A stretch of DNA of 64,000 nucleotides, taken from contig DATNMU010000216.1 of NCBI GenBank assembly GCA_035602195.1, forward strand, positions 4,853 through 68,852, in the 5' to 3' direction. Each line of letters begins with the position of its first letter. The first letter of the stretch is position 1. Of the stretch, positions 1 to 64,000 are shown piece after piece. A model generated the notes under the pieces. The model was not told the origin of the DNA and made no database searches. It saw only the letters and a list, made by a program, of their open reading frames with translations. This stretch comes from Candidatus Acidiferrum sp. (GTDB lineage Bacteria > Acidobacteriota > Terriglobia > Terriglobales > Acidobacteriaceae). A program made the translations under genes and the position numbers.

Positions 1-1102
1 AATCGTTCAGAACGCTGTAATCGCTGCCCTTATCCTTGCCGCCAAGAATCAGGTGAATGTCCCCCGGGAACGATTCCAGCGCTTTGATGGTCGCGTCCAC
101 ATTCGTGGCCTTCGAATCGTTGTAGTAATCCACGCCCCGGATCGTGGCCACAAACTCCAACCGGTGTTCGACCGCCTTGAAGTCGCGCACCGCCTGCCGA
201 ATCTTCTCCGGCGCGCATCCCATCAGCGCGCCAGCGCACACCGCCGCCAGCACGTTCTCCAGGTTGTGGGCGCCCTTTAACGGAATTTCGGAAGCCAACA
301 TAATCTCCCGTTGCCGCTCCTCGTCGCGAAACAAAATATTCCCTTCGCGCACCCACGCCCCCAACTTCACTTCTTTTTGCCGGCTGAACCAGAACACCTG
401 CGCCCGCGTGCGCTCCGCCATCGCCACACAGGTAGGATCATCCGCATTTAGCACCGCAAAATCGTTGCCGTGCTGATTCTCAAACATGCGCGCCTTCGCA
501 TCAACATAGGCGTCAAATGTGCGGTGCCGGTCCAGATGATCGGGCGTCACATTCAACACCACGGCAATCTTCGGATGAAATGTCTGAATCGTCTCCAGTT
601 GAAAGCTCGACACTTCCAGCACAATCACCGTTTCCGGCTTCGCCCGCTCCGCAAGCGAGATTGCCGGAGTGCCAATGTTCCCTCCCACCAGCGTCGGCAA
701 CCCTCCCGCCGTCAGAATCTCTCCGGTCAGCGTCGTGGTCGTAGTCTTTCCATTCGATCCAGTGATAGCCACGATCGGCCCCGGCAAAAACTGCGCCGCC
801 AGTTCAATCTCGCCGATCACCATCTCGCCCAAAGACCGCGCCTGTTGCAGCAAAGACGCATCCACCGGAACCCCCGGGCTCACCACAATCAAATCCTGTC
901 CCCGGAACGTGCGCTCGCCATGACCTCCGGTCTCAACCGTGATGCCATGATCGAGCAGCACCGGAATCTCATTACGCAACTCGTCCCCACTCTTGGTATC
1001 GGAAACCGTAACCCGCGCTCCATGCGCCTTCAGAAAGAGCGCCGAAGCCACCCCGGACTTCCCTAGCCCCACCACCAGCACGCGTTTGTCTTTGAGTTCC
1101 AT
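1..1102 (-). CDS. murD: UDP-N-acetylmuramoylalanine--D-glutamate ligase MurD (3' end lies outside the window)
   Basis: Absent from the ORF track because it runs off the window. My reverse translation from the ATG at 1102 gives MELKDKRVLVVGLGKSGVASALFLKAHGARV...ITGSNGKTTTTTLTGEIL...DSKATNVDA. These are Mur-ligase GxGxSG and GSNGKTT motifs. The gene lies directly downstream of mraY, as in dcw clusters. Confidence 0.9.
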   Translation of the reverse strand, partial: MELKDKRVLVVGLGKSGVASALFLKAHGARVTVSDTKSGDELRNEIPVLLDHGITVETGGHGERTFRGQDLIVVSPGVPVDASLLQQARSLGEMVIGEIELAAQFLPGPIVAITGSNGKTTTTTLTGEILTAGGLPTLVGGNIGTPAISLAERAKPETVIVLEVSSFQLETIQTFHPKIAVVLNVTPDHLDRHRTFDAYVDAKARMFENQHGNDFAVLNADDPTCVAMAERTRAQVFWFSRQKEVKLGAWVREGNILFRDEERQREIMLASEIPLKGAHNLENVLAAVCAGALMGCAPEKIRQAVRDFKAVEHRLEFVATIRGVDYYNDSKATNVDATIKALESFPGDIHLILGGKDKGSDYSVLND

Positions 1103-1111
1103 TAAATGCAT

Positions 1112-1250
1112 TTCACCACAGAGTCACAGAGACACAGAGAAAACCAAGGCAAATAAAAAACTCCAAGGACAGACACCAAACTATAATCCAGCGTTGTTGC
1201 AGACAGACATGGTGTTGGTTTTCTCTGTGTCTCTGTGACTCTGTGGTGAA
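1112..1250. repeat. Perfect 36-bp inverted repeat (arms 1112-1147 and 1215-1250) around a 67-bp core; MITE/REP-like hairpin in the mraY-murD spacer
   Basis: Left arm is ttcaccacagagtcacagagacacagagaaaaccaa. The right arm is its exact reverse complement. The arm belongs to the CTCTGTG/CCTTCGTG...GTGGTGAA repeat family. Confidence 0.95.
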
Positions 1251-1272
1251 CTGCCCTTATCCCAATCGCCCT

Positions 1273-2406
1273 CTACCTCAACTTCAGCGTCGTCAACGCA
1301 AACAACGCGAACACCAGCGACGCAATCCAAAACCGCACAATAATCTTCGACTCCGACCATCCCATCAGTTCGAAATGATGATGGATCGGCGCCATCTTGA
1401 ATATCCTTTTCTTGCGCAGCTTGTACGACCCCACCTGCAAGATCACCGACATCGCCTCGATTACAAACACTCCTCCAATAAATGGCAGCAGCAATTCCTG
1501 TTTGATGATTACTGCCACAGTGCCAATCGCTCCGCCCAGCGCGAGCGATCCCACATCGCCCATAAACACCTCTGCGGGATGCGCGTTGTACCATAGAAAC
1601 CCAATCGACGACCCCACCATCGCCCCGCAAAAAATCGTCAACTCGCCCACCTGCGGCATCTTCGGAATTTCCAGATATGTCGCGAACGTCGCGTGCCCAC
1701 TCACATAAGTCAACATGGTCAACGCGCCCGCTGCAATCACCGTGCACCCGATCGCCAGCCCGTCCAATCCGTCCGTAAGGTTCACGGCGTTGCTCGATCC
1801 CACAATCACCAGCGCAACAAACGCAATGAAGGGCAGAAACGCCAGCGGCCACAAGTGCGGATAATGCTCCAGGGTCTGCACCACCAGGTTGGGATGAAAC
1901 TGCTTGATGAAAGGCACGATCAACTTGGTCGAATACAGCCCATGGTTCTGCATCGCAATCAGCATCACCGCGATCACCACGCTGGTCGCGATCTGCAGTC
2001 CCAGCTTCGCCCGTCCCGTCAAACCCAGATTTCGACGGTGCACCACCTTGGTGTAATCGTCAGTAAATCCAATCGCCGCAAATGCGCAAGTGGCAAATAC
2101 CGCCACCCAAACGAAGCGGTTGCTCAAGTCCGCCCACAGCAGCGTCGGAACCACAATCGCAATCGCGATCAGCAAGCCGCCCATGGTCGGCGTTCCCGCT
2201 TTTTTCTGATGCGCCTTCGGACCCTCTTCGCGGATGTACTGTCCAATCTGGAATTCGCGCAGCCGGTTGATCACCAGCGGACCCACGATGAGCGCGGTAA
2301 ACAGTGCGGTAAGGCTGGCGAACGCAGTGCGAAACGTCAAATAGCGAAAGATGCGAAACGGCGGAAAATAATGTTGCAGCTTCACGAACAACAGCCAATA
2401 GAGCAA
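1273..2406 (-). CDS. mraY: Phospho-N-acetylmuramoyl-pentapeptide transferase MraY
   Basis: 377-aa polytopic membrane protein with typical MraY sequence (GPxxHxxKxGTPTMGG, NAVNLTDGLDGLA, HHHFE). dcw context. Confidence 0.95.
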   Translation of the reverse strand: MLYWLLFVKLQHYFPPFRIFRYLTFRTAFASLTALFTALIVGPLVINRLREFQIGQYIREEGPKAHQKKAGTPTMGGLLIAIAIVVPTLLWADLSNRFVWVAVFATCAFAAIGFTDDYTKVVHRRNLGLTGRAKLGLQIATSVVIAVMLIAMQNHGLYSTKLIVPFIKQFHPNLVVQTLEHYPHLWPLAFLPFIAFVALVIVGSSNAVNLTDGLDGLAIGCTVIAAGALTMLTYVSGHATFATYLEIPKMPQVGELTIFCGAMVGSSIGFLWYNAHPAEVFMGDVGSLALGGAIGTVAVIIKQELLLPFIGGVFVIEAMSVILQVGSYKLRKKRIFKMAPIHHHFELMGWSESKIIVRFWIASLVFALFALTTLKLR

Positions 2407-2429
2407 TCAGCCTCCGTCTCGCGATTGTG

Positions 2430-3809
2430 TCAGTTACCACCGTCGCGACGAGTCTTCCAGATTTCTAACGCCTTCTCCAACTTCACCCCGCGCGAAGCTT
2501 TCAAAAGCACTGCGTCGCCATCCCGCGCCTCGCGTGCCAGCCATTCGCCGGCTTTCTCGGAATCGGCTGCAAACTCGGCGCGCATCCCCGCCTGCTTTGC
2601 TGCGCCCACCATCGCCTCAGCGAGGCCGCGCACGCCCAGCAACACATCGATTTTTTTCCCGGCGATATGTTCCCCGGCTTGCCGATGCAGCTCTTCGCCC
2701 GCCGGCCCCAGTTCCAGCATCTCCCCCGCAACCACGATGCGCCGTTTAGCCGCCATCCTCGCCAACGCATCCACCATTGCATCCAGGGCCTTTGGATTCG
2801 AATTGTAGCAATCGTTGATCACCGTGATGTTACCCACTTGAAGAACCTGACCACGCTTATCGGCCGCAGCCAAACTTGCCAGCGCCGCCACCGCCTCTGA
2901 AGGCTTCATCCCGCGCTCTAAGCCGACCGCAACTGCCGCCAGCGCATTCAGCACGTTATGCTCACCCACCAGCGGGAGAACCGCGTGTTCACGCACGCCT
3001 CCTATCACCACATCGAATTCAACCCCCTCGCGCCCCTTCGTCTGTATTTTTTCCGCACGCACGTCCGCTGTCGATCGAGTGCCATACATCACAACTTTCC
3101 CTTTGAACCCGCGCCCGAACTGCGAGACGTAATCGTCATCGGAGTTCAACACCGCTGTGCCATTCGCCGGCAGCGACTCGATTAATTCATATTTCGCCCG
3201 CGCAATCCCCGCCAGCGAATCAAAAAACTCCAAATGCACCGGCGCGACGTTCGTCACCACTCCAACCTCCGGATGCGCAATTGTCGCCAGCGCCCGGATT
3301 TCCCCCGGATGCGACATGCCCATCTCTATCACCGCCACCTCATATCCTGGCTCCAGTTTCAAGAGCATCAACGGCAAGCCGAAATGATTATTAAAATTTC
3401 CTTCGGACTTCAGCACGCGAAAGCGCGCGCTCAACACGTGCGCAATCGCTTCCTTCGTCGTCGTCTTTCCCGCTGACCCGGTCACTCCCACAAGCGTCTT
3501 GCCCCACAACTTCCGGACCGCTTTAGCCAAAGTTTGCAGCGCTACCAAGGTGTCTTCAACCGCCAGAAGCCGGGCCTTGTTCGCGTAGCGTCCCAACTGT
3601 TCTTTACCCACCACCGCCGCGACCGCGCCCTTTTCCAAAGCCTGCTGCACAAAATCGTGGCCATCCAGTCGCTCCCCCTTCACCGCAAAAAACAGCTGCC
3701 CCGCCCCGAGCGTCCTCGAATCAATGGAGTACCCCTCAACCACCTCTTCCGCCGAAAAATCTCCCTTCGCAGAAATGAATTCAGCGATCTTGGAAAGCGT
3801 GAGCTTCAT
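2430..3809 (-). CDS. murF: UDP-N-acetylmuramoyl-tripeptide--D-alanyl-D-alanine ligase MurF
   Basis: 459 aa with a Mur-ligase P-loop (GVTGSAGKTTTKE). Lies between murE and mraY. Confidence 0.93.
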   Translation of the reverse strand: MKLTLSKIAEFISAKGDFSAEEVVEGYSIDSRTLGAGQLFFAVKGERLDGHDFVQQALEKGAVAAVVGKEQLGRYANKARLLAVEDTLVALQTLAKAVRKLWGKTLVGVTGSAGKTTTKEAIAHVLSARFRVLKSEGNFNNHFGLPLMLLKLEPGYEVAVIEMGMSHPGEIRALATIAHPEVGVVTNVAPVHLEFFDSLAGIARAKYELIESLPANGTAVLNSDDDYVSQFGRGFKGKVVMYGTRSTADVRAEKIQTKGREGVEFDVVIGGVREHAVLPLVGEHNVLNALAAVAVGLERGMKPSEAVAALASLAAADKRGQVLQVGNITVINDCYNSNPKALDAMVDALARMAAKRRIVVAGEMLELGPAGEELHRQAGEHIAGKKIDVLLGVRGLAEAMVGAAKQAGMRAEFAADSEKAGEWLAREARDGDAVLLKASRGVKLEKALEIWKTRRDGGN

Positions 3810-3812
3810 CCT

Positions 3813-3875
3813 TTGTCATCCTGAGCGAAGGTTGCGCTTCGCGAACGCGAAGCACAACCGTAGTCGAAGGACCCC
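3813..3875. repeat. Hairpin repeat, family A (TTGTCATCCTGAGCGAAG...GTCGAAGGACC)
   Basis: ttgtcatcctgagcgaaggttgcgcttcgcgaacgcgaagcacaaccgtagtcgaaggacccc in the murE-murF spacer. Related copies lie at 20075-20139, 36237-, 37299- and 37705-, with variants at 11111, 23385, 33915, 35686 and 55059. Confidence 0.9.
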
Positions 3876-3966
3876 ATGTTTGCTGGCATTACCACCTGCT
3901 TCGCAAGGCATTCCTATCACTGCCTCATCTTCACCCCTTTCGCTCGCCAAATGAGTCACGAACTCC

Positions 3967-5478
3967 TCAACTCCCCGCCCCAACCGCCTCCCCCTCAAAC
4001 CCCGCCCCTCGTAGAGCCTCCCGCGCCACTTCCAGATCATCAAACGGAACCGATCCCTCCCGCGTCGCTTGCACCTTCTCGTGCCCTTTGCCCGCAAGCA
4101 GCACAATATCTCCCGGTCGCGCTTCAGCAATTGCCAAGGCAATCGCCTTCCGACGATCCGCTTCCACGCTGTACCTCACTCCAGTTTTCTGCAAACCCAC
4201 CAGCGCATCATTAATAATCTTCAGCGGATCTTCGGTGCGCGGATTGTCCGACGTCAGCACCACAAAATCGCTGCCCCGCCCCGCCGCCTCGCCCATCAAA
4301 GGACGCTTGGCACGATCGCGATCTCCGCCGCAGCCGAAGACCGTTAAAACACGCCCCTTAGTCCCCACGCTCGAAACCAATTCCCGTGCCAATGCTGTCA
4401 GATTTCGCAACGCATCATCGGTATGCGCATAATCCACCACCACCGTAAATGGCTGACCGCAATCGACCCGCTCAAACCTTCCCGGAACGCACGCCAGCTT
4501 GTCGATTCCCGCCGCAATCGCCTCCGCCGAACACCCTCGGGCAAAGCCCACCCCCGCCGCCGCCAGAATGTTGTACACATTCACCCGTCCAATCAGCGAC
4601 GAGAACACTGCAATCTTTCCCGTGGGCGCAACCAAATCAAACCGCGTTCCGCGCGTCGTTATCTCCACTTTCTCCGCGCGCAAATCGCCGCACTTCCATC
4701 CATACTTCAGCACTACGGAACTTCGCTTCCGGCTGAACTCCGCCAGCTTCGCTCCAGCCTCGTCGTCCACATTGGTCACCACTGCGCGCGGCGCATCGGT
4801 TCCGCACCCTTCAAACAGAACCTTCTTCGCCGCGAAATATTCTTCCATGCTCTTGTGATAATCGAGATGATCGCGGGTCAAATTGGTAAACACAGCCACA
4901 TCAAACGGCACCCCGTAAACGCGCTCCTGCGCCAGAGCATGCGAGGAGACCTCCATTACCGCCTCGGTCGCTCCGTTTCCCAGCGCTTCATTCAGAATGC
5001 GATTCAGATCGAGCGCCTCTGGCGTGGTGTGCGGCGCCGGTAAAACTTTTCCCGCCACGTGATATTCAATCGTCCCAATCACCGCGCTCTTTCGCCCCGC
5101 CGCCGTTAGAATCGCTTCCACTAGAAACGCCGTGGTGCTCTTCCCATTCGTGCCGGTAATCCCCGTAATTGCAATCCGCTCAGCCGGCTTCTTATAAAAA
5201 TTCGCGCTCACTCGCGCCAGCGCCCGCCGTCCATGCGAAACCGCGGCCCACGCCACGCCCTCGCGCGGCTTCTCCGCCGCCGAATCCGTGACTATCGCCA
5301 CCGCTCCCGCCTGAATTGCCTGATCGATAAATCGTTTGCCGTCGCTCGATTCCCCGCGCATGGCCACAAACACGCAACCCGGCTTCACCCGTCGCGAGTC
5401 GTATTCCACACCACTTACGATCGGATCCCCGCTCTGCGCGAGAACTTCCGCCCCATCCAGCACCTGTTGGAAGGTCAT
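3967..5478 (-). CDS. murE: UDP-N-acetylmuramoyl-L-alanyl-D-glutamate--2,6-diaminopimelate ligase MurE
   Basis: 503 aa with P-loop GITGTNGKSTT and a DNPR motif (LTSDNPRTEDP), which is typical of meso-DAP-adding MurE. Confidence 0.93.
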   Translation of the reverse strand: MTFQQVLDGAEVLAQSGDPIVSGVEYDSRRVKPGCVFVAMRGESSDGKRFIDQAIQAGAVAIVTDSAAEKPREGVAWAAVSHGRRALARVSANFYKKPAERIAITGITGTNGKSTTAFLVEAILTAAGRKSAVIGTIEYHVAGKVLPAPHTTPEALDLNRILNEALGNGATEAVMEVSSHALAQERVYGVPFDVAVFTNLTRDHLDYHKSMEEYFAAKKVLFEGCGTDAPRAVVTNVDDEAGAKLAEFSRKRSSVVLKYGWKCGDLRAEKVEITTRGTRFDLVAPTGKIAVFSSLIGRVNVYNILAAAGVGFARGCSAEAIAAGIDKLACVPGRFERVDCGQPFTVVVDYAHTDDALRNLTALARELVSSVGTKGRVLTVFGCGGDRDRAKRPLMGEAAGRGSDFVVLTSDNPRTEDPLKIINDALVGLQKTGVRYSVEADRRKAIALAIAEARPGDIVLLAGKGHEKVQATREGSVPFDDLEVAREALRGAGFEGEAVGAGS

Positions 5479-5696
5479 TACCGGGAATTATATGGCACGG
5501 GGACCGCTCGGAAAGAATTGCTGATCGCTGATTCTTGATTGCTGATTAGGAATTAGCAATCGTCCCCTAATGGTTTCCAATCAGAAATCAACAATCAAAA
5601 ATCAACAATTCGTTGCTGGATAAATCCTTTTACGAATGCCGCGAGGTTACCAACGGCACGTTCCCCGCCTGGCCGCCTGGCGCTAACATTTCTTCT

Positions 5697-5879
5697 ATGT
5701 CTACCGGAACCGGCCAGGCTAAATACCGCTGCGCGCAATGTGAAATGCCCGAATCCCAGTGCGAGTGCGACAAATATTGCTGCCTCTGCCAGACCACGCT
5801 CGACGTTCGGATTTGCGAGGACGGCCTGCTGTACTGCGAACCCTGCCGCTCCGCCTGCGATTACAAAACCTCCGAATAG
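5697..5879 (+). CDS. Small Cys-rich (11 Cys in 60 aa) putative zinc-binding protein. The start is uncertain: the ORF is open from a TTG at 5613.
   Basis: MSTGTGQAKYRCAQCEMPESQCECDKYCCLCQTTLDVRICEDGLLYCEPCRSACDYKTSE. GC-rich third positions match the local coding bias. I see no clear SD and recognise no family. Confidence 0.45.
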   Translation: MSTGTGQAKYRCAQCEMPESQCECDKYCCLCQTTLDVRICEDGLLYCEPCRSACDYKTSE

Positions 5880-5902
5880 CCAGCAACATTCTGCCCGCCA
5901 AA

Positions 5903-7537
5903 TCAAACCACAACCGCTTCCTTGTATTCTCCAAACACGCGCCGCATCGCGTCTGAAATCTCGCCTACGGTTGCATAAGCTTCCACAGCCTCCAGAATCC
6001 TCGGCATCACGTTCTCTCCCACGCGAGCCGCATCCTCCACTTTCTTCAAGGCTTCTTTACATGGCCCCGCATCGCGACGCGACCGCAGCGCTCGCACGCG
6101 CTCAATCTGTTTCGGCTCCAGCGCTGGGTCGATTTTCTGAATTGGAATCGCTTTTTCCTCTTGCACTTCGAACCGATTCACTCCTACCACGATCGCTTCC
6201 TCACGGTCCACCGCTTGCTGATACTCATACGCCGCGTTTTGAATTTCCTGCTGCACAAACCCGCGCTCGATCGCTTTCAGCATTCCACCCATTACTTCGA
6301 TCTTTCCCAGGTATTCGGCAGCGCGTTTCTCAATTTCATTCGTCAGCGCTTCGATGTAATACGAACCCGCCAGCGGATCGATCGTCTGCGGCGCGCCCGA
6401 TTCGTAGGCAATCACCTGCTGTGTGCGCAGCGCAATCCGCGCCGCCTGCTCAGTGGGCAGCGCCAGCGCTTCGTCATATGAGTTCGTATGCAACGACTGC
6501 GTCCCGCCCAAAACCGCCGCCAGCGCCTGAATCGCCGTCCGCACAATATTGTTTTCCGGCTGCTGCGCCGTCAGCGTCGATCCAGCGGTCTGCGTGTGAA
6601 AGCGCAGCATCCACGACCGCGGATTCTTCGCCTTGAAATGCTCCCGCATGATCCGCGCCCACATTCTCCGCGCCGCGCGGAACTTCGCCACTTCTTCCAG
6701 AAAATTGCTGTGCGCATTGAAGAAAAAAGACAAGCGCGGCGCAAACTCGTCCACATCCAGCCCGGCATTGATCGCCGCCTCCACATATGCCATGCCGTTG
6801 CCCAGTGTGAACGCCACCTCCTGCACCGCCGTCGATCCCGCCTCGCGCATGTGATAACCCGAAATCGAAATCGTATTCCACTCCGGCACATTCTCTTTTG
6901 CCCACGAAAACATGTCTGTGATCACTCGCATCGCCTGCCGAGGCGGATAAATATAGGTCCCCCGCGCAATGTATTCCTTCAACACATCGTTCTGCACCGT
7001 CCCCGAAAGCTTGCTCATGTCCGCACCCTGCCGCCGCGCCACCGCCACATACAGCGCCAGCAGAATCGAGCCAGTCGCATTGATCGTCATCGATGTAGAA
7101 ATCTTGGTCAGTTCGATCCCGGCGAACAACCTCTCCATATCCTCGATCGAGTCAATCGCCACTCCCACCTTGCCCACTTCACCCGCGGCCAGCGCATGAT
7201 CCGAATCCATCCCGATCTGCGTGGGCAAATCGAACGCCACCGAAAGCCCCGTGGTTCCATTCGCCAACAGATATTTGTAGCGCTTGTTCGATTCCTCGGC
7301 GTCGCCCATGCCCGCATACTGCCGCATCGTCCACAACCGTCCGCGGTACATCGTCGCCTGCACGCCCCGCGTGAACGGATATTCGCCCGGATACCCTACC
7401 TCACCCTCATAGTCCGTCCCCTTCAGATCCGCCGGCGTGTAGAGCGGCTTCACGGCAATGTGGGAAGAAGTTTCCGGATCAAGCGAAACCGCGCTGCTCC
7501 CACCGGACATTCGACCTTTCAGATCTGATCCAGCCAT
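5903..7537 (-). CDS. Methylmalonyl-CoA mutase family protein, catalytic (TIM-barrel) subunit only
   Basis: From the internal ATG at 7537: MAGSDLKGR...YTPADL...[24 protein letters not shown]...[13 protein letters not shown]...[14 protein letters not shown]. This is a classic acyl-CoA mutase large-domain sequence. The first 53 aa of the tracked ORF are translated repeat DNA. No B12-binding domain is present in this ORF. Confidence 0.88.
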
Positions 7538-7547
7538 GACTTTAACT

Positions 7548-7637
7548 TCCTTAGTGAATCTTAGTGCCCTCTGTGGTGAATGGTTTTGACTCTCCTGCGT
7601 GCACCTTAGTTCCCTTCGTGGTGCATGGTTTTGCTCT
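7548..7637. repeat. Repeat family E (CTTAGTG/CCTTCGTG heptamers ending GTGGTG[AC]ATGGTTTTG), two tandem units
   Basis: ccttagtgaatcttagtgccctctgtggtgaatggttttga...caccttagttcccttcgtggtgcatggttttgc. Other copies lie at 1112/1215, 22602-22644, 41011-41042, 42187-42229 and 55001-55039 (inverted). Confidence 0.85.
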
Positions 7638-7962
7638 TCCGCCGAACCCTCCAGAACGAACTCACTCCAAACCAAGCGAACGTCACAGTGAAACAAATTG
7701 CTACCGCAACCCGCCCGAAACCAGCCTTCCCCGCCTGATATTTCGCGTACTCATGCGCCGCTCCAGCCCCGCCGCTCGCGGACATGATCAGGAAGACAAG
7801 TCCCGTAACTTCCAGCCACAACTGGTGTAACACTTTCCCGAAAGCGCGGGCGGTAGTCCACACGGCACCTTTTACCGCACGCGCCGTCCGGCTGCGCTTC
7901 ACCTGCTGTCCGGCGACGCGCGCGACTACCCCTACCTTTTGTGCGGTAGAAACCTTACTCAC
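7606..7962 (-). CDS. Hypothetical small membrane protein
   Basis: 118 aa with two hydrophobic segments ([34 protein letters not shown]). The C-terminal residues are encoded by family-E repeat DNA. No recognisable family. Confidence 0.4.
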
Positions 7963-8044
7963 GACTCGATTTTAACAGTCTCCCGGTCTACAATGACGCA
8001 AACCTGTGCTTCGCGCTAAACCGTTCCGCCGCCGCAGGCATCTA

Positions 8045-8359
8045 ATGGAACAAGAACGGCAATTCGGGGGAGACCACGTGGACGATCGATTGAAAGAACT
8101 CATGAAGGAACTTGGCGAAGCCATCAACGAATCTCTCTCCGATTCCGAACAGATCGCCGAAGTCGTCTCCCGCATTAAGGAAGGCGGCTACGATATTTTT
8201 CTCGTCCTCGAAGCCACCATCGGTGTCAGCAAGCAGGGCGACAAGAACGCCGATAAGACTTCTCTTGTCACCACTCTTTCCACCAACCCTGAATTCAAAG
8301 TCAACGATCAGGATCTCAAATTCCTCAAGTCCCTCCGCATTAAGGTCGAAGAAAAATAG
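8045..8359 (+). CDS. Hypothetical acidic protein
   Basis: ORF 8006-8359. The likely start is MEQERQFGGDHVDDRLKELMKELGEAINESL... The composition looks coding, but I recognise no family. Confidence 0.45.
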   Translation: MEQERQFGGDHVDDRLKELMKELGEAINESLSDSEQIAEVVSRIKEGGYDIFLVLEATIGVSKQGDKNADKTSLVTTLSTNPEFKVNDQDLKFLKSLRIKVEEK

Positions 8360-8648
8360 CTTCCAGAAACCCTCGACAAATTATGTGGCGACAGCCGCCC
8401 TCGGCTGTCCCGGCTTGGGCGAAGCCCAGCCGGCGCCTGCCACAAGCCCCGACTTGGTTCCCATCCGCGAAAAGCGCAAGACGAAGTGCGTTTCGCCGAT
8501 GTTTCAGTGGGCCCGATCCGTCAATTAAGAGTTAGCCCTCCTTCCGTTCCATACCGTACCCGGCAACATTCCGTCCTGTGCTACCATCTACTGTTTTCCG
8601 GCGAGGCCGTTTCCGCGACGCACCTCCGCCGGGGTCAGAGCCAGTCCG

Positions 8649-9899
8649 ATGAAAGACACCCTCGGAGTTCTTCTCGCAGGCGGCGCCGGAGAACGCCTCT
8701 ATCCTCTTACCCGCGACCGCGCCAAGCCTGCTGTCACCTTCGGCGGAATGTACCGCATCATCGACATCACTCTTTCCAACTGCCTCAACTCAGACCTTCG
8801 CTGCGTCTACATCCTCACCCAATACAAAGCTCTCTCGCTGAACCGCCACATCCGCGAAGGCTGGAACATCCTCGGCCGCGAAGTCGGAGAGTTCATCGAA
8901 GTCCTGCCGCCCATGAAGCGCGTCAGCGACCAGTGGTATCAGGGCACTGCCGACGCCGTTTATCAGAACATTTATTCCATCGGCTCCGAGCAGCCCAAAC
9001 ACGTTCTGATTCTCTCCGGCGATCACATCTACAAAATGGATTACGGCAAAATGATGAAGCAGCATCTCGATGCCGCTGCTGACATCACCCTGGCGACCAT
9101 CCAAATCGACCTCGACGAAACCGTCCGCTTCGGAGTGGTCGACGTCGACAATGATGGCCGCATCAACGGCTTTGAGGAAAAGCCCAAAGAAACCAAGCTG
9201 CGCTCTCCGTGGAATCCAAACAAAGTCGCCGGATCGATGGGTGTCTATCTCTTCAATGCCGACGTCCTCATTCCGGTTCTTCTCAAAGACGCCGAAGATC
9301 CCACCTCCAGCCACGATTTCGGCAAAGACATTCTGCCCAAGATGGTCGACGACTACCGCGTCTTCGCCTATGACTTCCTCGACGAAAATAAAAAAGAGGC
9401 GCTCTACTGGCGCGACGTGGGCACGCTGGAGGCCTACTACGAAGCCAACATGGATATCGTCGCCGTCTCGCCCATCTTCAATCTTTACGATCACGAGTGG
9501 CCCATTCGCACTCACCAGCGCCAATATCCGCCCGCGAAATTTGTCTTCGCGGAAAAAGATCGCATGGGCACCGCGCTCGACTCCATCGTCTCCAACGGCT
9601 GCATCGTCTCCGGCGGCACGGTCAGGAATTCCATTCTCTCGCCCGACGTCCGCGTAAACTCTTATTCCGACGTCGATTCCTCCATCCTCTTCTCGCACGT
9701 CGCCATCGGACGCCACTGCCGCGTCCGCCGCTGCATCATCGACCGCAACGTCCATCTCCCCGAAGGCACCACCATCGGCTACGACACCGAAGCCGACCGC
9801 TCCCGCTACTTCGTCACCGATAGCGGCATCACCGTCGTCACCCGCGATTACTCGCTGTTCGAAAATCCGGTGACCGTGGATTACTTCACCAGCGAGTGA
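8649..9899 (+). CDS. glgC: Glucose-1-phosphate adenylyltransferase
   Basis: 416 aa. N-terminus LLAGGAGERLYPLTRDRAKPAVTFGGMYRIIDITLSNCLNS followed by a C-terminal left-handed beta-helix region; typical GlgC. Confidence 0.93.
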   Translation: MKDTLGVLLAGGAGERLYPLTRDRAKPAVTFGGMYRIIDITLSNCLNSDLRCVYILTQYKALSLNRHIREGWNILGREVGEFIEVLPPMKRVSDQWYQGTADAVYQNIYSIGSEQPKHVLILSGDHIYKMDYGKMMKQHLDAAADITLATIQIDLDETVRFGVVDVDNDGRINGFEEKPKETKLRSPWNPNKVAGSMGVYLFNADVLIPVLLKDAEDPTSSHDFGKDILPKMVDDYRVFAYDFLDENKKEALYWRDVGTLEAYYEANMDIVAVSPIFNLYDHEWPIRTHQRQYPPAKFVFAEKDRMGTALDSIVSNGCIVSGGTVRNSILSPDVRVNSYSDVDSSILFSHVAIGRHCRVRRCIIDRNVHLPEGTTIGYDTEADRSRYFVTDSGITVVTRDYSLFENPVTVDYFTSE

Positions 9900-9938
9900 A
9901 ATGCCACTTTCCTGCCTTGCCCAGTATTCGGAGGAACC

Positions 9939-11084
9939 GTGCCAACCGAATTCGTCAGAAAATTTATACTTCTCGTGATTGCGCTCGCAGCGCCCTTCTC
10001 CTTTTCCCAATCATCTGCCCGCACCGACTGGGCCTTCGCGGTTTCCGGAGACTCGCGCAACTGCGGCGATATCGTGATGCCGGCCATCGCAAGCAGCGTC
10101 CTCCATCAGCCCAACGTCGCCTTTTATTGGCACCTTGGCGACTTCCGCCTCATGTCCGATGTCGACGAAGATATGCGGCAGCGATATGGCGATAAACTAT
10201 CTGTCACCGACTACTGGCGCGACGCTTGGGGCGATTTTATTGCCAACCAAGTCGTGCCTTTCGGATCGCTGCCCGTTTACCTTGGAATCGGCAACCACGA
10301 ACTGGCGGGCAACAAGTCGCCCGCCGACTTCCTCACCCAGTTCGCCTACTGGCTCGACACGCCCGAACTGCACACGCAAAGGTTGAACGAATACTCCCAG
10401 GACGGCACACTGAAGCCGTTCTATCACTGGAAACACGGGCAAGTGGATTTTATTTATCTCGATAACTCGGGCGATGATGGTTTTGGCGCTCAGCAGATGC
10501 AGTGGTTCGAGGACGTGCTCACCCGCGACAAGTCCGACCCGGAGGTTAAGGCCTTAGTGCTGGGGATGCATCGAGCCCTTCCCAACAGCAATGCCTGCGG
10601 TCATAGCATGAACGGAGACCTAGACCATCCTAGCGACAAAGGAACCACCAGCGGCCGCAGGGCCTACCTCGACCTGGTGAAATTCAAACACGATACAAAT
10701 AAATTTGTGTACATCCTGGCGAGCCACTCGCATTTCTACATGCAGGATATTTTTTCGACGGACTACTGGAAAGACTCGGCGCACGGCGGCACGGTTCTGC
10801 CGGGCTGGATCGTTGGAACCGCGGGCGCTCAGCGCTATCCGCTCCCCGAGGAGGTGCCAGCCGAGGTTCTGGCCCAACTAAAGGCAGAAACCAAGGTCGC
10901 TGGATATCTTCTCGGAACCGTCCGCCCAGACGGTTCCATCGACTTCGCCTTCAAGAAAGTGTTGAGGAATGACGTCCCCGCAGCTGTGAATAAAATGTAC
11001 GAAGACAAGTTTACAAAGTGGTGCTTTGAGGAAAACTACAACGACCACCAGCACCCCCGCCCACCATCTTGCAACGATAAGTAA
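9939..11084 (+). CDS. Secreted metallophosphoesterase (calcineurin-like)
   Basis: Signal-like N-terminus (FILLVIALAAPFSFSQSSA). Phosphoesterase motifs GDSRN, HLGDF, GNHE, GMHRAL and SHSH. Confidence 0.75.
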   Translation: MPTEFVRKFILLVIALAAPFSFSQSSARTDWAFAVSGDSRNCGDIVMPAIASSVLHQPNVAFYWHLGDFRLMSDVDEDMRQRYGDKLSVTDYWRDAWGDFIANQVVPFGSLPVYLGIGNHELAGNKSPADFLTQFAYWLDTPELHTQRLNEYSQDGTLKPFYHWKHGQVDFIYLDNSGDDGFGAQQMQWFEDVLTRDKSDPEVKALVLGMHRALPNSNACGHSMNGDLDHPSDKGTTSGRRAYLDLVKFKHDTNKFVYILASHSHFYMQDIFSTDYWKDSAHGGTVLPGWIVGTAGAQRYPLPEEVPAEVLAQLKAETKVAGYLLGTVRPDGSIDFAFKKVLRNDVPAAVNKMYEDKFTKWCFEENYNDHQHPRPPSCNDK

Positions 11085-11179
11085 GTGAAGACGGCATGGC
11101 GAGTCGAAATGGATTGTCATCCTGAAGCCCGCGTTCTTTGCGGGCTGAAGAATCTCTGTACTCGCAGACAGCACTCCCT

Positions 11180-11560
11180 TCACGCGAGAACAATATCCAG
11201 GCCCGCGGCATCAACGAATGCCCGAAAATCCCTATCTCGTGTGATCAGCGATGTCCCCGAGTCAATGCAACTCTGCGCAATGAGCGCATCCCCCAGACGC
11301 GCCTTGCGGCGCTTTGACAGAACCTTCGCCCGCAAACCTCCTGCCCGCTGCCAATAGCCTACTTCCACGGCGATCAGAGGAACTTGGACGAGCGTCTCGG
11401 CAACATTGGGAGCAAGCCGCGCGTCGCTTAACAGCTCGGTAAGTACGACCGGCACCATCAGCACCTGCCGGTCTGCGAGCGCCTTGTCGAGCAACAGCGT
11501 ATCTTGGCCAGACTCACCCTCGAGAAAGGCAATCCAAGTGCTCGTGTCAGCTGCGATCAT
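11180..11560 (-). CDS. vapC: PIN-domain toxin VapC
   Basis: 126 aa. MIAADTSTWIAFL...VPVVLTELL...DALIAQSCIDSGTSLITRDRDF shows the PIN acidic residue pattern. Confidence 0.85.
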   Translation of the reverse strand: MIAADTSTWIAFLEGESGQDTLLLDKALADRQVLMVPVVLTELLSDARLAPNVAETLVQVPLIAVEVGYWQRAGGLRAKVLSKRRKARLGDALIAQSCIDSGTSLITRDRDFRAFVDAAGLDIVLA

Positions 11561-11566
11561 TGGTTA

Positions 11567-11700
11567 GGCAATCATTCGTTGGACAATCATGGTAGGACAA
11601 TCATTGTTAGAGTAATCAGGATTAGAGAATCCGGATTCAGCGATCTTCGACTAGACGATCGCCGATTGAACGATGAAGACCCAATCGTCAACGATCGGCT
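11567..11700. repeat. Degenerate tandem array with about 15-bp periodicity (CAATCAT / GATTAG / CGATCG units), family F
   Basis: ggcaatcattcgttg gacaatcatggtag gacaatcattgttag agtaatcaggattag agaatccggattcag... It fills the gap between the antitoxin stop (11688) and the vapC start (11560). Confidence 0.8.
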
Positions 11701-11891
11701 TTCAATTCGGCCGCGGTGCGGGAAAAACGGACCTTGCCATGCAGTAGCCGCAGCCGCTCGTAGGTCTTCGATGCAGCCACCAGTTGCAGGCCGGTACGCA
11801 CGGTTTGAGTAATCCCCGCTCCGCTCGCCTGTTGCGCTCTCTCCAGCAACTCCCCCGGAATCTCCACTGTGATTTTGCGCGCCGCTTCCAT
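11688..11891 (-). CDS. vapB: VapB-type antitoxin
   Basis: From the internal ATG at 11891: MEAARKITVEIPGELLERAQQASGAGITQTVRTGLQLVAASKTYERLRLLHGKVRFS... This is the typical short VapB/DUF2191-like pattern, upstream of vapC. Confidence 0.75.
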   Translation of the reverse strand: MEAARKITVEIPGELLERAQQASGAGITQTVRTGLQLVAASKTYERLRLLHGKVRFSRTAAELKADR

Positions 11892-12196
11892 ATTCCTAAT
11901 ATACCATAGTCGATACCAGCATTGAATATGGTGGACTCGGCGAAAGCACGGACCGGGATGGTCCAAAATTTTCGCCGTTACTCAGTCAACAAACGTGGAC
12001 ATGCAAAACCAGCCTCCGCGCACCATTTCCTCCACTGCTACAATTCCCTGTTTTGACGAAACTCGCCTCGCAAGAACTTTGGGCAGCACATCCACGTACT
12101 GTCTTGTGAGAAACGCGCATTCAAGTTTAAGAGTCTGGTTTCGCTGAAAGCTGACGGCTGATAGCTGACAGCCGCTTTTCCGGGGAGCTTCAACTT

Positions 12197-12793
12197 TTGG
12201 AAGACGTCCAGGTAGTCGCGATGCTGGTCCGCCGCTGTGTAGCCGGCGACGCCGCTGCCTGGGAAGAAATCGTTCAAGCCTACAACCGCCGTATCTATAA
12301 CATCTGCTACCGCTTCGCCGGCTCCGCCAACGACGCCGAAGACCTCACCCAGGAAGTTTTCATCAAGATGTACCGCACGCTTTCCAGTTACGACCACACC
12401 AGAGGCGCTTTCGTCACCTGGGTCACCACCATCACCCGCAACCTGCTGGTCGATCATTTCCGCAAGACCAAGCAGGACCGCGTCACCGACTCGCTCGACG
12501 CCCAATCCCCGCACGAAGACGCCTTACCTCTGAGCGAGCAAATTCAGGACCATTCCGCCGCTCCCGACGCCCGCGTGCGCAGCCGCGAGGTCGGCGAAAC
12601 CGTTCACGCCGCCTTGGCCAAGCTCTCGCCAGAGTTACGCGAAGCAGTGATTCTAAGAGACTTACAGGATTTTGATTACAAAGAAATCGCTACCGTTTTG
12701 AAGGTTCCGGAGGGTACTGTGAAAAGCCGAATAAATCGTGGCCGCGCGGAACTAGCGCGCCTGTTACAACGTACCTATAGGCAGGTGATGTGA
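12197..12793 (+). CDS. ECF (sigma-70 family, RpoE-like) sigma factor
   Basis: 198 aa with region 2 (DAEDLTQEVFIKMYR) and region 4 (LREAVILRDLQDFDYKEIATVLKVPEGTVKSRINRGR). Confidence 0.92.
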   Translation: MEDVQVVAMLVRRCVAGDAAAWEEIVQAYNRRIYNICYRFAGSANDAEDLTQEVFIKMYRTLSSYDHTRGAFVTWVTTITRNLLVDHFRKTKQDRVTDSLDAQSPHEDALPLSEQIQDHSAAPDARVRSREVGETVHAALAKLSPELREAVILRDLQDFDYKEIATVLKVPEGTVKSRINRGRAELARLLQRTYRQVM

Positions 12794-13602
12794 TGCCAGA
12801 CCTAACCAGCAACGGAATGCCGTGTCACGAGTTCGATGGCTTGCTCACGGACGCGCTCGATGGCGTTCTGACCGGCCTGCAACTCGACCGCTTCCAGGCC
12901 CACGCGCGGACTTGCTCCGCCTGCGGGCCGCTGTTCGCCGAAGTCGAGGCGGGCCGCAACTGGCTGAAGGATCTCACGGAGGTGGATCCTCCAGCCAGCC
13001 TGGTCAATAATATCCTGGCATCCACGACGGGCGTTGACTCCCAACGCCTGCGGGTGAACGTGTCCGTGCCGCAGCCGCGCACTTCGCAGCTCGGCGCTTC
13101 GTGGTGGGAACGGGTGCAAGCCTCGATCTCAGGGGCGATGCAGCCCATCTGGGCCACAGTCCGGCAGCCGCGGTTCGCCATGTCGTTTGGCATGGCTTTC
13201 TTTTCGCTGTCGGTCGGCCTGAGCGTACTCGGCGTAAAACCTGCCGACCTGCGCCAGGTCAGCTTGCGGCCAGCCGCAATCCGCCACACTTACTACAACA
13301 CGCAAGCCCGCGTTGTCCGTTATTACGATAATATCCGTCTCGTCTACGAAGTTCAGGCCGCGGTGCGCGGAATCAAGCGTAACCTCGCTCCCGCTGAACC
13401 TCGATCCAATGAAGCCGCGCCGGAGAAGAAAGACCATAAGAACGACACAACACAACAGCCCGAGCAGAAGCAGGAGCGTAACTACAGCCAGCGAGAAAAT
13501 AGTCTCATCCTGGCCAGCGCTCCGCTGGGTCCACCTGTCTTTGATCCGTTAAGTCCGGATCTGCCTGTAGTGTCGGTGACCACGTACAGGAGGTTCGTAT
13601 GA
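12790..13602 (+). CDS. Anti-sigma factor (zf-HC2 type), membrane-anchored
   Basis: N-terminus has CHEFDGLL...HARTCSACGPLF (H-x3-C-x2-C) and one TM segment (FAMSFGMAFFSLSVGLSVLGV). The start overlaps the sigma-factor stop. Confidence 0.85.
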   Translation: MMPDLTSNGMPCHEFDGLLTDALDGVLTGLQLDRFQAHARTCSACGPLFAEVEAGRNWLKDLTEVDPPASLVNNILASTTGVDSQRLRVNVSVPQPRTSQLGASWWERVQASISGAMQPIWATVRQPRFAMSFGMAFFSLSVGLSVLGVKPADLRQVSLRPAAIRHTYYNTQARVVRYYDNIRLVYEVQAAVRGIKRNLAPAEPRSNEAAPEKKDHKNDTTQQPEQKQERNYSQRENSLILASAPLGPPVFDPLSPDLPVVSVTTYRRFV

Positions 13603-14582
13603 ACTGCGCCACTCACAGCGATGCCGCCGCAGTCGCGTTTTGCCGCACTTGCGGCAAGCCGCTCTGCGGCACTTGTACCCGCGACGTCCGCGGAGTCGTC
13701 TACTGCGAGCCCTGTCTCGCCGCCCGTTTGGATGGCACCGTCCCCGCGCCGGGATTCGTGCCCCCACAGTCCACCTATCCGCAGACCGTCTATCCACCCG
13801 CGGGAGCCCCGATTCCACCCCCGCGTCCCAGTTCCGGTCCGAATCCCGCGGTGGCCGGCATTCTGGGTGCCATTCCCTTCGGTGTCGGAGCCGTCTACAA
13901 CGGACAATACGCTAAGGGCTTAGCGCACCTATTTATCTTCGTAATGCTGATTTACGGCGCCAACCACTCTGATCGATGGGATTTTGTGTTCGGCATCGGG
14001 ATCGCTTTTTTCGTCATCTACCAGATCATCGACGCGGTTCGTACCGCGAAAGCGCTTCAGATTGGACAGTCCGCCCCCGATCCCTTGGGCCTCGGCCAAG
14101 CGTTCAGCATGGGTGAGAAGTTTGACAGCGGCAAAATTCCCGTTGGCGCTGTGATCCTCATCGGCCTTGGTGTGCTCTTCCTGCTGCACACCATGGGAAT
14201 CATGGAAAACGGCTTCGAGCGCTTCTGGCCGCTGATTCTGATTTTCCTGGGTGGCTGGATGTTCTATCGCAACTATGAGCGGACCCGCCAGCGATGCGGC
14301 TGTGGTCGATGTAGTACGCGCTGCCTGATGGGTCCGGCAATGGTTCTGACCACCGGCATCCTGTTCATGCTGGAGAGCCTGCACATTGCCGCGCTTGACC
14401 GCACCTGGCCCGCCTGGATTCTGGTTGTTGGCGTCGTGAAGCTGCTGCAAAGCAACGCATCCTCGGAAGGCCACGTCGGTCCTCTGCCCGGCGCACCCCC
14501 CGCCATTGGTCCCACGCCGCCTACTCCACCTGCCGCTACCGATCCTGGGGCAACTTCCTCCGGCGAGGTGCGCAATGTCTAA
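13599..14582 (+). CDS. B-box zinc-finger membrane protein (LiaF/DUF5668-like C-terminal TM region)
   Basis: MNCATHSDAAAVAFCRTCGKPLCGTCTRDVRGVVYCEPCL, then a Pro-rich linker and several TM helices. ATGA overlap with the anti-sigma gene; SD caggagg at 13588. Confidence 0.75.
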   Translation: MNCATHSDAAAVAFCRTCGKPLCGTCTRDVRGVVYCEPCLAARLDGTVPAPGFVPPQSTYPQTVYPPAGAPIPPPRPSSGPNPAVAGILGAIPFGVGAVYNGQYAKGLAHLFIFVMLIYGANHSDRWDFVFGIGIAFFVIYQIIDAVRTAKALQIGQSAPDPLGLGQAFSMGEKFDSGKIPVGAVILIGLGVLFLLHTMGIMENGFERFWPLILIFLGGWMFYRNYERTRQRCGCGRCSTRCLMGPAMVLTTGILFMLESLHIAALDRTWPAWILVVGVVKLLQSNASSEGHVGPLPGAPPAIGPTPPTPPAATDPGATSSGEVRNV

Positions 14583-16086
14583 CCCAGTTCAATACCCGCC
14601 GCAGCCGCCTCAAGCTCCTTTTCCGCGGCGGCCTCGCCGTTCCTTCGCCGGACCGCTCGTCCTGATCATCATTGGCATAGTTTTCCTTCTCGGCAACATG
14701 CACTTGCTCTCCTGGATGCGCCTTGGCACTCTCTTCGCCCGGTACTGGCCCGCCCTCCTAATCCTGTGGGGAGTGCTCAAGTTCATCGAGTCCCAGCAAG
14801 CCCAGCGCGAGGGCCTACCCTCCCGTGGCATTGGCGCCGGCGGAGTCATGCTGATTGTGGCCATCGTCTTTTTTGGCCTGATCGCCACTCAGGCCGAACG
14901 CGCCCGCGAGCACTGGCCCAGCATTCGCGAGCAATTCAACATCGACGACAGCGATTTCGAAAATATCTTCGGCCAAACCTACAACTTCAACGACACTCTT
15001 GAGCAGGACATCCCCGCCTCCGCCACCAGCCTCCGCGTCAATGACGATCACGGCGCAGTTCACGTCACCACCGCGCCCGATAACAAAATCATGGTCGTCA
15101 TCCGCAAGCGCATCGGCGCCGACAACCAGCCTGACGCCGACAAATACAATACCCAGTCAAAGCCCACCCTCACTACAGCCGGAAACGTAATCATCCTCGA
15201 CGCCAACACCCACGCCGCCGGTGACCACCCCATTCAAGCCGATATGGATATCTCCATTCCTCGCAGGATGGAAGTCCACATCACCGGCCGCCATGGAGAT
15301 GTCTCCGTCACCGGACGCGATAGTGACGTCGAAATCGCCGCCCAACACGGCGAGGTTTCCGTCGAAGACGTCAAAGGCAACGTGAAACTGAATCTCGAAA
15401 AAAGCTCAGCCAAGGTCGAGCAAGTTACCGGCGATGTTCACATCAACGGCCGCCTCAACGAAGTTACCGTCGCCGACGTCAAAGGCGCGCTCACGCTCGA
15501 AGGCGAGTTCGGCGAGAGCGTCAAACTTTCCCGCATCTCGAGAAACGTCACCTTCAAGTCTTCCCGCACCGACATGGAATTTTCTCGCATTGACGGCGAT
15601 CTCGATCTCGACTCCGACGATCTTCACGCCGATCGCGTAGCCGGTCCAGTTCGCCTGACCACGCGTTCCAAACAAATCCGGCTGGAAGATGTCTCGGGCG
15701 ATGTCCGCGTGCAAAACGAAAACGGCGGCGTCGAACTTTCCATGCGTTCCGTCGGCAATGTGCAGATCGACAACCGCAACGGCGACATTCACCTCATGCT
15801 GCCGGACAAGGCTGGCTTCCGCCTCGACGCTCACACTCGCGACGGAGAAATCCAGTCAGATTTTTCTGAATTGAAAATCGATAGCAATGATCGCGAAGCC
15901 AAAGCCACCGGCACCGTCGGCAATGCCACCGCTCACATCGTCCTGAACAACGAACACGATGGCATCGAGATCCGCCGCGCCTCCTCCAACGCGGTGTTGG
16001 CTCCTCCCGCCTCGCCAGCCCATCCGGCAAAGCCCGGTCGATCCCTCCCGCCTCCAAAATCAAGAGTGGAACCCACCGAGAATTGA
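14575..16086 (+). CDS. DUF4097-like (putative adhesin, beta-helical repeat) membrane protein
   Basis: Start at the ATG at 14575 (ATGTCTAA overlap with the upstream stop). N-terminal TM helices, then repeated G-D-V/I-x-V/I beta-strand units (HGDVSVTGRDSDVEI, GDVHINGRLNEVTV, NGDIHLMLP). Confidence 0.75.
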   Translation: MSNPVQYPPQPPQAPFPRRPRRSFAGPLVLIIIGIVFLLGNMHLLSWMRLGTLFARYWPALLILWGVLKFIESQQAQREGLPSRGIGAGGVMLIVAIVFFGLIATQAERAREHWPSIREQFNIDDSDFENIFGQTYNFNDTLEQDIPASATSLRVNDDHGAVHVTTAPDNKIMVVIRKRIGADNQPDADKYNTQSKPTLTTAGNVIILDANTHAAGDHPIQADMDISIPRRMEVHITGRHGDVSVTGRDSDVEIAAQHGEVSVEDVKGNVKLNLEKSSAKVEQVTGDVHINGRLNEVTVADVKGALTLEGEFGESVKLSRISRNVTFKSSRTDMEFSRIDGDLDLDSDDLHADRVAGPVRLTTRSKQIRLEDVSGDVRVQNENGGVELSMRSVGNVQIDNRNGDIHLMLPDKAGFRLDAHTRDGEIQSDFSELKIDSNDREAKATGTVGNATAHIVLNNEHDGIEIRRASSNAVLAPPASPAHPAKPGRSLPPPKSRVEPTEN

Positions 16087-16125
16087 CCCCTCACCCTGTG
16101 GTCCTGATCGATGGCCGACGCTGCC

Positions 16126-19100
16126 TTAGAAAATCACCTTCAACCCCAACTGCACCTGCCGCGGCGCAAACGCCGCATTCGGCTTCAAAAAGTTCTGCGT
16201 GGGCTGCTGATAATACGCGGGATAAGGAACTCCATTCACATACGTCGTGTATTGCGTAAACGTGGTCGCCTCAGCCGTAAGTCCGTTGCTGGTAATGGTG
16301 ACGCGCTGGTTGTCGTGATTGAAGAGGTTAAAAGAATCGGCAGTGAACTCCAGCCGGTAGCTCTGGCCAACGTGAATCTTCCGCACCAGCCGCAGATCGG
16401 CCGAAACATAGTCGGGACCTGTGAATCCATTGCGGCTATACCCGGGAAGACGGTCGTTGAGATCGTTGCCATCCTGGTTGGGATCGCCATTCACCGTTGC
16501 GTTGACCGGCCGCCCGCTCCCCGCGGTAACAATGCTGGAAATTTTCCAGTCGTTGAGCACGCGCCCTAGCAACTCGTGTCCCCGATGAAACGGACGCGGC
16601 TCCAGCGAGAACGCCGCCACGAACCGGTTGCGTTGGTCGGTAACGCTGGGCCCGCGCTCGCCGTTGGGATTGTAGGAATTCTGTACCGTCGCGGGAGATC
16701 CGGCCACCAGCGCGTCCTGTCCGTCGTCAATCGCATGTGCGTAGGTATAAGAAAGCCGCAAATAAGTTCCCCGCGCCATACGTCGGTTGATCGATAACGT
16801 CCCACCGTTGTAAACACTTGAGGCCGCGCTCTGAAATTCGTCGATCGCACCCAGTTGCGCGATCGGCCGTCCCAGCGGATTGATGCAAGGTGGAAACGGG
16901 CAGGTCAGCGACCGCGTGAATTGCCAGGTCGCGAAAGAATCCACGGTGTAGGACCCGTTCTGAAATATCGAGCCGGTCGAATCGAAAAGAGGATAAGTCA
17001 ACGCCACCGGTGGCGGAAGGTTCACATCCAGCGCGCGAATCAGATGTTCGCCGTGCACATATAAATACGAAACGGCGACCGTAGTGTGACTCGCAACCTC
17101 CCGTTCCAGCGTAAAGCTAAGCTGTTGCACTCGCGGCGTAACGAAGTTCGAAGCGAAGGCCGAAACATTGTTGGTCACGCCGTCGGTGAATCCCGCCGGC
17201 AAGTTGCACGAAGCCGCCGTCAGAGCGCAAGTCACCAGCGGATTCGGGTACGTAGGAAAAACTCTGTGGTCGTAAAAATTCGTATTATTAAGAAAGACCT
17301 GCGCATCGCTGATTCCGTTCTCTGTTGCAACTGCCGAGTTATAAATCTGCGGGATGCGCACGTAGAACATTCCGTATCCCATTCGCACCACGAGCGGATG
17401 ATTCTTGCCAATAGAATACGCAAGCCCACCGCGCGGTCCGAAATTGTACGGCTTGAACGGCACTTTACCCGACGGCGGAAATAGCGGGTTCGGCACCAGT
17501 CCGGCCGTGGTAAAGGTTTGCAGATCCCACCGCACGCCCAGATTCACCGCTAGATGATTTGTCACCCGAATCGTATCCTGCGCAAAAGCCGCGTAATCGT
17601 TGCTGTTCGGGTTAGACGCCGCCGGCCCGAAATTCTGCAGATAGTAATGCGGGACCGCGTGCGCATAAGCCCGCAGCGGCGTCAACGGAAGTCCGGCCTC
17701 CTGCGGTTCAAAGGTAAAAGGATTGACTTTAATAATGTCAAAAACATATTCGCCGCTCTGCTGGCTGGGGAAAAAATCATAGATCCATGTGATCAGCGAG
17801 TCGCCCCCAAACTTGAATGAGTGCCGGCTAGTATCGAAACTCAGGGTTTCGGCAAGCTGGGCCCGGTGCTCGCGCGTCGAGCGCGGCAATAAGTTCGACC
17901 GCCCAATCCCATCCATGATGTCGGTAACTTTAATCAGCGTGGCGCTGGTGTTGGTGTACGACTGGCGCAGGTCGCGCGAAAATTGTGCCCGAAGGTGGCT
18001 GCTGACCCGCGGGCTGATTCCCGAAGTAAGCGAGATCGACCCGGTGTCGGTTGAAACCGTTTCCTCACCATTATCGGAGATAGAGTCGTAAGTCACCGGG
18101 CTGGCAGGATCGAGAAAAGCATTATTCGATCCCCAGTACCGCGACGCATTGAAGCGCAGCGCCAGTTGGTTGCGCGGAGTTAAATTAATATCGAGCTTGG
18201 CGTAAGTGGCGTTGCCGATCTGCGCCGCCGGATAAGATCCTGCGTACCCGCTCAACCTGGCGGCCGCGGCAAACACCAGCGCCTGATCGCTGGCTTCGTA
18301 GTCGCCCGGACTAAACGGCCCGGTCCCGGCTTGCGGAGTCACCTGCATCGTTCCGTCCAGGAATTCCACCACGTCCGGAACATTGAAGTAATGCTGGTCG
18401 AATCCTGCAAAAAAGAAAATCTTGTTTTTCTTGATCGGACCGCCAATCGTTCCCCCGCCTTGCTGCTGCCGGCTATGCGGCTTAAAAGTCATAAAAGCGT
18501 CAGCCGCGCCAAATCCACTGTCGCGAATGTAGTAAAGACCCGTCCCGTGCCAGTGGTTCGTCCCCGATTTAGTCACGACATTCACCACCGCACCACCCGC
18601 CCGTCCCTGCTCCGCGCCATAGGAATTCGAAGACACGCGAAACTCCTGCACAACTTCGTTCGAAAACTGATACGGCGTCCGGTAAAGCCCGCGCGCCTGC
18701 GCAAAGAAGGCGTTGTTGAAGTCGCCTCCATCCACCAGAAAACTGTTCTGAAATCCCCGCAGCCCGCCAAATGAAAGATCGCCATTGGTCGCCGAAGTCA
18801 GGCTCCGTGGATCCTGCGTCACTCCGGGCGAGAGCAGCATCAGATCCGAAAAGCGCCGCCCGTTGATCGGAAGATCGGCGATAGCGCGTTCGTCGAGCAA
18901 AGTGGTGACTGCGGTCGCTTTGGTTTCCACCAGTTGCGGCTCGCCAGAGACCGTAATTTTTTCCTGTGCCCCCGCAATCGTGAGGTGAAATTCAATTTCC
19001 GCCGCCGCCCCAATTTCCACGTGCAGCACCGGCGTCACCTGCGCAGACATGCCCTGCGCCACTGCCCGCGCCGAGTACTCACCGACAGGCAGCAAATCAA

Positions 19101-19311
19101 GCGCGAATCGCCCTTCGGCATCGGAAGTGGTGGAGTAGCGAATGCCCGTGCCCGCATTCACCGCCACGATCGATGCCTGAGCGATGCGCCCGCCGCTCGG
19201 GTCGAGCACCGTCCCCCGAATCGCGCCGGTCGCCGCGTCTTGCGCGGAATTTAGTGTGGAGAAACAAACGCAGACAAGACTGCAGATAATAATGAGGAAA
19301 GCGCGCGGCAT
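16126..19311 (-). CDS. TonB-dependent receptor-like outer-membrane protein with N-terminal carboxypeptidase-regulatory-like domain
   Basis: 1061 aa. Signal peptide, then GAIRGTVLDPSGGRIAQASIVAVNAGTGIRYSTTSDAEGRFAL (CarboxypepD_reg). Plug-like region, long beta-barrel and a terminal aromatic residue (VIF). Confidence 0.88.
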   Translation of the reverse strand: MPRAFLIIICSLVCVCFSTLNSAQDAATGAIRGTVLDPSGGRIAQASIVAVNAGTGIRYSTTSDAEGRFALDLLPVGEYSARAVAQGMSAQVTPVLHVEIGAAAEIEFHLTIAGAQEKITVSGEPQLVETKATAVTTLLDERAIADLPINGRRFSDLMLLSPGVTQDPRSLTSATNGDLSFGGLRGFQNSFLVDGGDFNNAFFAQARGLYRTPYQFSNEVVQEFRVSSNSYGAEQGRAGGAVVNVVTKSGTNHWHGTGLYYIRDSGFGAADAFMTFKPHSRQQQGGGTIGGPIKKNKIFFFAGFDQHYFNVPDVVEFLDGTMQVTPQAGTGPFSPGDYEASDQALVFAAAARLSGYAGSYPAAQIGNATYAKLDINLTPRNQLALRFNASRYWGSNNAFLDPASPVTYDSISDNGEETVSTDTGSISLTSGISPRVSSHLRAQFSRDLRQSYTNTSATLIKVTDIMDGIGRSNLLPRSTREHRAQLAETLSFDTSRHSFKFGGDSLITWIYDFFPSQQSGEYVFDIIKVNPFTFEPQEAGLPLTPLRAYAHAVPHYYLQNFGPAASNPNSNDYAAFAQDTIRVTNHLAVNLGVRWDLQTFTTAGLVPNPLFPPSGKVPFKPYNFGPRGGLAYSIGKNHPLVVRMGYGMFYVRIPQIYNSAVATENGISDAQVFLNNTNFYDHRVFPTYPNPLVTCALTAASCNLPAGFTDGVTNNVSAFASNFVTPRVQQLSFTLEREVASHTTVAVSYLYVHGEHLIRALDVNLPPPVALTYPLFDSTGSIFQNGSYTVDSFATWQFTRSLTCPFPPCINPLGRPIAQLGAIDEFQSAASSVYNGGTLSINRRMARGTYLRLSYTYAHAIDDGQDALVAGSPATVQNSYNPNGERGPSVTDQRNRFVAAFSLEPRPFHRGHELLGRVLNDWKISSIVTAGSGRPVNATVNGDPNQDGNDLNDRLPGYSRNGFTGPDYVSADLRLVRKIHVGQSYRLEFTADSFNLFNHDNQRVTITSNGLTAEATTFTQYTTYVNGVPYPAYYQQPTQNFLKPNAAFAPRQVQLGLKVIF

Positions 19312-19537
19312 AGGTCTCCCGCCTCTCGATAGATCAGCTCGGAAACGTCATCTCTCGCGCACAGCACCGGAAGCGCGCGGTTCGGGAAACCAGAATCTTT
19401 GTAACACGGGGACCATCTATTCCACGGTGACGGCCCACATCTTTTTGAATGCGAGTGCCGGAGTGGGAATTCCGCTTTACCAGCCACCGTAGCGGCGTGC
19501 TATGTTCATTGTTCGCCTCTGCGATTGTTACTGCGAA

Positions 19538-20050
19538 ATGATTCGATCATTTAAAGGTATGAAGCCGGTCATCCCGGCAACCTGTTACGTCGACGACTCC
19601 GCCCAGATCATCGGCGACGTCGTCCTCGGCGAGCACGCCTCGGTCTGGATGAACGCCGTTCTTCGCGGCGATGTCTACGCGATTCGCATCGGCGCCCACT
19701 CCAACGTGCAGGATTGCAGCGTGCTCCACGGCATGAAAAATCAATACGGCGTAACTCTGGGCGAATACGTCACCGTCGGTCATTCTGCCACGCTCCACGG
19801 CTGCACGATTGAGGACCGCTGCCTGATCGGCATGGGTTCGATCGTCTTAAACGGCGCAAAAATCGGCGCAGGATCAATCATCGCTGCCGGCACCCTGATC
19901 CCCGAGCGCACCGTCGTGGAACCAGGCTCGCTCTGGATGGGCTCTCCCGGAAAATTCCGCCGCAAGTTGGATGAAAAAGATCACGAATCCATCATGCGCT
20001 ACGCCCAGAATTATTTAGGCTACACCGAGGAATATTTGCGGGAGCGATGA
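19538..20050 (+). CDS. Gamma-class carbonic anhydrase / hexapeptide-repeat family protein
   Basis: MIRSFKGMKPVIPATCYVDDSAQIIGDVVLGEHASVWMNAVLRGD...HGCTIEDRCLIGMGSIVLNGAKIG; YrdA/PaaY-like left-handed beta-helix. Confidence 0.85.
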   Translation: MIRSFKGMKPVIPATCYVDDSAQIIGDVVLGEHASVWMNAVLRGDVYAIRIGAHSNVQDCSVLHGMKNQYGVTLGEYVTVGHSATLHGCTIEDRCLIGMGSIVLNGAKIGAGSIIAAGTLIPERTVVEPGSLWMGSPGKFRRKLDEKDHESIMRYAQNYLGYTEEYLRER

Positions 20051-20230
20051 GGAGAGAGCATCGAGCCACTCAGTATTGTCATTCTGAGCGAAGCAAGCGT
20101 TTCGTCGAATGCGAAACGCTTGCGAAGTCGAAGGACCCCTTTCCTGCCATGAATCTAGTTGGGCAAGTCAGGGAGTTCTTCCGATGCTGTCGCTGGTGGG
20201 AACTGCAGTGAAGTTAGGGAAGAAACCAAC

Positions 20231-21505
20231 ATGATCAAAGCAGTCCGAGGCACTCGCGACCTTCTCCCGCCGGATACGGCGCTGTGGAACTTCGTCGAAT
20301 CCGCGGTGCGCGACGTCTTCCGCGCCTACAACTTCCAGGAAATTCGCACCCCCATCTTCGAATCCACGGAACTCTTCGCCCGCGGCGTCGGCGAAGACAC
20401 CGACATCGTTTCAAAGGAAATGTACACCTGGGAAGATCGCAGCCGAGCCGAAAGCGATCGGGGACAATCCCTCACCCTCCGCCCCGAAAATACCGCCGGC
20501 GTCGTTCGCGCCTACATCGAACACAAACTCTCCGATCGCGGCCTGCAGAAGCTCTACTACATCGGCCCGCAATTCCGCCGCGAGCGTCCGCAGAAAGGCC
20601 GCTACCGCCAGTTCTATCAAATCGGCGCCGAGGTCATTGGGCCGCCCTCAGCCGGCAGCGAATCTCCCGCGCGCGACGCCGAAATCCTGGAGATGCTCGC
20701 CACCTTGCTCGACCGCCTGGGAATCACCGGCTGGAATCTGGAATTAAACTCAGTTGGCTGCCCGGAAGACCGCGCAAGGTTCAACGAGGCTCTGCGCAAA
20801 GCTCTTGAGCCGGTCGTCGGAAAAATGTGCGTCGACTGCCAGCGCCGCGCCGCCACCAATCCCCTGCGCGTGTTCGATTGCAAAGTCCCCGAAGACCAGC
20901 CCATCATCGAAACCCTCCCCCGCATCAGCCAGTTTCTCGATGAAGGCTGCCGAAAACACTTTGACGCCGTTCAAGAAATTCTCGCCAAAGTAGGCGTTCG
21001 ATTCTCCTTAAACGACCGCCTCGTCCGCGGCCTCGACTACTACACCCGCACCGCCTTCGAATTCACCCACGGAGCCCTCGGGGCACAAAATGCAATCCTC
21101 GGCGGCGGCCGCTACGACGGACTCTCCGAGGCGCTGGGCGGTCCGCCAGCTCCGGGCATCGGATTCGCCATCGGTGAAGATCGCCTGGTGATGTCGCTGC
21201 AGGAATCAGCCGATCGCGTTTTGAAAAAGCCCGACGTCTATGTCGCCCCTCTAGGCACGGGCATGGACGCCGAAGCCGCCCGTCTGGCGCGCGAACTGCG
21301 CCGTCACGACCTGGTAATCGATCTGGGAGACGAAACCTTCCGCCTGAAGAAATCCTTTGAAGCCGCCACCAAAGCCGGAGCAAAATACATCTTGATCGTT
21401 GGCGAGAATGAAGTAAAAACTGACACCTTCGCGCTGAAGAATCTGGCGACAGGCGTGCAAATTTCAGTGCCGCGCGCGGAATTGGCAAAGAAAATTCAGG
21501 AGTAG
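20231..21505 (+). CDS. hisS: Histidine--tRNA ligase
   Basis: From the ATG at 20231: MIKAVRGTRDLLP...LRPENTAGVVRAY...YYIGPQFRRERPQKGRYRQFYQIG...GGGRYDGL. Class II HisRS motifs. Confidence 0.93.
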   Translation: MIKAVRGTRDLLPPDTALWNFVESAVRDVFRAYNFQEIRTPIFESTELFARGVGEDTDIVSKEMYTWEDRSRAESDRGQSLTLRPENTAGVVRAYIEHKLSDRGLQKLYYIGPQFRRERPQKGRYRQFYQIGAEVIGPPSAGSESPARDAEILEMLATLLDRLGITGWNLELNSVGCPEDRARFNEALRKALEPVVGKMCVDCQRRAATNPLRVFDCKVPEDQPIIETLPRISQFLDEGCRKHFDAVQEILAKVGVRFSLNDRLVRGLDYYTRTAFEFTHGALGAQNAILGGGRYDGLSEALGGPPAPGIGFAIGEDRLVMSLQESADRVLKKPDVYVAPLGTGMDAEAARLARELRRHDLVIDLGDETFRLKKSFEAATKAGAKYILIVGENEVKTDTFALKNLATGVQISVPRAELAKKIQE

Positions 21506-21523
21506 CCGTAGGCAGGATCAATC

Positions 21524-22069
21524 ATGGGAAGGATTCGTTCAGAAATTGACGATGTCGCCCGACGCTTCATCGAAGCGCAGAAAGTCTTTTTTGTCGCCTC
21601 TGCCCCGCTCGACCCCGCAGCCCACGTCAACCTCTCGCCCAAGGGTCACGACACCTTTCGCATTCTTGGCCCTACCACCGTCGCCTATCTCGATTTCAAC
21701 GGCAGCGGCATCGAGACCATCGCCCATCTAAAAGAAAACGGCAGAATCGTCCTGATGTTCTGCGCCTTCCAGGGCCCTCCCGATATTTTTCGTCTTTACG
21801 GTCATGGCCGCGTCATCGAGCTCGACCATCCAGAGTTTGCCGACCTTGCCGCTCACTTCCCCGCTTTCGAGAGCCTGCGTTCCATCATTGTGGTCACGGT
21901 CACGCGCGTGCAGGATTCCTGCGGGTACGGCGTTCCTCTTTTCAAGTTTGAAGGCGAGCGCACACAACTCCAAGCCTGGGCCCGCAAGCGTGGCGCCGAC
22001 GGTCTCAAGGCCTATCGCCAGGAGAAGAACCGAAAGAGTATCGATGGCCTTCCCGGCCTCTCGGAGTAG
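21524..22069 (+). CDS. Pyridoxamine 5'-phosphate oxidase family protein
   Basis: 181 aa. FFVASAP...HVNLSPKG...ENGRIVLMFCAF is typical of PNPOx-like split-barrel proteins. Confidence 0.7.
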   Translation: MGRIRSEIDDVARRFIEAQKVFFVASAPLDPAAHVNLSPKGHDTFRILGPTTVAYLDFNGSGIETIAHLKENGRIVLMFCAFQGPPDIFRLYGHGRVIELDHPEFADLAAHFPAFESLRSIIVVTVTRVQDSCGYGVPLFKFEGERTQLQAWARKRGADGLKAYRQEKNRKSIDGLPGLSE

Positions 22070-22106
22070 GATTTGTCAGCAGCAATTTTTCTCGTGAGGG
22101 ATCTCC

Positions 22107-22583
22107 ATGAAGATTTGCCGGCTGAATTGCGCAGTCCTCGTTGTGTTCGCCACTCTTCTTCCGGCGCTCGCGCAAGCTCCCGCTCCCACGAAACCGCTGA
22201 CTCCCTTGCAGCAATCTTTGATGGCCCGCGAGAAGAGCCTGATCGAGGCCAAGAAAAAAGATGATGCCGCCTTTTTCCGCCAGACCGTCAGCGACGATTT
22301 CTCACTCGTCGGCGTCGACGGAAAACTGCTGCAAGGCTCCGAAGCCGTCGGTGACCTGGGCGATTCCGGGTTAGTCGAGTTGACGCCTTATGACATGAAA
22401 GTGGTTCCCGCCGGCGACGCCGCGGCCATCGTCACCTATGACGCCATCGTTCGTAAAGCTCCCGAACAGGATCAGGGCCCTCCCCCCCGCTATCAGCATT
22501 TCAGTTCTTTCTGGGTAAAGCAGGGCGATGCCTGGAAGCTGAACTTCCACCAAGCCACCCCCACCCACTGGGGAGACTGGTAA
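22107..22583 (+). CDS. Secreted SnoaL/DUF4440-like (NTF2 fold) protein
   Basis: Signal peptide MKICRLNCAVLVVFATLLPALAQA. The C-terminus ends in the WKL...HQATP pattern common in DUF4440 proteins. Confidence 0.55.
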   Translation: MKICRLNCAVLVVFATLLPALAQAPAPTKPLTPLQQSLMAREKSLIEAKKKDDAAFFRQTVSDDFSLVGVDGKLLQGSEAVGDLGDSGLVELTPYDMKVVPAGDAAAIVTYDAIVRKAPEQDQGPPPRYQHFSSFWVKQGDAWKLNFHQATPTHWGDW

Positions 22584-22761
22584 GAAGCTCTCCTCATCCA
22601 AGGCTTTCCTTCGTGTACCTTCGTGTCCTTCGTGGTAAGAAGCCTTTTACTCGCCCAAACCACGAGCCGCTACCAGAAAAGCCTCTCCGCCGTCTCTCTT
22701 TCAGTGGTACCCCAAATCTGATACCGTCATTGGCAGCAAAATCCATGGCGAGGAGGCTTTC

Positions 22762-23295
22762 ATGAAAACAACGGGGTTGATTTTAGCGGCGGCTTTGTTG
22801 CTGACGGTTGCGGCCACGGCCACGGCGCAGACGGCCCCTCCCAAGCCCGGCCCCGAACTCAAGAAACTGAATGTCTTTGTCGGTGGCTGGTCCCTCGAAG
22901 GAAACATGAAGCCCGGAAGCATGGGACCCGGCGGATCCATCAGCGAGAACGAGAAGTGCGAGTGGATGGAGGGCGGCTTTTACCTGGTGTGCAACTCCGA
23001 ATACAAGAGCTCAATGGGCAACGGCGTGGGACTGGCGGTCATGGGCTACTCCGCCGACGACAAAGCCTACACCTATCGCGAGTTCAACAGCTTCGGCGAA
23101 TTCGAGGATTCGCGAGGAACCGTCGATGGCGACACCTGGAGCTGGACCTCCGACGAAAAAATGGGCGCTACCACCATGAAGGCACGATTCACCATGAAAT
23201 TCGTTTCCCCAACTTCCTACACCTTCAGCTTCGAAATGTCCCCCGACGGAACCAAGTGGTCGGAAGTCATGGACGGCAAAGCCACCAAAAAATAG
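22762..23295 (+). CDS. Secreted DUF1579-like protein
   Basis: Signal peptide MKTTGLILAAALLLTVAATATAQ, then PELKKLNVFVGGWSLEG...MGYSADDKAYTYREFNSFGE. This resembles the DUF1579 family; called from memory. Confidence 0.5.
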   Translation: MKTTGLILAAALLLTVAATATAQTAPPKPGPELKKLNVFVGGWSLEGNMKPGSMGPGGSISENEKCEWMEGGFYLVCNSEYKSSMGNGVGLAVMGYSADDKAYTYREFNSFGEFEDSRGTVDGDTWSWTSDEKMGATTMKARFTMKFVSPTSYTFSFEMSPDGTKWSEVMDGKATKK

Positions 23296-23543
23296 ATCAC
23301 CGGCGGCTTTGAAAGACTGCGGGCTGCAGCCGGGCCCGCTCCCCTTGGAGCCGGTAGTGCGTAGATTCGACGCCCATTTCACAGGCGTCATCCCGAGCGC
23401 AGCCGCTTTACAGGCGGAGCGAGGGATCTCGCACTCCTACTTTTTCATAGGATCACCACTAGCAGCGCTTTAGCCCCTGTCAACGCACCCACCGTTTATA
23501 ATCTCCAGTTCCACATTCTTCCGCACTCACATAAGGACAAAAC

Positions 23544-25421
<1,878 letters not shown>

Positions 25422-25461
25422 TCGCTCATCAAAGAAATGTTCTTTGGGGGAATAAGAGAAC

Positions 25462-25689
25462 TTGTCTTCCTGAGCGAGGAATTTGTTTTGCGGTAGCAAA
25501 GCAAATCCGCAGTCCAAAGCCTGCCCTGAGCGAAGCCGAAGGGGATCCCTTGCGCCCCAAAAGCACTCGAACCCAGCAGAGGAATTCGCTCCCCAGTTTC
25601 AGCGCCGTCGGCTCGGCGCTTTTGGGTGGCGCAGCGCTTTAGCGCTGCGATTAAGATTCCCAAAACCCACCGGCTTTAGCCGCTGAGGT
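25462..25689. repeat. Composite of a family A-variant element (25462-25552) and a family C element (25620-25689) in the aspS/cmk convergent spacer
   Basis: 25462-25552 is about 90% identical to the reverse complement of 46813-46903. 25620-25689 (ttttgggtggcgcagcgctttagcgctgcg...ggctttagccgctgaggt) recurs at 32747-32819, 37598-37670 and 46636-46708 (inverted). Confidence 0.9.
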
Positions 25690-25745
25690 ACCCCAGGGGC
25701 TGGAACCTGGCTTGGTAACAATTTTTTTCAGCGCTGCAAAGCGAC

Positions 25746-26441
25746 CTATCCCCCCAGCTTCTCCCTGGCCAACTCCTCCGCTCTCTCCAGCACCTCATCC
25801 TCCCCCATCTTCGTCGAATCAATCACCACCGCATCACTCGCCGCCTGCAGCGGAGACGCTGCCCGCGTCCGGTCTCTTCGGTCCCGCTCCCGCAGATCCG
25901 CCGCCACCTTCTCCGCCACTTCCCCTTTAATCTTCTGCTGCTCCATCCTTCGCTGCTCGCGCACCACCGGATCGGCATCCAGAAAAATCTTCAAATCCGC
26001 ATCGGGAAAAACTTTCGTCCCAATGTCGCGTCCTTCCATCACCACCCCGCCGCCCGCGCCCATCTCGCGCTGCCGCGCTACCATCCACGCCCGCACCTCC
26101 GGATGCACCGATACCCGCGACGCCGCCTCCGTAACATCGCGCTCGCGAATGCGCGCCGAAACGTCCTGCCCATCCAGGAAAGTCCGGTTCCCTCCCATCG
26201 TCGGCTCAAGCTTTATGCGCGATTCCTGCGCCAGCTTCAGCAGCGCCGCTTCGTCGTCGAACGACGCGTCATTGTCAATCGCCTTCAGCGCCAGTGCCCG
26301 GTACATGGCGCCGCTTTCCAGGTTGACGTAGCCAAATTTTCGCGCCAGCCGCGACGCAATGGTGCTCTTGCCCGCGCCCGCCGGGCCGTCGATGGCGATG
26401 ATGAGTTTGCGCTCAGAGTGGGGAATGGGGATATCGGTCAT
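25746..26441 (-). CDS. cmk: Cytidylate kinase
   Basis: From the ATG at 26441: MTDIPIPHSERKLIIAIDGPAGAGKSTIASRLA...MEGRDIGTKVFPDADLKIFL. The upstream 40 codons of the tracked ORF look non-coding. Confidence 0.9.
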   Translation of the reverse strand: MTDIPIPHSERKLIIAIDGPAGAGKSTIASRLARKFGYVNLESGAMYRALALKAIDNDASFDDEAALLKLAQESRIKLEPTMGGNRTFLDGQDVSARIRERDVTEAASRVSVHPEVRAWMVARQREMGAGGGVVMEGRDIGTKVFPDADLKIFLDADPVVREQRRMEQQKIKGEVAEKVAADLRERDRRDRTRAASPLQAASDAVVIDSTKMGEDEVLERAEELAREKLGG

Positions 26442-26580
26442 TGAACAAGTAGATGATTGTACACGCACTCCGTTCCCCGCAGCCCGTGTGCCCCGCAGAC
26501 AAAAATTTAACAAACAAGTGACCGCCGCCACGCATCTTCCTTCGTGATTCCAACGTCTCATAGCACATACGTTGAAAGCG

Positions 26581-26640
26581 ATTCATGGTTCATAGATTCA
26601 TGGTTCATAGATTCATGGTTCACAGATTTATCGTTCATAG
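26581..26640. repeat. Tandem repeat, 4 x 15 bp (attcatggttcatag)
   Basis: attcatggttcatag attcatggttcatag attcatggttcacag atttatcgttcatag. Confidence 0.95.
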
Positions 26641-26742
26641 ATGTTGCCGCTTTGTAACGCTGTTGGCGCAGAGCACAGTGGGCGAACCTGCCCCTGTAAT
26701 GCGGCAGTCCGGTTGCAAGCCCGGACAGTGAAGGAGGGTCGC

Positions 26743-26937
26743 ATGTTGAAAATCGCATGGCGCAATCCGCATCCGCCGGCAAGAAGAACCCTGATGATCG
26801 AGGAGGTCTTTTCCGACGAATTAACCTCCGCCCCCATGTGGGTGATTTTCTATCACACCATCGTGGCCTCGGGCGCTCCGGAAAACGAATACCAACTACT
26901 GGTGAATCGGAAATTCGGACGGCCGATCGCCGTCTGA
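26743..26937 (+). CDS. Hypothetical 64-aa protein with a strong SD
   Basis: gaaggagggtcgcATG precedes MLKIAWRNPHPPARRTLMIEEVFSDELTSAPMWVIFYHTIVASGAPENEYQLLVNRKFGRPIAV. A second small ORF (26968-27141, 57 aa, MSAIAQLDYVSDEVIY...) follows. No recognised family. Confidence 0.35.
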   Translation: MLKIAWRNPHPPARRTLMIEEVFSDELTSAPMWVIFYHTIVASGAPENEYQLLVNRKFGRPIAV

Positions 26938-27169
26938 TCGGAAACAGGAAGGATAAAAGGTGTAGGGATGTCTGCAATCGCACAACTCGATTATGTGTCT
27001 GACGAAGTTATCTACACATTAGCTCGGCGGGTCATTGTCTACAGCATGTGGGAGTTCGACCGCGTTTGGGAATCGGCGAATAGAATTTGCGATCGTCACC
27101 AGGTAAATTGCGATTCTCGCCCGCTCCAGAAGGTCAGTTGACGCTCCACGATTCCGCGCAGCCGGCAAT

Positions 27170-28051
27170 CTATCTCACCGCCCGTTGCGGCCTTGGGGTC
27201 GGAACCGCCGGTTCCTTCTCCGGCGTGATCTGCAGCATCGACCTCCCGCTCACATGCACAAAGCTCAGCTCGCGCGCCGCCAGCAGCGCGTTTACCGCTT
27301 CCTTCACTCGCGACCGCGCCACAAAATTTCCAAAAAAACTTTCCAGCTCACTCTGATCCGCCGCGACCACGCAGTCCAGATATTTCGACAGCAGCGCCGA
27401 GAGCGCCTGCTGCACCGAAAGCCCCACTCCCTCCCGCACCGCATCCGGCGACCAGCGGTACAGCACATCCCAGAACGACCCTTCGTCCGCTTTGTAGTCC
27501 ACGCGCGTGATGCGCAGCTTCGCCAGCAACTCGCCCAAAGCCTTATCCAGCGCGGGCAGTGAGACGCTCCCACCCAGCGCCTCCTGCAACTTCTGTTTCG
27601 CAATGGGCCCGTTGCGTTCGATCAAAGCAAACGCGTCGCAAGCCAGCGGCGAATACGCCGAGCGCGGCCCCTGCTTCGGAGCCAGCTTCGGATTGCGCTC
27701 CCCCACCAGCGCATAAAAAAAGGGAAAGGCCGAGGCCGCCACCAGGAACGCGTTGTTCTCTTCAAAAACATTCGCTTCGTACGCCGAGCGCTCGCGCAAC
27801 AGCCGCACCATCAGCTCCGTCGCCGCCACCGCCCGCGGATCGGAATAAGCGTGCTGCCACGTCGGCAGGCGGTTGTCCGACCCCACAAACGCGCCAATAA
27901 ACGTCGGTACGGGCACGCTCGGCCGCACCGGATACATCAGGCAAAACCCCACCGCCTCCACGAACGCGCGCGCCTCCTCAATGGTCCGGATGGGCTTTCC
28001 ATCCAGCCGCCACTTCTCGCGCCGCAGTTGCTGTAGTTCCTGTTCGGTCAT
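27170..28051 (-). CDS. Conserved hypothetical protein (possibly winged-helix containing)
   Basis: 293 aa. MTEQELQQLRREKWRLDGKPIRTIEEARAFVEAVGFCLMYP... Clean coding composition, but I cannot assign a family. Confidence 0.55.
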   Translation of the reverse strand: MTEQELQQLRREKWRLDGKPIRTIEEARAFVEAVGFCLMYPVRPSVPVPTFIGAFVGSDNRLPTWQHAYSDPRAVAATELMVRLLRERSAYEANVFEENNAFLVAASAFPFFYALVGERNPKLAPKQGPRSAYSPLACDAFALIERNGPIAKQKLQEALGGSVSLPALDKALGELLAKLRITRVDYKADEGSFWDVLYRWSPDAVREGVGLSVQQALSALLSKYLDCVVAADQSELESFFGNFVARSRVKEAVNALLAARELSFVHVSGRSMLQITPEKEPAVPTPRPQRAVR

Positions 28052-28143
28052 AAACAGTCTGTGAACGTAGCTGTCAGCTCTGCACTTGCGCAGTCGCCTT
28101 ACGGAAGGCTAAGAGCTAAGAGCTAGCAGCTAACAGCTGACAG

Positions 28144-30189
28144 CTAGATCCTCTTAAACGCCCTCTGAATCTCCCTTACAGAATACCGCAGAACCACCGG
28201 CCTCCCGTGCGGACAAGCCATGGGATGATCCGTCTTCGCCAGTTCCGCCAGCAACCACTCCATTTTATTTTGCTCCAGCGGCATGTTCACTTTGATGGCT
28301 GCATGGCAGGCGATCGACGCGGCAATCCGTCCCCGAATTTTTTCCAGATTCAGCGACTGCTCCTCCCGCGAAATTTCATCCAGCAACTCATGTAGCATGC
28401 GCTCGACCGCCGCTGCATCCACTCCAGCGGGCGCAACTTTTACCGCCACGCTGCGCGCCCCAAACGGTTCCGCTTCAAATCCGTTATGTTCCAGCTCTCC
28501 GGCAATCTCGGAAAATATCGCCTGCTGCGCCGGAGACAGTTCCAGCACAATCGGCATCAGCAGACGCTGGCTTTCCACTTTCTTCACCGCGCGTTGCTTC
28601 AGAATCCTCTCGAACAAAACTCGCTCGTGCGCCACATGCTGGTCCACAATCCACAATCCATCTTCATTGACCGCGAGAATAAAGGAATTTCGAATCTGCC
28701 CCAGCGGACGCAGCGTCGCCAGTGCGTCCAGCGTCGGCTCTCCCCGAACATTTTCCGCGACATCAAGTTCCCCACCGCACCCGTTATCCGGAACCGTTTC
28801 GGCAAAGTGCGATTCCAACCCGCGCGCCACCGGAATCGCGGCATTCGCCTCGACCGCAATTCCCCCTTCAAACTGAAAGCGCGCCGAAACCGGCGGCGGC
28901 ACCGCCGCCTGCAACGCGAATCCGCTGCCCGCGTTTTCGTAACCTGAGTTTTCGCAACCCGGATTTCCATAGGAAGCTCGCGACGCGCCCGCATCTTCGT
29001 GTGAAGCCCGCTCCGTACCCGCGTCCCAATCCCGCGCTCCCGGCGTGAGCCCCGAACTCGCTGTAGCGCGCGCATGAATCTCCGTCGTGAACTGCGGCGC
29101 CGGACGTGCCTTCATCAGCGCCGCCCTCACCGTGTCCCGCACAAAATCGTGCATCACCGTCGATTGCCGGAAGCGCACCTCCGTCTTCGAGGGATGCACA
29201 TTCACATCCACCTCGCCCGCTGGCATTTCCAGAAACAGCAGCACCACCGGATAAACCGAAGGCGGAATAATATTGCGATAAGCCTCCGTCAGCCCGTGCT
29301 GAATCAGCCGGTCGCGAATCAAACGCCCGTTCACAAACACATAAATCGAATTGCGATTCAGCTTCTGAATCTCCGGCTTCGAAACAAACCCGTGCAGCCG
29401 CATTTCCCCCGGCGTAGGGCGGGCACCCACACCCTCGTCATCCTGATTTTCTTCTTCCTGCCTCCTCCACGGCGGAGGCTGCGGCAACCCCACGCGCTCC
29501 AGTGCCTGCACCGCCGCCACGGCAATCAGTTGATCCAAAGTCTCTTTGCCGAATACCTGATAAACCCGCTCGCTGTATCCCGCCACCGGCGGTGCCACCA
29601 GCATGGCATTGCTCGTCGTATGCAACTCAAAATGCTTTTCCGGATGCGCCAGCGCATAGTGCGTAACCAGCGAGGCAATGTGTGAAAGTTCGGTCGACTC
29701 CGCTTTCAAAAACTTTTTCCGCGCCGGAGTATTAAAAAAAAGGTCGCGCACCGTAATCGAAGTACCCTCCGGCAATCCCGCCTCTTCCACCCGCGCCATC
29801 TTCCCGCCATTGATCTCGATCACGGTCCCGGAAGCCGATCCCGCATCCCGTGTCTCCAATCGCAGTCGCGCGACCGACGCAATCGAAGGCAGCGCCTCCC
29901 CTCGAAATCCCAGAGTGGACACGCTCAACAGATCTTCCGCATCTTTAAGCTTCGACGTCGCGTGCCGCTCAAAAGCCAGCATGGCATCGTCGCGCACCAT
30001 GCCGCACCCGTTATCCGTAATCTGAATGAGCTTTTTTCCCCCCGCCTCCACCGTAATCTTGATGCGGCTCGCGCCCGCGTCCAGCGCGTTCTCCAGCAAC
30101 TCCTTCACCACCGAAGCAGGCCGCTCCACCACCTCGCCCGCCGCGATCTTATTGGCAACCTGCTCGGAAAGTACGTGAATGCGCCCCAT
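28144..30189 (-). CDS. mutL: DNA mismatch repair protein MutL
   Basis: 681 aa. IAAGEVVERPASVVKELLENALDAG, DNGCGM, GFRGEAL. Long low-complexity linker. C-terminal dimerisation/endonuclease domain (DQHVAHERVLFE...CPHGRP). Confidence 0.93.
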   Translation of the reverse strand: MGRIHVLSEQVANKIAAGEVVERPASVVKELLENALDAGASRIKITVEAGGKKLIQITDNGCGMVRDDAMLAFERHATSKLKDAEDLLSVSTLGFRGEALPSIASVARLRLETRDAGSASGTVIEINGGKMARVEEAGLPEGTSITVRDLFFNTPARKKFLKAESTELSHIASLVTHYALAHPEKHFELHTTSNAMLVAPPVAGYSERVYQVFGKETLDQLIAVAAVQALERVGLPQPPPWRRQEEENQDDEGVGARPTPGEMRLHGFVSKPEIQKLNRNSIYVFVNGRLIRDRLIQHGLTEAYRNIIPPSVYPVVLLFLEMPAGEVDVNVHPSKTEVRFRQSTVMHDFVRDTVRAALMKARPAPQFTTEIHARATASSGLTPGARDWDAGTERASHEDAGASRASYGNPGCENSGYENAGSGFALQAAVPPPVSARFQFEGGIAVEANAAIPVARGLESHFAETVPDNGCGGELDVAENVRGEPTLDALATLRPLGQIRNSFILAVNEDGLWIVDQHVAHERVLFERILKQRAVKKVESQRLLMPIVLELSPAQQAIFSEIAGELEHNGFEAEPFGARSVAVKVAPAGVDAAAVERMLHELLDEISREEQSLNLEKIRGRIAASIACHAAIKVNMPLEQNKMEWLLAELAKTDHPMACPHGRPVVLRYSVREIQRAFKRI

Positions 30190-30394
30190 GGGAGGTTCTC
30201 AATTCCACTGTAAGGAATAGCGCCCAGTTTCGCAGATGCCAACCCGGAAGGCAAAATCATCCGTGCACGGAAGGCGGGTGCAAGAATCCCTTTACAGAAA
30301 AGCCGTACCCGAGAAACGGCCGGGGGGCCCAACAGCCCTGCCTCGTTTGCCAAGCGTGGGAATCCATATTCCTGCGTACCTCGCAGAAATCGCT

Positions 30395-30416
30395 TTGTGA
30401 TGCTACAATGTATCAC
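30395..30416 (+). promoter_or_regulatory. Candidate promoter/operator: extended -10 (TGcTACAAT, 30401-30409) embedded in the palindrome TGTGAT-N10-ATCACA
   Basis: tgtgatgctacaatgtatcaca lies immediately before ATG 30417 of the antitoxin gene. The geometry implies a leaderless or near-leaderless transcript. Confidence 0.3.
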
Positions 30417-30659
30417 ATGAAAAAAGCTTCAGTCCGCGACCTCCGCTACGCCTTCACGAAGATCGAGCGCCTTTTACGTCAGGGCGAAGAGGTCCAAATC
30501 ACCAAGCGCCGCCGCGTCATTGCCCGCCTGGTCCCCGAAACTGCGGAAGGCCCGAAAGAAATACCGGATTTCCTGGCGCGCCTGCACTCAATCTACGGCG
30601 ACAAGGTTCTGGCCGTGACTGCAGCCGACCTGCTGGCCTCCGATCGGAACCGATATTGA
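30417..30659 (+). CDS. Phd/YefM-like antitoxin of a VapBC-type pair
   Basis: MKKASVRDLRYAFTKIERLLRQGEEVQITKRRRVIARLVPE...; the stop overlaps the start of the PIN gene. The tracked ORF starts at 30408, inside the putative -10 box. Confidence 0.75.
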   Translation: MKKASVRDLRYAFTKIERLLRQGEEVQITKRRRVIARLVPETAEGPKEIPDFLARLHSIYGDKVLAVTAADLLASDRNRY

Positions 30660-31084
30660 AGGTTTACGCGGATCCCAGCTTCGTCGTGTCGCTCTATAGC
30701 CCGGATGCGAACTCCATCTCCGCCGCCCGCACCATGCAAGCATCCTCTGGCGATCGCCTTCTTACTACGTTCGGAGAACTCGAAATCATCAATGCGATGG
30801 GTCTACGGGTTTTTCGCAATGAGATTTCTCTGGCCCAGTCCCGGTCCTCATTAGGCGCCTTCGAGATAGACTTGTGCGACGGGGTTTTCCTCGTCCGGAA
30901 TCTCGCCGATTCGATTCTCGAACGAGCCCGCCAATTATCGTTGCAAACCACCGCCAAGTTAGGCACCCGCTCTGCCGATTTGTTGCACGTGGCAGCGGCA
31001 ATCGAGCTGGGCGCAGATTGCATCTTCACCTTCGATCAGCATCATCGAAAGCTCGCCCAAACTCTCCGCCTAAAGCTCAACTAA
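30656..31084 (+). CDS. vapC: PIN-domain toxin VapC
   Basis: 142 aa. VYADPSFVVSLY...GELEIINAM...RSADLLHVAAAIELGADCIFTFDQ shows the PIN acidic residue pattern. 4-nt overlap with the antitoxin gene. Confidence 0.8.
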   Translation: MKVYADPSFVVSLYSPDANSISAARTMQASSGDRLLTTFGELEIINAMGLRVFRNEISLAQSRSSLGAFEIDLCDGVFLVRNLADSILERARQLSLQTTAKLGTRSADLLHVAAAIELGADCIFTFDQHHRKLAQTLRLKLN

Positions 31085-31259
31085 CTCCCAGTTGGAGTTT
31101 CCTTCACAATCTTCCGCGTTCATTGGCACGGCGACGAATCCGCGCGATTCCACGCCATCGCAGGATCCCCGCAACTTTTTCCCCACTTCCCCTTGACTTC
31201 CCGTAAAATCCTTGTAATAACTATTCGGTCCTTCCGGACGGGTTTGGGGGTGTGTCTAT

Positions 31260-31457
31260 TTGGCGGAAATTCGACTGCAAGAGGGTGAATCCCTCGAAAA
31301 CGCTCTGCGCCGTTTTAAGCGCAAAGTGCAGCAGGAAGACATTATTAAGGAAGTGAAACGCCACTCCTTTTACCTCAAGCCAGGTGAGAAAAAACGCGTC
31401 AAGGCCGCATTAGCTCGCAAGCGCGCTCGTAAAAAAGTTCGCAAAGAGCAGGATTGA
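31260..31457 (+). CDS. rpsU: 30S ribosomal protein S21
   Basis: TTG start. MAEIRLQEGESLENALRRFKRKVQQEDIIKEVKRHSFYLKPGEKKR... Confidence 0.9.
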   Translation: MAEIRLQEGESLENALRRFKRKVQQEDIIKEVKRHSFYLKPGEKKRVKAALARKRARKKVRKEQD

Positions 31458-31759
31458 TAGCAGTCGCACTTCAAGGAGTTGGACTATAGCAGTAAAGGGT
31501 CGCTCCCTTCCCGGGGCGGCCCTGCTCTGCCGGCCCCCATCGCGCAGAGTTGCAGCAGGGGATTATTTTCAACACTCGTCTTTCATTATTCATTCGGCGT
31601 TCTAAGTAGCATCGCTGTATCCACGCCCCATTCTGGGCGCGTGGCGGGCCGAGTCCAGGGTTAGTTTTGAGGGGGATGTACACTGCCTGTGTTTGCTCTG
31701 CGTGCACCGCTTTCCCCGCGGGTTCCAGCGCTCCATGGGTATTAAGGGAGCCATCCTCA

Positions 31760-32080
31760 ATGGAATTTCGGGATAAAGTACTCACCTGCATCGACTGCGG
31801 CGCTGAATTCGTGTTCACTGCCGGCGAACAACTCTTTTTCCACGACAAACAATTCAAGAACGAGCCCAAGCGCTGCAAAACCTGCAAGTCCAAGCGCGTC
31901 GCCGTCCTCAACTCCGCTCCCTCGGCGCGCGGCGAAGGCCACCACTACTCCCGCGTCGAAACCCGCGCCACCTGTTCACAGTGCGGCAAAGACACTACCG
32001 TCCCATTTCGACCGACTCAGGGACGGCCGATTTTGTGCCGGGAATGCTTTCAGCAGAAAAAGACCGTCGCGACGGCCTGA
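31760..32080 (+). CDS. Zinc-ribbon protein (two CxxC...CxxC modules)
   Basis: SD aagggag, then MEFRDKVLTCIDCGAEFVFTAGEQLFFHDKQFKNEPKRCKTCKSKR...ATCSQCGKDTTVPFRPTQGRPILCRECFQ. Confidence 0.75.
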   Translation: MEFRDKVLTCIDCGAEFVFTAGEQLFFHDKQFKNEPKRCKTCKSKRVAVLNSAPSARGEGHHYSRVETRATCSQCGKDTTVPFRPTQGRPILCRECFQQKKTVATA

Positions 32081-32268
32081 CTGGCTCCCGACCAAAGTCA
32101 CTAAGCGAGGGTCGCGAAGCGACGATACTCGTTAATCCACCACGTAAGTGCTGGGTCCGGGCCGCTGCCGACAATTGAGTTTCCTGCAGGGGGAAGACAC
32201 CGCGGTTCTGCCTGGCATATTCGCGCGCGGATCAGGCGCTGATTCCCTCGTTGCGCTAACATAATTCC

Positions 32269-33927
32269 GTGCCCACCTTCCACGTCGAAAACTTCGGCTG
32301 CCGCGCCACGCAGGCCGACGGCGCCGCCCTCGAGCGCCAGTTCGAATCCCGCGGCCTCTCCCGCGCTCCATCGAACAGCGCCGACCTGGTCATATTGAAT
32401 ACTTGTACGGTCACGGGTTCCGCGGATCAAGACGCCCGCGCTGCCATCCGGCGGGTGCAGCGGCAAAATCCGTTGGCCAAAATCATCGTCACCGGATGTT
32501 ATGCACAGCGTGCGCCCGAAGAAATTGCCGCGCTGCCCGGTGTCACCGCAGTCATCGGCAACTCGCACAAACACCAACTCGCGGAAATCGCTTTAGAGAA
32601 TCTCGCGGACTGCACTCGCCCCGATCCCCTGCCGCCTGTCAATTCTGGGTCGCACCATTCCGGGTCGGGCAATTCTGGATCGAGCGATTCCGCGTCGGGT
32701 GATTCCGGGTCGGGTGATTCCGCGTCGGCCGATTTTGGGTCGGCCGATTTTGGGTGGCGCAGCGCTTCCAGCGCTGCGATTCCTCTTGCCCATTTTCAGC
32801 CGGCTTTAGCCGCTGAGGTCAACGGATTCATTCCAGTCGCGAATCTTACCGCCCAAGCCCGAAGCCCACAGCCCCAAGCCCGCCTCTTCGTCTCCGACAT
32901 CTTCGCCCACACCGAACTGCTGGCCGCGCCCGTCTTCGAATCCGCCAACCATCTTCAAGACCGCACTCGTCCCAACCTCAAAGTGCAGGATGGATGCGAC
33001 AACCGCTGTTCCTTCTGCGTAATCCCCAGCGTCCGTGGCCACAGCCGGTCGTTACCGGTGCGCGAAATTATTCGCGAGGTGAACACATTGGTGGGCGCGG
33101 GCTATCGCGAGGTTGTCATCAGCGGTATCAACCTCGGCCGCTGGGGGCGCGATTTAGCTCTCAGCCATACGCTTTCACCCATCCGCAACAGCCGCGCCAT
33201 GGACGGCCAACGACCAGCGACTAACGACCAACGACTCGAGTCCCTCATTCGCACCATTCTCGCCGAAACTCGACTGGAAAAGCTTCGCATCTCTTCCGTC
33301 GAACCGATGGATTGGACCGACGATCTCATCGCCCTCGTCGCCTCCTCGCCGCGCATCGCCAAGCACGCGCACGTCCCGCTGCAATCCGGCAGTGACGCCG
33401 TGCTTCGCCGCATGCACCGCAAATATCGTCCCTGGCACTATCGCGAGAAGATCGAAAAAATTCACGCCGCCATGCCCATCGCCGCCATCGGCGCCGACGT
33501 CATGACCGGATTCCCCTGTGAGACCGACGCCGAATTCGAAGCCACCCGCCGCCTCATCGAAGACCTGCCCTTCACTTATCTGCACGTCTTCACCTTCTCC
33601 GCCCGCCCCGGTACGCCGGCAGCGGCCATGCCCAATCAGGTTCCCGTCCACATCGCCCGCGAGCGCAACAAAATCCTGCGCGATCTCGCCACCGAAAAAA
33701 AACAAGCCTTTATGCGATCCTTTGTAGGGAAACAATTGGAGGCCATTACGCTCGCTCAGCATTCGCCCGACGGAGAATTTACCGAAGCCCTCACCGACAA
33801 CTATCAGAAATTCTTCCTAAAAGGCCGCCATGCCCCGAACCGTTGGATCAACGCACATGTAGAGCATTTGTCGGATGGTGTGCTGGTGGGAAGCACGTCC
33901 TCGTCCTCCCACGGCTTGTCATCCTAA
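32269..33927 (+). CDS. mtaB: MiaB-like tRNA methylthiotransferase (MtaB type) carrying an internal repeat-derived insertion
   Basis: FHVENFGCRATQADG...LNTCTVTGSADQDAR (MTTase N-domain). Radical-SAM CDNRCSFC, then a TRAM-like C-terminus. 552 aa. Confidence 0.85.
   Translation: MPTFHVENFGCRATQADGAALERQFESRGLSRAPSNSADLVILNTCTVTGSADQDARAAIRRVQRQNPLAKIIVTGCYAQRAPEEIAALPGVTAVIGNSHKHQLAEIALENLADCTRPDPLPPVNSGSHHSGSGNSGSSDSASGDSGSGDSASADFGSADFGWRSASSAAIPLAHFQPALAAEVNGFIPVANLTAQARSPQPQARLFVSDIFAHTELLAAPVFESANHLQDRTRPNLKVQDGCDNRCSFCVIPSVRGHSRSLPVREIIREVNTLVGAGYREVVISGINLGRWGRDLALSHTLSPIRNSRAMDGQRPATNDQRLESLIRTILAETRLEKLRISSVEPMDWTDDLIALVASSPRIAKHAHVPLQSGSDAVLRRMHRKYRPWHYREKIEKIHAAMPIAAIGADVMTGFPCETDAEFEATRRLIEDLPFTYLHVFTFSARPGTPAAAMPNQVPVHIARERNKILRDLATEKKQAFMRSFVGKQLEAITLAQHSPDGEFTEALTDNYQKFFLKGRHAPNRWINAHVEHLSDGVLVGSTSSSSHGLSS
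32640..32759 (+). repeat. Eight tandem 15-bp units inside the mtaB CDS, in frame (pentapeptide units NSGSH/HSGSG/DSASG/DFGSA)
   Basis: caattctgggtcgca ccattccgggtcggg caattctggatcgag cgattccgcgtcggg tgattccgggtcggg tgattccgcgtcggc cgattttgggtcggc cgattttgggtggcg. It is directly followed by a family C element (32747-32819). Confidence 0.9.
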
Positions 33928-34086
33928 GGCCTGTCACCCTGTGGCCTGTCATCCTGAGGACCGCGTTCTGTGCGGGCCGAAGGATCTCTGCACTCACTTG
34001 CTGCAGTGCCGCCGCCTGCGAGTTACCTAGGTCCTTTCCTCGGCAGTCCGGCGAAGCCCGGAACTCCACTTCGTCAGGATGACAAG
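33915..34086. repeat. MITE-like element with terminal inverted repeats (cttgtcatccta ... caggatgacaag); overlaps the mtaB stop
   Basis: The 12-nt termini match in 11 of 12 positions as reverse complements. The interior holds family A-variant hairpins (gtcatcctgaggaccgcgttctgtgcgggccgaaggatctc). Confidence 0.7.
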
Positions 34087-34166
34087 GGGTTTGAGTTGGC
34101 GAATGGATAGCGGGAAGTTCCCGACAAGACAAAACTCGCTGCTTTTTGCAACAAATTATGTGTGAT

Positions 34167-34565
34167 TCACTCCAACGGCAGCAGATACAAATCCAACTCG
34201 CTCATAGGAAAGTCTTTTCGGTTATCGGTGGCGAGCGAGCAGCGTTGCTTCAGCGCCACCGCCGCAACCATCGTGTCGGCCAACGTCAGCGTTCGGCCCT
34301 TTCGAGCCCACTCGTTCTTGAGCCTGCCCGCCATCTCGCCAACATCGGCGGTAATTTCGTGGCAATCAAGAACGTTTAGAAAATCTCTCGTCGCCGTTCC
34401 TTCTTCAGGCCGCATGCCGGCATAGACTTCAGCCAGGTTGAGTGCCGACGTTGCCAGCATATGCCCCGAACGCACAAGCCCAGCCAGCCACTGCCGCCGC
34501 CCGCGACGCAACCGCAAAGCATCGATCAGTACCGAGGTGTCGAGTAGAATCTGCATCGATTTCAC
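34167..34565 (-). CDS. vapC: PIN-domain toxin VapC
   Basis: MQILLDTSVLIDAL...LNLAEVYAGM...TLADTMVAAVALKQRCSLATDNRKDF. Confidence 0.85.
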   Translation of the reverse strand: MKSMQILLDTSVLIDALRLRRGRRQWLAGLVRSGHMLATSALNLAEVYAGMRPEEGTATRDFLNVLDCHEITADVGEMAGRLKNEWARKGRTLTLADTMVAAVALKQRCSLATDNRKDFPMSELDLYLLPLE

Positions 34566-34573
34566 TTGCGCCT

Positions 34574-34852
34574 TTAGTTCCGCTTTCGCGCATTTCCATC
34601 TTTGCTCCCGCGTTCGCTCTGCTTACGCAGATCCCGCACCCACTTCGCTGCTCCACCTTTAAGTTCAGGATGGTCTTCCGACTTCCACGCCGGCTCGCCG
34701 TTCTCCAGGAAGCGAAGTAGTTTCCGGCGTTGCACTTCCTGCCGGGCAGTCTCCAGCAAGAATGCACTTCGCCCGCGGGGCCCTACCAGTGCATCGATTT
34801 CCCGCAGGAGATCACTAGGAATCAGAATGTGTGCCCTCTGTGTGTCTTCCAT
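34574..34852 (-). CDS. Antitoxin (ribbon-helix-helix/CopG-like) of the VapBC pair
   Basis: From the ATG at 34852: MEDTQRAHILIPSDLLREIDALVGPRGRSAFLLETARQEVQRRKLLRFLE... It lies 8 nt upstream of vapC. Confidence 0.7.
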   Translation of the reverse strand: MEDTQRAHILIPSDLLREIDALVGPRGRSAFLLETARQEVQRRKLLRFLENGEPAWKSEDHPELKGGAAKWVRDLRKQSERGSKDGNARKRN

Positions 34853-35109
34853 ATGTGTACTAATAGTGTGCCATAAATGAATTCCCGAATCAAGCGGTGC
34901 TGGGTCTGTTGATGTCCAACCGGCGAAACCACGGACTGCGCAAACACGAAGCACCATCAGGCGGAAGGCTATTCAGCGATGCGCCGCCAGCTCACTTCGA
35001 CGCAAACCCCTGTACCCTAAGGTGCATCCGACTTGAGGACGTTTTTCGCGGAAGTCCGCACCACTCCTGTGATCTGGGTTCGCGGCCGCCGGTGGACTAT
35101 AAAAATCTT

Positions 35110-35673
35110 ATGCGTCTTCGGCCCATTTGCGCCTGGTTAGTCCTTTTGTTGAGCCTGGCGGCTCTCCCAGCCGCGCCAGCGCAAGAGAATTGGACTCAGC
35201 ACACACACTCTGCACGAGCAACTCTCCGAACGGTGCGTGACCGGAGGCCGAGCGACACGGAAGCCCAGGCACTAACGCCCGATGAGCGACTGGCCATTCT
35301 AGGCGCCGCGCTCGATCTTCGCCACATTACAACTCGCGGCTCCGATTGTTCGCACTTCGTGCACGCGCTTTATGAGCACGCCGGTTTCCCTTATGCCTAC
35401 GCCAGCTCCACCGATCTTTACGTAGGGATCGACGAATTTCGCCGGGTGACGACTCCGCAAGCTGGAGACCTGGTCGTCTGGGTCGGACATGCAGGCATCG
35501 TGACCAATCCCAAGCGGCATTCTTTTTTCAGCGTGCTGAGTTCGGGCCCCGGCGTCGATTCCTACGAGTCCAGATATTGGAAGCGCCGCGGCCACCCTCG
35601 CTTCTTCCGCTACGTTAAAGCCGACAACCGAGGCGTGCGCTCCAGCTCGCTGAACCGGCCAGACGACTTCTAA
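35110..35673 (+). CDS. Secreted NlpC/P60- or CHAP-like cysteine peptidase
   Basis: Signal peptide MRLRPICAWLVLLLSLAALPAAPAQE. Catalytic-type context GSDCSHFVHALYEHAG ... GDLVVWVGHAGIV. Confidence 0.6.
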   Translation: MRLRPICAWLVLLLSLAALPAAPAQENWTQHTHSARATLRTVRDRRPSDTEAQALTPDERLAILGAALDLRHITTRGSDCSHFVHALYEHAGFPYAYASSTDLYVGIDEFRRVTTPQAGDLVVWVGHAGIVTNPKRHSFFSVLSSGPGVDSYESRYWKRRGHPRFFRYVKADNRGVRSSSLNRPDDF

Positions 35674-36236
35674 CCCTTTCATGCAGTCATCCTGAGACCC
35701 ACACCCTTTGCGGCCCAAATGACCGGGCTAAACGACCTATTCATTTCGTCCTACCCACGCTCACATCTGCGCAGGTTCATCCGGGTCCGGCTCGCGCACC
35801 GGCGCATCCGGATTCTCCGGAGCATCAGGGGGTTCCTTAATCGGGGGCGGCGAAGGCTCCGGCGGTTTCCGCACGCGAAGAAAATCAGGCGGGAAGGTTT
35901 CAACTTCCAGAGAAACGGTCATCCCCCTCAGATGCCCAAACTGCAGAAATGGAAGCCGCGCCCCCAATCGCACCGCCTGCGCGCATCACCGGCAAACACC
36001 CGCGCCCCAACTCGCATCTCATTCCTGAACACGGTCGCGCCCGACGCGTCCAGCAGTTCGGACTCGCGAAGACGAACAGCGTCAGCGAATCGGCGGAGGA
36101 TATGAGGCGGTGAGGTTCAGATTTTTGCTGTTTCTCTGAACGGAGCCAACGAGCTATCTACGCCGATTCAGAGTCCCTCGCAAGCGCGCCCCTTCAGCAA
36201 CCTGCCCTGAGCCAAGCCGCACCCAGCCTTGCCACG

Positions 36237-36520
36237 GATTGTCATCCCGAGCGCAGCAAGATCACTCGCGAAGCGAATGATCCTGCGAAGTCGAGGGACC
36301 TGCTGTCTGCCTACATCGCCACCGATGAGCGGCCCTCGCTTTTCCGCTCACACAGGCACGCCCCATGTGGAGACAGCCGCCTCGGCTGTCCAAGCCTGGG
36401 CGCAGCCCGGCGCCCCCTACCACACTGCCGCCCCCCCGCTGACAAATCCGAATAAACACGCATGTTTGAAATACCGTGGAAGAGCGGCGCTTCCAGCGCC
36501 GCGTAAAGGCGCTTCTGCCT
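36237..36520 (+). repeat. Composite repeat, about 285 bp, copy 1 (family A + B + C modules)
   Basis: About 85-90% identical by eye to 37299-37600 in the same orientation, apart from a roughly 30-bp indel. A third partial copy lies at 37705-37790. Confidence 0.9.
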
Positions 36521-36531
36521 GGCGCAGCCCT

Positions 36532-37068
36532 TCAGCGCCCCGATAACGCATTCGCGCCACCGCCCCTTACCCCCCGCGCATCCAACCCCTGCCCCTCACC
36601 CGCGCCCCGCCCCTTCTCTTCCTTCTTCGCGTACGACCCTCCTCGCCACCGCCGCAACAAATGCCACGCCTCCAAATATCTTTCATACTTATTCTGCCGT
36701 CTCCACGGAGCCAGCCAGATGCTTCCCTTCCGCAGCGCCACCACTCCCGCCGGAATCACATACCACAGGTCCAGCGGAATCAGATACGCCGCCACATAAT
36801 CAATCTCCTCTAGTATGTGCCGCAATCTTTTTCCCGACGGCATGTGGCACGGATACGCCCCTCCCTTCGGCTTCCTCATCGTCGACTTCACCTGCACCCG
36901 GTTCACCAGCCCATCCCGCTCCACAATCAAGTCATAAGGAGCCGAATCTCCCCACAGCTTCCCCACCCGAAACCCCTGCTCCACTCCCCGCGCCAAAAAT
37001 CGCGCCTCCGCCCACTCCCCCCGTTCTTTCGCATTCTTGAATTGCATCCCCCGTTGTCCCATCGCCAT
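36532..37068 (-). CDS. PD-(D/E)XK endonuclease-like protein (group-I-intron-endonuclease-like family, PDDEXK_5 type)
   Basis: KERGEWAEARFLARGVEQGFRVGKLWGDSAPYDLIVERDGLVNRVQVKST has the E...D...(Q/E)VK nuclease-core pattern. The Gly/Arg-rich C-terminal tail is probably repeat-derived. Confidence 0.6.
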   Translation of the reverse strand: MAMGQRGMQFKNAKERGEWAEARFLARGVEQGFRVGKLWGDSAPYDLIVERDGLVNRVQVKSTMRKPKGGAYPCHMPSGKRLRHILEEIDYVAAYLIPLDLWYVIPAGVVALRKGSIWLAPWRRQNKYERYLEAWHLLRRWRGGSYAKKEEKGRGAGEGQGLDARGVRGGGANALSGR

Positions 37069-37298
37069 CCTCGCCTTCCCAAAAGAAAAGCGCGGCCCCT
37101 GTGGAATACAAAAGGCCGCGCTCCAGATTTTTTTCTAGTTTTTACTCTATATTTCCATTATATCAATCAGCAAACCCCTAAAGCGCCACCTTAGCCAGCA
37201 ATATTTCTCCTTTCCCTGCCACCACATACCCTCAATCGCGTAATTTCTGCCTATTGACAACATTCCCCGCAAATTGAAAAAAGAGTTCGCTAACCACC

Positions 37299-37600
37299 GA
37301 TTGTCATCCCGAGCGCAGCAAGATCATTCGCGAAGCGAAGGATCTTGCGAAGTCGAGGGACCTGCTGTCTGCCTACGTCGCCACCAATGAGCGGCCCTAG
37401 CTTTTTCGCTCATACAAGCTCGGACCATGTGGAGACAGCCGCCTCGGCTGTCCAAGCCTGAGCCTGCCCTGAGCGATAGCCGAAGGGGCGAAGCCCGGCG
37501 CCCCCGACCACACTGCCCGCCCCCCGCTGACAAATCCAAATAAATACGGATGCCTGAAATACTTGGAAGAGCGGCGCTTCCAGCGCCGCGTAAGCCGCCT
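37299..37600 (+). repeat. Composite repeat, about 300 bp, copy 2
   Basis: Direct repeat of 36237-36520 on the other side of the endonuclease gene. Confidence 0.9.
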
Positions 37601-38001
37601 TTGGGTGGCGCAGCGCTTCAGCGCTGCGATAAAACATGGACTAGAGGAACCGGGCTTCAGCCCGGTCGCCTAAGACCTGTCCTCCTCCAACACCCTTGCA
37701 ACGAATTGTCATCCCGAGCGAAGCAAGATCATTCGCGAAGCGAAGGATCCGGCAAAGTCGAAGGACCTGCTGTTTGCCTACGTCGCCACTAATGACCGAC
37801 AGCACGCTGTCTTCCTGAGCGCAGCCGAAGGGATCTCCGCCGCACCCTCTCGCCGGCTGGCAGCAGCAGAAAGTGACGAAATAACTCCGCCCGCTGTGCT
37901 GAAAACGCGTCAGTCCCTATTGCATGAGGACAATCTAGTTTGTCCGCCGGACTAAGTTTGTGAAGTGTGAACGTCCCCCCTCACGGCAAAACCGGGCTTG
38001 A

Positions 38002-38769
38002 GTGTGTAACTCGCCCGTCCAATTTCCTCCTTCTGATCCTATAGCAACAAAGCAGTTGACTCTTAAGTCCCTCGGGCCTCTAATGGCAGGCGTCGGGGGC
38101 TTTATGGACTTTCAGGCAGGAAATGCAGGGGAAGACGACAATGTCTACCGCTTTGAAGGTGTTACTAATTTTCAAGGACATCTAGAAATACGGCAAGGCC
38201 AGCTGGTCTATCTCGTTGTTCAAACCAGTGGCGACTCTAGACCTCCCGAGATAAGAGTGGTTCCTTCAGGCGGAGAGGCATTCAACGCTTTCGCATCAGC
38301 GGAGGTTTACGCAGAAGGACGCAATATCTTTGTTCGCGCTTATCGCGCGGTGAGGACTGGCTTACATAGAGTCTATGTCACAGCGGAGGATGCGGTGGTT
38401 ACCGTTGTCCAGTTTAGTGGGGACCTCATTGACAAGCTTAGGCATATGCGGCCCTCCAAGACAACCTGCATGTTCTGCACCGCTCTCCTTATGATTGCGA
38501 TCGTATTTGCGCTTCACGCCTATGCAATACCTGCGGGGGCACATGCATTAGAAGTGCTAGCGGCCAGTTATGCTACAGTGGGGGCCATCGTCGAGGCAGT
38601 CAAACAGCACATTCCCGCCAGGACGCTCGACTTTCTCGAGGATGCACTAAGGATACTGCTTGAACAGCTACACGTTGCGCCTGGATTCGCGCTCCACCCA
38701 GTTGATGCAGCTACGGAGTGGGTCTGCGGTCAGATGCGCCTTTGCCCACCACGTGCAGCCGAGGCCTAA
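38002..38769 (+). CDS. Hypothetical single-pass membrane protein (N-terminal beta-rich domain, TM helix, C-terminal helical domain); start uncertain (GTG 38002 or ATG 38083)
   Basis: 255 aa. YRFEGVTNFQGHLEIRQGQLVYLVVQTSGDSRPPEIRVV...HRVYVTAEDAVVTVVQF, then the TM helix CMFCTALLMIAIVFALHAYAI. Lower GC and rarer codons (cta, ata, aga, tta) than the flanking genes. No recognised family. Confidence 0.55.
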   Translation: MCNSPVQFPPSDPIATKQLTLKSLGPLMAGVGGFMDFQAGNAGEDDNVYRFEGVTNFQGHLEIRQGQLVYLVVQTSGDSRPPEIRVVPSGGEAFNAFASAEVYAEGRNIFVRAYRAVRTGLHRVYVTAEDAVVTVVQFSGDLIDKLRHMRPSKTTCMFCTALLMIAIVFALHAYAIPAGAHALEVLAASYATVGAIVEAVKQHIPARTLDFLEDALRILLEQLHVAPGFALHPVDAATEWVCGQMRLCPPRAAEA

Positions 38770-38898
38770 AGCTGAGAATAGCCCTTTAGGATCCAACCTC
38801 CCAAACCCTGTAAGCAGTTTGCGTGTGACTGCCCCACTCTAGCCAATACCGGGATTGAGTCGGCCACGCGCCTCGATGACAACAAAGTTAGTAAGTCG

Positions 38899-40365
38899 TT
38901 GATGCAGTTCCGGGCATCATCCTTTTTTGCTGTTAGAATTTGCGTCATGCACGCAGCGGTCGAACTTCTTGAGAAGTACGGACTAGTCCGGGACACCGAT
39001 TCACTGCGTGTAACCGAGATTGTCAAACGCAAGATCGTTCGCCTCCAGGAGGAACTGTTCTCGACGGTTGTCACCCAACAACAGGAAGACTATGGCACCG
39101 ATCTCGCCGTCAGTCGAGAAATGGACCCCTTCACTTTCTTGGCAAGCAAATCCCTGCGAGGCGAAACGGCCTGCGGCGAATATGGATGCAGGGTTGAAAA
39201 GCTTGACGCGCTTGGGCGTTACGCTGCTCTGTACGCGAACCAGATTATCCTTCCTCTTCCTCTCACCGATCCCTCGACGATGGATGGCCCTGAGGAGGCC
39301 GCTCAGGAAGTTTCCATGGCTGCGCTGGCGCTCCTCCGTCTGCGACCGCTCTTCGATGCTGGCATCCTCTACCCGGTAATTAGGCGATCTTTCCACTGCC
39401 GTCACACTCTCAGGTGGTGCCAGGAGATGCAAGCGATCGTGGACCGGGCGTCATTGAATATGATGAAGGCCTTGAAAGATGATTTCTTAGTAAGGTTTCA
39501 ACTTCCAGACAAGGCTCCGACGCGAATCCCCAGTATGTACATCGAGGGTCCAGAAGACTTCCTGGAGCATGGCCAGATCGTGATGCTGTTCAACGAACCG
39601 GAGGAATGGAGAGCGAAGAGATGGAAATTCGATGACGAAGGAATGGTCGAGGTCCGCGGCGACAGGAAGCTTGCCGCCCTTTACAGAATCTTCATCGGCA
39701 TAGCAGAAGACACCTCCTTCTATCTAGCATATGGGCGCAACCGGAACGCCCGGCTGCTCACGAATCTTCCAGGGGAGACCTTCCTGCTGGATGCGCTGAC
39801 CGGAGACGACGAAGTCTCGGCAAGCAGCGCAGCCCTCCACGACTGCATGACCCACTCGTTGCCCTTGCTGGCGGGCCTCCCAATTTCCAGGCTCTTGGCG
39901 ATTCGACACGAGGAGCGTGATTCTTTCGAACGATATCGTCTAGCGGTTAGGCAAATCCTGCTGCAAGTCTCCCAGGCGGGTAAGCGGATTCGCAAGAAGG
40001 AAATGCGCGAGCTCTTTCAAGAACGGATCGAACCCGAGCTTGCAAGGATGAAATCGGAGCTTTACCAGGAACGGCGCAGGCAGCGGAGACGAGTTGGAGT
40101 GGGCCTGGCGGGCCTGGCTGCCATGGTGGGAATGGGCGCATTTGGCGGAATTGTCCCCGGAGTTGCGACCGCCGCGGCTGCTGGCGGAGTTTCTTCTGGA
40201 ATAGTGCCCGCGATCGCTAAAGCAGCCATGGCCGTCGCGCCGGGAATCGCCGGAACCAGCCTCTTAGGCAAAGCAGCGCAGTCCTACTGTGAGCACGGAG
40301 CCACCATAAAGGAGAGAAACGATTTCTACTTCTTGCTTCGGCTGACCCAGGAAGCTGAAAGTTGA
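38899..40365 (+). CDS. Hypothetical 472-488-aa protein with a C-terminal Gly/Ala-zipper hydrophobic tail (alternative start at ATG 38947)
   Basis: Long uninterrupted ORF in the lower-GC region. The C-terminus reads RRRQRRRVGVGLAGLAAMVGMGAFGGIVPGVATAAAAGGVSSGIVPAIAKAAMAVAPGIAGTSLLG. No motif I can assign. Confidence 0.65.
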   Translation: MMQFRASSFFAVRICVMHAAVELLEKYGLVRDTDSLRVTEIVKRKIVRLQEELFSTVVTQQQEDYGTDLAVSREMDPFTFLASKSLRGETACGEYGCRVEKLDALGRYAALYANQIILPLPLTDPSTMDGPEEAAQEVSMAALALLRLRPLFDAGILYPVIRRSFHCRHTLRWCQEMQAIVDRASLNMMKALKDDFLVRFQLPDKAPTRIPSMYIEGPEDFLEHGQIVMLFNEPEEWRAKRWKFDDEGMVEVRGDRKLAALYRIFIGIAEDTSFYLAYGRNRNARLLTNLPGETFLLDALTGDDEVSASSAALHDCMTHSLPLLAGLPISRLLAIRHEERDSFERYRLAVRQILLQVSQAGKRIRKKEMRELFQERIEPELARMKSELYQERRRQRRRVGVGLAGLAAMVGMGAFGGIVPGVATAAAAGGVSSGIVPAIAKAAMAVAPGIAGTSLLGKAAQSYCEHGATIKERNDFYFLLRLTQEAES

Positions 40366-40405
40366 AAAGCGCTAGCGGAAATCGGACCCAGACGGAACGT
40401 TCCCA

Positions 40406-40705
40406 CTACCTAGTTCGAATCACACCCAGAGAGAAGCGCAGAGCAACACACACTTCATTCATTCGTGCCGAACTAAGCTGGGCCACACGTTTCCCCAGGC
40501 GCTGTCGCGACACCGTAACGGCATTGTGCAGGTTCACCGCGCACGGGGACTTCATGCCATCCTCGATGAACAAATGGAACGCTTCCAAAAAAGCCAAAGC
40601 CCCGAGCATCGCTCGAGGCTTCGAGATACTAGACGACGTTCGCCAAACACTTATCATGATAAACGGGGCACTTGAATTGTCAAGAAACTTTGGTATCGAG
40701 TGACC
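40406..40705 (-). pseudogene. MazF/PemK-like toxin remnant. The N-terminus is fused to or overlaps the tRNA-like gene, and no antitoxin partner is present.
   Basis: The C-terminal half GMKSPCAVNLHNAVTVSRQRLGKRVAQLSSARMNEVCVALRFSLG matches the MazF pattern GL..D..A....IR.I...RL...IG.LS...L..L..AL...L. The N-terminal half is poorly conserved, and the first 16 codons of the tracked ORF are tRNA sequence. Confidence 0.4.
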
Positions 40706-40706
40706 G

Positions 40707-40792
40707 AGGAGGGCAAGGGAGTCGAACCCTAGTGGCTGCAAACCACTCGACATTTGGCGAACGTCGTCCAGTACCCACTGGCAGTACCCTCC
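40707..40792 (-). tRNA. Non-canonical tRNA-like gene with SelC/allo-tRNA-type architecture. The anticodon is uncertain (GCC if the loop is 7 nt) and is not UCA.
   Basis: Reverse complement: GGAGGGTA-CTG-CCAGT-GGGT-ACTGG-A-CGACGT-TCGCCAA-ATGTCG-AGTGG-TTTGCAG-CCACT-AGGG-TTCGACT-CCCT-TGCCCTCC-T. Elements: 8-bp acceptor (9 with the flanking A:T), 5-bp D stem with 4-nt loop, 6-bp anticodon stem, 5-bp variable-arm stem, 4-bp T stem, canonical TTCGACT T-loop. CCA is not encoded. Confidence 0.65.
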
Positions 40793-41116
40793 TAAACGAA
40801 TCGTCCACCGTGTAACATCGTATGGGCACTTACTTGCGAAACGAACTGTGTGGTCATAAATATTTGGGGAACTGTACCAATTCGGGAGAACAAAAAGGGC
40901 GTGGCCTACTCAAGCCCGCTTTTGGCTTGAACGGTGCGGTTCGTGTGATCCACATCTCATCGCTCGGCAGAAGAGGGTCGATGGCTAGAGAAGCTTTTAT
41001 TTCTTTTGCTTTTCTCTGCGCCTCTGTGTCTCTGTGGTGAAAGGGCGGGCATTCTCAAAGGTAGTTCGCCAGAGATTTTGAATTAAAACTCCCGACCCAA
41101 TCCGCGCCACCCCCCA

Positions 41117-41125
41117 TGCTATAAT
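41117..41125 (+). promoter_or_regulatory. Candidate extended -10 promoter element (TGcTATAAT) upstream of infC
   Basis: catgctataat lies about 38 nt upstream of the proposed infC start. I saw no good -35 box. Confidence 0.3.
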
Positions 41126-41162
41126 TTCCTTATTCACAGTCGCTTAGAGCGCGGAGGACCGT

Positions 41163-41834
41163 ATCGATAAACGCTTTATCAGAACCAATGACCGCATCCG
41201 GGCACGCGAAATTCGCGTGATCGGCGACGAGGGCGAACAGATCGGCGTGATGCCCCCGTTTGAAGCGCTGAAATTGGCCCGCAGCAAGAACCTGGACCTG
41301 GTTGAGATTTCTCCCACCGCGCAGCCTCCCGTGTGCCGCATCATGGACTACGGGAAATATCTCTACCAGCAGGAAAAGAAAGAGCGCGAAGCCAAGAAGC
41401 ACCAGAAAACGATTACCGTAAAAGAGGTCAAGTTCCGCATCAATGTGGACGACCACGATTACGAGACCAAAAAAAATCACGTGCTGCGTTTTCTGGATGG
41501 CGGAGACAAAGTCAAAGCAACGATTTTTTTCCGTGGCCGCGAAATGACCCGTACCGGGTTGGGCCGCCAAATTTTAGAGCGCCTGATTAAAGACGTGGAA
41601 CCGCACAGCATCGTGGAGTTCCGTCCGCGGCAGGAAGGCAACACGCTGCACGCGATCCTGGCGCCGAAAAAGACGGCGGCGGAACGCGAGAAGGAACGAG
41701 AAAAAGAAGCCAAGGCAAAAGCGAAACTGGAAAAGAAGCTGGCCCAGGAAAAAGATAAAGCAGCGGAACCGAAGCAGCCGGCTGCAGCGGCGGCGGAGGA
41801 GATTGAAGCTCCGACCACAGTTTCGCACGGTTAA
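41163..41834 (+). CDS. infC: Translation initiation factor IF-3, proposed non-AUG (AUC) start
   Basis: The tracked ORF starts at GTG 41217 (IGDEGEQIGV...). The frame is open back to TAG 41145-41147 and encodes IDKRFIRTNDRIRAREIRV, the conserved IF-3 N-terminal motif. GGAGG (41153-41157) sits 5 nt before ATC 41163. Confidence 0.85.
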   Translation: MDKRFIRTNDRIRAREIRVIGDEGEQIGVMPPFEALKLARSKNLDLVEISPTAQPPVCRIMDYGKYLYQQEKKEREAKKHQKTITVKEVKFRINVDDHDYETKKNHVLRFLDGGDKVKATIFFRGREMTRTGLGRQILERLIKDVEPHSIVEFRPRQEGNTLHAILAPKKTAAEREKEREKEAKAKAKLEKKLAQEKDKAAEPKQPAAAAAEEIEAPTTVSHG

Positions 41835-41986
41835 AGCTTCGCCCGATTTATCTGCATTGAAGACGCCGCAACTCACGTCGACGATTCCAGAGCAATTTAG
41901 AAGTTGAAATAGAAATAAGAAATAAGAGATAGGAAATGAATGTTCAGCGCTGAAAGCTGCCAGCTGACAGCCGACCTTGAGGAACT

Positions 41987-42184
41987 ATGCCGAAATTGAA
42001 AACGCACAAAGGCGCGTCGAAGCGCTTCAAGAAAACCGCGACAGGAAAGGTGAAGCGCGGACATTCGCACCTGCGCCACATCCTTACATCGAAAAACAAA
42101 AAACGGAAAAAGAAGCTGGGCAAAAGCACGCTCGTAAGCCCCGGCGATCTCCGCAAAGTAAAGCGGATGATTCCGTACCAGTAA
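41987..42184 (+). CDS. rpmI: 50S ribosomal protein L35
   Basis: [44 protein letters not shown]... Confidence 0.93.
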
Positions 42185-42389
42185 AGTTTTCCTTAGTGAA
42201 CCTTAGTGTCCTTTGTGGTTAAAGGTTTTAGTTTTCCTCGAAGACGCAAACTCAAACTAAGGAACCGCGGACGCAAGTCCGCAGCGGGAAACATTTAATC
42301 CCGCAAGCGCGTGAAGAGGTCAGAGACGCCGCAAGCGATCATCCTTACCTCCAGCCGCTCAGTAACTAGAAAATAAAAAGGAGAACACC

Positions 42390-42746
42390 ATGCCTCGTGT
42401 AAAACGCGGAACCAAACGCCGCGCCAAACGCAAAAAAATATTAGACCGCGCCAGTGGATACTTCCTCACCAAATCAAAACTCTACCGCTCCGCCAAAGAG
42501 GCCGTAGACCGCGCCCTGAAGTTCGCTTACTCCGGGAGGAAGCAGCGGAAGCGGCAATATCGCTCGTTGTGGATTGTGCGCATCGGAGCGGCTGCGAAGC
42601 TAAATGGATTGAGCTACAACCAGTTCATCCACGGTTTGAAAGTGGCTGGAGTGGAGTTGGACCGCAAAATTCTCGCGGACCTGGCGGTGAAGGATGCGGC
42701 GGCGTTTAAGACGCTGGTCGAGCAGGCTAAGGGCGCGCTGGCGTAG
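42390..42746 (+). CDS. rplT: 50S ribosomal protein L20
   Basis: [43 protein letters not shown]... SD aaaggag upstream. Confidence 0.95.
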
Positions 42747-42851
42747 AAGAAGCTTTCAGCTTTTAGCATTTAGCTTTTCAGATTGGGGCGGCGGGCGTCT
42801 TTGGGGCGCGGCTGCCCTGCTCTATTTGTCTATCTTCTTTTTTTCTCGATC

Positions 42852-44060
42852 ATGTATAGCGTTCCCAGGTTGACGGATTACTCGGCGGCGGCGCTGGAAC
42901 GCGCCTCCGCTGAACTTTTTTCTGCGCTCGGCGAGGAAGCGTCGGCGGTGAAGAGCGAAGCGGATTGGAAGATTTTTCGCGACCGATGGATGGCGCGGAA
43001 GAACGGCGTGCTGACGCAGATTAATGATCTCTGGCTCAAGGGCGCCCCTAAAGAGGCGAAGCGTGAGGTCGGGATTCGCGTCAATGAGTTGAAGGCGCAC
43101 ATTACGGACCTTGTCGAACGGGACAAAGAAGAAATAGCTTCCCGACAATTTGCGGGCACACATTCAGGCGATTACGATTACAGCCCAGTTGCGCGGCAGA
43201 TGCAGAACTATAGCGGCTATCCGACTGGAATCACTTTCGAAAATCCCATAGTTCCTCCCCAGATTGATATCACGCTGCCCGGGATTCGGCGTCCTATCGG
43301 CGCGGAACATCCGGTTATCAAGACGACGAACGAGATGGTGCGGGTGTTTCAGAAGCTGGGGTACTCGGTGGCGGAGGGGCCAGTCGTTGAAACTGATTAT
43401 TACAACTTCGAGTCGCTGAATTTTCCGGTGAACCATCCGGCGCGGGATACGCAGGATACTTTGTTCATCGCGGGGCAGCAGGGGAAGGCGCAGCGGGAGC
43501 GGTTGTTGCTGCGCACGCATACTTCGCCGGTGCAGATTCGGACGATGGAGAAGATGCGGCCGCCGCTGCGCATTGTGATTCCGGGGACGGTGCATCGGAA
43601 TGATCCTCCGGACGCGAGCCACTCGCCCATGTTTCATCAGATTGAAGGTCTGGCGGTCGATACCAATATTACGTTTGGAGATTTGAAGGGCACGCTCGAT
43701 CATGCGATGAAGGAATTTTTTGGGTCGAGCGTGAAGACGAGTTTTCGTCCGTCATTTTTTCCGTTCACCGAGCCGAGCGCGGAGATGTTTGTGTCGTGCT
43801 TTATTTGCGGCGGGAGTGGCAGACGAGGGAGTGACCCGTGCCGTCCGTGCAAGCAGACGGGATGGATTGAAATTCTTGGGTGCGGGATGGTCGATCCGAA
43901 TGTGTTTGAGTTTGTGAAGGACAATGGGTATGACCCGAGGAAGGTTTCGGGATTTGCCTTTGGCATGGGTGCGGACCGGATCGCGTTGCTGAAGTATGGA
44001 GTGGACGATATTCAGTTGTTCTTCCAGGGGGACGTGAGGTTTTTGCGGCAGTGGGTGTAG
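42852..44060 (+). CDS. pheS: Phenylalanine--tRNA ligase alpha subunit
   Basis: From the ATG at 42852. [74 protein letters not shown]. Confidence 0.92.
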
Positions 44061-44090
44061 GGAGCTCTTAGCCATTAGCTCTTAGCCATT

Positions 44091-44128
44091 AGCTCTTGGC
44101 TCTTAGCTAAGGCTAAGAGCCAAGAGCT
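44091..44128. repeat. Perfect 17-bp stem / 4-nt loop hairpin (family D, AGCT-rich), ending 13 nt before the pheT ATG
   Basis: agctcttggctcttagc-taag-gctaagagccaagagct. It is part of the AGCT-rich block 44061-44135. Other family D sites are 28106-28147, 42749-42781, 58060-58094, 58505-58539, 63530-63560 and 63648-63676. Confidence 0.9.
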
Positions 44129-44140
44129 AAAAGCTGATTC

Positions 44141-46618
44141 ATGAAAATTTCTCCACAGTGGGTGCGGGAGTTTGTTGATCTATCCGTCGACGACCAGCGG
44201 CTGGCGGAGGATTTGACGGCGGCGGGAATTGCGGTCGAAGGAATTTCCGGCTCCGGCGCGGACACTGTGTTCGAGATGGAGATTGGGACGAACCGTCCGG
44301 ACGCGATGAATCATTATGGAATCGCGCGGGAGGCGGCGGCGATTTATGACTTGCGGCTGAAAGAGCTGTCAGCTGTCAGCTCTCAGCTTTCAGCGAACCC
44401 ATCGAAGGCGAGTGTTAAGGCGTCTGACATGGCGCTGAAGCGGCGCTCTTCCACGGGGCGGGGTGGCGCTAAGAAGAAAGCCTCAGCGGCTAAAGCCGCT
44501 TCTTCTGCTGCTTCTCACGGCGCGGCTGGAAGCCGCGCCCTTTCAAGGCAAACATCAGGGGCTGAAGCCCTTTCCTCTTCTGCCTCTTACGGGACGACTC
44601 GAGTCGTGCCCTTCCCCATCACTGTCGAGGAGCCGGAGTTGTGTCCGCGGTTTTCGGCGCGGGTGATTCGCGGGACCAGGATTAAGGCTTCGCCTGAGAA
44701 GATTGCACATCGGTTGCGGTTGCTGGACCAGCGGCCTATTTCGAATGCGGTTGACGCGACCAATTATGTTTTGTGGGAAATGGGCAAGCCGACGCATGTA
44801 TTCGACATGGGTTTGCTGGAGGGTGGGCGGCTCATTATCCGGCGCGCGAAGGATGGGGAGAAGCTGAAGACGCTGGATGGAGTGGAGCGCACGCTGTCTT
44901 CGGAAGATCTGGTCGTGGCTGATGCGAAAAAACCTGTTGGGCTTGCGGGTGTAATGGGCGGGTTCGACACCATGATTACCGACAGGACAAAAAATATTTT
45001 GATTGAGTCCGCGTGGTGGGATCCGGTGACGGTGCGCAAAACTTCGCGGCGGCACGGGATTCATACCGACGCTTCGCATCGGTTTGAGCGGGGAGCGGAC
45101 TTTGAGTCGACGGTTTTGTCGTGCGATCTGGTGGCGAAGCTGATTTTGGAATCGGGCGGCGGAGAGTTGGTGGGCGGCGCGATTGATGTGGTGTCACGGC
45201 AGATGGATCAGGCACCGATTGTTTTGCGGCTTTCGGAGGTACATCGGATACTCGGTGGGAATCTGAGTGCGGGAGAAATCTTCCGCATTCTGAAAAAGCT
45301 TGGGTTTGGTGTGATTCCAGAAGGGCAGGCGGACGCGAAATTTCGCGTGCAGATTCCTAGCTGGCGGCTGGACGTGGAGCGCGAGATCGATTTGCTTGAA
45401 GAGATCGCGCGGGTGCACGGGTACGACAAGTTTGAAAATACTTTGCCGGCGTATAGCGGCGCGGTTGTGGATTTGCCGAATGCGGCGATGGATGTGGCTT
45501 TTCGCGAGCGGGCGTTGGCTCTGGGTTACAACGAGGCGGTGTCGCTGACGTTTATTTCGCATGCGGCGGCGGAGACGTTTGGATTCCTGACGGAGGCCTC
45601 AGCGGCTATTGCCGTAGATCATTTGTCGGCGAGTACGGCTCGGCTGGGAGCCGCGCCCTTTCAAAGCGCGAGCGGGCGAGTGTTAGATGCGGCGACCCTT
45701 CCAATCCGGAACGAACCTGGGCTGGACGCCGCATCCCTTGCGAGCGGCACTGGGCGGGTACTCGAGTTGGAGAATCCGTTGAGCGAAGAAGCGAGTGTGA
45801 TGCGGACTTCGCTGGCGCCGGGGATGCTCGACATGCTGGCGTGGAACTTGAACCGCGATGCGGAAGAAGTGCGGCTGTTTGAGATGGGGCGCGTGTATGA
45901 GATGCGCAGCGGAGAGCGGGTTGAGCCGCAGCGTGCGTGCCTGGGAGCAACGATGGCGTCGGTCGTAGGATCGCTGCCGGCGGCTGGCAGGCTGGACATC
46001 AGCGGGCCGTTGAATTCCCCATTCAAGCCAAAAGAAGGCTTGAATGGGGCACCCCTTCAAGTGGAAGCTTTTCGCGGGTTCAAAGGCGACGTGGAGAATT
46101 TGCTGGCGGCATTTTCATATCGCGAGTTGAGCTTCGATCGGAAGACCGCGGGGCATTTTCATCGGTGGCGCTCGGCGCGCGCTTTGATGGATGGGGCGGT
46201 GGTGGCGCAGTTTGGGCAGATTGCGGAAGAGGTGAAGGCGGAGCGGAAGTTACGGCAGGATATTTTTCTGGCGGAGTTCGATTTGGACGAACTGCACGCG
46301 CGCGGGCTGCGGGCAGTTCGATTTGCGGCCTTGGGAAAATATCCGGCGGTGGAGCGGGATTTTTCGTTTGTATTTTCGGATGAGGTGGAGTTTGAGGCGA
46401 TGCGGCGGGCGGTGATGGCGCTGGGGATTCGCGAGTTGCGTGAATTCAGGCCGGTGGAGATTTTTCGGGGTGGGTCGATTGGCGCGAGCAAGTATTCAAT
46501 TTTGCTGCGGGCGAAGTTGCAATCGGATGAGGGGACGTTGCGGGATGAGCAGATTGCGCAGTGGGCGGAGAAGATGGTTGGGGCGCTGAAGGGTATTGGT
46601 GGGGTGCAGCGGGCTTAG
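44141..46618 (+). CDS. pheT: Phenylalanine--tRNA ligase beta subunit (no B2 tRNA-binding domain; three repeat-derived insertions)
   Basis: 825 aa. MKISPQWVREFV, IGTNRPDAMNHYGIAREAAAIY, LCPRFSARVIRG, NAVDATNYVLWEMGKPTHVFD, GLAGVMGG, and the FDX-ACB-like C-terminus (KYPAVERDFSFVF). Confidence 0.92.
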   Translation: MKISPQWVREFVDLSVDDQRLAEDLTAAGIAVEGISGSGADTVFEMEIGTNRPDAMNHYGIAREAAAIYDLRLKELSAVSSQLSANPSKASVKASDMALKRRSSTGRGGAKKKASAAKAASSAASHGAAGSRALSRQTSGAEALSSSASYGTTRVVPFPITVEEPELCPRFSARVIRGTRIKASPEKIAHRLRLLDQRPISNAVDATNYVLWEMGKPTHVFDMGLLEGGRLIIRRAKDGEKLKTLDGVERTLSSEDLVVADAKKPVGLAGVMGGFDTMITDRTKNILIESAWWDPVTVRKTSRRHGIHTDASHRFERGADFESTVLSCDLVAKLILESGGGELVGGAIDVVSRQMDQAPIVLRLSEVHRILGGNLSAGEIFRILKKLGFGVIPEGQADAKFRVQIPSWRLDVEREIDLLEEIARVHGYDKFENTLPAYSGAVVDLPNAAMDVAFRERALALGYNEAVSLTFISHAAAETFGFLTEASAAIAVDHLSASTARLGAAPFQSASGRVLDAATLPIRNEPGLDAASLASGTGRVLELENPLSEEASVMRTSLAPGMLDMLAWNLNRDAEEVRLFEMGRVYEMRSGERVEPQRACLGATMASVVGSLPAAGRLDISGPLNSPFKPKEGLNGAPLQVEAFRGFKGDVENLLAAFSYRELSFDRKTAGHFHRWRSARALMDGAVVAQFGQIAEEVKAERKLRQDIFLAEFDLDELHARGLRAVRFAALGKYPAVERDFSFVFSDEVEFEAMRRAVMALGIRELREFRPVEIFRGGSIGASKYSILLRAKLQSDEGTLRDEQIAQWAEKMVGALKGIGGVQRA

Positions 46619-46937
46619 GGCGTGGGGGGCGCGTACCTCGGGGGCTAAAGCCACGACTCCAAGGTGAATCCTTAATCGCAGCGCTGGAAGCGCTGCGCCA
46701 CCCAAAATCTACATTGGGGCGCGGAAGTGTAACGGGCGCGGTGCAGTCGGATGGCGCCGTCGAATGAGCAGAAGCAGAAATTCCTTTCGAGGCTGGCGGT
46801 CTCGTACACAGGTAAGGGATCCCCTTCGGCTTCGCTCAGGGCAGGCTTTCGACTGCGGAATTGCTTTGCTAGCGCAAAGCAAATTCCTCGCTCAGGATGA
46901 CAAATCCTAATTGAATTGTTGTGCTAATCTGCCAGCT

Positions 46938-48152
46938 ATGGCGGATGTTATTTCTTCTCTCTCTACCCACCAAAAACAATTTTTTAGCGACAAGGTTTCG
47001 CGGTTTACCGAGTCGGTGATTCGGGAGATGACGCGGCAGGCGGCGCTGCATGGGGCGGTGAATCTGGCGCAGGGGTTTCCGGATTTTGCGGCACCGGCGG
47101 AAATCAAGGCAGCGGCGCGGGCGGCGATTGATGGCGACGTGAATCAGTATGCGATCACCTGGGGCGCGAAGAATTTGCGCAATGCGATTGCGCGCCAGAT
47201 GGGCGTGTGGCAAGGGATTGCGGTCGATCCGGAAAAAGAAGTTACGGTTTGTTGCGGGTCGACTGAGGCGATGATTTCTACTTTGCTCGCGGTGTGCAAC
47301 GCAGGCGATGAGGTGGTGATCTTCGAGCCGTTTTATGAGAATTACGGGCCGGACGCAGTGTTGAGCGGGGCGCGGCCGCGGTTTGTGAAGTTACGGCCGC
47401 CAGCGAATGCGGGCAGCGAGTGGACGTTTGATGAGAAAGAATTGCGGGCGGCGTTTGATAAGAATACGAAGGCCGTCATACTTAATACACCCAATAACCC
47501 TACTGGGAAAGTTTTCACGCGAGCCGAGTTGGAATTAATTCGCGATCTTTGCGTTGAGTGCGACGTGCTCGCGATCACCGACGAAATTTACGAGCATATT
47601 TTGTATGACGGGACCGAGCATATTTCGATGGCGTCGCTGGAGGGAATGCGGGAGCGGACGGTGACGATCAATGGAATGTCGAAGACGTACAGCGTGACGG
47701 GATGGCGCGTGGGATGGGCGGTTGCACCGGAGGAGATTACGAATGCGATCCGAAAAGTGCATGATTTTTTGACGGTGGGCGCGCCGGCGCCGCTGCAGGA
47801 GGCGGGCGTGGTGGCGTTGAGTTTGCCGGCGGAATATTACGCGAAGCTGGCGGAGGGTTATCGGGTACGGCGCGATCATTTGATTCCGGCGCTGGAGGCG
47901 GCGGGGTTCAAGTGTTTTCGTCCGCGAGGAGCGTATTACGTAATGACGGATATTTCAGGGTTTGGATTTGAGGATGATGTTGCGTTTACGAAATATCTGG
48001 TGAAAGAGATTGGAGTGGCGGCGGTGCCGGGGTCGAGTTTTTATCGGGATGCGCGGGATGGAGCGCGGCAGGTGCGGTTTGCGTTCTGCAAGAAGGTGGA
48101 GACGCTGGATAGGGCGGCGGAGAGGTTGGGGAAGTTGCGTGGGCGAAAGTAG
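46938..48152 (+). CDS. Pyridoxal-phosphate-dependent aminotransferase, class I/II
   Basis: MADVISSL...AVNLAQGFPDF...YENYGP...LNTPNNPTGKVF...NGMSKTYSVTGWRVGW (PLP lysine context SKT). Confidence 0.88.
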   Translation: MADVISSLSTHQKQFFSDKVSRFTESVIREMTRQAALHGAVNLAQGFPDFAAPAEIKAAARAAIDGDVNQYAITWGAKNLRNAIARQMGVWQGIAVDPEKEVTVCCGSTEAMISTLLAVCNAGDEVVIFEPFYENYGPDAVLSGARPRFVKLRPPANAGSEWTFDEKELRAAFDKNTKAVILNTPNNPTGKVFTRAELELIRDLCVECDVLAITDEIYEHILYDGTEHISMASLEGMRERTVTINGMSKTYSVTGWRVGWAVAPEEITNAIRKVHDFLTVGAPAPLQEAGVVALSLPAEYYAKLAEGYRVRRDHLIPALEAAGFKCFRPRGAYYVMTDISGFGFEDDVAFTKYLVKEIGVAAVPGSSFYRDARDGARQVRFAFCKKVETLDRAAERLGKLRGRK

Positions 48153-48171
48153 ATTCCTCGCTACGCTCGGA

Positions 48172-48192
48172 GGACAGCCGGGGCGGCTGTCC
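48172..48192. terminator. GC-rich hairpin (family B core GGACAGCCG-GGG-CGGCTGTCC) between convergent genes; possible bidirectional terminator
   Basis: 9-bp perfect stem with a 3-nt loop, between the aminotransferase stop (48152) and the sodC stop (48217). There is no clear U-tract, so function is inferred from position only. Confidence 0.35.
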
Positions 48193-48216
48193 CCACATGA
48201 TTTGTGCCGGTAGAAA

Positions 48217-48732
48217 CTACTTCGTGACTACGCCGCAGGCGATTCGATCGCCGGAAGCGCCGGCAGGATCGGTCTTGTAATCGTCGGCTTTAGCGTGGAT
48301 TACGATGGCGGTGCCGCCGTTGCTAAAGAGCGAGTGGGCATCACTGCCGAGGGTTACATCTGTGTCCTCGAGTTTGGCGTTGGCTTTGCCTTTTGCGTCA
48401 ACGGTAAAGTTTTTCATGTCGCCGGCGTGGTGGCCTTCGGGATTATCGAATCCGTGCTTCTTGCTGTCAGGATTGAAATGGGAGCCAGCGGATTTGAAAT
48501 CCGGGGGATCGCACTTGGGATTCTGATGGAAGTGAATGGCGTGCTCGCCGGGGGGAAGATTGTGAAGGTGAAGCTGGAGGCCGACCCCGGATTTTTCTTC
48601 CCATAAAGTGATTGAGCCGACGGGTTTGCCCTGGGCGTCTTTGAGTTCGACTGAGGTTTTGGCGGCGCTGGGGAGCGCGGCGAAAGCCAGAATCACACTG
48701 AGGGCGATGAGGGAGTGCGCTGGATGTTTCAT
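48217..48732 (-). CDS. sodC: Periplasmic Cu/Zn superoxide dismutase
   Basis: Signal peptide MKHPAHSLIALSVILAFAALPSAAK. HAIHFHQNPKCD, GSHFNP, HHAGDMKNF, AIVIHAKADDYKTDPAGASGDRIACGVV. Confidence 0.92.
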   Translation of the reverse strand: MKHPAHSLIALSVILAFAALPSAAKTSVELKDAQGKPVGSITLWEEKSGVGLQLHLHNLPPGEHAIHFHQNPKCDPPDFKSAGSHFNPDSKKHGFDNPEGHHAGDMKNFTVDAKGKANAKLEDTDVTLGSDAHSLFSNGGTAIVIHAKADDYKTDPAGASGDRIACGVVTK

Positions 48733-48847
48733 GCGGGGAATTATAGTCACTTCCTGCGCGGCATGCACCTATGGGCCATGCTAAATTCACAGGGTGGTGG
48801 AGTATACTGCGGGAAAGTTTGGAATTCTTTTCGGGAAAAGTGCAATC

Positions 48848-49141
48848 ATGGCTTTGAATGCGGTGGAGCAGGTGACGGATAAGGTTCCGGCAGACGATTT
48901 TGAGGCGCTGGAAGACAAAGTTTATCGCACTATCGAGAGGTACAAGGCGGCGCGGCAGGCGCAGGCGGCGGCGGAGCGCGATGCGCAGCGGGCGCGGCAG
49001 CAACTGGAAGAGCGCGACGAGCAGTTGGTGGTGTTGCGGCGCGAAGCGGTGCAGTTGAGGAAAGAGCGGGAAGAGATTCGCGGGCGCGTGGAAAAGATGC
49101 TGGAGCAGATTGAAGCGATTGCGGAGGAGCGGGCGAGTTAG
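48848..49141 (+). CDS. ZapB-like coiled-coil cell-division protein
   Basis: MALNAVEQVTDKVPADDFEALEDKVYRTIERYKAARQAQAAAERD...; an all-helical heptad-rich sequence directly upstream of zapA. Confidence 0.55.
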   Translation: MALNAVEQVTDKVPADDFEALEDKVYRTIERYKAARQAQAAAERDAQRARQQLEERDEQLVVLRREAVQLRKEREEIRGRVEKMLEQIEAIAEERAS

Positions 49142-49252
49142 TAAATTTGGCGATTGGGCGATTGGGTAATCTGGCGATTGAAACCGGGATCTGTGGCTGG
49201 CTTTCAATTACTAAATCACCCGATCTCCAAATTACTCAAGGGTTGGTGAAAT

Positions 49253-49594
49253 ATGGCTACGGCTGCTAAGGATTCGACGGTGAAGGATGCGCAGAACGGC
49301 AGCGTGCGGGTGGAGATTTTCGATCAGGCGTATAACCTGCGGGGATCCGATCCGGATTATATTTCGAAGCTGGCGGAGTATGTGGACGCGAAGATGCGGG
49401 CGGTGGCCGAGGCGACGAATACGATCGATACGGTGCGGCTGGCGGTGCTGGCGGCGCTCAATATTGCGGATGAGTATCATCTTTTGAAGCGGACGAAGGA
49501 TACTGGGGCAACCGATTACCAGAAGCGCGCGCATCTATTAGCAGATGCGCTGGATGAAGTGCTGGGCGAGAACGAAAACCGCAAGGCGAGCTAG
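49253..49594 (+). CDS. zapA: Cell division protein ZapA
   Basis: VRVEIFDQAYNLRGSDPDYISKLAEYVDAKMRAVAEATNTIDTVRLAVLAALNIADEY is the typical ZapA pattern. Confidence 0.85.
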   Translation: MATAAKDSTVKDAQNGSVRVEIFDQAYNLRGSDPDYISKLAEYVDAKMRAVAEATNTIDTVRLAVLAALNIADEYHLLKRTKDTGATDYQKRAHLLADALDEVLGENENRKAS

Positions 49595-50570
49595 CCTGAG
49601 GCGGGGCGGAGTTCATCTTCTCTTGTTGTTGGCGCTGCTGACGGGCAGCGCACTTTCTCAAGAAACAACTCTTCATAGTCAATCGAATGTGGTGGTGATT
49701 CCCGCGCTGGTGAAGAGCGCGCAGGGCGAAATTGTGTATGGGCTTGAGGCAAAAGACTTCGTCGTGGAGGATGACGGGGTGGAGCAGGCGGTGCATCTGG
49801 ATGAGGTGACCGAAGGGCAACCGGTGGCGATGGTGGTTGCGATTCAGCGGGGGAGGCGTGCGGATTACGAGTTTCCGCGAATGCGCGGGCTGAGTGCGAT
49901 GCTCGATCCGCTGATGGCCGAGGGGCGTGGGTCGGTGGCGATTGTGGAGTTCGACAGCGCGGTCAAGACGGAGCAGGATTTTACGGCGAGTCCAGAAAAA
50001 ATTGCTTGGACGCTGCGGGATTTGCAGCCGGGCGATGGCGGCGCGGCGATTCTGGATGCGGTGGATTATTCGGTGAAGCTGCTGGAGCAGGTTCCGAAAG
50101 AGCGGCAGCGGGTGCTGTTGCTGATCAGCGAGACGCGCGACCACGGGAGCCAGGCCAAGGTGGAGGATGTGGTGGCAAATATTGGGCAGAGCAGCACGGC
50201 GGTTTATGCGCTGGTGTTTTCTCCGTCGCGGTCGAATATTCTGGATACGATGCGGGGAAATAATAAGAACGAGATGAATCCGTCGCCGGATCTGTTGGCG
50301 CCGCTGATCATGGCGGCGCAGGCGATGAAGAAAAATATGCCGAAGACGGTGGCATCGATGACGGGTGGCGAGTATGAGATGTTTGCCACGGGAAAGAATT
50401 TCGATTTGCGGATGATCGATTTCAGCAATCATTTGCGCAGCCGGTATTTGTTGAGCATACAGCCGAAGTCGCCGCACGCGGGATTGCATGAGTTGCGGGT
50501 GAGGCTGCGGGATGCAGGCAGCCGGACGGTGCTGGCGCGAAGCAGTTACTGGGCGGCGGGGGCCAAGTGA
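49554..50570 (+). CDS. Secreted VWFA-domain protein (acidobacterial VWFA-related family)
   Basis: Signal peptide ...RRGGVHLLLLLALLTGSALSQE. NVVVIPALVKSAQGEIVYGLEAKDFVVEDDGVEQ..., ISETRDHGS, YALVFSPS. The start (49545 or 49554) overlaps the zapA 3' end. Confidence 0.8.
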   Translation: MKCWARTKTARRASLRRGGVHLLLLLALLTGSALSQETTLHSQSNVVVIPALVKSAQGEIVYGLEAKDFVVEDDGVEQAVHLDEVTEGQPVAMVVAIQRGRRADYEFPRMRGLSAMLDPLMAEGRGSVAIVEFDSAVKTEQDFTASPEKIAWTLRDLQPGDGGAAILDAVDYSVKLLEQVPKERQRVLLLISETRDHGSQAKVEDVVANIGQSSTAVYALVFSPSRSNILDTMRGNNKNEMNPSPDLLAPLIMAAQAMKKNMPKTVASMTGGEYEMFATGKNFDLRMIDFSNHLRSRYLLSIQPKSPHAGLHELRVRLRDAGSRTVLARSSYWAAGAK

Positions 50571-50603
50571 CCGCCGCTGTGTAGGAATGAATCGAGTGTG
50601 AAA

Positions 50604-50858
50604 TTAATGCGTTGCGGAGTTCATTTTACTTTTGGTCTTGCCGTTCATTGAAGCAGTCACGCAGTGCTCGGCTTTATCCAAAAGAATTTCCAACTCCAGG
50701 GCGAAGTTGCGGCGGGATTGCGCCTGCAATCTCCATTGATCTTGAACTGGTGCACAGACGCGCGGGACTAACGACTCGAAGCGCTCTACCGCGCGCGTGA
50801 AGTAGTCAATATCGGTTTTGAGCAGTCGAAGGAATTCAGCGTCGCCAATTGCGGACAT
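50604..50858 (-). CDS. Hypothetical 84-aa protein
   Basis: MSAIGDAEFLRLLKTDIDYFTRAVERFESLVPRV...; lies in the lower-GC accessory stretch. No recognised family. Confidence 0.35.
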   Translation of the reverse strand: MSAIGDAEFLRLLKTDIDYFTRAVERFESLVPRVCAPVQDQWRLQAQSRRNFALELEILLDKAEHCVTASMNGKTKSKMNSATH

Positions 50859-51125
50859 GAAACACCTCCAAGTGCGGCAGCAATGTTAGAGGTAGCAATT
50901 CCCTTGCCAAGACGAAGGCATTTTGGCAGGAGGAAAGAAGTGCCGTCTTTTCAGGCTGCTAGAACCGTCTCGCTGGTGATGTGAAGAAAGTTGCGACCGG
51001 CGATAGCGTGGTGGGGGATGTAAGAATTTCGGCGACGGGCGGCGAGCATCGCGTGTGAAATATATGGCCCATTTTATCTTCGGAGGATTGTCTCTCAGGG
51101 ACGAGTGGAGGGTTTGTTGGGCAGG

Positions 51126-51257
51126 GTGCGGCCCTCCTTAAAGTAACTTGATTTACTGCTACGGCGGTACGACAATAACACTGTTACCTTGGCAGGGTAT
51201 TGATTTATAGCTTCTCGCGACGGCCTCGGAAATTCCGGGGCCCTTTGCATTTTTAGG
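51126..51257 (+). repeat. Direct repeat copy 1 (about 120-130 bp), partner at 51879-51996
   Basis: Both copies start gtgcggccctccttaaagtaac and end ttctcgcgacggcctcgga[ag]attccggggcc[cg]tttgcatttt. The middle is more diverged. Stops in all three forward frames near the 5' end; the other strand was not checked. Confidence 0.85.
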
Positions 51258-51281
51258 CCTGCTTGCGTGTGAGAAGCAATT

Positions 51282-51584
51282 CTAGAGACGCTGTCTCCAA
51301 TACCCCGGTCTTCTTCTGCTGTGAGCCACGGCTACGATGTTCACGAGTTCTGCGGTGTCGAGATAGACAATGTAGAACGGGAAACGGCCGAGGACAAAGC
51401 GCCTGGTGCCGTGAAGGTATTTGGGCCAGCGATGTGGAGCGTCGCAGATGCTTTCAATCGCATTGAAAACGGCGACGACGAAATCTGTGCTGGCTTGGGC
51501 GCTCCGTTGCGCGTACCACTCGTCTCCGCCTTCGATTTCCAGCCATGACAGCGGATGGAGACGATAAGGCTTACTTCTTGCCAT
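51282..51584 (-). CDS. RelE/ParE-family toxin
   Basis: 100 aa. YRLHPLSWLEIEGGDEWYAQRSAQASTDFVVAVFNAIESICDAPHRWPKY..RRFVLGRFPFYIVYLDTAELVNIVAVAHSRRRPGYW. Confidence 0.8.
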   Translation of the reverse strand: MARSKPYRLHPLSWLEIEGGDEWYAQRSAQASTDFVVAVFNAIESICDAPHRWPKYLHGTRRFVLGRFPFYIVYLDTAELVNIVAVAHSRRRPGYWRQRL

Positions 51585-51831
51585 TGGACAGCCGCGCCAA
51601 CAGGCGTCGATGAACTTCCTCGCCGGGGATCATTTCGACGCGACCGGACTCGATATCTTCGACGCGGCGCTTGATTTCTTCTGACCACGCCTCCTCAACA
51701 CCTTCCTCGGCTGGGTCATTGTCAAGGCTTTCGATGAGGCGGTCGATGATGAGGCCGCGGTCCTGGGTGGAGAGCGCCAGCGCTTTTTCGAGCACTTCGG
51801 AAACCTGCGGCGTTAGTTGCGGCATGGGCAC
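51571..51831 (-). CDS. Addiction-module antitoxin (TIGR02574-like)
   Basis: LALSTQDRGLIIDRLIESLD...VEEAWSEEIKRRVEDIESGRVEMIPGEEV is a characteristic pattern. 14-nt overlap with the toxin gene. Confidence 0.8.
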   Translation of the reverse strand: MPMPQLTPQVSEVLEKALALSTQDRGLIIDRLIESLDNDPAEEGVEEAWSEEIKRRVEDIESGRVEMIPGEEVHRRLLARLSNGKK

Positions 51832-51878
51832 CTCGCTGAGGCTATTTTACAGCGGATGGCAAGTGATTCGCGGGCGGA

Positions 51879-51996
51879 GTGCGGCCCTCCTTAAAGTAAC
51901 TGGATTTGTGGCGGTATTGTCTGGATAATGATAGTGACCTTGAAGGGGTGCCGATTTATTGGTTCTCGCGACGGCCTCGGAGATTCCGGGGCCGTT
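51879..51996 (+). repeat. Direct repeat copy 2 (partner of 51126-51257)
   Basis: See 51126-51257. Together the two copies bracket the ParE-type TA pair. Confidence 0.85.
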
Positions 51997-52051
51997 TGCA
52001 TTTTCAGAAAGCGGGAAAATCGCGATCGTCGTTTGAAAAAGCGAGAAGCGG

Positions 52052-52212
52052 GGCACCCGGCATCGAATCTCGGCAAAGCATCTTCCGGCCTACCTTGACG
52101 AAATGACGTGGCGATTTAACAACCGCAAGAACCCGTTCCTATTTCGCGATACGATGCTGAAACTCATTTTTCTGACAACCTCGGATACAAGGAACTCACT
52201 AAGGCTGCTTAG
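52052..52212 (+). mobile_element. IS1595-family transposase C-terminal remnant (frameshifted pseudogene fragment)
   Basis: One frame reads GTRHRISAKHLPAYLDEMTWRFNNRKNPFLFRDTMLKLIF, matching the conserved KHL..YLDE..FR.NNR tail of ISXO2-like transposases. After a 1-nt slip in a T-run the reading continues SDNLGYKELTKAA*. No upstream DDE domain is present. Confidence 0.55.
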
Positions 52213-53378
52213 GTTAGTGGCAGCCAACTACACTCTTTGAGAATCGAATCAATTTCGGGCATCCTCGAATTTTCGTTGTCGATAACAGAGTCAGCTAGGG
52301 TGAGACGTTCGTACAGGTAGTATCTGTAAGGATGAACCGCGTCGGCGTGCGCCCCAGTGTAAGGTTTATCTACGGAGGCCCGCAATGTAAGCACGGCCAG
52401 TTTGTCCGCAAAGTCTTTCCCGAAACGTTCGCGCATCTGCCAAAAGTAGTACGACATCCCATTCCCACGGTCAGGGCAAACAGGCTTCTCGTTCTCAGCA
52501 AGAGGTCTATTCCAGTAGCTATGGTTTAGGTACTGAACTATCACCACGCTCGTCATCCATCGGTATGACCGATCCATTGCCGCCGGCGTGTGGCCGGATT
52601 CCAAGAACTGTTGTGGGGTCATCTGCTCGAGATTGGGCGGCATGGGCGGCGGCGGTTCGTAAGTGAAACGTCCAACCACGAATGACAGGAATGCCTCAGT
52701 AATCTTGGTTTGTTTATCCAAAGCCCCTTGTTGCAGCGTGAATTGGTTGTAGTAGTACTTATTGTCACCTTGGCTGTTGAATGACCATCCCTCCCCTTTG
52801 GAATTTTTCGTATCTACGCCTATAGGCGGAAGGTCATCGGGAATGGGAAGTCCCAGAGGTCCGAAACTCCTTAAATAACGAGCCACCCCGTTTATATCGT
52901 TTGTGATCCTTTTCTTCCGTTCAGGAGTCAATAGGGCGGCGTCTTTGAACATGAGATGGACAACAGGGGGAACTGTGGGAGTTCTGACACTTTCCTCTTT
53001 GCTGGCAAGTCCGGATTGAGGGCGAGAGGTAACCGTCTGAGATGTGGTGGGCGAGGCGCCCACACCCGGCCTCGCCTCCGACTCGGTATGCTGTTCCGTC
53101 TTCTTTTCTTCGGAAGGAGTTATCCAGATCGCTATCCCGCTATAAGTTAGGCCAACCACACAAAACATCAATAGCCCTCTCCACACCTTCCACTTTGTAG
53201 GCGCGTCCATTACCCAGTCATTACCTACGGCTATAAACAGAGTCATCAGACCGGCCACAAACAATAAGCCGTACAGCCATCCGCCTTTCAACTTGCCCGC
53301 CTTGTCGAGCACGACGAGCAGGATGGCAAGGACGATACCCGCCACTCCAATGCAATCCGATGACGACACCTTATCCAT
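52209..53378 (-). CDS. Hypothetical membrane-anchored protein (3 N-terminal TM helices, S/T/P-rich linker, about 250-aa unknown domain)
   Basis: 389-aa uninterrupted ORF in clearly lower-GC DNA. IGVAGIVLAILLVVL, WLYGLLFVAGLMTLFIAV and LLMFCVVGLTYSGIAIWI, then a Trp/Tyr-rich globular part. No recognised family. Confidence 0.6.
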   Translation of the reverse strand: MDKVSSSDCIGVAGIVLAILLVVLDKAGKLKGGWLYGLLFVAGLMTLFIAVGNDWVMDAPTKWKVWRGLLMFCVVGLTYSGIAIWITPSEEKKTEQHTESEARPGVGASPTTSQTVTSRPQSGLASKEESVRTPTVPPVVHLMFKDAALLTPERKKRITNDINGVARYLRSFGPLGLPIPDDLPPIGVDTKNSKGEGWSFNSQGDNKYYYNQFTLQQGALDKQTKITEAFLSFVVGRFTYEPPPPMPPNLEQMTPQQFLESGHTPAAMDRSYRWMTSVVIVQYLNHSYWNRPLAENEKPVCPDRGNGMSYYFWQMRERFGKDFADKLAVLTLRASVDKPYTGAHADAVHPYRYYLYERLTLADSVIDNENSRMPEIDSILKECSWLPLT

Positions 53379-53648
53379 CGCGCAGTCCTCCCAAAGGCGG
53401 ATGGTACGCCGCGTGCAATCCCTGCGTCAAACGCACATCCCGCTTATATTCATTTTGTTTTCTGATACTTATAGGCAACGAGGTCGGAACAATAGCGGCG
53501 AACACGCGGCGAATAAAGGACTGGATTTGGCGGCGTCTCCCGCCTCAGCGGCTGAGGCCGGATTCTTTTTGTGCTCGGCTTTCGGCACGATTGAAATCGT
53601 GCCCTTCCCGGTTGCGAAAAATATGGACCCGAGCGGGGCGAGGCGGAT

Positions 53649-53690
53649 TCAAAATCAAAATCAAAATCAAAGTCAAAGGCAACGGCAACG
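53649..53690. repeat. Hexanucleotide microsatellite (tcaaaa x3, tcaaag x2, gcaacg x2)
   Basis: tcaaaatcaaaatcaaaatcaaagtcaaaggcaacggcaacg. It is followed by family B hairpins (53719-53840). Confidence 0.9.
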
Positions 53691-53874
53691 GACAGGAGTG
53701 TCCGTTCCACACGAGCGGGGCGTCGCTGCGCGACGCGGACAGCCGGGGGCGGCTGTCCCCACACTTGCCGTGCCGAGGGCGGCTGTCCCTACATGTGCTG
53801 TGGTGAGGGATGCACGGGCGGGTCGCCCGTGCCCACACGGTTTGCGGCGCTAGCTAGGCGATCAGTTAGCGGTG

Positions 53875-54921
53875 TTAGTTCAGGAAGTATTGGCGGTAGA
53901 GGGTGTCGCGCTGGGCGGGGCGGAAGCCGGCGTCGCGGATGATGCGGCGGAGTTCTTCTTCGGTGGTGCAGTTGGTGACGCCGGCGGCGCGGACTACGTT
54001 TTCTTCGACCATGACCGACCCGACATCGTTGCCGCCGAAGCGGAGGCCCATCTGGCAGACTTTGAGGCCTTGCGTCACCCAGCTCGATTGCACGTTCAGG
54101 AAGTTCGAGAGATAGAGGCGCGAGATGGCGAGGACTTTTAGATATTCGACGGCGGTGGCTTCGTCCCAGTGACGGCCGCCGAGGGCGGTGTGTTGCGGCT
54201 GGAAGCTCCAGGGGATGAAGGCAGTGAAGCCGCCGGTTTCTTCCTGAAGATCGTAGAGCGCCTGCAGATGGTTGATGCGGTGCTCGTAATTTTCGCCGAC
54301 GCCGAACATCATGGTGGCGGTGGTGCGCATGCCGAGCTGGTGGGCGGTGCGGTGGACGTTGATCCAATCGGCGGTGAGGCATTTGAGGCGGGCAATCTTG
54401 TAGCGGACTTCGTCGTCGAGAATTTCAGCGCCGCCGCCGGGGATGGAATCGAGTCCGGCATCGCGCAGGCGGAGGATGGTGTCGCGGATGCTGAGAGAGC
54501 TGTATTCGGCGATGGCGATGATTTCGGATGCGGAGTAGCAATGCAGATGGATTTGCGGGAAGCGATCTTTGATTCCGCGCAGCATTTTTTCGTGCCAGTC
54601 GATTTTGAGGTCGGGATGAAGGCCGCCTTGCATGAGGACGCCGGTGCCTCCGAGTTCGACGGTCTCGCGGATTTTTTCGTAGATGGTGTCGAACTCGAGG
54701 ATGTAGCCCTCTTTGGCGGCGGGGCCTTTCAGGGGGCGGTAGAAGGCGCAGAAGGTGCAGTACTCGGTGCAGAAGTTGGTGTAGTTGATGTTGCGGTCGA
54801 TGATGTAGGTGACGGTGCCCTCGGGGTGAAGGGAGCGACGGAGCGAGTCGGCTTCCATGCCGATGCCGATCAGGTCGTCGGAGTGGAAGAGGTCGAGGGC
54901 TTGGGATTTGGTAAGGGACAT
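53875..54921 (-). CDS. mqnC: Radical-SAM cyclic dehypoxanthinyl futalosine synthase (MqnC; MqnC/MqnE family)
   Basis: 348 aa. VTYIIDRNINYTNFCTEYCTFCAFYRP (CxxxCxxC), GGTGVLMQGGLHP, SIPGGGAEIL, TATMMFG. Confidence 0.8.
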   Translation of the reverse strand: MSLTKSQALDLFHSDDLIGIGMEADSLRRSLHPEGTVTYIIDRNINYTNFCTEYCTFCAFYRPLKGPAAKEGYILEFDTIYEKIRETVELGGTGVLMQGGLHPDLKIDWHEKMLRGIKDRFPQIHLHCYSASEIIAIAEYSSLSIRDTILRLRDAGLDSIPGGGAEILDDEVRYKIARLKCLTADWINVHRTAHQLGMRTTATMMFGVGENYEHRINHLQALYDLQEETGGFTAFIPWSFQPQHTALGGRHWDEATAVEYLKVLAISRLYLSNFLNVQSSWVTQGLKVCQMGLRFGGNDVGSVMVEENVVRAAGVTNCTTEEELRRIIRDAGFRPAQRDTLYRQYFLN

Positions 54922-55172
54922 GAGGGTACAGATTCATTCTAGCGGAGCGCGGGGGATGGGGCCAAGGGCTGAGGGATTCAACACGTCACGGACAAAATCT
55001 TTTTACCACTAAGGGCGCGAAGGTTCACGAAGGAAAGCCGCTGGTGAATATCCGCTGGAGATCCCCTTCGACTTCGCTCAGGGCAGGCTCTCGCTTCGCC
55101 TGAAGAACGGCTGCGCTCGGGATGACGCAGCCGTTTTTTAGCTCACACCATTTCCTGTAAATCATTCCCCCG

Positions 55173-55778
55173 CTATTTTTTCTTCATGCGAAGGTATTGG
55201 ATCAGGGAGAGGATTGCGCCGATGACTGCTAGGCCGATCAGGATTGCCAGCGCGGGTTTGTAGTATCGGTCGAAGAAACGGAGGATGTGGGTGCCGTAGT
55301 GAAAGCCGAGGAAGGCTGCGATGGTGTAGCGAACGCCTCGTCCCAGGGTGAGGGATTCCAAGAATTTCGCGCGCGGATATTGGCCGGCGCCGGCTGCGAT
55401 CAGAAATGGGACGAAGGGGAATGGGGGCGGCATGATGGCGGGGATGGCGACGGCGAAGAATCCCCAGCGCTCGAAGGCCTTGGAGACCTGTTTCGCTCTT
55501 TTCCGGGAGAGTTTGCGCTCCATGGTTTCTTTTCCGCCTTTGTGGGCGAGCGCATAAGTAATGTAGCCGCCGATGACTGCGCCGAGCGTGGCCATGAATG
55601 CGTAGTAGGGCCAGGGTTCGCGATGGCGGGCGGCGAGCCAGATGGTGAGGACGTCCATGCTACCGGTGAGGGGGATGACGGAATTGTCGGCGACGCCGAG
55701 CAGGACGAGGCCGGGCCCACCGAGGCGGCGAAGCTTGTGCCAGATGGGCACGGCGAGCAGTGGATCGAAGTGAAGCAT
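55173..55778 (-). CDS. YqaA/DedA-type (VTT domain) membrane protein
   Basis: 201 aa, polytopic. LLGVADNSVIPLTGSMDVL..., ERWGFFAVAIPAIMPPPFPFVPFLIAAG. Confidence 0.65.
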   Translation of the reverse strand: MLHFDPLLAVPIWHKLRRLGGPGLVLLGVADNSVIPLTGSMDVLTIWLAARHREPWPYYAFMATLGAVIGGYITYALAHKGGKETMERKLSRKRAKQVSKAFERWGFFAVAIPAIMPPPFPFVPFLIAAGAGQYPRAKFLESLTLGRGVRYTIAAFLGFHYGTHILRFFDRYYKPALAILIGLAVIGAILSLIQYLRMKKK

Positions 55779-55824
55779 TCAGGTTTGAAGGAGTGTACAG
55801 GGGATGCGCTAGATCGCGCTATAT

Positions 55825-56778
55825 CTAGATCGCGCTACACAAGCTTTCGTTCACGTTGAGAAAGCGCATTTCGGGAGCGGGGGGCAAGGCTCCGATCTCG
55901 GCGGCGTAGCGATAGAAGAGTTGGAGACCTTCGAGGCAAGCGGGATCGAGGTGGTAGTAGATGTTTTCGGTGAGGTAAGAACGGACGTTCGCTTCGGTGA
56001 GGGCCAGGCGTGGGGCCCATTCGCGGCAGATTTGGTCGAGGCTTGCGGGTTCGAGGCCGTGGTCGCGGGATTGCTGGAAGATTGCGGCCAGGTCTTGGGC
56101 GGGGAGAACAGCGTCGCTGCGCGACGCGGACAGCCGGGGGCGGCTGTCCCCACATGAGGCCTCCTCACATCGGGCCTGCTCATATACGTCATCTCCACGC
56201 AAGGCATCTTCCTGCAGGGCTTGACGGCGGACCGCCCAGAAGGCGAAGACGAAGGGCTTGCCGGTGTGGCGAATCCACTCTTCGGCGAGATCGAGGGTGA
56301 AGTAACGCGAGCGGTCGATCTGCAGGGCGGGATCGCCGATGAGCAATCCGGCATCGTGAGAGGCGAGCATTTTGTCGATGTCGGGGGGCAAAGAAGTGAA
56401 GGTTCGGCCGCCGCCGAGCCATTTTTCGAACAATATTTTCGTCAGAGCGACCGAGGTCATGGAAGAAGTGTCCAGGGCGATGGTGCGAATTTTTTCGAGC
56501 GGTTGATTGCTGACCAGCAAGATGGAGCGAACCGGACGGCGGGAGGCGATGGCTACGCCGGGCAGCACTGAGAGGCCGGGGACTTGAGCGTAAGCGGCGG
56601 CGGGGATGATGCCGATGTCGGCGGTTCCGGCCGCGAGTTCGCGGGCGCAGGATGAGGGCAGAGTGTAGGAAATGTCGAAGTCGCGGGCCAGGTCGTGTTC
56701 GGGGTTGCGGTGTTCGAAATCCCACATCAGGGGAGCGGTGTTGAGGTAGGAGATCGCAGAGATGCGTAGACGTCTCAT
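55825..56778 (-). CDS. mqnA: Chorismate dehydratase MqnA (futalosine pathway) with an in-frame family B repeat insertion
   Basis: MRRLRISAISYLNTAPLMWDFEH..., GTADIGIIPAAAY, LLIGDPAL, KPFVFAFWAVR. The central CGDSRPRLSASRSDA is encoded by the repeat element. Confidence 0.82.
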   Translation of the reverse strand: MRRLRISAISYLNTAPLMWDFEHRNPEHDLARDFDISYTLPSSCARELAAGTADIGIIPAAAYAQVPGLSVLPGVAIASRRPVRSILLVSNQPLEKIRTIALDTSSMTSVALTKILFEKWLGGGRTFTSLPPDIDKMLASHDAGLLIGDPALQIDRSRYFTLDLAEEWIRHTGKPFVFAFWAVRRQALQEDALRGDDVYEQARCEEASCGDSRPRLSASRSDAVLPAQDLAAIFQQSRDHGLEPASLDQICREWAPRLALTEANVRSYLTENIYYHLDPACLEGLQLFYRYAAEIGALPPAPEMRFLNVNESLCSAI

Positions 56779-56817
56779 TCCTGTTTTGATTTTAGCAGAG
56801 GGATTTCGACGGGGGTT

Positions 56818-58071
56818 GTGACCGCTTCCCTTGACAGGCGTTTCGTGGAGTCACTAGAGTCCGCGCAGTCCGTATCTGATTCGCGCTGTGAAGATTGGAG
56901 AATCGACGTGGCATACGCCCTGGTTGCACCTGCCCCTTCCACTCATATTCTTGAGTGGCTCGCTATTTCGCTGACGCAAGGACTGGGACCGACCAAGGCG
57001 CGGAAGCTGGTGGAACACTTTGGCGGCGTGCAGGCAGTATTTCAGGCGTCGCTGACTGAGCTGGAGAGCACGGGGATTCAGGCGGTTTCGGCGCAGGCGA
57101 TTGCGACGGGAAAATCGGCGGCGATGGCGCGTGAGGAAATTGCACGGGCGGCGGGGTCGGGAGCGACGGTACTGTCGGGGGAAGATGCGTGCTATCCGGT
57201 GAGGCTGAAGGAGATTTATGATCCGCCGCTGGTGCTGTATGTGCGGGGGAATGCTGAGGTGCTGAAGATGCCGGGGATAGCGATGGTGGGGACGCGGCAT
57301 CCGACGGCGTATGGGTCGGGGATGGCGGAGCGACTGGGGTGCGATCTGGCGGGGCAGGGGCTGGTCATTATTAGTGGGATGGCGCGGGGAGTGGATACGG
57401 CGAGCCATCGCGGGGCGATTGCGGCGAAGGGCAAGACGGTGGCGGTGTTGGGGACGGGAGTGGACGTGATGTATCCGAAAGAGAATTCGCGATTGGCGGA
57501 GCAGATTCTGGCGCTGGGCGGAGCGATCGTTTCGGAATTTGCGATGGGAACGTTTGCGGCGCCGCAGAATTTTCCGATTCGGAATCGGATTTTGAGTGGA
57601 ATGTCGGTGGGAGTGCTGGTGGTGGAGGCCGCGGAATATTCGGGAACGCGGATTACGGCGCGGTGTGCGCTGGAGCAAAATCGCGATGTTTTTGCGGTGC
57701 CGGGGAACGTGACGAATAAAAATTCGTGGGGGCCTAACACGCTGATTAAGCAGGGCGCGAAGCTGGTTGCGACCTGGGAAGATGTGTGGGAAGATTTGCC
57801 GCCGGAGGTAAAAATGGCGCTGACGCCGCCAGCGGCGCCTGAATCCGGCGAGGCGAGTTCGGCATCTCTATTCCCGGACGATGGGCTGCCTCCGCATGAA
57901 AAGCGGATTCTGAGATTGCTGAAGGCAGACGAGGCTACGCATATCGATGAGTTGGTAGAACTTCTGGAGAATGAGTTGTCTTCGTCGGAGATATTCGCGG
58001 CGCTGTTTGAGCTGGAACTGGCGGGGAAAGTGAGGCAGATGGCGGGGAAGAATTTTGTAAAAAGCTTTTAG
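56818..58071 (+). CDS. dprA: DNA-processing protein DprA (start uncertain)
   Basis: GIAMVGTRHPTAYG, LVIISGMARGVDTASHRGA, TVAVLGTGVDVMYPKEN, FPIRNRILSG, GTRITARCALEQNRDVFAVPG, and a C-terminal winged helix. Confidence 0.9.
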   Translation: MTASLDRRFVESLESAQSVSDSRCEDWRIDVAYALVAPAPSTHILEWLAISLTQGLGPTKARKLVEHFGGVQAVFQASLTELESTGIQAVSAQAIATGKSAAMAREEIARAAGSGATVLSGEDACYPVRLKEIYDPPLVLYVRGNAEVLKMPGIAMVGTRHPTAYGSGMAERLGCDLAGQGLVIISGMARGVDTASHRGAIAAKGKTVAVLGTGVDVMYPKENSRLAEQILALGGAIVSEFAMGTFAAPQNFPIRNRILSGMSVGVLVVEAAEYSGTRITARCALEQNRDVFAVPGNVTNKNSWGPNTLIKQGAKLVATWEDVWEDLPPEVKMALTPPAAPESGEASSASLFPDDGLPPHEKRILRLLKADEATHIDELVELLENELSSSEIFAALFELELAGKVRQMAGKNFVKSF

Positions 58072-58133
58072 CTGTTAGCTCTTAGCTTTTAGCTCAACCC
58101 TTCAATCCTTTACGGAATACGCCGGAGGACGCT

Positions 58134-58496
58134 GTGCGAAATTATAGGGATCTGATGGTCTGGGAGAAGGCGCACAAGCTGACACTGGCGGTGTATAAGA
58201 TCACACTTGCGCTTCCCAAGGAAGAGCGGTTCGGGCTAACGAGTCAGATTCGGCGTGAGGCCGCGTCGATTGCCGCGAACTTGGCGGAGGGTTGCGGAAG
58301 GCGCTCCGATGGAGAGATGGCGCGCTACGTCCAGATCTCTATGGGGTCGGGGGCTGAACTGTCTTACCATTTCCTCTTAGCAAAAGACTTGGGATTCATG
58401 CAGGCTGCGGAATACGAGGTTTTGAGTGCGGACGTAAGCGAGATTATGAGGATGTTGCCAGCATTGTCGTGCAAGCTGAGGAAGTCCGCAGCATAG
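58134..58496 (+). CDS. Four-helix-bundle protein (23S rRNA intervening-sequence protein family, TIGR02436-like)
   Basis: YRDLMVWEKAHKLTLAVYKITLALPKEERFGLTSQIRREAASIAANLAEGCGRRSDGEMARYVQISMGSGAEL. Confidence 0.85.
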   Translation: MRNYRDLMVWEKAHKLTLAVYKITLALPKEERFGLTSQIRREAASIAANLAEGCGRRSDGEMARYVQISMGSGAELSYHFLLAKDLGFMQAAEYEVLSADVSEIMRMLPALSCKLRKSAA

Positions 58497-58605
58497 GCAT
58501 TTCAAGCTAAAAGCTAACGGCTAAAAGCTAAAAGCTTTTCACGGTAACTTGTTGCGGCTGTCCCATTCGTGCTAGTTTCGAGACAAATCTTAGAGAGATG
58601 AGGGA

Positions 58606-61101
58606 GTGTTGATAAAAAGTTTAGTCATTGTCGAATCGCCAGCGAAGGCGAAGACCATCCAGAAATATCTGGGGAAGGGTTTCTCTGTCGAGGCCTCGCT
58701 GGGGCATGTGAAGGACTTGCCCAAGAGCACGCTGGGCGTGGATACGAACGACGATTTCGCGACGGATTATGTCGTCATCCCCGGCAAAGAAAAAGTGTTG
58801 GCCAAGCTGAAGAAGATGGCGGCAGGGATGGATGCCATCTTTCTGGCGCCCGACCCGGACCGCGAAGGCGAGGCGATTGCGGCGCATCTGGCTGGCGAAC
58901 TCGAAGAGAACGGCACGAAGAAGGCGAAAAAGAAAAAGAAGAAGGATGAAGAAGAAGGGCCGCCGCGGATTCAGCGGGTGACGTTCAACGAAATTACTAA
59001 GAGGGCGGTGCAGGCGGCGTTCGAGCATCCCAGGGCGATCGATCAGAATCTGGTGGATGCGCAACAGGCGCGGCGCGTGCTTGACCGGCTGGTGGGTTAT
59101 CAAGTTTCTCCGCTGTTGTGGGATAAGGTTCGCCGCGGGATTTCGGCCGGGCGGGTGCAGACGGTTGCGCTGCGGCTAATTGTGGAACGCGAACGCGAGA
59201 TTAAGGCGTTCGAGAAAAAAGAATATTGGACGATTGATGCGCATCTGGCGGCGAACAAGCCTCCGGCATTCGACGCACGGTTTCTGGGCAAGGGCGAGGA
59301 GAAGATTGAAGTCACGAACGGCGAGGATGCGGAAAAGATTCGCGCCGCGCTGGAGCAGGCCGATTGGTTGGTGCGGTCGGTCGATAAAAAAGAGCGGCGG
59401 CGGAATGCAGCGCCTCCTTTCACGACCAGCAAGTTACAGCAAGATTCTTCGCGCAAGTTGCGGTTCAGCGTGAAGCGCACGATGATGATTGCGCAGCGGC
59501 TGTATGAAGGTGTGGAGCTGGGCGAAGAGGGACTCGTCGGTCTGATCACTTACATGCGTACCGATTCGACCCGGGTTGCGCCTGAGGCGATTCAGGAAGT
59601 GCGCGAATACGTGGGCAAGGAATACGGGCCGACGTATCTGCCGGAGACTCCCAATACATATAAAGAGAAGAAGGAAGCGCAGGCGGCACACGAGGCGATT
59701 CGACCGACCTCGGCGATGCGGCATCCCGACCAGATTAAGCAGTATTTAAAAGAAGATGAGTTCAAGGTTTACAAACTGATCTGGCAGAGGTTTGTGGCGT
59801 CGCAGATTATGCCGGCGGTGTTTGACCAAACTACGGTCGATATCGACGCGAAGGGCAAGGCTGAGACATTCTGGTTCCGCGTGACGGGATCGGTGCTGAA
59901 GTTTGATGGATTCCTGAGAGTTTATGAAGAGTCGAAGGAAGGCAAGGACGAGGAAGACGAGGAACTGAAGCACAAGCTGCCGGCACTGGAAGCGGGACAG
60001 AAGCTGACGCTGAAGGAGTTGAAGCCGGAGCAGCACTTCACCGAGCCTCCGCCGCGTTACAACGAAGCGTCGCTGGTGAAAGAACTGGAAGAGCGCGGGA
60101 TTGGGCGTCCTTCAACGTACTCGGCGATCCTGTCGACGATTCAAGAGCGACAGTACGTGCAGAAGTTGGGCGGGAAGTTTACTCCGACTGAGATCGGGTT
60201 AGTGGTCACCGATCTGCTGGTGGAAAACTTCCGCGATATTTTTGACGTGGCCTACACTGCCGGGCTGGAAGAAAAGCTCGACGAGATTGAAGAAGGGAAG
60301 GAAAAGTGGACCGATACGCTCGCCGAGTTCTACAAGAAATTTACGAAGGATCTCAAATATGCCGAAAAGCATATGGAGAACATCAAGCGGATGGAGAAGC
60401 CCACAGACGAGAAGTGCGAGAAGTGTGGCGCACCGCTGGTGATCAAGTGGGGCAGGCACGGGTCGTTCTACGCTTGCAGCACTTACGATAAGGAAGATCC
60501 GAACACTTGCACGTTCACCAAAGAAAATCCCATCAACCTGCCGGATCTGGATTCGGCCGACGTGCAGGAGACCACGCAGGAAGAATATTGCGAGAACTGC
60601 GGGCGGGTGATGGTGCTGAAGCGCGGGCGCTTCGGGCAGTTCATGGCTTGCACGGGTTATCCCGATTGCAAGACGACGCGGCGCCTGGACCAGGGCAAGA
60701 AAGTTCCGGACATTCCGCTGGATGAACTTTGCCCGAAGTGCGGGCGGAATATGATGATCCGGCATGGCCGGTTTGGGGAGTTCACGGCGTGCAGCGGATA
60801 TCCCGAATGCAAGTATGTGAAGCAGAATTTTATCGGGGTGAAGTGTCCGGACTGCAAGGATGGCGAACTGGTGGAGAAACGCGCGCGCAAGGGAAATACG
60901 TTTTACGGGTGCGGAAATTATCCCAAGTGCAAATTTACTTCGGCGCATAAGCCGATCCCGGAGAAGTGCCCGAGCTGCGGCAGCGAGTATCTGGTAGAGA
61001 AATTTTTGAAAGCCGGGCCGGTGATCGCTTGTCCGAATAAAGAGTGCGATTACGAGCGACCGGCTCCGGCAGCGGAAGCGGCGGCGACTACCAGCGCCTG
61101 A
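58606..61101 (+). CDS. topA: DNA topoisomerase I with four C-terminal C4 zinc ribbons
   Basis: LVIVESPAKAKTIQKYLG (Toprim), LAPDPDREGEAIA, GLITYMRTDS (active-site Tyr), and repeated CxxC...CxxC modules (CEKCGAP.., CENCGRV.., CPKCGRN.., CPDCKDG.., CPSCGSE..). Confidence 0.95.
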   Translation: MLIKSLVIVESPAKAKTIQKYLGKGFSVEASLGHVKDLPKSTLGVDTNDDFATDYVVIPGKEKVLAKLKKMAAGMDAIFLAPDPDREGEAIAAHLAGELEENGTKKAKKKKKKDEEEGPPRIQRVTFNEITKRAVQAAFEHPRAIDQNLVDAQQARRVLDRLVGYQVSPLLWDKVRRGISAGRVQTVALRLIVEREREIKAFEKKEYWTIDAHLAANKPPAFDARFLGKGEEKIEVTNGEDAEKIRAALEQADWLVRSVDKKERRRNAAPPFTTSKLQQDSSRKLRFSVKRTMMIAQRLYEGVELGEEGLVGLITYMRTDSTRVAPEAIQEVREYVGKEYGPTYLPETPNTYKEKKEAQAAHEAIRPTSAMRHPDQIKQYLKEDEFKVYKLIWQRFVASQIMPAVFDQTTVDIDAKGKAETFWFRVTGSVLKFDGFLRVYEESKEGKDEEDEELKHKLPALEAGQKLTLKELKPEQHFTEPPPRYNEASLVKELEERGIGRPSTYSAILSTIQERQYVQKLGGKFTPTEIGLVVTDLLVENFRDIFDVAYTAGLEEKLDEIEEGKEKWTDTLAEFYKKFTKDLKYAEKHMENIKRMEKPTDEKCEKCGAPLVIKWGRHGSFYACSTYDKEDPNTCTFTKENPINLPDLDSADVQETTQEEYCENCGRVMVLKRGRFGQFMACTGYPDCKTTRRLDQGKKVPDIPLDELCPKCGRNMMIRHGRFGEFTACSGYPECKYVKQNFIGVKCPDCKDGELVEKRARKGNTFYGCGNYPKCKFTSAHKPIPEKCPSCGSEYLVEKFLKAGPVIACPNKECDYERPAPAAEAAATTSA

Positions 61102-61253
61102 ACATTGAGTGATTGGGCGATTGAGTCATTGGGTAATTACGTAATTTGCCTTGGCTTGGGTTTCATTTGCTTCGCGGGTTTTTCGATTGCTTAATCGCAC
61201 AATTACACAATCGCTCAATTTCCCAATTACCACATTTCCTGTGAGGTGAATTT

Positions 61254-61715
61254 ATGGCGAAGAAGGCTACGGCTGCGGATGCCCAACTGATTATGCAACT
61301 TTACGATTTGCGCCGTGAGGCGGAGATGCGCAAGGCGCGCAATTGGTGGGTCGGCGGATTCTGGCCACGCAGCGCCGACGATTTCTCGAAAGTCGCGTTT
61401 ACTCCAGGAACACAGGAGAACAACTGGCTGCGCCAGGTCACCGGGTACTGGAGTATGGCGGCGGCGTTCGTATTGCAGGGAGCGTTGAACGCGGATTTAT
61501 TTCTGCAACCGGCGGTGAGTGGAGAAATGTTTATTGTCTTCGCCAAGGTTCAGCCGTTTCTGAAAGAGTTGCGAGAAAAGGCCGGCGACCCGAACATGTT
61601 TGGAACCATTGAGAAAGTGATCATGAGTTCGAAGTGGGGGCGCGAGCGATTGAAGTTCATCGTGAAGCGCGTGGAGATGATGCGGGAGAAGATGACGGCT
61701 GCGAAAGCGAGCTAA
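61254..61715 (+). CDS. Conserved hypothetical protein
   Basis: 153 aa. MAKKATAADAQLIMQLYDLRREAEMRKARNWW... Good coding composition, SD-like gaggtga upstream. No family recognised. Confidence 0.55.
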   Translation: MAKKATAADAQLIMQLYDLRREAEMRKARNWWVGGFWPRSADDFSKVAFTPGTQENNWLRQVTGYWSMAAAFVLQGALNADLFLQPAVSGEMFIVFAKVQPFLKELREKAGDPNMFGTIEKVIMSSKWGRERLKFIVKRVEMMREKMTAAKAS

Positions 61716-62025
61716 GGAACCGAGCATCGAGCTTCGCTCGAATGGACAGCCCCATCAGATTCGCGCAGGGGCAGGCTTGGGCAGCTGCGCTCACATTGGC
61801 TGCTCTCTGTTATCCTACTCGGTTGTGCGGATGATCTGGTGGTTCCTGATCCTGGGTGTGAGCACGCTGGTGGTAGTGTGCGTGGCGATCGCCTTGTACA
61901 TGCGATTGCGGCGGCATTTGCTGGCTGCGCATGCGGCGCACGGACTTGCGAGCGAAGCAGAGGGCGAGCATCGATCAGAAAGCGTGGAACCCTGATGTCC
62001 CGCGTTGAGAGTTAGGAGATTTTCC

Positions 62026-62610
62026 ATGGACAAAGTGGCCAGTAGTCAAACATTGAGTGCGCAGCACGCGCGCGCTTCCGAGACCGCGCGGCAAGTTGCC
62101 GTTGTGGTGGGAGCGAGTTTGTTTGTTGCATTGTGCGCGCGGATTACGATTCCGCTGCCGTTCACTCCGGTGCCGCTGACGGTGCAGAATTTTGGCGTGC
62201 TGCTGGTTGGCTTGCTGCTGGGCAGCAAGCGCGGATTCGCGGCGCTCGCTTTGTATCTGGCCGAGGGCGCGATCGGCATGCCGGTATTCAATCCCACCGG
62301 TGCGGGTGGGGTGGCACAGTTGTTCGGCGCCACAGGCGGGTTTTTGCTGGCTTATCCGCTGGTGGCATGGGCGGCGGGATTTGTGATGGAACGCGGAAGG
62401 AAAACTTTCGCACGCGCCGCGCTGGGCGGGCTTTTGGGCGAGGTTATACTTTTTACTGGCGGTTTGGCCTGGTTGAGCGTTCTTGCACACTCGATCGCGC
62501 AGGCGTTCCGCTGGGGGCTTTACTGGTTTCTGTTTGCGGAAGTGATCAAGGTGATGGCAGCGGCGGGAATTGCGGCGAAGTGGCAGAGCCGGCAAGAGAG
62601 CCGCCCCTGA
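62026..62610 (+). CDS. bioY: Biotin transporter BioY
   Basis: [31 protein letters not shown]...[12 protein letters not shown] is typical of the BioY S-component. Confidence 0.85.
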
Positions 62611-62644
62611 AGAACGCAGAGAATCGACGGCGGAGTTCAATTTC

Positions 62645-63526
62645 ATGACGGTTATTTCTGAACAAGAAGCAAGGATTTCAGGCAATGCGGGCCGGGACGT
62701 GCGTGAGATCAGCATTGCTCATAGTCCGGATTCCGATGATGCGTTCATGTTTTATGGTCTTGCTACCAATAAGGTTCGGGTGGCGGGGCTGCGCTTCACG
62801 CACACGTTGTGCGATATCGAGACTTTGAATCAGAAGGCGCGCGAAGGAATTTATGACGTCACGGCGATTTCGTTTCACGCCTATCCTTATATTCAGGATT
62901 TGTATGCGCTGATGTCGTGCGGCGGAAGCGTGGGCGAAGGTTATGGTCCGATGATTGTTTCGCCGCGGGCGTTTACGGAGAGCGAGATCAAAGTGAAGCG
63001 CATCGCGGTTCCCGGAAAGCTTACGACTGCTTACCTGGCTCTGCAGTTGTTTGCGCCGGGAGTGCAGACGGAGGTTGTGCCGTTCGACCAGATAATTCCT
63101 CAGGTGCTTGCGGGGAATTACGAAGCTGGACTGATCATCCACGAAGGGCAGCTGACTTACGACAAGGTTGGATTGCATCGCGTGATCGACCTTGGAAGAT
63201 GGTGGCAAAAGATGACTGGGCTGCCGCTGCCACTGGGAGGAAATGCGATCCGGCGGGCGCTGGGGCCAGAGTTGATGTCGGCTGTTAGCGGCGCATTGCG
63301 TGACAGCATTCAGTATGCGCTCGACCATCGTGAAGAAGCATTGTCTTACGCGATGCAGTTTGCCCGCGATCTCGACGCGCAGACCGCAGACCGCTTTGTA
63401 GGCATGTATGTGAATGAACGGACGCTCGACTACGGTCCGGAAGGGCGCGAGGGCGTGGAGCGGTTGCTGGATATGGGGCACAAGGCGGGAATTATTGGGC
63501 CGCGGGCACGCGTGGAATGGGTGTAA
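62645..63526 (+). CDS. mqnD: MqnA/MqnD-family menaquinone biosynthesis protein (probably 1,4-dihydroxy-6-naphthoate synthase MqnD)
   Basis: [18 protein letters not shown]..., [44 protein letters not shown]. Confidence 0.7.
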
Positions 63527-63674
63527 GGAGAGCTTTTAGCCATTAGCTTTTTAGCTCTGGGCTTCGGCAGCTTGCATTCGGCACTTCATTGTCGCAAATA
63601 TTTGTTCGAAAGGATGTGGTCGGCGCCAGCCAGACTGCATCTTGAGATTTGAGCTAAGGCAAAGAGTTAAGAGC

Positions 63675-64000
63675 TTGCTTCCCCAGACACTTCTCATCGA
63701 CGCGGACGATACATTGTGGGAGAACAATGTCTATTTTGAGCGGGCGATCGCACGCTTTATTTCATTCCTGAATCATCACGAGTTTTCTGCGGAGCAGGTG
63801 CGCGAAGTGCTGAACGATGTGGAGCGGGAATGCATCGTGAAGCATGGTTATGGTTTGCACAGCTTTGCGCATGCGCTGGTGGATACGTTTGAGCGGCTGA
63901 GCGTGAATCCGGTAACGCCGGAGTTACATGGGCAGATCAGGAGCTTTGCCCACAGCATCGAAGATCACCCCATAGAGCCCTTGCCGGAGGTTTTTCAGAC
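63675..64000 (+). CDS. HAD-superfamily hydrolase, 5' part (runs off the window)
   Basis: Not in the ORF track. My translation from TTG 63675 gives LLPQTLLIDADDTLWENNVYFERAIARFISFLNH...; the DxDxT motif I is present. Confidence 0.5.
   Translation, partial: MLPQTLLIDADDTLWENNVYFERAIARFISFLNHHEFSAEQVREVLNDVERECIVKHGYGLHSFAHALVDTFERLSVNPVTPELHGQIRSFAHSIEDHPIEPLPEVFQ

Follow-up and report, generated by a model that had tools for sequence, protein, structure and literature searches.

We found that insertion 1 of PheT (44361-44616, + strand; residues about 74-159), a repeat-built tract in the linker between the B1 and B3/4 domains, has very probably arisen from dispersed repeat DNA that accumulated in frame in this flexible region. 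Positions are those of the window, that is, the whole 64-kb stretch of DNA that was analysed. Judged from the sequence, about 67 extra amino acids appear to derive from a hairpin repeat otherwise found between genes, and this observation of the initial annotation holds. In pheT the element is present at two sites and a second repeat type at a third; the element content differs by species, in both orientations and several frames, with frame and openness kept. A heptamer array stands at the start of the normal-length linker and is followed by three tandem units, of which the first has probably decayed.

The gene pheT (44141-46618, + strand; identified by the ORF and gene calls) encodes 825 aa and is the last gene of infC-rpmI-rplT-pheS-pheT. 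Pfam analysis detected the B3_4, B5, CLM (tRNA_synthFbeta) and FDX-ACB domains and no B2 tRNA-binding (tRNA_bind) domain; the protein is a short-type PheRS beta subunit. The AlphaFold2 model of PheT was similar to PheRS beta structures in a Foldseek search (E about 1e-59), and alignment to 4P71 and 3PCO placed insertion 1 in the B1-B3/4 linker. Since N51-R52-P53-D54 and E164..C168-P169-R170-F171 were invariant among 77 relatives, the NRPD and E-x-x-L-CPRF motifs are separated by about 110 residues, as originally estimated. The spacing from A65 to C168 was 102 residues in the window protein, against a median of 35 (32-39, 5th-95th percentile) in 110 distant PheT representatives, which bears out the initial statement that characterised PheT proteins have a few tens of residues there and gives no sign of a homologous ancestral segment in distant orthologues. 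Many close relatives also had 34-37 residues. The alignment of orthologues that had been called for showed a variable length at this position (site 1), with 294 nt in the window and 90-99 nt in minimal orthologues; around a dozen species within the clade keep the canonical 90-99 nt linker. The size first given, about 85 codons, is correct for the tract (256 nt, 85 codons), but the linker exceeds the canonical one by a net 65-68 codons, since its normal-length part includes both the heptamer array and the terminal VVPFPI. The same 825-aa PheT, with no residue different, was obtained from three independent assemblies, a strain variant at 99.5% identity carried the insertions without any difference, and no strain-level length polymorphism was observed within the PheT insertions inside 90% clusters.

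The tract contains a tandem array of the heptamer AGCTGTC (44364-44394, + strand; period 7, 4.4 copies, detected by TRF), which encodes LSAVSSQLSA. This array, annotated initially as an AGCT-rich family D run, matched intergenic arrays at 12140-12172 (91% over 33 nt, E 4e-6), 41948-41971 and 28128-28145. Period-7 runs of at least 21 nt were present at site 1 in 29 of 80 sequences, compared with none for periods 5, 6, 8 or 9 or for shuffles. Unit 1 (44395-44460, + strand) is a decayed bipartite element with a degenerate first hairpin. Its second hairpin (type Hb) and tail, GGCGCTGAAGCGGCGCTCTTCCACG, encode ALKRRSST, and an Hb profile made from orthologues matched 44431-44456 (E 1.7e-7) as well as the intergenic positions 36473-36504 and 37564-37591. 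With the covariance model R1, described below, unit 1 as a whole (44378-44460) scored only 11 bits (E 0.5), and because of this weak score its status as a full unit was inferred from relatives reading SGAKAQ..AALKRRSST. Unit 2 (44478-44552, + strand) is a full-length bipartite element matching model positions 1-75 of R1 (68.8 bits, E 1e-15); it is composed of CCTCAGCGGCTAAAGCCGC, a 20-nt spacer, GGCGCGGCTGGAAGCCGCGCC and CTTTCAA, and encodes ASAAKAASSAASHGAAGSRALSR. Unit 3 (44555-44623, + strand; R1 29.7 bits, E 1e-5; He profile E 1.8e-6) is composed of TCAGGGGCTGAAGCCC, a spacer, GGGACGACTCGAGTCGTGCCC and TTCCCC, and encodes SGAEALSSSASYGTTRVVPFP, with its tail running into the conserved PFPIT of the host. 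Because the host PFPI codons have the same sequence as the He tail (CCCTTCCCGATC), it is ambiguous where the unit ends on the 3' side and in which direction the similarity arose.

The motif CCTCAGCGGCTAAAGCCG at 44481-44498, noted earlier as the reverse complement of a family C motif, had exact reverse-strand copies at 25671 and 32801 and near copies at 45597, 46636 and 53543; six matches were obtained against 0.12 expected, and none of 100 shuffles gave as many. The hairpins GCGCGGCTGGAAGCCGCGCC (44520-44539), GGGGCTGAAGCCC (44558-44570) and GGGACGACTCGAGTCGTGCCC (44591-44611) were also located, and the ORF translation reproduced the open frame and the low-complexity Ser/Ala/Lys/Gly segment as quoted, with predicted peptides such as ASAAKAASSAASHGAAGSR running across the unit junctions. 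Altogether, the building blocks named in the initial annotation were recovered, and their kinship to intergenic repeats was significant: nhmmer profiles made from the pheT modules of orthologues matched intergenic copies in the window at E 1e-5 to 2e-8, and R1 gave 68.8 and 29.7 bits for insertion 1. Insertion 1 folded more favourably than its shuffles (z = -2.3, 3/200), and a pheT control of the same length gave z = -0.7. An intrinsic-terminator scan found no terminator-like site on the sense strand of insertion 1, and hence the hairpins are not classical terminators.

The element is about 72-75 nt long and bipartite, consisting of two different hairpins with a spacer and a tail. The first hairpin is nearly invariant (CCTCAG-CGGC-TAAA-GCCG), the spacer measures about 20-22 nt, the second hairpin has 8 bp, a variable but always pairing sequence and a TGAA or TAAA loop, and the short tail is pyrimidine-rich or ACCCAAAA. 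Since the nhmmer module profiles had been trained on pheT copies, the main test was R1, a covariance model made from 57 metagenome copies with pheT copies excluded. Within pheT it yielded 68.8, 29.7 and 44.5 bits, and at four intergenic sites the scores ran from 36.8 to 71.5 bits. In helix 2, 8/8 pairs covaried (93 compensatory cells, 96.7% paired), and the score was matched in 0/500 shuffles. In pheT orthologues, GCGGCGC/GCGCCGC was exchanged with GCGGCCC/GGGCCGC (KRR to KGR), and AGCGGC/GCCGC with AGGGGC/GCCCC (SAAKAA to SGAKAP). The conserved feature of the element is the hairpin, not the peptide.

An 18-mer scan revealed at least 120 metagenome contigs with the element. Of these matches, 80 contigs with 85 copies were analysed; 72 of the copies had a downstream hairpin, with 37 different stems, when a generic hairpin finder was used (33/85 by regular expressions), and about 79 lay outside long open frames. 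Genomes of the Sulfotelmatobacter/Acidoferrum clade (Terriglobia) contain the family in large numbers, mostly between genes; in-frame metagenome copies were found in RecG, a DnaE-family polymerase and another PheT. Rfam 15 contained no family reaching the gathering score for any window copy, and 43900-46950 gave only chance microRNA-like matches. The two ends of the element, ACCTCAG... and ...CCCTTTCAAAA, do not form inverted repeats, and comparison of filled with empty site-2 alleles showed no target-site duplication, with extra non-element sequence at both junctions. A MITE was rejected, as terminal inverted repeats and target-site duplication were lacking. This is apparently an undescribed repeat family with behaviour like that of Rickettsia palindromic elements (RPEs).

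Eight significant R1 copies were identified in the 64-kb window: units 2 and 3, insertion 2, four intergenic copies and one in a methylthiotransferase gene. Insertion 2 of pheT, in a loop of the catalytic-like domain (residues about 481-537), contains the copy at 45594-45670 (+ strand; direct repeat, R1 44.5 bits). This copy has a second hairpin sharing 91% identity with the one in unit 2, and it is read as ARLGAAPFQ, compared with AAGSRALS at site 1, so the two sites use different frames; most orthologues are empty at site 2 and have the ancestral FSSA. Insertion 3 (46017-46053, + strand) is a long hairpin of the second repeat type, Hg, with perfect 13-nt arms: CCCCA-TTCAAGCC-AAAAGAA-GGCTTGAA-TGGGGCACC, encoding SPFKPKEGLNGAP. 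The Hg pattern matched once in the window against 0.04 expected, and in orthologues it occurred at sites 1 and 3 as well as downstream of pheT. The intergenic bipartite elements were at 46633-46710 (+ strand, 50.3 bits), 15 nt past the pheT stop; 25617-25691 (- strand, 71.5 bits, E 2e-16), between convergent ORFs; 37596-37668 (- strand, 36.8 bits), adjoined by a solitary Hb hairpin at 37564-37591 (Hb profile E 2.3e-6); and 53540-53616 (+ strand, 52.9 bits), with an He-type second hairpin. A copy was located 4-14 nt past the pheT stop codon at eleven orthologous loci. The remaining copy (32745-32821, - strand, 64.5 bits) lies inside a MiaB/MtaB-like methylthiotransferase ORF (32269-33927, + strand) and is translated in frame as WRSASSAAI..QPALAAEV; Pfam placed UPF0004 at residues 4-97 and Radical_SAM at 238-430, and the repeats fall between them.

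Across 79 species-level orthologues, site 1 ranged from 90 to 303 nt and was a multiple of 3 in 79/79; site 2 was a multiple of 3 in 74/74. The 80 orthologous loci contained 107 element copies. Site 1 had 62 elements, distributed over 56 species and lying in either orientation, and site 2 had 15, from 14 species; with only 29 in 448 kb of flanking DNA, pheT is a hot spot. At least one element was present in pheT in 60/79 species-level genomes. Unit content, order, orientation and frame vary freely between species, and reverse-complement copies at site 1 in L027, L073, L077 and L080 read GKGTTSVVP..ALAAEV. Parsimony on a single-protein neighbour-joining tree of PheT required 13 changes for 17 occurrences of the filled site-2 allele, an implausibly high number, and was used solely for the patchy distribution. 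Many filled site-2 alleles have a common 5' junction (FGFSG); this conflict with the 13 changes reflects either a poor tree or alleles recombining between lineages. R1 scores were higher for intragenic copies than for flanking intergenic ones and, along with the insert charge of +11, hint at constraint at the protein level.

AlphaFold2 run with the 77 close relatives only gave a mean pLDDT of 51, the conserved domains also being poor, and did not single out insertion 1; the prediction was therefore repeated with a diverse alignment. The mean pLDDT of PheT was then 84.7, and the only low segments were residues 87-152, 492-535 and 620-635. Residues 87-152, with pLDDT about 30, formed the sole low-confidence stretch in that part of the model, flanked by domains above 90, and pLDDT was below 50 at 492-535 (insertion 2) and 620-635 (insertion 3). 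The added stretch of about 67 residues is basic and Ser/Ala/Lys/Gly-rich, and it is predicted to be disordered.

In the proposed build-up of dispersed repeats, copies would arrive through a hairpin-dependent process at the DNA level, and selection would retain only frame-preserving, stop-free copies in loops that tolerate extra peptide. The inserted segment is presumably translated, and it may be tolerated rather than required. For the DNA-level process, REP-type transposition by an enzyme encoded elsewhere stands at about an even chance. No transposase was identified in the 64-kb window plus the 8-kb orthologous loci, nor among the called genes at 34-56 kb of the window, and the lack of target-site duplication and terminal inverted repeats and the untidy site-2 junctions leave transposition a candidate mechanism. 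Template switching or recombination between copies is a real possibility, although we lean away from it; it would also account for second-hairpin exchange and tandem duplication.

A different fate after the same events is conceivable. The insertion-derived segment may have been co-opted as a flexible polybasic tether that aids PheRS-tRNA binding and partly replaces the missing B2 domain, which we regard as unlikely. This reading shares its origin with the main explanation and differs only in upkeep for protein function. The net charge of insertion 1 in the window is +11, the charge at site 1 climbs with insert length across species (r = 0.60) and is about neutral at site 2, the closest relatives keep ALKRRSSTGR.GAKKK.SAAKA with the non-hairpin spacer included, and copies within genes are preserved better than their intergenic neighbours; all of this, and the absence of B2/tRNA_bind, is consistent with a tether. 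However, about 12 species of the same clade manage with the canonical short linker, also without B2, and the composition and reading of the units are free to vary between species. Moreover, compensatory stem changes alter the peptide, with one Arg lost, the basic residues are a direct product of the hairpins' open frames (GCT AAA GCC; CTG AAG CGC CGC), and neither secondary structure nor confident contacts are predicted for the segment. A more ambitious version, also improbable, would be an active, undescribed small mobile or structured element of Terriglobia that repeatedly enters the same loops of essential genes (PheT, RecG, DnaE-family, MtaB), its lineage-specific polybasic, disordered PheT tails co-opted as a tRNA-binding tether replacing B2. 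If this were true, soil bacteria that live free would regularly gain functional protein segments from repeat DNA.

Much less probable is a local origin, in which the segment would be a slippage-made, lineage-specific low-complexity expansion or an ancestral domain and its intergenic likeness compositional or coincidental. Slippage does operate at site 1, as the period-7 array and the 15-18-nt arrays (PFPIxx) at the 3' junction of some orthologues indicate, and the spacing of 72 nt between units 2 and 3 resembles a tandem duplication. Nevertheless, a model trained outside pheT spans unit 2 at full length (E 1e-15), exact 18-mers recur at 25671 and 32801, the element is found at a second pheT site, past the stop and in other genes in both orientations, and the segment is missing from distant and many close orthologues. 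Mis-assembly, or removal or bypass of the segment (intron, intein, translational bypass) to leave a mature PheT of normal length, is scarcely credible: the genome is metagenome-assembled, stable hairpins are plentiful in the region and two of 79 site-1 tracts contain stop codons (L004 and L064, of MFD-series assemblies that we take to be long-read), but the protein is identical in three independent assemblies, 79 species have in-frame tracts of differing length that are all multiples of 3, 43900-46950 has no Rfam intron or ribozyme match, intein-like domains are lacking, and the two stops sit between paired +1/+2 indels. Inteins, introns, CRISPR arrays and prophage remnants were rejected as candidate identities, there being no corresponding domain, RNA family or repeat-spacer structure.

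So far, palindromic repeats inserted in frame have been treated mostly as an oddity of Rickettsia and a few proteobacteria. Here they affect an essential aminoacyl-tRNA synthetase in a large clade of Acidobacteria that live free in peat and soil, and the combination of units, orientations and frames in pheT is peculiar to each species. The pheT genes of this clade thus form a natural series of noncoding repeat DNA becoming protein sequence and of the loops that tolerate it. Inserted segments inflate protein lengths, give rise to spurious low-complexity 'families' in catalogues of metagenome proteins and can mislead alignment, orthology and domain calls in Terriglobia. The element, with one invariant and one covarying hairpin, often located just past stops and not in Rfam, is a candidate new repeat or RNA motif.

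RPE-1 to RPE-10 (Ogata et al. 2000, Claverie and Ogata 2003) are dispersed, hairpin-forming repeats of about 100-150 bp that occur between genes and in frame within unrelated housekeeping genes, where they lie in fold-compatible regions, leave the host frame intact and give rise to peptide (PMC10969869, PMC3733652). The present repeat is likewise dispersed and hairpin-forming (at least 120 metagenome contigs, helix covariation), and its in-frame copies leave the host frame open at pheT sites 1 and 2 and in the MiaB/MtaB-like, RecG and DnaE-family genes. However, it is about 75 nt long and bipartite, which sets it apart from RPEs as described, its host is an acidobacterium living free in soil, whereas RPEs occur in a reduced alphaproteobacterium that is obligately intracellular, multiple units accumulate at a single site beside a heptamer array, and both orientations and several frames are used. 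The initial comparison with RPEs is therefore apt as regards an in-frame dispersed palindromic repeat in a region predicted to be disordered, but not as regards family membership: the element is a functional analogue of RPEs. Searches of the literature for Acidobacteria with REP, MITE or intragenic repeats gave nothing specific, in agreement with the earlier remark that in-frame palindromic repeats were not known to be described in this phylum.

In-frame REPs are already documented outside Rickettsia, tRNA synthetase genes included (Di Nocera et al. 2013, PMC3733652), so the phenomenon is less exotic than was first implied. GTAG/CGTC REPs are 20-40-nt stem-loops with a tag (GTAG, CGTC, TGTC/CCTC) at one end and a short tail; within genes a dimer adds 20-30 residues and a cluster up to 43-82, the hosts including genes for DNA repair, replication and tRNA synthetase (PMC3733652). 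The CGTC tag is CCTC in many repeats, CGTC families have stems of 8-9 bp with A-T as the first two pairs, and Acidobacteria are not among the lineages with GTAG/CGTC families, Koribacter being listed only for long-terminal-inverted-repeat repeats (PMC3733652). Our elements share the short GC-rich stem-loops with a 4-5-nt loop, often in dimers or clusters, and a similar range of hosts (PheT, RecG, DnaE-family polymerase), and they may also share the one-sided tag and short tail. CCTC stands before the first hairpin in every copy, a feature imposed by the search pattern, and some second hairpins are preceded by GAC-G, which is CGTC on the other strand; the tails are CTTTCAA, CTTCCC or ACCCAAA, not CCA. 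In contrast, the stems are GC-rich throughout (GGCACGGC, GCGGCGC, CGGC) without A-T first pairs and measure 5-6 bp in the first hairpin and 8 bp in the second, and the two hairpins of a unit differ, one being invariant and the other covarying.

REPINs, reportedly described by Bertels and Rainey in 2011, are said to be two inverted copies of one REP mobilised by RAYT transposases. The cognate RAYT is a Y1 HUH transposase gene flanked by repeats. A two-hairpin unit of about 70-100 nt as the replicating entity, abundant intergenically and often clustered, is common to both systems, whereas the hairpins here differ in stem, flanks and conservation, helix 1 being invariant and helix 2 covarying. 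Enterobacterial RU/ERIC repeats of 100-170 bp have terminal inverted repeats and occasionally give in-frame host fusions (Delihas 2007, PMC2759123). They too are intergenic repeat units carrying open frames that yield new peptide segments, but the present units are much smaller, lack terminal inverted repeats and show a far higher clade-wide occupancy of one gene. Finally, cyanobacteria reportedly carry heptanucleotide STRR arrays and small dispersed repeats, as Mazel et al. in 1990 and Elhai et al. in 2008 are said to have described. Tandem 7-nt arrays in intergenic DNA, with tiny hairpin repeats nested in or adjoining them, are shared with our window; the phylum and the sequences are different, and the heptamer array found here lies inside a coding sequence and gives rise to a 7-residue periodic peptide.

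The pheT gene, an ORF at 44141-46618 (+), is the last gene in infC-rpmI-rplT-pheS-pheT and encodes a PheRS beta subunit of 825 aa with B3_4, B5, catalytic-like, and FDX-ACB domains and without a B2/tRNA_bind domain. Its predicted model matched bacterial PheRS beta structures (Foldseek E ~1e-59). As the same 825-aa protein was encoded identically in three independent assemblies, mis-assembly was ruled out as the source of insertion 1, the repeat-built tract at 44361-44616 in the B1-B3/4 linker (site 1). The pheS-pheT spacer (44063-44135) was itself a hairpin of heptamer/14-mer repeats, comprising 3.3 copies of AGCTCTTAGCCATT and its complement. Of the three assemblies for this strain, one (locus L081) lacked 14 nt at some point upstream of pheT. 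Judged from gene coordinates only, this shortfall was taken to be two heptamers lost from the spacer array; if so, the array length varies within the population.

The initial annotation had claimed about 85 codons of extra repeat DNA in pheT; the extra sequence was borne out, but its size was not. Aligned with 110 PheT representatives of <50% identity, the window protein spanned 102 residues from A65 to C168, against a median of 35 (5th-95th percentile, 32-38.6). Among 79 species-level orthologues of the Sulfotelmatobacter/Acidoferrum clade, the REAAAIY-to-CPRF stretch ranged from 90 to 303 nt, with a canonical 90-99 nt in approximately 12 species, which indicated that the insertion is extra rather than ancestral. 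Set against distant and minimal orthologues, the real excess in the window was 65-68 codons; the heptamer array and the terminal VVPFPI fall within the normal-length linker. Two further repeat-derived insertions were found in the protein, namely, insertion 2 (+53 residues at 481-537, site 2; 45580-45750) and insertion 3 (+12 at ~620-635, site 3; 46017-46053), and the three together account for 825 aa versus 691 aa in the shortest relatives. In orthologues, the long hairpin of insertion 3 (CCCCA..TGGGGCACC) recurred at sites 1 and 3 and in the DNA downstream of the gene.

Comparison of orthologues indicated that insertion 1 is modular, and every module that the initial annotation had listed in it was present where it had been placed, as were three more hairpins named there. 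The hairpin modules and their peptides were Hf (CCTCAGCGGCTAAAGCCGC, SAAKAAS), Hb (GCGGCGCTGAAGCGCCGCTCTTCCACG, AALKRRSST), Hc (GGCGCGGCTGGAAGCCGCGCCCTTTCAA, GAAGSRALSK), He (GGCACGACTGAAGTCGTGCCCTTCCC, GTTEVVPFP), Ha (GCAGCGCTGAAGCGCTGCGCCACC, AALKRCAT), and the longer hairpin Hg (peptide PLLAKDARNGAP). These modules were not independent, since an Hf-type hairpin precedes one of the others at ~20-22 nt; with a short tail, the two form a bipartite unit of ~72-75 nt. In insertion 1, a heptamer array (AGCTGTC x4.4, 44364-44394) is followed by a decayed unit 1 (44395-44460), in which the Hb hairpin was clear and the whole unit was non-significant. Unit 2 (44478-44552, +; Hf and Hc) and unit 3 (44555-44623, +; an Hf-like hairpin and He) scored 68.8 and 29.7 bits, respectively, with R1, a covariance model of the bipartite element, and their start-to-start spacing was 72 nt, or 24 codons. 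The sequence CCTCAGCGGCTAAAGCCG at 44481-44498 had exact reverse-strand copies at 25671 and 32801 and near copies at 45597, 46636, and 53543 (6 matches in the window vs 0.12 expected). The folding z score relative to shuffles was -2.3 for insertion 1 and -0.7 for a control pheT stretch. Nor was the heptamer tract random: of 80 sequences, 29 had a period-7 run of 21 nt or more at this position; no such runs were seen for periods 5, 6, 8, or 9, and none in shuffles. Tryptic peptides expected from its translation would include ASAAKAASSAASHGAAGSR and ones across ALSR/QTSGAEALSSSASYGTTR.

An exact-match scan of metagenome contigs with the Hf 18-mer gave matches in at least 120 contigs, and the 85 copies in the first 80 contigs were examined. 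In 72 of them the 18-mer was followed, at 12-33 nt, by a perfect hairpin of 6 bp or more; its stem took 37 different sequences among these 72, and its loop was TGAA in 39 copies and TAAA in 15. Only ~6 of the 85 copies lay inside long open frames. The R1 alignment was built from 57 metagenome copies, those inside genes being left out. In this alignment helix 2 was 96.7% paired, all 8 pairs changed on both sides (93 compensatory cells), and its covariation score was reached by none of 500 shuffles. Searching the window with R1, with filters off, detected intergenic copies at 25617-25691 (-, 71.5 bits), 53540-53616 (+, 52.9 bits), and 37596-37668 (-, 36.8 bits), a copy inside a methylthiotransferase gene at 32745-32821 (-, 64.5 bits), one 15 nt past the pheT stop codon at 46633-46710 (+, 50.3 bits), and one in pheT insertion 2 at 45594-45670 (+, 44.5 bits). 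In the reverse test, nhmmer profiles made from the pheT modules of orthologues, with the window excluded, matched the intergenic copies of the window with E values of 1e-5 to 2e-8. The proposed relationship of insertion 1 to intergenic repeats thus held in both directions. No Rfam family matched the element copies in the window.

What is conserved is the hairpin at the nucleic-acid level rather than the peptide. In the pheT copies, compensatory stem swaps from GCGGCGC/GCGCCGC to GCGGCCC/GGGCCGC and from AGCGGC/GCCGC to AGGGGC/GCCCC changed KRR to KGR and SAAKAA to SGAKAP, respectively, and variants of the He stem included GGCACGGC/GCCGTGCC, GGCCCGAC/GTCGGGCC, and GGCACGAT/ATCGTGCC. Within the pheT of the window, the Hc module occurs at both sites with 91% identity over 33 nt, giving AAGSRALS at site 1 and ARLGAAPFQ at site 2. 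Four orthologues (L027, L073, L077, and L080) carried a reverse-oriented unit at site 1, with the peptide GKGTTSVVP...ALAAEV. The He tail CCCTTCCCGATC was identical to the host PFPI codons. Tandem arrays of 15-18 nt growing from element tails were observed at the 3' junction of site 1 in L020 (PFPIPPFPTSSFPIPSFPIPPFPTSSFPISSFPIT), L024, L015, and L026, and at site 2 in L006 (LGHSSLLGHSSLLGHPKT) and L019.

The tract length was divisible by 3 in all 79 cases at site 1 and all 74 at site 2. Internal stop codons (TAA or TGA) at site 1 were seen only in L004 (~3050-3080) and L064 (~3020-3150), where they sit between +1 and +2 indels relative to close relatives, in a stretch where the hairpin is read in a shifted frame. 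Considering these compensating indels and the origin of both assemblies in the MFD series, which we take to be long-read, the stop codons are likely, though not proven, to be sequencing errors. In total, 107 R1 copies were detected in 80 loci: site 1 held 62 (58 sense and 4 antisense) in 56 species, site 2 held 15 in 14 species, and 29 were found in 448 kb of flanking DNA, 11 of which start 4-14 nt past the pheT stop codon. Site 2 was empty (FSSA) in most species, giving a clear polarity for insertion 2. None of the four positions differing in a 99.5%-identical strain variant lay inside the insertions; insertion 1 was stable at the strain level. We concluded that the bipartite element constitutes a structured, mostly intergenic repeat family with in-frame copies in permissive loops of essential genes, and that the element content of pheT turns over between species.

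In an AlphaFold2 model of PheT built with a diverse alignment (mean pLDDT 84.7), pLDDT fell below 50 only in 87-152, 492-535, and 620-635, exactly the three insertions, and no secondary structure was predicted there. By sequence alignment to the Pseudomonas enzyme (4P71), site 1 maps to the B1-B3 linker, flanked by residues 189 and 203, and site 2 is flanked by residues 524 and 530. The site-1 insert is rich in Ala and Ser, and in the window its net charge is +11; across species this charge rises with insert length (r = 0.6), and site-2 inserts are approximately neutral.

Copies were also present in other genes. The ORF at 32269-33927 (+) encodes a MiaB/MtaB-like radical-SAM methylthiotransferase with ~90 extra residues (32620-32900) between its UPF0004 (residues 4-97) and Radical_SAM (238-430) domains. 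This insert contains four in-frame repeat features, including a 15-nt tandem array (32642-32755), the bipartite element on the strand opposite the ORF (32745-32821), and a GCCCGAA heptamer array (32851-32882). The metagenome in-frame copies (L158, L145, L125/L156, and L161) covered a RecG helicase, a DnaE-family polymerase carrying two (one of them in its HHH_6 domain), a conserved hypothetical protein in which two contigs share the insertion site, and a further PheT whose copy occupies the site used in the window. According to Di Nocera et al. (PMC3733652), intragenic REPs are found preferentially in genes for repair and replication, with tRNA synthetase genes among their other hosts; the gene range of the bipartite element (RecG, DnaE-family, PheT) agrees with this.

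Other repeats were observed in the window. Thirteen short period-7 tandem arrays are located at 5517, 5578, 12143, 28108, 32851, 33203, 41906, 41949, 42751, 44063, 44105, 58063, and 58504; they lie in intergenic spacers, except the 32851 array inside the methylthiotransferase ORF, several form inverted pairs, and they resemble the heptamer repeats (STRR) of cyanobacteria. Arrays of an octamer (CACAGAGA/TCTCTGTG) were located at 1117, 1222, and 41013. A type-P5 twister ribozyme match (RF02684; 26667-26724, +) scored 49.7 bits, above the gathering score of 37.6; just upstream of it is a 15-nt tandem array (26580-26642). A PDDEXK_5 nuclease-family gene on the minus strand (~36518-37068) is bracketed by a direct repeat of ~275-300 nt (36232-36506 and 37294-37593), with blockwise identity of 88-100%. 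Both copies terminate in an Hb hairpin, and a bipartite element lies next to the upstream copy. The arrangement may reflect duplication of a repeat cluster, or it may represent a small mobile cassette. A second dispersed intergenic repeat (..GGGATCCCCTTCGGCTTCGCTCAGGGCAGGC..) was found near bipartite element copies at 25462-25551, 37691-37798, and 46814-46904, and was inserted within the second hairpin of a metagenome copy (L106).

We infer that copies enter genes by a hairpin-dependent DNA process. One candidate is transposition driven by an enzyme whose gene lies elsewhere, a mechanism proposed for REPs; the other is template switching and recombination among copies, which would additionally account for second hairpins being exchanged at a given position, for the tandem units, and for the 15-18-nt arrays. 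No transposase was found among the genes called at 34-56 kb of the window, no target-site duplication between filled and empty site-2 alleles, and no terminal inverted repeats in the element alignment. The patchy distribution of the element on a single-gene tree was compatible with many gains and losses and with recombination alike. Selection would then purge copies that break the frame or add stop codons. The first hairpin has a stop codon in three of six frames, which may explain the restricted peptide set.

The suggested likeness to Rickettsia palindromic elements proved apt: these elements and intragenic REPs show the same in-frame behaviour as the bipartite element (PMC10969869, PMC3733652). 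Membership of either family was rejected, as the present element is ~75 nt and bipartite; furthermore, its stems do not open with the A-T pairs of CGTC REPs. It was not a REPIN, as its two hairpins are unlike each other, nor a MITE, as it has no inverted termini. No description of such an element in Acidobacteria was found in the literature searched. In-frame palindromic repeats are already an established phenomenon, to which the present results add an apparently undescribed bipartite element and a pheT hot spot of large scale.

Follow-up and report, generated by a model that had tools for sequence, protein, structure and literature searches.

In the account of Di Nocera, De Gregorio and Rocco (2013, BMC Genomics 14:522, PMC3733652), the tag GTAG defines one superfamily of REPs, and both GTAG and CGTC REPs are found wholly within ORFs in several species, many of the intragenic copies lying in genes for DNA repair and replication (UvrD included) and for tRNA synthetases; the same account equates some Rickettsia RPEs with REPs. 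The RPEs (Ogata et al. 2000, as presented in PMC3733652 and PMC10969869) are selfish palindromes that occur in frame in many genes, at loops that tolerate them, in proteins that remain functional, and they are conserved across species; their host is an obligate intracellular alphaproteobacterium, and no linked transposase is reported for them. In REPtrons or REPIN-RAYT systems (Nunvar 2010, PMC2817692; Bertels and Rainey 2011, PMC3116915; TnpA-REP of E. coli), a RAYT-family Y1/HUH transposase is flanked by its own REPs, which form a lineage-restricted population passed on mainly by vertical descent. That selfish DNA can lie inside protein genes has already been described, and the REP copy found in the mqnA gene of an acidobacterium is one more example of it.

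The copy lies in a stretch of 64,000 nt (the window), which is part of a MAG (G000; 4.8 Mb, 397 contigs, 56% GC); positions are those of the window unless a C-numbered contig is given. We consider it most likely, with a probability of about 0.85, that the insert is a passenger which MqnA tolerates in a disordered loop, the enzyme presumably still working. The likeness to the REPs of Di Nocera et al. (PMC3733652) extends to short GC-rich palindromes of the GTAG type, present in tens to hundreds of copies, to RAYT genes flanked by REPs, to a minority of copies placed within ORFs and to the kind of host gene, UvrD, Lhr, MutS2 and ValRS being among those found here. Relative to what that account describes, the phylum and genus of the host (Acidobacteriota, Ca. 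Sulfotelmatobacter) are new, a variable hairpin stands next to a conserved one within the unit, and most copies have GTGG as the tag. With the RPEs, the present family shares in-frame placement in many genes at tolerated loops (14 genes, with the insert of MqnA modelled as a low-confidence coil), but it is set apart by size and host: the REP unit is 45-48 nt long and belongs to a free-living acidobacterium of soil or peat, relatives of which have a cognate RAYT. RPE-1 elements are about 100-150 bp long. As in the REPIN-RAYT systems, a RAYT is flanked (in relatives) by its own REPs, and the population is lineage-restricted and, for the most part, passed on vertically; here, however, several RAYT paralogues exist in some relatives and none was detected in others that have REPs, G000 included, and the units are single two-hairpin modules rather than the inverted REP doublets of REPINs. 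What the case adds is the host genus, the two-hairpin unit, the RAYT link and an orthologous series, along with a conservation that was measured to exceed that of neutral sites and stem subtypes in keeping with the REP population of the genome; persistence at an orthologous site in ~18 species, conservation above the synonymous level and genome-following subtypes appear to go beyond the parts of the 2013 study that deal with intragenic REPs.

On the plus strand, positions 56110-56156 read AGCGTCGCTGCGCGACGCGGACAGCCGGGGGCGGCTGTCCCCACATG and are parsed into AGCGTCGCTGCGCGACGC, GGACAGCCGGGGGCGGCTGTCC and CCACATG (table 1). Within 3 mismatches, the sole other match in the window is at 53719-53765, and shuffled sequence gave 0 matches, none being expected by chance. 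The near-identity of these two copies, from which the earlier note had started, is borne out, as 56111-56154 and 53720-53763 agree in 44 contiguous bases and the three bases that differ between the longer stretches are all at the ends. The hairpin with a GGG loop to which that note also referred is present, in the form GGACAGCCG-N-CGGCTGTCC, at 48172, 53737 and 56128, but a loop of 3 nt is found only at 48172-48192; at 56128 and in the intergenic copy (53737-53758, GGACAGCCG-GGGG-CGGCTGTCC) the loop has 4 nt. In the mqnA copy, hairpin 1 has a 7-bp stem, a rare variant specific to the mqnA lineage, and hairpin 2 has a 9-bp stem of the A-type, which has 40 exact sites in G000; the GTGG tag stands at the 5′ end of the unit on the coding strand. 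The whole copy is predicted to fold with -31.5 kcal/mol as RNA (z -3.4) and with -20.7 kcal/mol as DNA (z -4.2).

Table 1. Position of the mqnA gene, of its REP copy and of the other family members in the window (C216, contig coordinates).
Feature	Position	Strand	Remarks
mqnA (chorismate dehydratase, futalosine pathway), with insert	55825..56778	-	317 aa; ORF list, PF02621
REP unit as translated, 45 nt	56110..56154	-	codons C209-A223 (CGDSRPRLSASRSDA)
Hairpin 1, GCGTCGC-TGC-GCGACGC	56111..56127		predicted fold
Hairpin 2, GGACAGCCG-GGGG-CGGCTGTCC	56128..56149		conserved core of the REP family, A-type stem
Conserved foot, CCACATG	56150..56156	+	reverse complement CATGTGG = GTGG/GTAG tag
About four degenerate 15-nt (5-codon) tandem units	56155..56214	-	REP/target junction; codons Q189-S208 (QEDALRGDDVYEQARCEEAS)
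Intergenic REP cluster	53719..53830	+	first unit 44/44 identical to the mqnA copy, rare hairpin 1 included; then a half unit and a GCACGGGCG...CGCCCGTGC variant
REP family member	48155..48198	+	hairpin 1 CCTCGCTACGCTCGG; hairpin 2 with 3-nt loop; CCACATG foot
REP family member	8382..8428	-	C216:13234-13280
REP family member	36364..36409	-	3-nt loop; C216:41216-41261
REP family member	37426..37471	-	3-nt loop; C216:42278-42323

Counting by blastn-short and by exact degenerate patterns gave 78-85 copies of a ~48-nt REP unit in G000, 78 being the number of strictly defined copies. The unit has three parts, namely (i) hairpin 1, with a 6-7 bp stem and a TTC or TGC loop, the sequence of which differs among copies; (ii) the conserved hairpin 2, for which the census gave the consensus GGACAGCCG-(A/G)GGG-CGGCTGTCC; and (iii) the foot CC(C/T)ACAT, found 3′ of hairpin 2 in nearly all copies of the family alignment and reading ATGT(G/A)GG on the opposite strand. 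The tag is GTGG in the mqnA copy and in most other copies of G000, and GTAG in a minority of them; the GTAG form is also that of the REP copies that flank RAYT genes. Across 55 paralogues, 95.3% of the stem cells are paired and 7 pairs are changed on both sides, values attained by 0/500 shuffles; as an example, one pair of hairpin 1 is U-A in 27 copies and C-G in 18. For hairpin 2, 97% of the cells are paired in the alignment of paralogues and in that of orthologues alike. The motif formed by the foot and the 3′ arm occurs in tens to ~200 copies per genome in 22/24 genomes of the same genus, with practically none in 16 genomes of the sister family; controls with the pattern reversed gave 0-2.

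The element is, thus, a REP, and its family is restricted to the genus Candidatus Sulfotelmatobacter. It has the traits of GTAG-tagged REPs, which are short (20-40 bp): a GC-rich imperfect palindrome with stem-loop, a GTAG-type tag in the foot and many dispersed, lineage-restricted copies. The term ‘extragenic’ fits the 64/78 copies that lie outside verified genes, but neither the mqnA copy nor at least 13 others. The features of a MITE are lacking, since the two hairpins of the unit are separate and its ends are devoid of inverted repeats, and comparison of the filled 53.7-kb site of G000 with the empty site of a relative, G003, in whose syntenic spacer the entire intergenic cluster is missing, revealed no target-site duplication. 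Rfam contained no family matching the element in the 47.9-56.9 kb region at E values up to 1.

That this is a REP/RAYT system is seen in relatives of G000. On contig 1 of G015 and contig 4 of G012, a Y1/HUH transposase of 160-164 aa has REP copies at no more than 20 nt on both sides, and in G012 the GTAG of the REP provides the TAG stop codon of the transposase gene. The enzyme scores 80.8 bits, against a cut-off of 80, with the NCBIfam equivalog ‘REP-associated tyrosine transposase’ (NF047646) and also passes Pfam Y1_Tnp. Homologues are present in 9/16 genomes of the genus; G015 has 4 RAYT paralogues, and in other relatives none was detected although REPs remain. No cognate RAYT was found in the G000 assembly (91% complete, 397 contigs), and current mobility of the family in this genome is, therefore, at most a possibility. 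The sole Y1_Tnp gene of G000, on C300, was considered for this role and rejected, being 29% identical to the REP-flanked enzymes and apparently frameshifted; its flanking by a different, 32-nt inverted repeat is a further ground.

The MqnA ORF matches Pfam PF02621 with an E value of 4e-53, in two stretches separated by the insert, and PDB entries 7AN9/7AHR with 2e-24, the solved chorismate dehydratases matching residues 3-199; no NCBIfam model matched this MqnA. The element is translated as ...EEASCGDSRPRLSASRSDAVLP... in an open frame. Both the in-frame reading of the repeat, without stops, on the minus strand and the excess length of the protein, which the earlier note had pointed out, hold, since insert-free orthologues of the genus have 277-278 aa and read ...ALREAAPSQDL... 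at this point. The 33 extra residues in G000 correspond to 45 nt of REP and to ~54 nt of degenerate 15-nt tandem units, which are still recognisable (EDAFS/REALG/EDALC/EKALC) in P0001, a metagenome protein of 317 aa that is 93% identical. Another protein, P0004, contains in this segment what we call a fresh duplication (QENALCGDG/QENALCGDS). The length of the insert differs among carriers, and the smallest intact one consists of 15 codons, CGDSRPR(L/P)SASRSDA (L038, L039, L041, L044). In 16 carriers, the flanking mqnA codons have identities of 0.88, 0.93 and 0.59 at codon positions 1, 2 and 3, respectively, which argues for strong purifying selection on MqnA.

When 20 mqnA genes of the same genus were aligned as DNA, 18/20 continued from GCG CTG CGN to GAA GCC ... 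GAC CTG without insert, and the two with extra DNA at the ...ALR/EAAPSQDL point were those of G000 and G003. Most of the 18 come from genomes that carry the repeat. The extra residues are, accordingly, due to a repeat insertion, in line with the earlier proposal. A scan of the collection, taking its 80 best-matching species genomes (the L-numbered genomes, for the most part Sulfotelmatobacter MAGs, L036 being G003), gave 17 intact units at the same codon and 7 partial remnants, the others being insert-free; with G000, the intact carriers come to ~18 species. Fragmented MAGs such as this one, in 397 contigs, and the tendency of repeats to break or mis-join assemblies could lead one to suspect that a repeat was mis-joined into mqnA during assembly or binning. 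This is so improbable as to be negligible, given that the insert occupies the same codon in ~18 independently assembled species genomes, on contigs some of which exceed 1 Mb, that it is found in many metagenome proteins, among them a 93%-identical one of 317 aa on a separate JGI metagenome contig, and that the reading frame remains open; the insertion described in the earlier note is genuine. What that note did not cover is the identity of the element as a RAYT-associated REP, the share of the tandem array in the insert, its age across species and the existence of at least 14 in-frame copies.

The hairpin 1 stem GCGTCGC...GCGACGC is common to 16/16 intact orthologous copies, whereas hairpin 1 varies widely among paralogues, and it has 2 exact sites in G000, in mqnA and at 53720 (the palindromic pattern being counted twice in the site search). 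The carriers also share one junction and an altered downstream flank, of the RAPEQ type instead of REAAPSQ. One rare hairpin 1, one junction and one altered flank together argue for a single ancestral insertion and, as far as comparison of the alleles can tell, the insert appears to have one origin and to be old. A single vertical insertion is, by itself, insufficient to account for the patchy distribution. In the mqnA tree, calculated after removal of the insert columns, carriers and non-carriers are well-supported sister taxa, forcing at least 5 changes, and the same patchiness is found in the tree of the neighbouring DprA and DedA, with 6-8 changes forced by well-supported branches; recombination from species to species, or trans-species polymorphism, has to be added. 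The closest carrier/empty pair (L039/L049) has 92.4% DNA identity; between its alleles there is a difference of 39 nt instead of 45, so that the boundaries of the insertion are uncertain by ~6 nt, and the adjoining ~20 nt are not the same either. For this latter reason, the possibility that the empty allele is the plain excision product of the carrier allele was rejected. Two loop haplotypes may have been exchanged between species by recombination, or kept as a trans-species polymorphism.

Carriers and non-carriers that are sister taxa with high support in two trees, different stem subtypes at one and the same mqnA site, and units in the loop of PurL that differ in hairpin 1 by species would also be expected if mqnA contained a hotspot for recurrent independent insertion by RAYT or another activity, at which a scarless ‘peel and paste’ excision, as in IS200/IS605 elements, left empty sites behind. 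We consider such recurrence decidedly unlikely, as all 16 intact mqnA copies have one rare hairpin 1 stem, with just 2 exact sites in G000, carriers have the same junction and the same altered RAPEQ-type flank, and excision of the REP from the carrier allele would not restore the sequence of the empty one. The single, old insertion is the reading that is retained in the following.

As to the protein, a first AlphaFold model, calculated from close relatives only (at least 73% identity), was poor (pLDDT 59.5) and was set aside. The model obtained from 87 diverse sequences has a mean pLDDT of 92.4 and a pTM of 0.88, and its comparison with solved MqnA structures (7AN7/7AHR) by Foldseek gives TM values of 0.87-0.89, target-normalised. 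In this model, strand 176-184 (FVFAFWAVR) is followed by helix 185-208 (pLDDT about 75), within which the tandem-unit part of the insert forms a helix extension (pLDDT 75-78), and then by coil 209-229, which is the REP-coded part, with pLDDT <50 at residues 216-224; the native helix begins at 230, and the remaining fold has pLDDT values of 95-99. Sequence (PF02621) and predicted fold agree in placing the protein in the MqnA family, and its REP-coded part is predicted to be a disordered surface loop.

According to the history that we propose, a REP copy would have been inserted once, long ago, into the loop codons between strand FVFAFWAVR and the next helix, its source being a family linked to a REP-associated tyrosine (Y1/HUH) transposase. 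Three circumstances would have let the insert survive: the added length is a multiple of three, stop codons are missing from this frame of the GC-rich unit, and the enzyme, intact in all other respects, has a disordered loop at its surface there. The 15-nt tandem units may have arisen later, by slippage at the junction, leading to the +33 residues of G000. The peptide would, then, be a passenger, encoded by DNA that is still REP-like.

Retention of the insert in ~18 species, its conservation above neutral sites and the high stability of the RNA hairpins (-31.5 kcal/mol) could be taken to mean that the peptide or the mRNA hairpin has been exapted, be it as a regulatory loop, as a translational pause between folding units or for mRNA stabilisation. 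Against this, seven species have partial deletions and close relatives are without the insert; the third codon positions are conserved and, therefore, the peptide is not the target; in other genes the REP unit, translated in either orientation and in more than one frame, yields unrelated peptides; and the REP-coded residues are modelled as disordered. A signal of mRNA structure was sought in the strand bias of G-U wobbles versus A-C mismatches and, with three of each in the 16 orthologous copies, none was found. Exaptation is, on these grounds, highly improbable, and the tolerated passenger is preferred.

The DNA of the passenger is better conserved than its surroundings. In 16 carriers, the 45 REP bases have an identity of 0.863 overall and of 0.81 at third codon positions, to be compared with 0.59 at the third positions and 0.52 at the fourfold sites of the flanks in the same 16 carriers; the residues directly after the REP vary freely. 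At the orthologous hairpin 2, two pairs are changed on both sides, one from AU to GC (6 species), the other from CG to GC or AU (5), while hairpin 1 of the 16 orthologous copies presents only unpaired decay, with no compensation. Three types of hairpin 2 stem are found in mqnA: the A-type (ACAGCC/GGCTGT) in G000 and most carriers, the B-type (ACGGGC/GCCCGT) in L032, L033, L035 and L036 (G003), and the C-type (ACGGAC/GTCCGT, with a CATT loop) in L043. Outside mqnA, too, the B and C stems occur, as dispersed subfamilies, G003 having 20 exact B-type sites and G000 0, and the 22-mer of the L043 mqnA gene, CATT loop included, occurring at no fewer than 5 further sites in the L043 genome. B/C stems make up a fraction of 0.11-0.59 of the hairpins in the genomes of the five B/C carriers, compared with 0-0.30 in those of the eleven A carriers, an association with an exact Mann-Whitney p of 0.0027 when species are treated without phylogenetic correction. 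L032 has the B-type in mqnA, yet its genome is poor in B copies, and in G003 the B stem of mqnA is combined with the CCCC loop typical of A, which fits a change in situ equally well. Moreover, the rare hairpin 1 of mqnA is shared with the 53.7-kb cluster that is absent in G003, and one of the two copies would, therefore, recently have templated the other.

The tracking of stem subtypes, together with the high identity of the REP, favours exchange with dispersed copies and suggests, at the level of sequence comparison, that the intragenic copy takes part in it; short-tract gene conversion would be the likeliest cause of such homogenisation. A more general form of the proposal is tentative, with odds that we put a little below even: intragenic REPs would stay live members of the population, their inner hairpin being overwritten in place time and again, at constant length, by short-tract gene conversion or by RAYT-mediated replacement, so that ~20 nt of an essential gene would co-evolve with the subfamilies and the loop haplotype would recombine between species. 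If this is true, the patchy presence and absence of the insert would come from the exchange of the REP-bearing loop haplotype between species.

Compensatory evolution in situ, and nothing else, would be another account of the two double changes in hairpin 2 pairs of the orthologous copies, where 97% of the cells are paired, of the one-step intermediates found in L038, L039 and L042, and of the G003 copy with a B stem but an A-type CCCC loop; selection for the structure of the DNA or RNA, or template-switch mutation inside the palindrome, would maintain the hairpin, and the match between mqnA and genome subtypes would reflect shared ancestry. This alternative has to be taken seriously, but we judge it unlikely, as the stem variants exist as dispersed subfamilies whose genome share tracks the mqnA type, the L043 22-mer matches other copies in the same genome down to its loop, and hairpin 1 decays without compensation, which is unexpected under general hairpin selection or templated repair. 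With one codon site in many species and dispersed subfamilies that differ among them, the mqnA series constitutes a natural data set for the study of REP homogenisation, and the contrast of 0.86 with 0.52-0.59, taken with subtype tracking, is the type of signal that could separate hairpin selection from copy-to-copy conversion.

MqnA is one host among several. The census of genome copies inside CDSs, which the earlier note had proposed, revealed at least 14 of the 78 strict copies of G000 in frame inside long ORFs, the unit lying between or within Pfam domains. These ORFs encode Lhr helicase, ValRS, MutS2, an ABC exporter, a molybdopterin oxidoreductase, a wHTH-TPR regulator, a DUF4015 protein, a PD40 peptidase, DusB, agmatine deiminase, LpxB and MqnA, besides UvrD, in which the in-frame REP is accompanied by a second, long-loop variant, and PurL, in which the REP lies within the AIRS domain. 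The copies are in both orientations and several frames and, as a result, encode unrelated peptides. The PurL loop, which is variable across the genus, contains REPs or their remnants in G000, G006, G011 and G012, and its units have different hairpin 1 sequences in different species. REPs translated inside housekeeping genes are, in this way, extended to free-living Acidobacteriota of soil and peat, with 14 or more hosts in one genome and, in mqnA, with a copy that has outlasted the divergence of many species. For annotation, they explain why loops vary in length in MqnA, PurL and further enzymes of Ca. Sulfotelmatobacter, and they call for caution, as REP-derived loops mirror the dynamics of the repeat and not the function of the protein. 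Overwriting of the inner hairpin, as tentatively put forward above for the mqnA copy, would, if it takes place, probably extend to PurL and other genes. As read off the consensus, five of the six reading frames of the REP unit are open.

A long form of the REP unit, in which the hairpin 2 loop is enlarged, occurs both in an mqnA copy and among the copies dispersed in the source assembly (table). In the orthologous mqnA REP of another species, a further 24 nt, translated as FGKLRAGS, are inserted in the hairpin 2 loop. The result is a composite variant with a long loop, of which dispersed copies also occur in the source assembly, G000. One example is found in UvrD of G000, which carries two in-frame inserts, namely a standard REP unit, HVGTAALGRPAGRSPA, and, approximately 270 residues upstream of it, the long variant, translated as MWGQPPKPALSEVEGAVQ, with an additional hairpin nested within the hairpin 2 loop.

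Features compared and their coordinates
Feature	Location	Remark
PurL, REP in AIRS-domain loop after GARPVAVMDSLRFGP	G000 C75:4761-7130	compared with L140-L157
UvrD, two in-frame repeat inserts	G000 C231:17667-20471	
mqnA of another species, orthologous REP with extra insertion	L045:2020-2169	
Long-loop composite variant, G000 examples	C231:18854; C350; C39:12209	
RuvB, REP unit in open frame	G000 C39:24323-25615	
Sole Y1_Tnp gene of the G000 assembly	C300:10740-11380	outside the window
RAYT gene of G012 (L138)	G012:C4:24000-25300	
Short tandem runs and small hairpin	window 53650-53700	abutting the intergenic REP cluster on its upstream side

In the PurL loop, a REP is present in G000 and in three genomes of the same genus (G006, G011 and G012). 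G001 and G010 show remnants, and the loops of G002 and G015 contain other inserts, the compared stretch varying from 80 to 106 residues; hairpin 1 of G011 is unlike that of G000 and G006. About 55 codons separate the RuvB unit, which falls in the open frame, from the RuvB_N domain downstream of it; because the unit is probably located in the 5' leader and not translated, it was left out of the count of intragenic copies in G000.

As for the mqnA loop itself, in some species that lack the REP (L090 and the metagenome proteins P0106 and P0003) a 5-codon duplication is found at the insert position, reading ALREDALREA or ALKEDALQEA, so that the loop is liable to 15-nt slippage regardless of the REP.

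The tandem runs beside the intergenic cluster consist of CAAAAT, repeated three to four times, and then GGCAAC, repeated twice, and the small hairpin, GGACAGGAGTGTCC with the foot CCACACGAGC, adjoins the cluster. At the equivalent spot of G003 a different small hairpin, with the foot CTACACGAGC, is found and the cluster is missing, as if new REP units had been added beside a pre-existing REP foot.

With respect to the transposases, the RAYT gene of G012 ends in ...CAC ATG TAG, its stop codon being provided by the GTAG tag of the inverted REP downstream; both REP units flanking the G015 RAYT are in direct orientation. The Y1_Tnp gene of G000, which looks frameshifted close to its 5' end, is flanked on both sides by an inverted repeat of about 32 nt (CCCATTCAAGCCCGGTTTTGGCTTGAGTGGGG and its complement) that differs from the REP; it is a second tyrosine-transposase unit, of the TIR type, with no relation to the REP family of mqnA.
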